Source: a virus | Virus record (IMG/VR): IMGVR_UViG_3300028902_000418 | Coordinates: 1-11,420 of that record | DNA length: 11,420 bases | Reading direction: 5' to 3' (one strand) | The notes under the pieces: generated by a model | What the model was told of the DNA's origin: nothing | The model's input: the letters and a program-made list of their open reading frames with translations, nothing else | Database searches by the model: none | Made by a program: the position numbers and the translations under genes | Part shown: piece after piece, positions 1 to 11,420 of the stretch | Layout of the letters: each line of letters opens with the position of its first letter | Position numbering within the stretch: position 1 is the stretch's first letter

Positions 1-141
1 CAAGCCCAGGTAACGAACGGCTTACCGTGTCCCTCGGTCCGTTCCTTGTGGGCCTTGCTCTCGGCCGCTAGTTTCTGCTGCTGCGCCTCAATGTCCTGCA
101 ACGTGGCCGGCTTGGTTGGTGCCTTCGCCTTAAGCTCGGCC
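1..141. repeat. Terminal overlap copy 1, identical to 11280-11420 (circularisation signature)
   Basis: Base-by-base comparison: caagcccaggtaacgaacgg...ccttaagctcggcc occurs at both window ends. Confidence 0.97.
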
Positions 142-794
142 TTCACCGCAGCCAGGGCAGCGCGTGCGCTTTCCCTCGTCGCCTTTCCGTTCCTCAGCTC
201 GTGCACCAGCTTGTTGCACGCTGGCACGTTCATGGCGGCCAGGTGGTTCACGATGTTCAGGATTTCCACGTCCTCGGTGATTCCGTCCTCCATCAGATGA
301 CGTGCGGTGATGCAGTAATCCGGGTGCGACAACGCCAGGCGCTTGGATACCCAAGCCGGCGACTTCTTCACCACGGCGCAAACCGCTGCAACGCTCTTAA
401 GCTTGTTGTGCAGTTCCCGGATCGCGTCCACCTGGTCGGCTAGGTCCAAGTCCTCCCGCTGGATGTTCTCTGCGAGCTGGTTGACCAGACGGTCGGCCGT
501 GCTGGTCTTAACGACCGTGGCCGGGATCATCTTTTGACCAAGTAACTTGATAGCCCGGAAGCGCCGTTCGCCCAAGGTCAGTAAGTAGCGTTCATCGCTA
601 ATCGGTGTGACTTCGACCGGCTGCCGTAGCCCTCGGGCCTCGATGTCGGCCGCGAGTTCGGCAATGGAGGCGTTATCGAACTGTTTTCGCACCTGGGCTA
701 GCACCTCGATTCGGTCAATGGGGATCAACAGGATTTCCGCAATGGCTTTTGGCGGGGGGAGGGCTTTCGCTGGCGAAACTTTCTTGGTGGTCAT
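1..794 (-). CDS. ParB/Srx-family (ParB N-terminal domain plus HTH) protein, N-terminal 5' part. The gene continues across the circular junction into 11279..10967, 368 aa in total
   Basis: Manual translation of the minus strand from ATG 794-792 (GAGGA 6 nt upstream; alternative ATG at 800) is open to the window edge: MTTKKVSPAKALPPPKAIAEILLIPIDRIEVLAQVRKQFDNASIAELAADIEARGLRQPVEVTPISDERYLLTLGERRFRAIKLLGQKMIPATVV...KSPAWVSKRLALSHPDY... It has the ParB-box architecture, including the GERRFRA arginine patch. It is absent from the ORF track because no stop lies inside the window on this side. Confidence 0.85.
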   Translation of the reverse strand, partial: MTTKKVSPAKALPPPKAIAEILLIPIDRIEVLAQVRKQFDNASIAELAADIEARGLRQPVEVTPISDERYLLTLGERRFRAIKLLGQKMIPATVVKTSTADRLVNQLAENIQREDLDLADQVDAIRELHNKLKSVAAVCAVVKKSPAWVSKRLALSHPDYCITARHLMEDGITEDVEILNIVNHLAAMNVPACNKLVHELRNGKATRESARAALAAVKAELKAKAPTKPATLQDIEAQQQKLAAESKAHKERTEGHGKPFVTWA

Positions 795-796
795 GA

Positions 797-1000
797 TCAT
801 TCCTCAATGTGTTGTTGACGGTAGTGGTGGTAATCGTCCATGCACTCAAGCCCGAAGTCGTAGCCGGCGTTGTAAGCCTCCAGCGCAATGCCGGTCCGGT
901 CGTAAGGGTGGCGGTAGGGGTTGAACTCGGAACCGTCGTTTCGTCCCGTTTCGTAGTCCTGGTGGTTCGGGTGGCGCCAGTCGGCAGCGGGGTGGCTCAT
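797..1000 (-). CDS. Hypothetical 67-aa protein (MSHPAADWRHPNHQDYETGRNDGSEFNPYRHPYDRTGIALEAYNAGYDFGLECMDDYHHYRQQHIEE)
   Basis: ORF-track frame 797..1033. ATG 1000 is preferred because it forms an ATGA overlap with the upstream ORF stop, and its own stop overlaps the ATGATCATG start region of the ParB-like gene. No recognisable family. Confidence 0.5.
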   Translation of the reverse strand: MSHPAADWRHPNHQDYETGRNDGSEFNPYRHPYDRTGIALEAYNAGYDFGLECMDDYHHYRQQHIEE

Positions 1001-1215
1001 TGCAGTTCCCGTGCTCTCGAAGACGGGCAGCAAATACGGTCGCCGTCTATGTCGAAGCCGTAACTTGATCCCGTTAGTATCCAGTTAGGGGCGTCCAGGC
1101 TGTAGCCGTGCACGTCGTCGAACATGTTGAAGCCGTGTTCTGCTTTCAGGTCGGGCACTGAGTTGGTGTCTCCCGTCCTTGTCCACGGATTGTCTTTGTA
1201 GGCTTTCAGGGTCAT
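997..1215 (-). CDS. Hypothetical 72-aa protein (MTLKAYKDNPWTRTGDTNSVPDLKAEHGFNMFDDVHGYSLDAPNWILTGSSYGFDIDGDRICCPSSRARELQ)
   Basis: ORF-track frame 997..1326. The internal ATG 1215 is preceded by GGAGAA at 7 nt, whereas the annotated 1326 start has no SD and an Arg/Pro-rich low-complexity N-terminus. First gene of the minus-strand operon. Confidence 0.5.
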   Translation of the reverse strand: MTLKAYKDNPWTRTGDTNSVPDLKAEHGFNMFDDVHGYSLDAPNWILTGSSYGFDIDGDRICCPSSRARELQ

Positions 1216-1481
1216 AGCTCGGTTCTCCAATGGGTTTGACTTCCACAACGCACCCCCGGCGGAGGGGCGGGACTTTCGCCAAAAGGAACGGAGGGGGCGC
1301 GGGGTAGGCGGCTTGCAAGTCGGCATGCCAGCGGGGGCAGTCCGGCGAACGGAATAAAGGCTTCATCTTTATGCCGGATCGCCGGCCGCTGGCGGGACGG
1401 CTTGCCGTTTAGGCCGCCTGCGCCCCTGGAGTGGGATGAAGGCCCGCCCCTTTGCCGGGGTACGCGCGCAGCGCCATTCTT

Positions 1482-1515
1482 GCCCTGTCCTGCCCGGAGG
1501 GCGGGAGGACAGGGC
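1482..1515. other. Strong GC-rich stem-loop (about 14 bp with one bulge) in a noncoding region
   Basis: GCCCTGTCCTGCCCG-gaggg-CGGGAGGACAGGGC. 1482-1496 pairs with 1502-1515, and g1492 is bulged. There is no adjacent T-tract, so it is not a classic terminator. Confidence 0.7.
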
Positions 1516-1600
1516 GGAGCTTTCGTCACGCCTTGGCCGTTCGGCGGGGTAGCGTCGGCGCTGGATCTTCTGCCGGCGCTTCGCCGCGGTTGGCCTGGTC

Positions 1601-1639
1601 AATGCGATACAGGATCTTTTCCCGATCGCGTATCGCTTT
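1601..1639. repeat. Copy A of a 36-bp hairpin-forming direct repeat (partner at 10675-10713)
   Basis: 1604-1639 GCGATACAGGATCTTTTCCCGATCGCGTATCGCTTT versus 10678-10713 GCGATACACGATTGCTTTCCGATCGCGTATCGCTTT: 31/36 identical, including an uninterrupted 18-mer CCGATCGCGTATCGCTTT. Internal inverted arms 1601-1615 / 1625-1639 match at 12/15. Confidence 0.9.
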
Positions 1640-1850
1640 GATGCCGTTGGGCAAGGGATTGGAAGGGCCGCAGGTCCCGCAGGGATGAAACCCTGTAAAA
1701 GCCCGGTGCTGGAAGCATGCCCCCTGCATTAAAATCGGTGGATGCTCCCGCCCTGGGCGAACCTGCTGTGCAACCTCTACTACTTGAAACGGTATTGCCG
1801 TGCACCCGACCATGCCTGCCGTCGTCGAGCCTGGCGCAAAATCGCAGTCG

Positions 1851-1887
1851 AAAAAAAACGCCTTCTAAGCGAAGGCGTCTCTTTCTT
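1851..1887 (-). terminator. Rho-independent terminator of the repressor gene (potentially bidirectional)
   Basis: AAAAAAAA-CGCCTTC-taagc-GAAGGCG-tctctttctt. Perfect 8-bp stem ACGCCTTC/GAAGGCGT (1858-1865 / 1871-1878) with a 5-nt loop. On the minus strand it is followed by a run of 8 T, 30 nt downstream of the repressor stop. Confidence 0.85.
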
Positions 1888-1916
1888 GGAACTGCACCTG
1901 GTCTGTCGATACTTGA

Positions 1917-2429
1917 CTAACCCGCGCAACCAAAACGCGGCATTAAGGCTCCGAGCCTACCGATCACAGCTCGTCCTATTTCCCTGAGCTTGCCCCGAAT
2001 AGTTGACATAATGCCAAATGTATAAACCTGTGAACCCTGCAACGGCGCGGGTTGCGGGGCAGGGGATGACACTTTAAAAGTGTCAACGCTGGCGGCTTCG
2101 GCGTTCGTTGGGGCAGCCGTCCCGATAGTCGCAGCCGCTGCACTCGCAATTAACCAGGTCGCCGCCTTCCGTGGTAGATCGAGGACAAAAGGGGCAAATA
2201 CCGCCCTTTTCTCGGGATTCTTCTCAGTGACCAGTTCCGAGGCCGCGACCACAATCTTTTCGTCTATGCCGAGGATCGCCGCGAGCTTGTAGCACGCGGC
2301 GACAGGCAGGCCGCGCCTTCCGGCTTTGGCCGACGTTAAAACGTCGGGATGTACGCCTATTACTTTCGCCATAGCCTTTTGATCTTCATGGCGTTTCGTG
2401 GCTTCCTCGATCATGTCGCGCAGGTTCAT
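1917..2429 (-). CDS. Phage repressor-like helix-turn-helix protein (170 aa)
   Basis: N-terminus MNLRDMIEEATKRHEDQKAMAKVIGVHPDVLTSAKAGRRGLPVAACYKLAAILGIDEKIVVAASELV has the layout of a Cro/CI-type HTH. It is transcribed divergently from the replication/morphogenesis genes, as in temperate inoviruses. GGA-type SD lies upstream (aaggatgaataaATG). The C-terminal half is Ala-rich with no recognisable domain. Confidence 0.7.
   Translation of the reverse strand: MNLRDMIEEATKRHEDQKAMAKVIGVHPDVLTSAKAGRRGLPVAACYKLAAILGIDEKIVVAASELVTEKNPEKRAVFAPFVLDLPRKAATWLIASAAAATIGTAAPTNAEAASVDTFKVSSPAPQPAPLQGSQVYTFGIMSTIRGKLREIGRAVIGRLGALMPRFGCAG
2067..2085. repeat. Inverted repeat TGACACTTT-a-AAAGTGTCA (9-bp arms), function unknown
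   Basis: Read directly. It lies inside the 3' half of the repressor ORF, next to an unusually AT-rich stretch (1998-2030). Confidence 0.8.
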
Positions 2430-2447
2430 TTATTCATCCTTGATCGC

Positions 2448-2477
2448 TTGACAGCAGGCAAAAGTGCCTGCTATGGT
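2448..2477 (+). promoter_or_regulatory. Candidate sigma70 promoter for the rightward (replication/morphogenesis) operon, with an embedded operator palindrome
   Basis: TTGACA (2448-2453), 18-nt spacer, TATGGT (2472-2477). The spacer is almost entirely the perfect inverted repeat GCAGGCA-aaag-TGCCTGC (2454-2471). It sits 19 nt from the divergent repressor start codon. Confidence 0.55.
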
Positions 2478-2565
2478 TCTGGCAGTCAACTTTGCCGGCC
2501 GCCTAATTTGTCGGTTCGCCGGCACTCTGCACCACCAGAGCCGTTCACGTCAAGGGGGAACACAG

Positions 2566-2922
2566 GTGTTAAACCTGGTCGAACGCTGCAAAGGAACGAT
2601 TTACGAGGGCCTAGCCCTGCACGAACGCCCGGCGCAGGGCGTTTCACCATTTCCATACCTGAGCCTGTCCGAGCTGATCGAACTCTGCTCGAAGCCCTAC
2701 CCGCCGTTTCAAGGCGGCCGCCCGGATCGCGCCCAGAAGGTGGGGGCCGCCCGCAGCGCCGAAGGCGCGAGGACGGCCCCCACCTCGGGCGGCCGGTCGG
2801 AAATAGCCGACCGCCAGCTAGGGTTATTCGACCCTGAAAAGCTTTACGTGCTAGTTACACGTAAAGTTAGTCTCACTCCTGAGACTTTTAAGACAATACC
2901 TGAGCGGGGGATAGGGTCATGA
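2566..2922 (+). CDS. Possible 118-aa hypothetical protein upstream of the replication gene (alternatively noncoding origin or leader region)
   Basis: GTG 2566 is preceded by AAGGGGGA. The mid-portion has GC-rich third positions, and the stop forms an ATGA overlap with the pII-like start at 2919. Against it: no recognisable domain, and the 3' third is occupied by four stem-loops. Confidence 0.3.
   Translation: MLNLVERCKGTIYEGLALHERPAQGVSPFPYLSLSELIELCSKPYPPFQGGRPDRAQKVGAARSAEGARTAPTSGGRSEIADRQLGLFDPEKLYVLVTRKVSLTPETFKTIPERGIGS
2738..2886 (+). other. Cluster of four consecutive stem-loops immediately upstream of the replication-initiator gene (candidate origin or packaging-signal region)
   Basis: (1) 12-bp stem 2738-2749 / 2774-2785 (AGGTGGGGGCCG/CGGCCCCCACCT) with a nested GCGCC-gaa-GGCGC. 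(2) CGGTCGG-aaatag-CCGACCG, 2794-2813. (3) CTTTACGTG-ctagtta-CACGTAAAG, 2842-2866. (4) AGTCTCA-ctcc-TGAGACT, 2869-2886. Confidence 0.6.
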
Positions 2923-3935
2923 AACCCTGTTCCCGCGTTCCGGTTTTTGTCGATTGGGTGACCATGCGGCAGGATCATGGCCAGGATGGCGCACCCATCA
3001 TTAACGGTGGCCAGGTCATCACGGTCGACTCGGATGGATCGGTCGACTACGTGGTGGAACGCCGTAGCGGCCTCGAAGGGTCGTTTGATTCCCGGTGTGA
3101 TGTCCGGTCGGATGGCTCCGTCGTGGAGTTCTCCGGAAATATCTCTCGCTTCAATCGACGTGACAACCTGTTCGGCTATGACTGGCCGGAAACCGTCCGC
3201 CGGATTAATTCCCTTCTGAACCTGTATTCGCTGCCGCCGTTCTCGGCCGGAAAGCTGTTCCGCTTCGCCGATGCGGGATGGACTTGGACAGGTGCCAGGG
3301 CGTCGCGGATTGACGTGACCATGAACCGGACGTGTTTTACAGAAGAGGGCGGCCAGGTCGTTCTAAAGGGATTGGCCGCGCAGCACGTCGGGCGGCAGAA
3401 AGGCGTTCTCTCGCCCGATGGCGCAACGGTGGCTTACGGCACCGGCAGCAAATACGTCTACGGAAAGGTCTACTCCAAATATGCCGAAATGCTGGCGCAT
3501 CGTCGGCGTCGCAGCGGTGCCCATGTCGATGATGAAGTCATCGAGTTTTGCCGGGCGCATGGGGTGTTGAGGGAAGAATTTACGCTGAAGTCACGTTTTC
3601 TGACTCAGCGGCAATGCGCGTATCTAGGGGCTATCGATCAGGACTATCTGACTAGCATTTTTCTGGAACGCACGCAGTTTAGGAGGTTCGAGCAAATGAA
3701 ACATGACAAATTCGACGATCTGCCGCGCCATCTTCGCGCGACGTATGTCTCGTGGCGCGATGGCTTGCCGCAAGGGATTAGCAGGGCGACCTTCTACAAG
3801 CATCGGACCAAGCTACTTGAATACGGCGTCGACATTTCGGTTCCGAATAATGTCCTTCGGATGCCGGTGAGGATTCGCACGGTCGATGTTGCCGCGCTGG
3901 AGGCTCCCGCCTGGTATCGCCAGCGGTACGGCTGA
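2919..3935 (+). CDS. Filamentous-phage replication initiation protein (pII-like rolling-circle initiator, 338 aa)
   Basis: First large gene of the rightward operon. N-terminal ...VPVFVDWVTMRQ... resembles the xDWxT start of gene II/CRI-type initiators. The C-terminal segment LRATYVSWRDGLPQGISRATFYKHRTKLLEYGVDIS resembles the phage-X-type tail. Synteny: it is immediately followed by the ssDNA-binding and coat genes. GGGGGA SD lies 7 nt upstream. Confidence 0.75.
   Translation: MKPCSRVPVFVDWVTMRQDHGQDGAPIINGGQVITVDSDGSVDYVVERRSGLEGSFDSRCDVRSDGSVVEFSGNISRFNRRDNLFGYDWPETVRRINSLLNLYSLPPFSAGKLFRFADAGWTWTGARASRIDVTMNRTCFTEEGGQVVLKGLAAQHVGRQKGVLSPDGATVAYGTGSKYVYGKVYSKYAEMLAHRRRRSGAHVDDEVIEFCRAHGVLREEFTLKSRFLTQRQCAYLGAIDQDYLTSIFLERTQFRRFEQMKHDKFDDLPRHLRATYVSWRDGLPQGISRATFYKHRTKLLEYGVDISVPNNVLRMPVRIRTVDVAALEAPAWYRQRYG
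3696..3935 (+). CDS. Candidate pX-like protein from an internal in-frame start within the replication gene (79 aa)
   Basis: AGGAGG (3681-3686), the best SD match I noticed in the window, lies 9 nt upstream of the in-frame ATG 3696 (3696-2919 = 777 = 3 x 259). This is analogous to Ff gene X nested in gene II. Confidence 0.45.
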   Translation: MKHDKFDDLPRHLRATYVSWRDGLPQGISRATFYKHRTKLLEYGVDISVPNNVLRMPVRIRTVDVAALEAPAWYRQRYG

Positions 3936-4000
3936 ACGGTTCTTCGCGCCCGGATTCGCCGCACGGGGTAACGCGTAAATAGGCGACAAGGAGATTCAAA

Positions 4001-4312
4001 ATGGGTATCGAAAAAGTGAAAGTAACGGGCGTCAAGTTCTTCAAGGATTCCATTGACGGCAAGATGATCGACAGCGGCAAGGTGTTTATCGAGGAGGCGC
4101 TCGATTTCACCACCAAGCGGGCGAAGGGCTACGCAACGCAGGAATACAGCGTCGGCAGCGCCGAAGTCGCACAAGGGCTCATGCATAACGAGTTCCCGAT
4201 CATCGCCGAAGTTGAATTCCTGCGTGTGACCAATGGCGATGTTTCCAAGAATATCGTTACGTCGGTCCGTCCGGTCGAAAGCGGCGCGCCTCGCGGTAAG
4301 GCGGCTGCGTAA
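4001..4312 (+). CDS. Probable ssDNA-binding protein (pV-like, 103 aa)
   Basis: Size and position (between the replication gene and the coat genes) match inovirus gene V. Strong SD in the motif GGAGATTCAAA-ATG, which is shared with the major coat gene. The sequence itself is not recognisably assignable by eye. Confidence 0.55.
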   Translation: MGIEKVKVTGVKFFKDSIDGKMIDSGKVFIEEALDFTTKRAKGYATQEYSVGSAEVAQGLMHNEFPIIAEVEFLRVTNGDVSKNIVTSVRPVESGAPRGKAAA

Positions 4313-4476
4313 TGCGCTGGTCGCTGTCCTTCGAGTATGGCTCCAACCGTCAAGGTGTCAGCGGTGATGACGGTTTGGAGCCTGGCGGCCAGCCTGACGG
4401 CTCGTATTTCCTTTGGCTGTTCCTTTGTCTGCTCATCGCTAGCGGCATGGGGCCTGACGAAAAGGAAATTCTCTAA
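4312..4476 (+). CDS. Small hydrophobic protein, 54 aa (below the ORF-track cut-off); candidate minor virion or assembly protein
   Basis: MRWSLSFEYGSNRQGVSGDDGLEPGGQPDGSYFLWLFLCLLIASGMGPDEKEIL. TAATG stop-start overlaps at both ends (4310-4314 and 4474-4478). One predicted TM segment. Confidence 0.45.
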   Translation: MRWSLSFEYGSNRQGVSGDDGLEPGGQPDGSYFLWLFLCLLIASGMGPDEKEIL

Positions 4477-4826
4477 TGCCCTTCGCTTACGCCGGTCACT
4501 GCTACGCCACTGCCGGCGAAGCGTTAAAGGCATTCCAAAAAACCTTCCCGATTCTCGGGGATACGACGTGGCAATGGCATACGTCCTCAAGCATCAATGC
4601 GTCGGGGTTGATCACCTACAACCTGAACACCAAGCCGACCACCACGAACACGGTGTCGGCCAGGACGGGAACGATGCAGCTTGCGAGCTGCGCAACGCCC
4701 GATGCAGCGGTCTTTGATCCGGTGGCAGCGGGGGGCGTATTCGCCTTCTTCTTCCTTGGCGTGGCTGGCACCTGGTATCTCGCGCAAAACCTCGGCTTGA
4801 TTCTCGAAGCCGTCAAGAAGTGGTAA
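4476..4826 (+). CDS. Hypothetical membrane-anchored protein, 116 aa (C-terminal TM); possible minor coat or assembly protein
   Basis: ORF track. SD AAAAGGAAA upstream. C-terminal hydrophobic helix GGVFAFFFLGVAGTWYLAQNLGLIL. Located just upstream of the major coat gene. Confidence 0.6.
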   Translation: MPFAYAGHCYATAGEALKAFQKTFPILGDTTWQWHTSSSINASGLITYNLNTKPTTTNTVSARTGTMQLASCATPDAAVFDPVAAGGVFAFFFLGVAGTWYLAQNLGLILEAVKKW

Positions 4827-4891
4827 CGATTTCCGGCAAGGTTGCCGAAACCGGCGCGGCGGTATCCGCGCACTAGTGGGAGATTCAAACC

Positions 4892-5131
4892 ATGAAACTG
4901 CAATTTCGTTCGCTGCGCAATCGCACCATCGGCCAAGCCGGTGTTGTCGCCTCCGCCACCATCCTGGCTCAACAGGCGATGGCTGCCGGTCCCGACCTCT
5001 CGACCGTGACCGCTGCTGTCGACTTCGGCACCGTTACCACTGCCGTGCTCGGCGTGGCGGCGGCGCTGATCGTCGTCTACATCGCCTGGAAGGGCGCCAA
5101 GATGGTGATTGCTGCGGTTAAGGGCGGCTAA
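4892..5131 (+). CDS. Major coat protein (pVIII-like), 79-aa precursor with signal peptide
   Basis: MKLQFRSLRNRTIGQAGVVASATILAQQAMA / AGPDLSTVTAAVDFGTVTTAVLGVAAALIVVYIAWKGAKMVIAAVKGG. It has an Ala-x-Ala cleavage site and a 48-aa mature peptide with an acidic N-terminus, hydrophobic core and Lys-rich C-terminus, which is the classic inovirus coat layout. Strong SD GGGAGA; terminator directly downstream. Confidence 0.9.
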   Translation: MKLQFRSLRNRTIGQAGVVASATILAQQAMAAGPDLSTVTAAVDFGTVTTAVLGVAAALIVVYIAWKGAKMVIAAVKGG

Positions 5132-5146
5132 TCATCGATGCCGTTT

Positions 5147-5182
5147 AAGGGGAGGGGATGTGCACGTCCTCTCCCTTTATTT
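5147..5182 (+). terminator. Rho-independent terminator or attenuator after the major coat gene
   Basis: AAGGGGAGGGGA-tgtgcacg-TCCTCTCCCTTT: 12-bp stem (two G-U pairs) followed by TTTATTT. This matches the placement of the post-gene-VIII terminator in Ff phages. Confidence 0.75.
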
Positions 5183-5203
5183 CGCAAGCGAAAGGGGAAC
5201 ATC

Positions 5204-5527
5204 ATGGCGGGACCTGACTTGTCGGTGATAACAGCGGTGGTTGATTTTGGAAGCGTAGTCGGTGCGGTTTTAGGCGTCGCGGCGGCGTTGATTGTGGCGT
5301 TCGTCGCACAGAAAGGGGCGCGCATGGTTCTTGATGCGGTGCGCGGTGGATCGATGGTAAGCCCGGAACGGTATTACGTTGGTAATGATGGGGAGTCGTG
5401 GACCGAAACCGGTTTACAAGATGCTTGGAATTCGATGGATCATGCAGAGCAAAACGCGTGGGGTAGTTCAAGCAACTTCCTTGAGAATTTCACGGAAGTG
5501 GATAAGAACGGCCGAGTTCTTAAATGA
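5204..5527 (+). CDS. Coat-protein paralog lacking a signal peptide, with a 58-aa acidic Trp-rich C-terminal extension (107 aa)
   Basis: M-AGPDLSVITAVVDFGSVVGAVLGVAAALIVAFVAQKGARMVLDAVRGG aligns without gaps to the mature coat protein (34/48 identical). It begins exactly at the predicted cleavage site. SD AAAGGGGAA lies 5 nt upstream of ATG 5204. The track start at 5138 would read through the terminator hairpin. Confidence 0.7.
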   Translation: MAGPDLSVITAVVDFGSVVGAVLGVAAALIVAFVAQKGARMVLDAVRGGSMVSPERYYVGNDGESWTETGLQDAWNSMDHAEQNAWGSSSNFLENFTEVDKNGRVLK

Positions 5528-5613
5528 ACACAGTTGACGCCTGGTATCTCGTCTTTGCCCTCTATGGCCTTATGGCGTCCTGGGCAATGATCAAAGGTCT
5601 GAGTGATGACTAA
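5524..5613 (+). CDS. Very small hydrophobic protein, 29 aa (pVII/pIX-like size class)
   Basis: MNTVDAWYLVFALYGLMASWAMIKGLSDD. ATGA overlap with the upstream stop (5524-5527), and its stop overlaps the pIII-like start. Below the ORF-track threshold. Confidence 0.4.
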   Translation: MNTVDAWYLVFALYGLMASWAMIKGLSDD

Positions 5614-7042
5614 TCGGCGCGTTGTGTCGTGGGCGGTGGTTGTTGCGCTGCTCGTTTCTCAGGGTAGCGCGTGGGCAGCTCTGCCGGTGATTTATACGGC
5701 GTTGCGGATTGGTGCGCAGTCGTATTCATTGTCCAAGTTGGCGGAAGCGGGGCAAAGTCTGGTTGGACAGGCAGTGAAAGAGCTTGACGCATCGTTGGCG
5801 CCGATCACGAACGCGATAACGGGTGCAGAGTCGACCGCTGTTGGTGTTCGTATTCCGTTATCGACGGATGCTTCGGCAGCGGTGCCGGTTCCGTCAGCGG
5901 CGGCGACGGCGACTGTTGTTTATACGGTCAATAATCCGGGTGGGGTCAGTCCTCCCGAAGTGTTCACATCGTCCACGGCGGCCGGGGCGCAGGCGGCGGC
6001 GTGTAGTGGTTTTACGGCTAACAAGCTGAGTTATTGCGGCGCTACGGCTACGGGTGTGAATTTGCGTAACCAGACGCTTACGGGGTCGACGTGTAACTTC
6101 CAATATCAATGCGTGTTTTCAGGGTCGACAGGGGGGTGGCTTAGTTCTTCGTTGTCGGTAACTGCGGTCGGAGGGTGTCCGTCTGGTTACACGTACTCGG
6201 CGGGTGCGTGTAATTTAACGAATGCGCGGTTGACAGATGCCGTGGCGGACTACTCGCGTAGCGGGACGGGCTTTAGCGTCTATAGCGGTGATACGTGCGC
6301 AACGTGTGATTGGCTGTCGGCTCAGACGATCACTAATACGAATGACACGTTGAGAATAAGCGGCATGACATCGCCGACCGGGGTGGACGTGATTAGTCGG
6401 CCGATGGTGATTAGCGTTCAAAACACGGCGGACGGTGGAAGTGTGTTGACAACGCAAGTTCAAAGAACGGATGGTTCGGGCGCGACCTATACACAGACAA
6501 CAACGATGACAGTGAGTCCGGCGTCGGTGGTTACGGCGGCCACTGTGACCAATACGGCGCAAGCGTTGACGTCGAATGCGGCGGGAAATAGTTGGACGGT
6601 TGGATCTGCTCCAACGTCGTCTTATGCGCCAGCAGCGACGGCGGCGGCTGCTCAAACAATTACATTTCCTAACGACTATGCGAGGCAGGGTGAGGCAGCG
6701 GCGGCGGCGTCCTCGATCAATTCAACGCTTGGGCCGAAGCTCGACAAGCTTGACACGGACATAAACAAGATTACGGAGACCGGGGCCGATCCGGCTGATC
6801 CGACAGTTCCCGGTGACACTGAATGGAATGATGCATTTTTCAAAGACACGTTTACTTCGCTATTAGGCTGGCGGCTGCCGGCGCACAGCTCGCAATGTCC
6901 GGTTGCGTCTTTTGATTTCAACGGCAACACGTATTCAATTAATTCGCATTGTCAGTTGATAGCCGATCACTTCGGGACGCTCTCGGCCGCTATGGCGGTG
7001 GTCTGGACGGTTATAGCGTTGTTTATTCTCTTGGCGGCGTGA
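5603..7042 (+). CDS. pIII-like adsorption / minor coat protein (479 aa)
   Basis: Signal peptide MMTNRRVVSWAVVVALLVSQGSAWA. Cys-rich N-terminal half, Thr/Ser/Ala-rich linkers, and a C-terminal membrane anchor LSAAMAVVWTVIALFILLAA preceded by a Cys pair (SSQCPVASFDFNGNTYSINSHCQL). Position between the coat and pVI-like genes. The start could be GTG 5603 or ATG 5606. Confidence 0.75.
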   Translation: MMTNRRVVSWAVVVALLVSQGSAWAALPVIYTALRIGAQSYSLSKLAEAGQSLVGQAVKELDASLAPITNAITGAESTAVGVRIPLSTDASAAVPVPSAAATATVVYTVNNPGGVSPPEVFTSSTAAGAQAAACSGFTANKLSYCGATATGVNLRNQTLTGSTCNFQYQCVFSGSTGGWLSSSLSVTAVGGCPSGYTYSAGACNLTNARLTDAVADYSRSGTGFSVYSGDTCATCDWLSAQTITNTNDTLRISGMTSPTGVDVISRPMVISVQNTADGGSVLTTQVQRTDGSGATYTQTTTMTVSPASVVTAATVTNTAQALTSNAAGNSWTVGSAPTSSYAPAATAAAAQTITFPNDYARQGEAAAAASSINSTLGPKLDKLDTDINKITETGADPADPTVPGDTEWNDAFFKDTFTSLLGWRLPAHSSQCPVASFDFNGNTYSINSHCQLIADHFGTLSAAMAVVWTVIALFILLAA

Positions 7043-7043
7043 T

Positions 7044-7334
7044 ATGGCTATGCCCCTTCTTCTAGCGCCGGTCCTGACGTGGGTTTTCCGGGAAGTCGTT
7101 GTTAAGTTCCTGGTGTTTACGGCGGTTTTCGCCCTGGTGGCTTTCCTTGTGCCGAAAGCTGTTGCGTACCTGGGCGGCTTCGTCAATCCCGGTGGCTTGT
7201 CGTCGGCGTTCGGTGCGGTCAGTCCGGGCGTCTGGTACTTCCTCGATTTCTTCCAACTCGGCTACGGTGTGCCGCTGGTTATTGCGGCCTACGTCGCACG
7301 TTTCTTGATTCGTAGACTTCCATTCATAGGGTGA
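7044..7334 (+). CDS. pVI-like minor coat protein (96 aa, multi-TM)
   Basis: MAMPLLLAPVLTWVFREVVVKFLVFTAVFALVAFLVP...VPLVIAAYVARFLIRRLPFIG. Small, very hydrophobic, and starts 1 nt after the pIII-like stop, which is the canonical gIII-gVI order. Confidence 0.7.
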   Translation: MAMPLLLAPVLTWVFREVVVKFLVFTAVFALVAFLVPKAVAYLGGFVNPGGLSSAFGAVSPGVWYFLDFFQLGYGVPLVIAAYVARFLIRRLPFIG

Positions 7335-7338
7335 TGCC

Positions 7339-7575
7339 ATGATCATGGACTTAAATTGGTGGAACGAGTTGGCCGGGACGACTCAGCGGGGAGTTAAGCA
7401 GATTCACGAAAAAGGCGTGGACGCCTTCGTTGTCTTGGTCGGTGGCTTCGGAACGTTCGCATCATCGAACGTGAAGGAATCGCAGGATGCCGCGCGACGT
7501 TGGGTCGACACGGGTATTGCAAGGGAACGCGTCCGTATTAAGCGCGTTACGGTTCCATCAAGTCGGATCAGGTGA
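7339..7575 (+). CDS. Hypothetical 78-aa protein in a non-canonical position between pVI-like and pI-like genes
   Basis: ORF track. GGGTGA SD-like sequence 4 nt upstream. No recognisable family. Confidence 0.5.
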   Translation: MIMDLNWWNELAGTTQRGVKQIHEKGVDAFVVLVGGFGTFASSNVKESQDAARRWVDTGIARERVRIKRVTVPSSRIR

Positions 7576-7579
7576 TTCT

Positions 7580-7810
7580 ATGAAACTCGAACCGGTGGAT
7601 TTCACGGCCGTTGACGTCGATCTTCGCCGGATGCGTGGTTTGCTTCGTCGCATGGCGAAGTCGCACCGCAAGAACACGGGGGCGAGCATTCACGAGTCGG
7701 TGAGGGTGGCGCAACTATATATGGCGCATCAATTTGCGCGCCGCCTAACTCCGCGGCTTCGGGAGGCCGTGGCATTCGTCCGTGTGGCGCTTTCGCACGC
7801 GAAAAGTTAG
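7580..7810 (+). CDS. Hypothetical 76-aa basic, helical protein
   Basis: Frame of track ORF 7487..7810. ATG 7580 (MKLEPVDFTAVDVDLRRMRGLLRRMAKSHRK...) lies 4 nt after the upstream stop and avoids a 90-nt overlap. The SD is weak. Confidence 0.45.
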   Translation: MKLEPVDFTAVDVDLRRMRGLLRRMAKSHRKNTGASIHESVRVAQLYMAHQFARRLTPRLREAVAFVRVALSHAKS

Positions 7811-7818
7811 GAGCTGAC

Positions 7819-7965
7819 GTGCTGGAGGAATTCAGGGAGGCGCTGGAAGTAGCGTCTAACATCGGCTTTGTTCTTGGCCTGACGGTGGGGATGGGCTTGG
7901 GTGCCTCGCTCGGTTTTGTACTCGGCTTCCGAATTGGGCAGGGGCGGGACGATCATGTCGATTAA
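7819..7965 (+). CDS. Small membrane protein, 48 aa (below the ORF-track cut-off)
   Basis: AGGAG 5 nt upstream of GTG 7819. MLEEFREALEVASNIGFVLGLTVGMGLGASLGFVLGFRIGQGRDDHVD has one Gly-rich TM. It overlaps the pI-like start by 11 nt. Confidence 0.35.
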   Translation: MLEEFREALEVASNIGFVLGLTVGMGLGASLGFVLGFRIGQGRDDHVD

Positions 7966-9034
7966 GTCCTATGTCGGCCGGATGGGGTCCGGCAAGACTT
8001 ACGAGGTAGTCGCGTCGGTTATCGTTCCGGCGCTCGCACGTGGCCGCCGTGTCGTGTCGAACATCGCCGGCCTAGATCTTGACGAGATTCGCGGGCTACT
8101 GGTCGAACAGGGCGTTCCGTTCGAGAAGATCGGGGTGCTTGTCCTGGTCAATCACGCGGATGTGCTGCTGCCGGAATTCTGGCGCACGGACAAGGATCAG
8201 GCCGAAGGCTTTGACAGTTTCATCCAGCCCGGTGACTTGGTGGCGCTCGATGAAATTTGGCGTTTCTGGGAAGGCTTCGCCAATCGCAAGATGCCTGATC
8301 GGGTGATGAACTTTTTCCGGATGCATCGGCATTTTACGCATCCGGAAACTGGCGTCGCCTGTGACGTGGCGCTAATCACGCAGGACGTGATGGACATCAG
8401 CCGTAAGGTTCGCGCCGTAGTCGAAGAAACCTACGGCATGGAGAAGTTGACGGCCATCGGCAGCACCAAGCGTTACCGCGTCGACGTCTTTCAGGGAACG
8501 AGGACCACGCGCCGACCCTTGCGCCAGCTCCAACGCGAATACGACCCGCGCTATTTCCCGTTGTACTCGTCCCATAGTCAGAAGAAGGAAGGGGACGCGG
8601 ACGCCGTAGAAGAAAACATAGACAGTCGGGGCAACATCCTTAAGGGCGCATTGTTCAAGATCGTGCTTCCGCTCGGTGCGTTGGCGATGGCTGGTGCGGT
8701 CTGGCTGGTGTGGGGCTTCTTCCACCCCGTACAGAAGCCGGCAGCGGCGCAGCTCGATGCCAAGGGCAAGCCCGTAGCGGCTGGCGCCGCGGCGTCGGCT
8801 TCGCAAGCGAAAACATCCCCCGATGTGTCGTCAGAATGGAGAGCGGCCGGCTTCGTGCTTGATTCGTCCGGGTCGTCTGTTGTGCTGGTGGATGGCCGGC
8901 GTGTTCGGGTAGTTCAAAATCCGCCTGGCTTGCGAATCACGCTAGGGTCGGTCGAAATGATTCTCCCGAGTGGTGAGGCCGTGACTTCCTGGGGCGGTCA
9001 TCAGTCGTCCGGGTTGCTTCCGGGGGCGAAATGA
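7955..9034 (+). CDS. pI / Zot-family assembly ATPase (359 aa)
   Basis: MSIKSYVGRMGSGKTYEVV places a Walker A (GxxGSGKT) within the first 15 residues, as in Zot/pI. DEIW is a Walker-B-like motif. There is a central TM (IVLPLGALAMAGAVWLVWGFF) and a periplasmic C-terminal domain. ATG 7955 with a G-rich SD is preferred over the track's GTG 7901. Confidence 0.9.
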   Translation: MSIKSYVGRMGSGKTYEVVASVIVPALARGRRVVSNIAGLDLDEIRGLLVEQGVPFEKIGVLVLVNHADVLLPEFWRTDKDQAEGFDSFIQPGDLVALDEIWRFWEGFANRKMPDRVMNFFRMHRHFTHPETGVACDVALITQDVMDISRKVRAVVEETYGMEKLTAIGSTKRYRVDVFQGTRTTRRPLRQLQREYDPRYFPLYSSHSQKKEGDADAVEENIDSRGNILKGALFKIVLPLGALAMAGAVWLVWGFFHPVQKPAAAQLDAKGKPVAAGAAASASQAKTSPDVSSEWRAAGFVLDSSGSSVVLVDGRRVRVVQNPPGLRITLGSVEMILPSGEAVTSWGGHQSSGLLPGAK

Positions 9035-10278
9035 AGCGCCTGGCGTTCGTGCTGGCGTTGCTGGTGTCTTTGATGGCGCACGGTGAAACCGTGTCCGTGT
9101 CCTTGTCCGAAGTGCGGCTTGTTGATCTGGTGTCTGTGGTCTTTGGGCAGATCAGCAAAGAACCCTATGTTCTGGGGTCGGAGGTCTTGGCTGCCGAGGA
9201 ACGGTACACGCTCGATCTTCGGAATGTCCCGGTGTCTCAAGTCGTAGCGTCGGTCACTGCACTAGCGCAGTCGGCCGGCTTCGAGGTCGAACGGCGCGGG
9301 GGTGTGGTGCGGATCGGCAAGGCGGCCGAGGCGGTAGAGGAATCGATCGTGTACCGGCCGCGTTATCGTTCGGCGCGCTACCTGGCTGACGTGGTGCAGA
9401 GTGTGACCGGGGCGCGTTCGGTGCTGGCACGGTCGCTGCGCAAATCGGAAGATTTGCAGGGAGCAAGGCCCGCAATGGCGGGGCAGGGCGGCCAGATCGC
9501 GCCGGCACAGGTCCAAGGCAGTCCGTCGAGTGTTGAAGGGCAGATAGACCGCAGCGAGGTCGACCAGATCGCGTTTAGCGTGGTTCCGAAGGATGCGGTC
9601 AAGGTCCGCAAGCTCTTGGCCGACTTGGACACGCCGACCGCCGAAATTGTCCTCAAGGCGGTCGTGTACGAGGTCGGCGTTAATCGTGCCGATGGATCGG
9701 CGGTGCAGTTGGCCGTTCACGTCGCTGGCTTGTCCGGCGTGCTGGCCGGAAATGTCCTTTCCGGCGCATCCTTGAAGTTCTCCAGCGGTGGCATAGAGGC
9801 TGTCTTATCGGCCCTGGATGCCGATTCTCGGTTTAAGTCCATCTCTCGGCCTCAGCTGAGGGTTAAAAACGGCGTGCAGGCCCGTTTTAGCGTCGGGCAG
9901 GATGTGCCCGTTGTGGGCCAGGTGCAGGTCGACAAGAACGGCAACCCGGTGAGTTCGGTTGAATACAAGCAAAGCGGGGTGATTCTTACCGCAACGCCTG
10001 AGATTCGCCAGGACGTTATTGAACTGGTCTTGAATCAGGAACTGAGTAATTTCGTCTTGACCAAGACCGGCGTTAACAACTCGCCGACGCTTATTAAGCG
10101 GTCGGTCAATACTCGGTTGCAGCTCGTGCCTGGTGAAGTGGTCATGCTGGCCGGCCTCGAAGATGAAACAGAGGACGAGTCGACTAGCCGGGTTCCGTTC
10201 CTGGGCTGGCTGGTTGGCCAGGATCGAACGCGCAAGCGTTCTGAAATCCTTGTCTTTATCGAGGCCGTGAAAATTTGA
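9031..10278 (+). CDS. pIV-like secretin (outer-membrane export channel, 415 aa)
   Basis: Signal peptide MKRLAFVLALLVSLMAHG. The C-terminal secretin core is recognisable (SRPQLRVKNGVQARFSVGQDVPVVG...YKQSGVILTATPEI...TRLQLVPGEVVMLAGL...SRVPFLGWL). ATGA overlap with the pI-like stop. Confidence 0.85.
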   Translation: MKRLAFVLALLVSLMAHGETVSVSLSEVRLVDLVSVVFGQISKEPYVLGSEVLAAEERYTLDLRNVPVSQVVASVTALAQSAGFEVERRGGVVRIGKAAEAVEESIVYRPRYRSARYLADVVQSVTGARSVLARSLRKSEDLQGARPAMAGQGGQIAPAQVQGSPSSVEGQIDRSEVDQIAFSVVPKDAVKVRKLLADLDTPTAEIVLKAVVYEVGVNRADGSAVQLAVHVAGLSGVLAGNVLSGASLKFSSGGIEAVLSALDADSRFKSISRPQLRVKNGVQARFSVGQDVPVVGQVQVDKNGNPVSSVEYKQSGVILTATPEIRQDVIELVLNQELSNFVLTKTGVNNSPTLIKRSVNTRLQLVPGEVVMLAGLEDETEDESTSRVPFLGWLVGQDRTRKRSEILVFIEAVKI

Positions 10279-10315
10279 TATGCTGTCGGCAAATGCCGAG
10301 AGGATAGGGGGCCGT

Positions 10316-10660
10316 ATGGACGTAACGATCTGGCTTTATCAGACGCAGCAGCGGGCCGGCGAGTGGTTCAATTCGCTTGGGCCGGACGATTTCTATATGG
10401 CTTGGCTGGCGTCGGGTGTTGTCTTGTTTGCTGTGCTGGCCCGTATCTCGTATTTGATCATGCGTCGGGCGTTGGGCCATCGGCGGTTTCGTGGCACCTG
10501 GTACAACGAAATCGAATTTGAAGTGCTGTTGAAGATGATCGAAGAAGATATTGAGTCCGGCCGGCGCGTCATGCGACATGATGAAATGACGTTGTATCGG
10601 TCCGCAAAACTCGGTTGGTCAAGTCCGGTCATTCGCCATAATCCGGGCAGCTATTTCTAG
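10316..10660 (+). CDS. Hypothetical single-pass membrane protein (114 aa), last gene of the rightward operon
   Basis: Track ORF 10280..10660. The in-frame ATG 10316 has a GGGGG SD 5 nt upstream. TM FYMAWLASGVVLFAVLARISYLIM is followed by a charged domain. No recognisable family. Confidence 0.5.
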   Translation: MDVTIWLYQTQQRAGEWFNSLGPDDFYMAWLASGVVLFAVLARISYLIMRRALGHRRFRGTWYNEIEFEVLLKMIEEDIESGRRVMRHDEMTLYRSAKLGWSSPVIRHNPGSYF

Positions 10661-10674
10661 TAGGTGAGGGGTCT

Positions 10675-10713
10675 AAAGCGATACACGATTGCTTTCCGAT
10701 CGCGTATCGCTTT
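10675..10713. terminator. Copy B of the 36-bp repeat; a 15-bp-stem hairpin between convergent operons (candidate bidirectional terminator)
   Basis: AAAGCGATACACGAT-tgctttccg-ATCGCGTATCGCTTT (one A/C mismatch). It is flanked by AAA and TTT. It lies 15 nt after the + strand stop (10660) and 12 nt after the - strand stop (10725). Confidence 0.65.
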
Positions 10714-10724
10714 CGCCTGCGAAA

Positions 10725-10970
10725 TCACGGCCGTTCGTCGCAGCGTTCCCCGCGCTCGATCAGCTCCAGTGCCGTCCGCTGGTCCTTGATCCGCTTCGAG
10801 CCAGCTAGGACCATTTCGCGGATTTTGATCTTTGCGAAATCCCGCTCCTTCTTGTCCTGGCTGGTAATCATCGCCAGCAGCCCGCAACACCGACCTATGA
10901 ACTCGTGCGGGTTCTCCTGGCGGCTGAACTCCATCAAAGCATCCGTCTTGTTGTCGGTGGCGGTTTTCAT
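10725..10970 (-). CDS. Hypothetical 81-aa protein, last gene of the ParB-like operon
   Basis: ORF track. The start forms an ATGA overlap with the ParB-like stop (10967-10970). MKTATDNKTDALMEFSRQENPHEFIGRCCGLLAMITSQDKKERDFAKIKIREMVLAGSKRIKDQRTALELIERGERCDERP. No recognisable family. Confidence 0.55.
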   Translation of the reverse strand: MKTATDNKTDALMEFSRQENPHEFIGRCCGLLAMITSQDKKERDFAKIKIREMVLAGSKRIKDQRTALELIERGERCDERP

Positions 10971-11420
10971 ACCTGGTGTCCCATCTTCACCAGTGCGGCC
11001 GTCCGGTTGGCGTCCTCGATGTGGTTTAGAAATGTTTTAAATGCGGTGTTGTCGCCAAGTTCCTTGATGTTTCCGAGTCGCAGCAGGACATCGATCAGCA
11101 TCATGCCGTTGTTCAAAGCCGGTGCCCATTGCGCCAGGGTCATGCCGGCCAGTTCGGCGCAACGCTCTCGAACGTGCTTGATCAACGCCGCCTTCTGCTC
11201 GGCCTTGAGCGTGTCATACCACTTGGCCGCAACGTCCTTTTCTTCGCACGGCTCATAGATCATGTCGTCAAGCTTCGACCAAGCCCAGGTAACGAACGGC
11301 TTACCGTGTCCCTCGGTCCGTTCCTTGTGGGCCTTGCTCTCGGCCGCTAGTTTCTGCTGCTGCGCCTCAATGTCCTGCAACGTGGCCGGCTTGGTTGGTG
11401 CCTTCGCCTTAAGCTCGGCC
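10967..11420 (-). CDS. ParB/Srx-family protein, C-terminal 3' part (same gene as 1..794; bases 11280-11420 duplicate 1-141)
   Basis: The frame of track ORF 10967..11380 stays open to the window end and is in phase with the 1..794 segment across the junction (794 + 313 nt = 369 codons). The C-terminal region ...SKLDDMIYEPCEEKDVAAKWYDTLKAEQKAALIKHVRERCAELAGMTLAQWAPALNNGMMLIDVLLRLGNIKELGDNTAFKTFLNHIEDANRTAALVKMGHQV has no recognisable family. Confidence 0.85.
   Translation of the reverse strand, partial: AELKAKAPTKPATLQDIEAQQQKLAAESKAHKERTEGHGKPFVTWAWSKLDDMIYEPCEEKDVAAKWYDTLKAEQKAALIKHVRERCAELAGMTLAQWAPALNNGMMLIDVLLRLGNIKELGDNTAFKTFLNHIEDANRTAALVKMGHQV
11280..11420. repeat. Terminal overlap copy 2, identical to 1-141
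   Basis: Same as copy 1. The reading frame of the minus-strand ParB-like ORF is continuous when 11279 is joined to 1. Confidence 0.97.

Follow-up and report, generated by a model that had tools for sequence, protein, structure and literature searches.

Within the ParB family, Noc is a ParB paralogue that is able to work without ParA, and in Bacillus subtilis one copy of parS lies within spo0J itself. On the IncP-1 plasmid RK2, KorB is both a ParB-CTPase sliding clamp and a global repressor, with the small partners KorA and TrbA acting on the ParB-type clamp (clamp-locking); RK2 carries 12 OB sites for KorB (PMC11790492). On ICEclc, BisD, an orphan CTP clamp resembling ParB, acts with BisC to activate promoters from a distance (PMC12409273). 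A survey of orphan ParB-CTPases (PMC12704722) is silent on inoviruses and filamentous phages and does not describe the lineage, partner gene or palindrome considered here, and no description of an inovirus ParB was found in the literature searched. This report provides an assessment of such a protein, encoded on an 11,420-nt viral stretch (the window; IMG/VR record IMGVR_UViG_3300028902_000418), and of its relatives, as well as hypotheses on what it does for the phage.

The phage ParB resembles KorB in having a disordered N-terminus, a CTP-binding N domain, a helix–turn–helix (HTH), a charged linker and a C-terminal domain, and in its matches to the Pfam KorB domain and to the PDB entries 8qa8 and 8qa9. 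In both systems, several short palindromes, operators in RK2 and putative ones in the phage, are distributed along a small replicon, and small proteins are encoded in the same operon; the half-sites, TTTAGC for KorB (OB, TTTAGC-S-GCTAAA) and TTTCGC for the phage, are one base apart on a common TTTC...GAAA-type core. Unlike KorB, however, the phage protein has neither an IncC/ParA partner nor a ParA-interacting peptide, its putative operators have a spacing of 2 nt instead of 1, and its C-terminal helical bundle has no detectable similarity to the C-terminus of KorB; orf81, the small gene that follows parB, has no similarity to KorA or TrbA, and the element itself is an ssDNA filamentous phage rather than a conjugative plasmid. 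BisD is also alike in its ParA-less, ParB-like N part, linker and unique, exclusively helical C-terminal domain, in the small partner protein on its element, in its few palindromic loading sites inside genes, to which the putative phage sites would correspond, and in residing on an integrative mobile element (PMC12409273). In contrast, BisD has 550 aa and a 23-bp palindrome (GAGCTATCCCCnGGGGATAGCTC), BisC is FlhC-like, and searches of the PDB by sequence and fold found no similarity to BisC-type partners for orf81; judged from its description, then, the likeness to BisD would be a functional and architectural one, not one of family membership. The orphan ParB-CTPases as a group share with the phage protein a clear fold, a location outside a parAB operon, the lack of a ParA-binding motif and an association with mobile elements (PMC12704722).

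For residues ~20–220 of the phage ParB, the best sequence and structure matches are to chromosomal ParB/Spo0J and Noc, with CTP-pocket motifs that are identical in type, and one phage palindrome lies inside parB, as one parS lies inside spo0J in B. subtilis. The sites parS (TGTTTCACGTGAAACA) and NBS (ATTTCCCGGGAAAT) share their TTTC...GAAA arms with the phage palindrome, whereas the centre of the phage site is 2 bp longer than that of parS. Other differences are the lack of ParA and of the LG(R/K)GL motif that sets the phage system apart from ParB/Spo0J, the lack of the amphipathic N-terminal helix of Noc, a C-terminal domain other than that of either protein, and the fact that the gene is phage-encoded.

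The junction-spanning parB gene and its product

Positions 1–141 and 11280–11420 of the window are identical, and this terminal redundancy of 141 bp identifies the window as an 11,279-bp circle. All of the inovirus hallmarks were found on it, including a Phage_CRI rolling-circle Rep, a Zot/pI ATPase, a secretin/pIV, small coat proteins and the small circular genome itself; searches of the window for tRNAs, Rfam families, a dif-like XerCD site and an integrase were negative. The sequence-only reading had claimed a 368-aa ORF that crosses the window ends, and on the circle the minus-strand segments 794..1 and 11279..10967 do join into an uninterrupted open frame of 368 aa plus stop. Its 5' part (1..794, minus strand, codons 1–265 of 368) encodes the ParB_N domain, the KorB-type HTH, a linker helix and the first portion of the all-helical C-terminal domain that is specific to the family; the bulk of this domain is encoded by the 3' part (10967..11279, minus strand, codons 266–368 plus stop). 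Each of the ATGA overlaps that had been placed at 997–1000, 797–800 and 10967–10970 (TCAT on the plus strand) was found. A minor correction concerns the start, since two ATGs had been conflated: the overlap with the orf67 stop uses a second in-frame ATG at 800, which gives 370 aa, whereas the 368-aa frame starts at 794, for which the spacing of GAGGA is better. The operon is co-oriented with a repressor-like gene and convergent with the structural genes.

The product is a real member of the ParB family, with a ParB/Srx fold, a CTP pocket and an HTH. The ParB-box layout with GERRFRA and the HTH-like segment after it, both of which had been read from the translation, were borne out, in that both were located and both Pfam domains score above their curated cut-offs. 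The CTP-binding domain ParB_N (PF02195) covers aa 22–112 (E=1.4e-16; 60.7 bits vs a cut-off of 26.3), and the KorB HTH domain (PF08535) covers aa 144–218 by a marginal match (E=9e-5; 22.8 bits vs 22.3); GERRFRA (box II, GxxRxxA) occupies residues 75–81, and KSPAWVSKRLAL residues 144–155. Among the NCBIfam models, the top match is TIGR00180, 'partition protein' (2e-23; 83.1 bits vs 58.45), and the score of 74 against the Noc family TIGR04285 is far under the cut-off of 315. Residues Q34, R36, G75, R77, R78, A81, E109, N110, Q112 and R113 are invariant across 50 homologues, with box I (QxR) and box III (ENxQR) aligning to the QPR and ENLQRE of Thermus thermophilus Spo0J. From these motifs, the protein would be expected to use CTP. 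A profile of the family matched the structures of Spo0J, ParB, Noc and KorB at 4e-35 to 3e-18, the match to KorB (PDB 8qa8) having an E-value of 2.8e-18. In the AlphaFold2 (AF2) model (pLDDT 91.7), the initial ~220 residues resemble the CTP-bound clamps of ParB, Noc and KorB, and with Foldseek ~200 residues match Noc, ParB and KorB at E about 1e-9.

The remainder of the protein is less conventional. No Pfam match was obtained beyond residue 218, and the canonical C-terminal dimerisation domain of the PF23552 type is without a match. The earlier view that the C-terminal region is unassignable thus holds as far as families are concerned, ~135 aa matching none, but not for the fold, which AF2 confidently predicts to be an all-helical domain (helices 232–363). 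The N-terminus, MTTKKVSPAKALPPPKA, is basic and rich in Lys, Ala and Pro, with low pLDDT and no predicted helix.

Also upheld was the claim that pI/Zot is the only P-loop protein and that there is no cognate ParA: in ORFs of at least 60 aa on the doubled circle, the sole Walker A motif is the GRMGSGKT of Zot. A ParA-type ORF (KGGxGK[ST]) was sought in the loci of close relatives without success, with no ParA in 46 inovirus loci, and the canonical ParA-binding motif LG(R/K)GL, as defined in PMC12704722, is present in none of 50 members of the ParB family. Hence, of the features of ParABS partition, neither an adjacent ParA, nor a ParA-binding peptide, nor the canonical C-terminal dimerisation domain was found for this ParB.

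Relatives of ParB and the genes around it

The sequence-only reading had placed the ParB gene outside the canonical inovirus gene set, but it is no peculiarity of this phage, being present in dozens of related filamentous phages. In 46 of the 49 loci from relatives, Zot and parB are no more than a few kb apart, and the three exceptions are truncated contigs. Full-length relatives were found neither on plasmids (PLSDB), where the best match spans 48 % of the protein, nor in GenBank phages, where it spans 43 %. An integrase is encoded by 19 of 38 ParB-positive relatives, and several of the relatives are located inside chromosomes. The ParB lineage is therefore a recurrent module, nearly specific to inoviruses, across betaproteobacterial hosts.

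What recurs is the pair of ParB and orf81, and not the four-gene set. The proposed four-gene operon stands insofar as the three ATGA overlaps exist, but its conserved core is ParB and orf81 only, with orf72 and orf67 being a lineage-specific insertion, missing from all relatives examined and placed between a conserved upstream element and parB. The gene orf81 (10725..10970, minus strand), whose ATG overlaps the parB stop (ATGA), is conserved directly 3' of parB in one subclade and has the core motif LLAxLTSxxKxERExAKxxVR; its model, of moderate confidence only (pLDDT 69), has three helices. A KorA/TrbA-like identity for orf81 was rejected, as no PDB relative, KorA included, was found either by sequence (even at E<=10) or by fold. 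The gene orf67 (797..1000, minus strand), the small gene inserted upstream of parB, belongs to a family of small proteins (61–93 aa) that share the motif NPxxxPGxRTGxALxAYxxG and have an acidic tail; it is not present in the 80 ParB-derived loci (L001–L080), and a word-seeded homologue search returned solely the query itself. The first gene of the unit, orf72 (997..1215, minus strand), is an orphan for which homologues were sought and none found, and is preceded by a GGAGAA Shine–Dalgarno sequence. All three small genes have coding-type GC3, and none of their products matches a family in Pfam, NCBIfam, PHROGs or PADLOC, in agreement with the initial impression that they have no recognisable family. 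In two distinct ParB-positive phages, and only there, the ParB operon contains a gene for a stand-alone RNA polymerase alpha-CTD-like protein, a distribution that makes it a weak lead to transcription control.

Directly upstream of the operon is a conserved non-coding element (1231..1470, plus strand) with 83 % identity to the region upstream of parB in the related locus L001. As ssDNA, it folds into a single long imperfect hairpin (−79.1 kcal/mol, z=−6.6), and it is a candidate packaging signal or minus-strand origin. A search for a sigma-70-type promoter for the parB operon found none, and the promoter must be located within this element or past it.

A recurrent palindrome linked to parB

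A search of the circle for a parS-like palindrome, which the sequence-only reading had suggested, returned five copies of TTTCGC-NN-GCGAAA (0.04 expected; none of 200 shuffles reached five), a putative ParB site for which the family consensus is GTTTCGCATGCGAAAC. The five copies, which are not assigned to a strand, are dispersed. Palindrome 1 (TTTCGCTGGCGAAA, 765..778) is inside parB codons 6–10, and its counterpart in relatives, translated in frame, is the peptide 'KVSHAK'. Palindrome 2 (TTTCGCAAGCGAAA, 5180..5193) lies 10 nt before the ATG of a coat paralogue, just past a terminator-like hairpin 3' of the coat gene, and is syntenic in relatives. Palindrome 3 (TTTCGCACGCGAAA, 7791..7804) precedes by 14 nt the small ORF located before Zot. 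Palindrome 4 (CTTCGCAAGCGAAA, 8799..8812), which has one mismatch, is in the Zot linker region and is syntenic in relatives (VSHAK), as is palindrome 5 (TTTCGCCTGCGAAA, 10711..10724), which is immediately adjacent to the stop codon of orf81 and shares positions with the right arm of IR-B. Their centre dinucleotides (TG, AA, AC, AA and CT) are all non-consensus, the family having AT in 73 of 90 sites.

Across the family, the palindrome was discovered de novo in 32 of 39 regions, and 37 of 38 ParB-positive relatives carry one to six copies, often in syntenic positions. In 33 of 38 loci, a copy is inside parB or next to it, compared with 9.6 ± 2.6 under random placement, and when 80 inoviruses were retrieved by Zot only, the palindrome was present in all four ParB-positive loci and absent from 70 of the 76 ParB-less ones, although the ParB-positive loci are related to one another and the palindrome and ParB counts are accordingly not fully independent. 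The palindrome-free, ParB-less loci include complete genomes that are closer in their structural genes than many of the ParB-positive phages. No exact palindrome occurs in 126 kb of flanking host DNA vs 38 on the phage side, and the idea of a host repeat or host parS was rejected on that ground. Exact sites number 90, as against 23 single variants without compensation and only three variants that preserve the stem, indicating that the sequence, and not a hairpin, is conserved; for want of compensatory variants, an RNA or ssDNA hairpin function was likewise rejected. Where the palindromes are inside the ParB and Zot coding regions, they come at a cost in rare codons, the probability of the exact palindromic codon set given the peptide KVSHAK being ~8e-4.

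Two other candidates were discarded. The 40-bp inverted repeats at 1599–1641 and 10675–10713 have no counterpart in ~190 related loci, which speaks against their being parS. The N-terminal 'AKVSHAK' was considered as a peptide that binds ParA or another partner, but it is the palindrome read in frame and recurs in the Zot linker; the improbable codons and the absence of a canonical ParA-binding motif also count against it.

The palindrome is not confined to phages with ParB. The complete circular, ParB-less inoviruses L083 and L109 and their relatives have four to five intergenic copies, with neither a ParB gene nor a pseudogene found in them. L116 and L183 also carry palindromes without a detectable ParB, and a Pfam search of their uncharacterised ORFs gave no match. 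The palindrome can thus persist without a cis-encoded ParB. That the palindrome exists, is enriched and goes with ParB is a matter of observation; that it is the binding site of ParB is probable.

Possible functions of the phage ParB and their implications

We infer that the biological role of ParB is that of a clamp that loads, independently of ParA, at the putative phage-borne sites and serves, in the manner of KorB or BisD, to regulate or organise the replicative form or the prophage, a reading to which we assign a probability of about 50 %. In this scheme, ParB would dimerise, and its HTH would recognise TTTCGC-NN-GCGAAA at one site in the 5' coding end of its own gene, one past orf81 and three in the coat/assembly module. 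Binding of CTP via QxR, GERRxRA and ENxQRE would then close the clamp, which would slide along the double-stranded replicative form or the integrated prophage. With 1.0–4.4 kb between sites on the 11.3-kb circle, a clamp would be able to reach most of the genome. The likeliest output would be cis-acting, i.e., autoregulation, the damping or coordination of morphogenesis-gene transcription and the organisation of the replicative form, and its effectors may be the helical C-terminal domain peculiar to the family and orf81, whose translation is coupled to that of parB. A regulatory role, as opposed to one in partition only, is favoured by the orientation of the operon relative to the repressor-like and structural genes, by the integrases and chromosomal locations of relatives, and by the precedents of BisD and of KorA and TrbA as small partners of KorB. 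Among the roles that had been suggested from the sequence, a KorB-like one fits best, a nuclease or anti-defence one is unsupported, and partition would not be the sole one, given that half of the ParB-positive relatives have an integrase and many are chromosomal, which argues against episome partition as the only role.

Partition of the replicative form nonetheless deserves consideration, with ParB–parS acting as a centromere via a host ParA/Soj, or through SMC loading, clustering or nucleoid hitch-hiking. The core of the protein is a canonical ParB/Spo0J-type domain with TIGR00180 as its top NCBIfam match, parS-like sites are present in multiple copies, the window circle, having no integrase, tRNA or dif-like site, may be episomal, and KorB combines the roles of regulator and partition protein. 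However, a ParA is encoded in 0/46 inovirus loci and the canonical ParA-binding motif is found in 0/50 ParB members, half of the relatives have an integrase and are integrated in chromosomes, and the sites are scattered over the genome instead of forming one centromere cluster; we therefore view partition as rather unlikely. The loading of ParB at these sites would be called into question altogether if the palindrome were recognised by a factor of the host or by some other protein of the phage, or acted in RNA or ssDNA; ParB would then bind elsewhere or to nothing specific, and its association with the palindrome would reflect shared ancestry. The four to five intergenic copies in the complete, ParB-less L083 and L109 would fit such an explanation, and two of the window sites are directly before ribosome-binding sites, as would be compatible with a role at the RNA level. 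Yet the palindrome is missing in 70/76 ParB-less relatives, some of them closer in structural genes than many ParB-positive ones, its linkage to parB (33/38 loci vs ~9.6 expected) is strong, compensatory variation is absent, flanking host DNA has no copies, the half-sites resemble those of ParB, Noc and KorB, and copies are retained within the ParB and Zot coding regions at a rare-codon cost, all of which renders this explanation improbable.

Least probable, and in our estimation very unlikely, is that the protein is a ParB-like nuclease, anti-defence or host-manipulation factor, which would cut or mask DNA or disturb host segregation or defence. Prophage proteins of the ParB/Srx fold are often proposed to be anti-defence factors (PMC12704722), and there are weak PHROG matches to 'ParB-like partition nuclease' as well as a marginal PADLOC match to PD-Lambda-5_A (E=2e-4). 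But the top matches are to DNA-clamp ParBs with a full CTP pocket and HTH and not to nuclease-type domains, the cognate-looking sites are on the phage and not in host flanks, and a fused enzymatic domain is absent.

Bacteria harbour filamentous phages over long periods, and these phages shape biofilms, virulence and host fitness. To our knowledge, how virion production is restrained and how the replicative form or prophage is kept stable are poorly known outside a few model phages. The presence of both ParB and palindrome in dozens of related phages suggests a control or maintenance module not described before. More tentatively, this may be an inovirus lineage with a ParA-free ParB–parS system of its own that silences or times morphogenesis and possibly helps to retain the replicative form, in which case the separate, ParB-less clade of L083 and L109 could make use of ParB from co-resident phages, or compete for it, a form of centromere or operator piracy between filamentous phages. 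The system is small, namely an 11-kb circle, one protein, five 14-bp putative sites and one small partner, and is suited to asking how a clamp spreads on a tiny replicon, how it affects transcription and rolling-circle replication, and whether co-resident phages share or steal sites. The palindrome and the ParB family also provide a practical marker for this betaproteobacterial inovirus group in metagenomes. If the regulatory clamp proposed here is true, a CTP-switch DNA clamp would join the control devices of inoviruses, and the use of a sliding clamp as a regulator, as in KorB and BisD, would extend from plasmids and ICEs to ssDNA viruses.

An inovirus circle with a ParB-type gene

The ends of the window repeat each other (positions 1-141 are identical to 11280-11420), and the sequence is therefore an 11,279-bp circle, with a G+C content of 58 %. 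When 794..1 and 11279..10967 are joined on the minus strand of this circle, they form the 368-aa reading frame that the sequence-only reading had described as crossing the window ends, here called parB. Its ATG at 794 is better spaced from a GAGGA Shine-Dalgarno sequence than an alternative in-frame ATG at 800, which overlaps the upstream stop codon. The remainder of the circle is a typical inovirus gene set, with a Phage_CRI/G2P replication protein (Rep; 2919-3935), G5P-like, coat, pIII-like and pVI-like proteins, Zot/pI (7901-9034), a secretin (9031-10278) and, on the minus strand, a repressor-like HTH gene (1917-2429). No ParA is encoded on the circle, and Zot has the sole Walker A motif that the doubled circle contains, which bears out the earlier statement that pI/Zot is the only P-loop protein. 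When compared with the related loci L001, L003, L005 and L007, the replication module (2919-4312) is mosaic; Rep (338 aa) and the ssDNA-binding protein are without counterpart in the closest structural relatives, whose Rep has 425 aa, and share 80-82 % identity with their counterparts in L007, a Sulfuritalea MAG with a Zot that is only 27 % identical to that of the window.

By domain, motif and fold, the joined protein belongs to the ParB/Spo0J superfamily. Profile searches and structure prediction, both of which had been proposed beforehand, matched it to Pfam ParB_N (E=1.4e-16), to the KorB DNA-binding domain (E=9e-5, barely over the cut-off), to NCBIfam TIGR00180 ('ParB/RepB/Spo0J partition protein', over the cut-off) and to the ParB-like partition proteins of PHROGs, and a 50-homolog profile matched solved chains of Spo0J, ParB, Noc and KorB at 4e-35 to 3e-18. 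Across the 50-homolog alignment the residues that make up the CTP pocket of known ParBs, Q34, R36, G75, R77, R78, A81, E109, N110, Q112 and R113, are invariant, as are W148 and K151 of the HTH. The AlphaFold2 model is confident (mean pLDDT 91.7); residues 1 to ~220 can be superposed on ParB, Noc and KorB in their CTP- or CDP-bound forms, and a long helix then leads into a helical bundle (residues 232-363). The C-terminal region, previously called unassignable, indeed matches no Pfam family, but it is confidently modelled as this bundle. The motif for ParA binding, given as (L/F/I)G(K/R)G(L/F/I) (PMC12704722), is absent from the window protein and from 50/50 family members. By computation, the gene product is a ParB-CTPase/HTH protein whose CTP pocket is intact and which has no ParA beside it.

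Within a large protein database, the family comprises coherent homologs of 355-430 aa and 33-54 % identity, found in inoviruses, as free circles or integrated prophages, alongside Phage_CRI, Zot, secretin and, frequently, a tyrosine integrase divergent from parB. The sequence-only reading had asked whether the four-gene set recurs in other inoviruses; the ParB gene does: a scan with the family alignment of one genome per species plus IMG/VR returned 80 loci (L001-L080), and an iterated Zot HMM placed Zot a few kb or less from parB at 46 of the 49 loci with a real family member, the other three being truncated contigs. Hosts, as named in the records, are mostly Betaproteobacteria, including Sulfuritalea, Rhodocyclaceae, Dechloromonas, Methyloversatilis, Paraburkholderia, Trinickia, Gallionellaceae, Nitrosomonadales, Thiobacillaceae and Hydrogenophilales. 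ParA-type ORFs occur only beside remote, canonical ParB matches, at loci without Zot. Full-length relatives were found neither on PLSDB plasmids (best coverage 48 %) nor in GenBank phages (best coverage 43 %), and the searchable literature yielded no description of ParB in an inovirus. In one contig, L004 (JGI Ga0255338_1002728), a ParB+ inovirus is present twice in tandem; this is a tandem prophage or else a circle that was assembled two times.

A candidate cognate palindrome

A parS-like palindrome, for which a search had been recommended, emerged as an enriched candidate. Among all 6+6 palindromes with a spacer of 0-10 nt in 38 non-redundant ParB+ loci and the window, the clear top scorer is TTTCGC-NN-GCGAAA, present in 32 of the 39 regions and usually of the form (G)TTTCGCATGCGAAA(C). 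The window has five copies, against 0.04 expected by chance: TTTCGCTGGCGAAA at 765-778, in parB codons 6-10; TTTCGCAAGCGAAA at 5180-5193, after the coat-gene terminator and 10 nt before the ATG of a coat paralog; TTTCGCACGCGAAA at 7791-7804, 14 nt before a small ORF preceding Zot; CTTCGCAAGCGAAA, with one mismatch, at 8799-8812 within the Zot linker; and TTTCGCCTGCGAAA at 10711-10724, abutting the stop codon of orf81, the small gene downstream of parB. The palindrome, of ParB-type sequence and present in several copies, has a physical linkage to parB, and its copies are distributed around the circle at spacings of 1.0-4.4 kb. Relatives have 1-6 copies per phage, which often occupy the same relative positions: inside parB or next to it, behind orf81, within the Zot linker and behind the coat gene. 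At the coat locus of the window, a terminator-like hairpin with a T-run (~5148-5179) comes after the major coat gene (4892-5131) and is itself followed by the paralog (~5204-5527), whose N-terminal half repeats coat sequence; two tandem coat paralogs with the palindrome in between occur in relatives too.

The linkage to parB exceeds chance, a site lying within parB +/- 60 nt at 33 of 38 loci versus 9.6 +/- 2.6 under random placement (maximum 20 in 5,000 trials). At 16 chromosomal loci, 126 kb of upstream host DNA holds no exact site, and the phage side holds 38, with 18 in the 2 kb containing parB. KVSHAK, seemingly a peptide conserved at the N-terminus, is simply what the palindrome encodes when read in frame (AAA GTT TCG CAT GCG AAA), and exactly palindromic codons, given that peptide and the family's own codon usage, have a probability of ~8e-4; the recurrence of KVSHAK in the Zot linker has the same cause. 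Site variants (90 exact, 23 with uncompensated single changes and three compensated) do not preserve the stem, which points to reading by a sequence-specific protein rather than as a hairpin. The consensus centre of the family is AT, which 73 of 90 sites elsewhere have, against 0 of 5 in the window, where the centres are, in order from 765 through 5180, 7791 and 8799 to 10711, TG, AA, AC, AA and CT. The canonical parS sequence is TGTTTCACGTGAAACA and that of the Noc site ATTTCCCGGGAAAT; judged by their sequence, the half-sites of the palindrome are of the ParB-family type.

As a control, 80 IMG/VR inoviruses were fetched by Zot similarity alone. The palindrome occurs in all four ParB+ loci and in six of the 76 ParB-less loci, the 70 site-free ones including complete circles with a Zot closer to that of the window than the Zot of many ParB+ phages. 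Of the six ParB-less loci with sites, four (L084, L113, L118, L127) have no terminal repeat, are apparently incomplete and, from Zot and secretin coordinates, end where the ParB module would sit; L127 ends just past an orf81 homolog. An exact 16-mer scan of IMG/VR identified a real exception, two complete circles with sites, L083 (8,173 bp, DTR 127) and L109 (8,877 bp, DTR 125), together with the relatives L088 and L092. This group has 4-5 intergenic copies of GTTTCGCATGCGAAAC and encodes Rep, pIII, Zot, a CI-like repressor and a HicB-like antitoxin; a secretin is lacking, and so is any ParB gene or pseudogene. One of the sites in L083 is adjoined by a second palindrome (TTGCGCATGCGCAA). L116 and L183, with sites and no detectable ParB, are further exceptions.

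The parB operon and its flanks

The three ATGA overlaps claimed for the operon are all present. The sequence-only reading of four coupled genes holds in part: orf81 homologs lie directly downstream of parB in one subclade, usually overlapping its stop codon, while orf72 and orf67, the two upstream genes, have no homolog among L001-L080. The 230 bp upstream of orf72 and of the L001 parB are 83 % identical, and since this homology reaches the first start codon in both phages, orf72 and orf67 are an insertion between a conserved element and parB. Homologs of orf81 share the core LLAxLTSxxKxERExAKxxVR, and its predicted structure is three helices at moderate confidence, with no PDB relative by sequence or fold. 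The orf67 product is a member of a genuine family of small proteins that occurs elsewhere, in phage-like contexts; orf72 is an orphan whose homolog search was empty.

The conserved non-coding element (1231-1470) folds on the + strand into one long imperfect ssDNA hairpin (-79.1 kcal/mol, z=-6.6) and is a candidate packaging signal or minus-strand origin. Its identity with the region upstream of parB in L001 is 83 %, against only 54 % between the ParB proteins, and it contains TTTTGGCGAAAG, the L001 counterpart being TTTTCGCGAAAG: palindrome half-sites without the spacer. A bidirectional terminator-like hairpin with a T-run (1852-1884) follows the repressor-like gene; the operon probably has its own promoter, none being located when looked for. 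A second conserved non-coding block (1640-1905), which ends at this hairpin, is 73-75 % identical to L007 and L192 and occurs in L114 and L133 too, which are ParB-less inoviruses. Two copies of a ~40-bp imperfect inverted repeat (1599-1641 and 10675-10713) bracket the operon and share a 16-nt arm, GATCGCGTATCGCTTT (four half-sites versus 0.24 expected); the right arm of the second overlaps the palindrome at 10711, and about 190 related loci hold no counterpart. Stand-alone ~99-aa proteins with a match to the RNA polymerase alpha C-terminal domain (PF03118, E=1e-17 to 5e-20) are encoded by L005 (9425-9724), L192 (9973-10272) and L131 (1078-1374), in the ParB operon of two distinct relatives, with the L192 gene overlapping the parB stop, and in one ParB-less inovirus.

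Possible function and relation to known systems

ParB dimers would load at the palindromes, close on CTP and slide as clamps over the replicative form or prophage. The favoured output, at a probability of roughly 0.5, is a KorB- or BisD-like role in cis, combining autoregulation with control of morphogenesis genes. It is favoured because half of the ParB+ relatives have an integrase and several are chromosomally integrated, because the family is without ParA or the ParA-binding motif, because the sites are dispersed and two of those in the window head translation units, because the protein, like BisD, has a helical C-terminal domain unique to it and a small partner coupled to it, and because the operon runs in the same direction as the repressor-like gene. 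Segregation of the replicative form, also suggested from the sequence, is retained as the main rival and is appreciably less probable; it is compatible with regulation, KorB doing both. The palindrome tracks ParB far better than phage phylogeny and can exist without a cis-encoded ParB; that it belongs to another factor, and not to ParB, is improbable. Little speaks for the nuclease or anti-defence role that had also been raised, and it is the least likely of these readings.

The system is not ParABS, since ParA and the ParA-binding motif are lacking. Nor is the protein a KorB orthologue, since the operator (TTTAGC-S-GCTAAA in KorB, TTTCGC-NN-GCGAAA in the window's family), IncC, KorA and C-terminal domain features of KorB were not found. 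By analogy, its mode of action would most resemble that of KorB or BisD, and the protein can be placed in a recently defined class, that of orphan ParB-CTPases on mobile elements (PMC12704722). What had been observed in the sequence is upheld by the circle, the ORF, the overlaps, the domain matches and the missing ParA; its interpretation is partly supported and now extends to a lineage, a two-gene pairing and a candidate palindrome. Apparently new are an inovirus-specific ParB lineage that has a C-terminal domain and a partner of its own, a defined palindrome in several copies lying partly inside coding sequence, and a ParB-less clade that retains the sites.

Follow-up and report, generated by a model that had tools for sequence, protein, structure and literature searches.

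An uncultured filamentous phage carries, behind its major coat gene, a second gene that encodes a leaderless copy of the mature coat domain prolonged by a C-terminal tail. The observation is confirmed here and extended to a conserved gene family, which is real and previously undescribed in the literature searched and whose products have a putative role in the particle or in assembly. Our favoured reading, held at a probability of about 0.5, is that the paralog is a low-copy minor virion or assembly subunit that enters the membrane in the manner of the Pf3 coat protein.

In the window (the whole stretch of DNA analysed, 11,420 nt), positions 1-141 are repeated directly and with 100% identity at 11280-11420, giving a complete circular genome of 11,279 nt. 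Pfam searches returned the inovirus markers Phage_CRI, DUF2523, Zot and Secretin (Table 1). Judged from its sequence, the window is a circular inovirus of ~11.3 kb belonging to an uncultured clade. Related prophages were found in MAGs of Rhodocyclaceae, Sulfuritalea, Zoogloeaceae and unclassified Proteobacteria, and the host group of this filamentous phage is Rhodocyclales-type bacteria. Against deposited phage genomes, the coat and the paralog gave no DNA match and no tblastn match, and the nearest Zot match was ~34% identical; by these comparisons the window phage has no characterised close relative among them.

Table 1. Coordinates of the window features considered in this work.
Feature	Position	Strand	Remarks
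g2p replication protein	2919-3935		Pfam Phage_CRI and G2P_X_C
ssb-like gene	4001-4312		phrog_4994
orf116	4476-4826	+	Upstream neighbour of the coat gene; coat-like C-terminal helix
Major coat gene, 79 aa	4892-5131	+	phrog_2186, E 1.8e-15
GC-rich hairpin, 15 bp, UGCA loop	5146-5179	+	Right behind the coat stop, followed by UUU
Shine-Dalgarno-like sequence AAAGGGGAA	5191-5199	+	4-5 nt before the ATG at 5204
Coat paralog ORF, 107 aa	5204-5527	+	Present as described in the original prediction
Paralog core: Met and 48-aa coat-like domain	5204-5350	+	34/48 identical to the mature coat
Paralog C-terminal extension, 58 aa and stop	5351-5527	+	Acidic, aromatic-rich; predicted small α/β domain
orf29, 29 aa, hydrophobic, leaderless	5524-5613	+	pVII/pIX-like by size and position; conserved in all relatives
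g3p-like minor coat/adsorption protein, 479 aa	5603-7042	+	Overlaps the end of orf29; C-terminal matches to phrog_3942 and phrog_7187
g6p-like minor coat protein, 96 aa	7044-7334	+	Pfam DUF2523, E 3.9e-6; phrog_974, E 7.8e-18
Zot/g1p	7901-9034		Pfam Zot
Secretin/g4p	9031-10278		Pfam Secretin

Some features of the genome outside the coat region can be mentioned here. A 39-nt imperfect palindrome (AAAGCGATAC...GTATCGCTTT) occurs at 1601-1639 and 10675-10713, the copies being 85% identical; one is separated by ~280 nt from a minus-strand HTH repressor-like gene (1917-2429), and the other follows closely behind orf126. These copies may be operator or recombination sites. Related loci, given L numbers, have the structural module in common; L020 (6023-6967) and L024 (560-1717) carry Rep_trans and the window carries Phage_CRI, and between the window and L001 the ssb-like genes are unrelated. 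As far as these sequences tell, the replication module is swapped among relatives. The orf116 product consists of an 80-aa N-terminal domain followed by the coat-like helix DPVAAGGVFAFFFLGVAGTWYLAQNLGLILEAVKKW, with no obvious leader; its homologue in L005 (3435-3611) has only 58 aa and a signal peptide. By sequence, orf116 seems to be a further minor protein of coat-like type, its extension lying at the end opposite to that of the paralog.

The signal peptide of the major coat (4892-4984) ends in AMA and precedes the mature 48-aa domain (4985-5128, AGPDLS...AAVKGG). A profile search yielded 406 coat-family proteins, and the best 120 of these were analysed. They comprised 100 proteins with a leader, ending at the 48th mature residue, and 20 that were leaderless and tailed; mixed forms were absent. 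In the 100 ordinary coats among the best 120, the tail length was 0 aa throughout, residue -1 of the signal-peptidase site was Ala in 99 clusters, residue -3 was A, V, S or T in all 100, and conservation began exactly at +1 with [AVL]GPDL. The 20 paralogs, 82-107 aa long, start with MAGPDLS (MAAPDFS in one), have tails of 33-58 aa, and none has a signal peptide.

As predicted, the first part of the window paralog is a copy of the mature coat: BLASTP aligned its residues 2-49 with coat residues 32-79 without gaps (41/48 positives, E 2e-21), and phrog_2186 matched residues 2-48 as well (E 6.4e-10). The proposed fusion of the Met to the cleavage site also holds, in every member of the family. The ORF begins with its Met at residue -1 of the predicted signal-peptidase site, and there is no cleavable signal peptide ending in AxA. 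Both the hydrophobic helix and the basic segment QKGARMVLDAVRGG that were said to be retained are present in the core, in which a 15-residue N-tail with two acidic residues (D5, D14) leads into a hydrophobic span at ~16-36 and a C-flank with K37, R40 and R47. All positions invariant in the 100 coats are kept (P3, D4, D13, F14, A20, K36 and G37, numbered from the mature coat N-terminus). The paralog runs 58 residues past the basic DNA-facing segment, the mature length in the coat family being ~48 aa. It lies downstream of the hairpin, and the noted shift to A/T-ending codons is borne out by GC3 values of 0.83 in the mature coat, 0.58 in the paralog core and 0.50 in the tail. Taken by its sequence, the paralog is thus a coat-family protein by descent, yet it departs from that family in leader, C-terminal end point and expression signature.

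All relatives, whether or not they have a paralog, show an equivalent hairpin behind the coat stop. In the window, the 78-nt region 5129-5206 folds with -29 kcal/mol (z -3.5), and the hairpin ends in a short U run. The original prediction called this element the coat-gene terminator. The strong 15-bp hairpin and the U run are indeed there, but the element was not among the calls of a consensus terminator scan; judged by its likeness to the terminator of Ff gene VIII, it is probably terminator- or attenuator-like. The palindromic apex GUGCAC around the loop (window 5161-5164) is kept in the window, L001, L012, L013 and L017 despite differing stems, a conservation beyond what a simple terminator would need.

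An SD sequence of AAGGGG type (AAGGAG in L024, TTGGGGG in L016) stands at constant distance before the paralog in the nine genomes with upstream sequence. At the other end of the gene, the orf29 ATG of the window overlaps the paralog stop (ATGA). In 9 of 10 genomes with the paralog, its stop either overlaps the orf29 start (ATGA, GTGA, TTGA, TAATG) or directly adjoins it; 4 of those 9 use TTG or GTG as the orf29 start codon and lack a separate SD for it. In relatives lacking the paralog, an orf29 with an ATG start comes immediately after that same hairpin and SD. Because of the stop-start overlap, the SD-less TTG/GTG starts and the paralog-less layout, orf29 translation most likely depends on that of the paralog, which suggests termination-reinitiation coupling. 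Judged by selection, SD and coupling to orf29, the paralog ORF appears to be a real, translated gene. The GTG/TTG starts of orf29 were located at L012 8489, L017 3642, near L020 8246 and near L024 3286.

With an upstream in-frame ATG at 5138 as its start, the ORF would code for 129 aa. This start was rejected: it lies before the hairpin, is absent in the L001 orthologue and is used by no family member (n = 20). A cryptic leader from the same ATG was discarded as well, the 22 extra residues MPFKGRGCARPLPLFRKRKGNI being too weakly hydrophobic for a signal peptide.

Synonymous sites have diverged to saturation between the coat and the paralog core (pS 0.75, pN 0.23). Comparisons between genomes give omega values of 0.05-0.12 (coat), about 0.1-0.21 (paralog core) and 0.25-0.36 (tail); against the L001 orthologue the tail value is 0.25. 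The codon-usage difference recurs in 9 of 9 genomes, with GC3 of 0.73-0.88 in the coat and of 0.46-0.67, similar to g3p, in the paralog core. From these figures the paralog's codon usage looks like that of a minor, lowly expressed protein and not like that of the coat. The view that the copy is an old, selected duplicate is upheld by the saturated synonymous sites, dN/dS well below 1 and orthologues in at least 20 clusters. An assembly artefact is rejected, the same architecture occurring in at least 20 clusters with conserved synteny in at least 10 contigs.

At first, a word-indexed search turned up a single homologue, the 91-aa P0002, encoded on two NCBI metagenome contigs where coat, paralog, orf29 and g3p again follow one another in this order. 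When viral, genome and metagenome collections were scanned, further paralogs appeared in L012, L013, L016/L019 and L017/L018. The survey for tandem coat paralogs with extensions, proposed originally as a check, yielded orthologues in 20 or more clusters, and on 10 or more contigs the synteny was conserved. The order coat, hairpin, SD, paralog, orf29, g3p was seen in the window, L001/L002, L012, L013, L016/L019, L017/L018, L020-22, L024 and L025; the L023 contig begins at the paralog, and the visible order there is paralog, orf29, g3p. One syntenic contig among L020-22, L023, L024 and L025 is a prophage in a 240-kb contig, with Rep_trans instead of Phage_CRI. The 24-kb contig Ga0255338_1002728 holds identical coat-paralog regions, L017 and L018, ~11.9 kb apart, which reflects prophages in tandem or else a circular genome assembled as a concatemer. 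It had also been asked whether extended paralogs are a documented routine feature of the group. They recur in this uncultured clade, but no description of tandem or duplicated coat genes with tails in inoviruses was found in the literature searched. A large inovirus survey classed structural candidates only by size and transmembrane content (PMC6813254).

The distribution of the paralog is patchy. Paralog-less genomes (L003, L004, L005, L010 and L015) have orf116, coat, orf29 and g3p, and in close paralog-less relatives coat, orf29 and g3p are near-identical to those of paralog-bearing genomes. Likewise, the coat tree places each paralog-bearing genome with a close paralog-less relative, for example L017 with L010 (44/48) and L016 with L004. 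Since close relatives lack it, the paralog is an accessory gene and cannot be an essential part of the virion. The C-terminal region of the g3p-like protein is conserved across relatives. Paralog cores other than that of L012 cluster together (79% bootstrap), and the L012 core groups with coats. The tree, L012 standing apart, implies one origin of the paralogs and then repeated loss or transfer. The placement of the L012 core suggests gene conversion or a second event, and with a dS of 0.5 it has probably been homogenised with its own coat. In the alignment of one paralog-bearing genome to one lacking the gene, the 3' ends of coat and paralog align with each other and the deletion boundaries are ambiguous.

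The tail is acidic and Trp-rich as predicted, with 10 D/E against 4 K/R (net -6) and 7 aromatic residues including 3 Trp. Among the 20 tails from the best 120 coat-family proteins, 17 are acidic on balance, and every one of them is rich in W, Y and F. They form several barely alignable classes and singletons with few common columns, an aromatic/acidic motif among them. Class A, carried by both the window and L001, reads VGNDG..YT.R.LD.IW..MD..E..WGF.SK.DF and class B reads YSYSEY.RDNRAAGLPVLS..EF. The tail thus diverges into classes while the coat stays ~90% identical. Compared by eye, tail class showed no co-variation with phage ssb, g3p or replication modules; the window and L001, with their common class A tail, have unrelated ssb-like genes. 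The bacterial SSB C-terminal tip, DDDIPF, is conserved and recruits many DNA-metabolism proteins. Class B tails of P0009, P0010 and P0014 end in ...NDIPF or ...EEHPF (L017 3397-3645, L020 8001-8249), which we take to resemble this tip; the window tail does not end in DIPF or EHPF.

The proposed structure prediction of the extension was performed with AF2. With the 20-member alignment, the paralog had a mean pLDDT of 78, with a helix at 6-46 and a less confident linker (block means 66-69 over 41-60). The tail was modelled as a β-hairpin (57-67), helices at 68-77, 80-86 and 89-94, and a strand at 97-99, with pLDDT 82-87 over 61-100. A two-sequence run gave the same topology at lower confidence. 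The tail is therefore predicted to be a small folded α/β domain. Searched alone against 1.84 billion representatives, the 58-aa tail found only the protein itself; Pfam and PHROGs matches were confined to the coat part. Foldseek with two AF2 models gave no match in PDB and BFVD at E <=0.001. A profile of the 20 paralogs gave no coat match among PDB sequences at E up to 10, and the Pfam search hit no coat family. Clustering of paralog-specific substitutions on one helix face was not significant at 100 degrees (p 0.15) and only borderline, uncorrected, at 95 degrees.

Comparison with known systems frames the possible function. With the inovirus major coat (phrog_2186, g8p/pVIII-type), the paralog shares homology over the whole 48-aa mature domain, with its acidic N-tail, hydrophobic helix, basic C-flank and predicted mature N-terminus. 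Unlike that coat, it has no signal peptide, carries a C-terminal tail of 33-58 aa predicted to be folded, lies behind the coat hairpin with minor-protein codon usage, evolves 2-4 times faster and is absent from close relatives.

The Pf3 coat is leaderless and 44 aa long. It is inserted N-out by YidC, flanking charges setting the orientation, and its 18-residue N-tail is translocated (PMC3602594). The features of this type are found in the paralog: no leader, a short acidic N-tail (15 residues with 2 Asp, against 18 in Pf3), a single span and a positive C-flank. From its leaderless state, acidic N-tail and positive C-flank, the same topology and insertion route are predicted for the paralog as for the Pf3 coat (PMC3602594). 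The likeness lies in predicted biogenesis, no sequence relationship being detectable; moreover, the Pf3 coat is a sole major coat and has no C-terminal domain.

In f1, pVII and pIX each form a single helix, have no leader and lie alongside pVIII in the first layers of the round tip (PMC10175506). The paralog resembles Ff pVII/pIX as a leaderless helix encoded in the structural module and, as we infer, made at a low level. The 29-aa orf29 product, to which the paralog is coupled, has the size of pVII/pIX. These have ~32 aa and basic ends that touch the DNA hairpin, whereas the paralogs have 82-107 aa and an acidic end domain, show no sequence similarity to them and are dispensable in their own clade. 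Measured against a ~30-aa helix with a basic C-terminus on the packaging hairpin (PMC10175506), the window paralog, with 107 aa and an acidic domain, is not of this type and is about three times longer.

Engineered C-terminal display on M13 P8 offers a further comparison. There, too, a coat subunit bears a C-terminal polypeptide, and it is made beside an excess of wild-type coat, giving mosaic particles; the differences are that the system is artificial, that the P8 leader is kept and that the peptides are usually short (PMC6100724).

The paralog gene goes back to a duplication that took in the mature portion of the coat gene. Methionine aminopeptidase has an established specificity for removing a Met that precedes Ala. 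According to the favoured reading, the product would thereby acquire the N-terminus AGPDLS, the same as that of the processed coat. It would insert N-out/C-in, its short acidic N-tail being translocated by a YidC-type route and one helix spanning the membrane, and the basic flank and tail would stay in the cytoplasm. There the tail would fold, as N-tail, single span and positive C-flank match the N-out/C-in rules of Pf3. The protein would be made at the low level of minor proteins, which is probable because the gene lies downstream of the coat hairpin, and it would be translationally coupled to the 29-aa tip-like protein. Since all invariant coat positions are kept, it may pack with coat subunits, either where assembly takes place or at one filament end. 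While the phage is being assembled, the tail domain would point into the cytoplasm; in the finished particle it would lie towards the lumen or the trailing end.

The AF2 model, with its long helix and confident small domain, fits this structural reading. In f1 cryo-EM, coat-type helices point their C-termini to the DNA and to the trailing pIII/pVI end (PMC10175506), so that end positions are conceivable for a tailed subunit. The original prediction held a C-terminal appendage to be incompatible with capsid packing. That part was overstated: C-terminal M13 P8 fusions are displayed in mosaic with wild-type P8 (Fuh 2000 and Held & Sidhu 2004, as cited and used in PMC6100724), and as such fusions are tolerated in mosaic virions, low-copy incorporation of a tailed subunit is possible. 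A difficulty for the favoured reading is the placing of a net -6 domain in the lumen. The C-termini of f1 pVII, pIX and pVIII are basic and face the DNA (PMC10175506), and by analogy a folded acidic domain is hard to fit into such a basic, DNA-holding lumen. Three further points weigh against a structural role: by genome comparison the gene is dispensable within the clade, the fast tail divergence without co-variation appears to fit a host target at least as well, and the paralog-specific substitutions show no significant helical periodicity. We consider doubtful, and advance only tentatively, the stronger proposal that the paralogs are an unrecognised class of minor capsid protein derived from the major coat, leaderless, present in few copies at one end or as a mosaic, and exporting a domain folded in the cytoplasm.

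The main rival to a virion or assembly subunit is a membrane-anchored effector that stays out of the virion. The coat helix would then be an N-out inner-membrane anchor and the acidic cytoplasmic domain would bind a host or competitor factor, with superinfection exclusion, interference with co-resident inoviruses or capture of host proteins (e.g. a partner of the SSB C-terminal tail) as possible effects. We regard such an effector as possible, because the gene is dispensable, the acidic tail would face a basic lumen and no co-variation was seen with phage ssb, g3p or replication modules. Its accessory, patchy occurrence among close relatives and the split of the tail into several classes beside a coat that is ~90% identical agree with it, as do the three class B tails ending in DIPF or EHPF, presumably SSB-tip-like. 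There is also a precedent in the Pf structural module, where small inner-membrane proteins act in exclusion (PfsE). However, a mere anchor would need neither the invariant coat positions, including the N-terminal AGPDLS..VDF exposed on the virion surface, nor the exact mature N-terminus, nor tight coupling to orf29 inside the structural operon, and no homologous exclusion protein is known.

The coat-like core, sufficient to enter the lattice, raises another alternative, namely that the tailed copy co-assembles and poisons or terminates filament growth, as a built-in brake that tunes virion output or length in chronic infection. The low expression implied by position and codon usage, and a bulky acidic C-terminus where f1 coats contact DNA (PMC10175506), would suit a brake. 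It is nevertheless unlikely: a folded, selected domain (pLDDT 82-87, omega 0.25-0.36) would not be needed for it, the dependence of orf29 ties the paralog to the making of a needed tip protein and not to inhibition, and engineered C-terminal P8 fusions leave assembly unblocked (PMC6100724). Finally, a non-functional duplication remnant, a mis-called ORF or a true start at ATG 5138 with a cryptic leader, for which the existence of that in-frame ATG and the single homologue of the first search could be cited, is very improbable, and non-function is by sequence close to excluded, given a start and architecture common to 20 clusters, dN/dS well below 1 in core and tail, a conserved SD, the coupling to orf29, and the position of ATG 5138 before the hairpin, its absence in L001 and its lack of a signal peptide.

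On the usual view, a filamentous phage makes its wall out of a single coat protein and adds a few small, unrelated tip proteins. If the paralog enters the particle, minor capsid proteins can arise by duplication of the major coat, and a domain folded in the cytoplasm can leave the cell through the assembly machine; the paralog would then be a natural scaffold for C-terminal display, the natural counterpart of P8 display. Should the minor-capsid reading be true, it would also be a living intermediate for the evolution of leaderless pVII/pIX from pVIII. If instead it remains membrane-bound, the paralog would represent a novel type of phage effector built on a coat anchor. Either way, the coat and its paralog are a natural experiment in which the same mature membrane protein is delivered with and without a leader.
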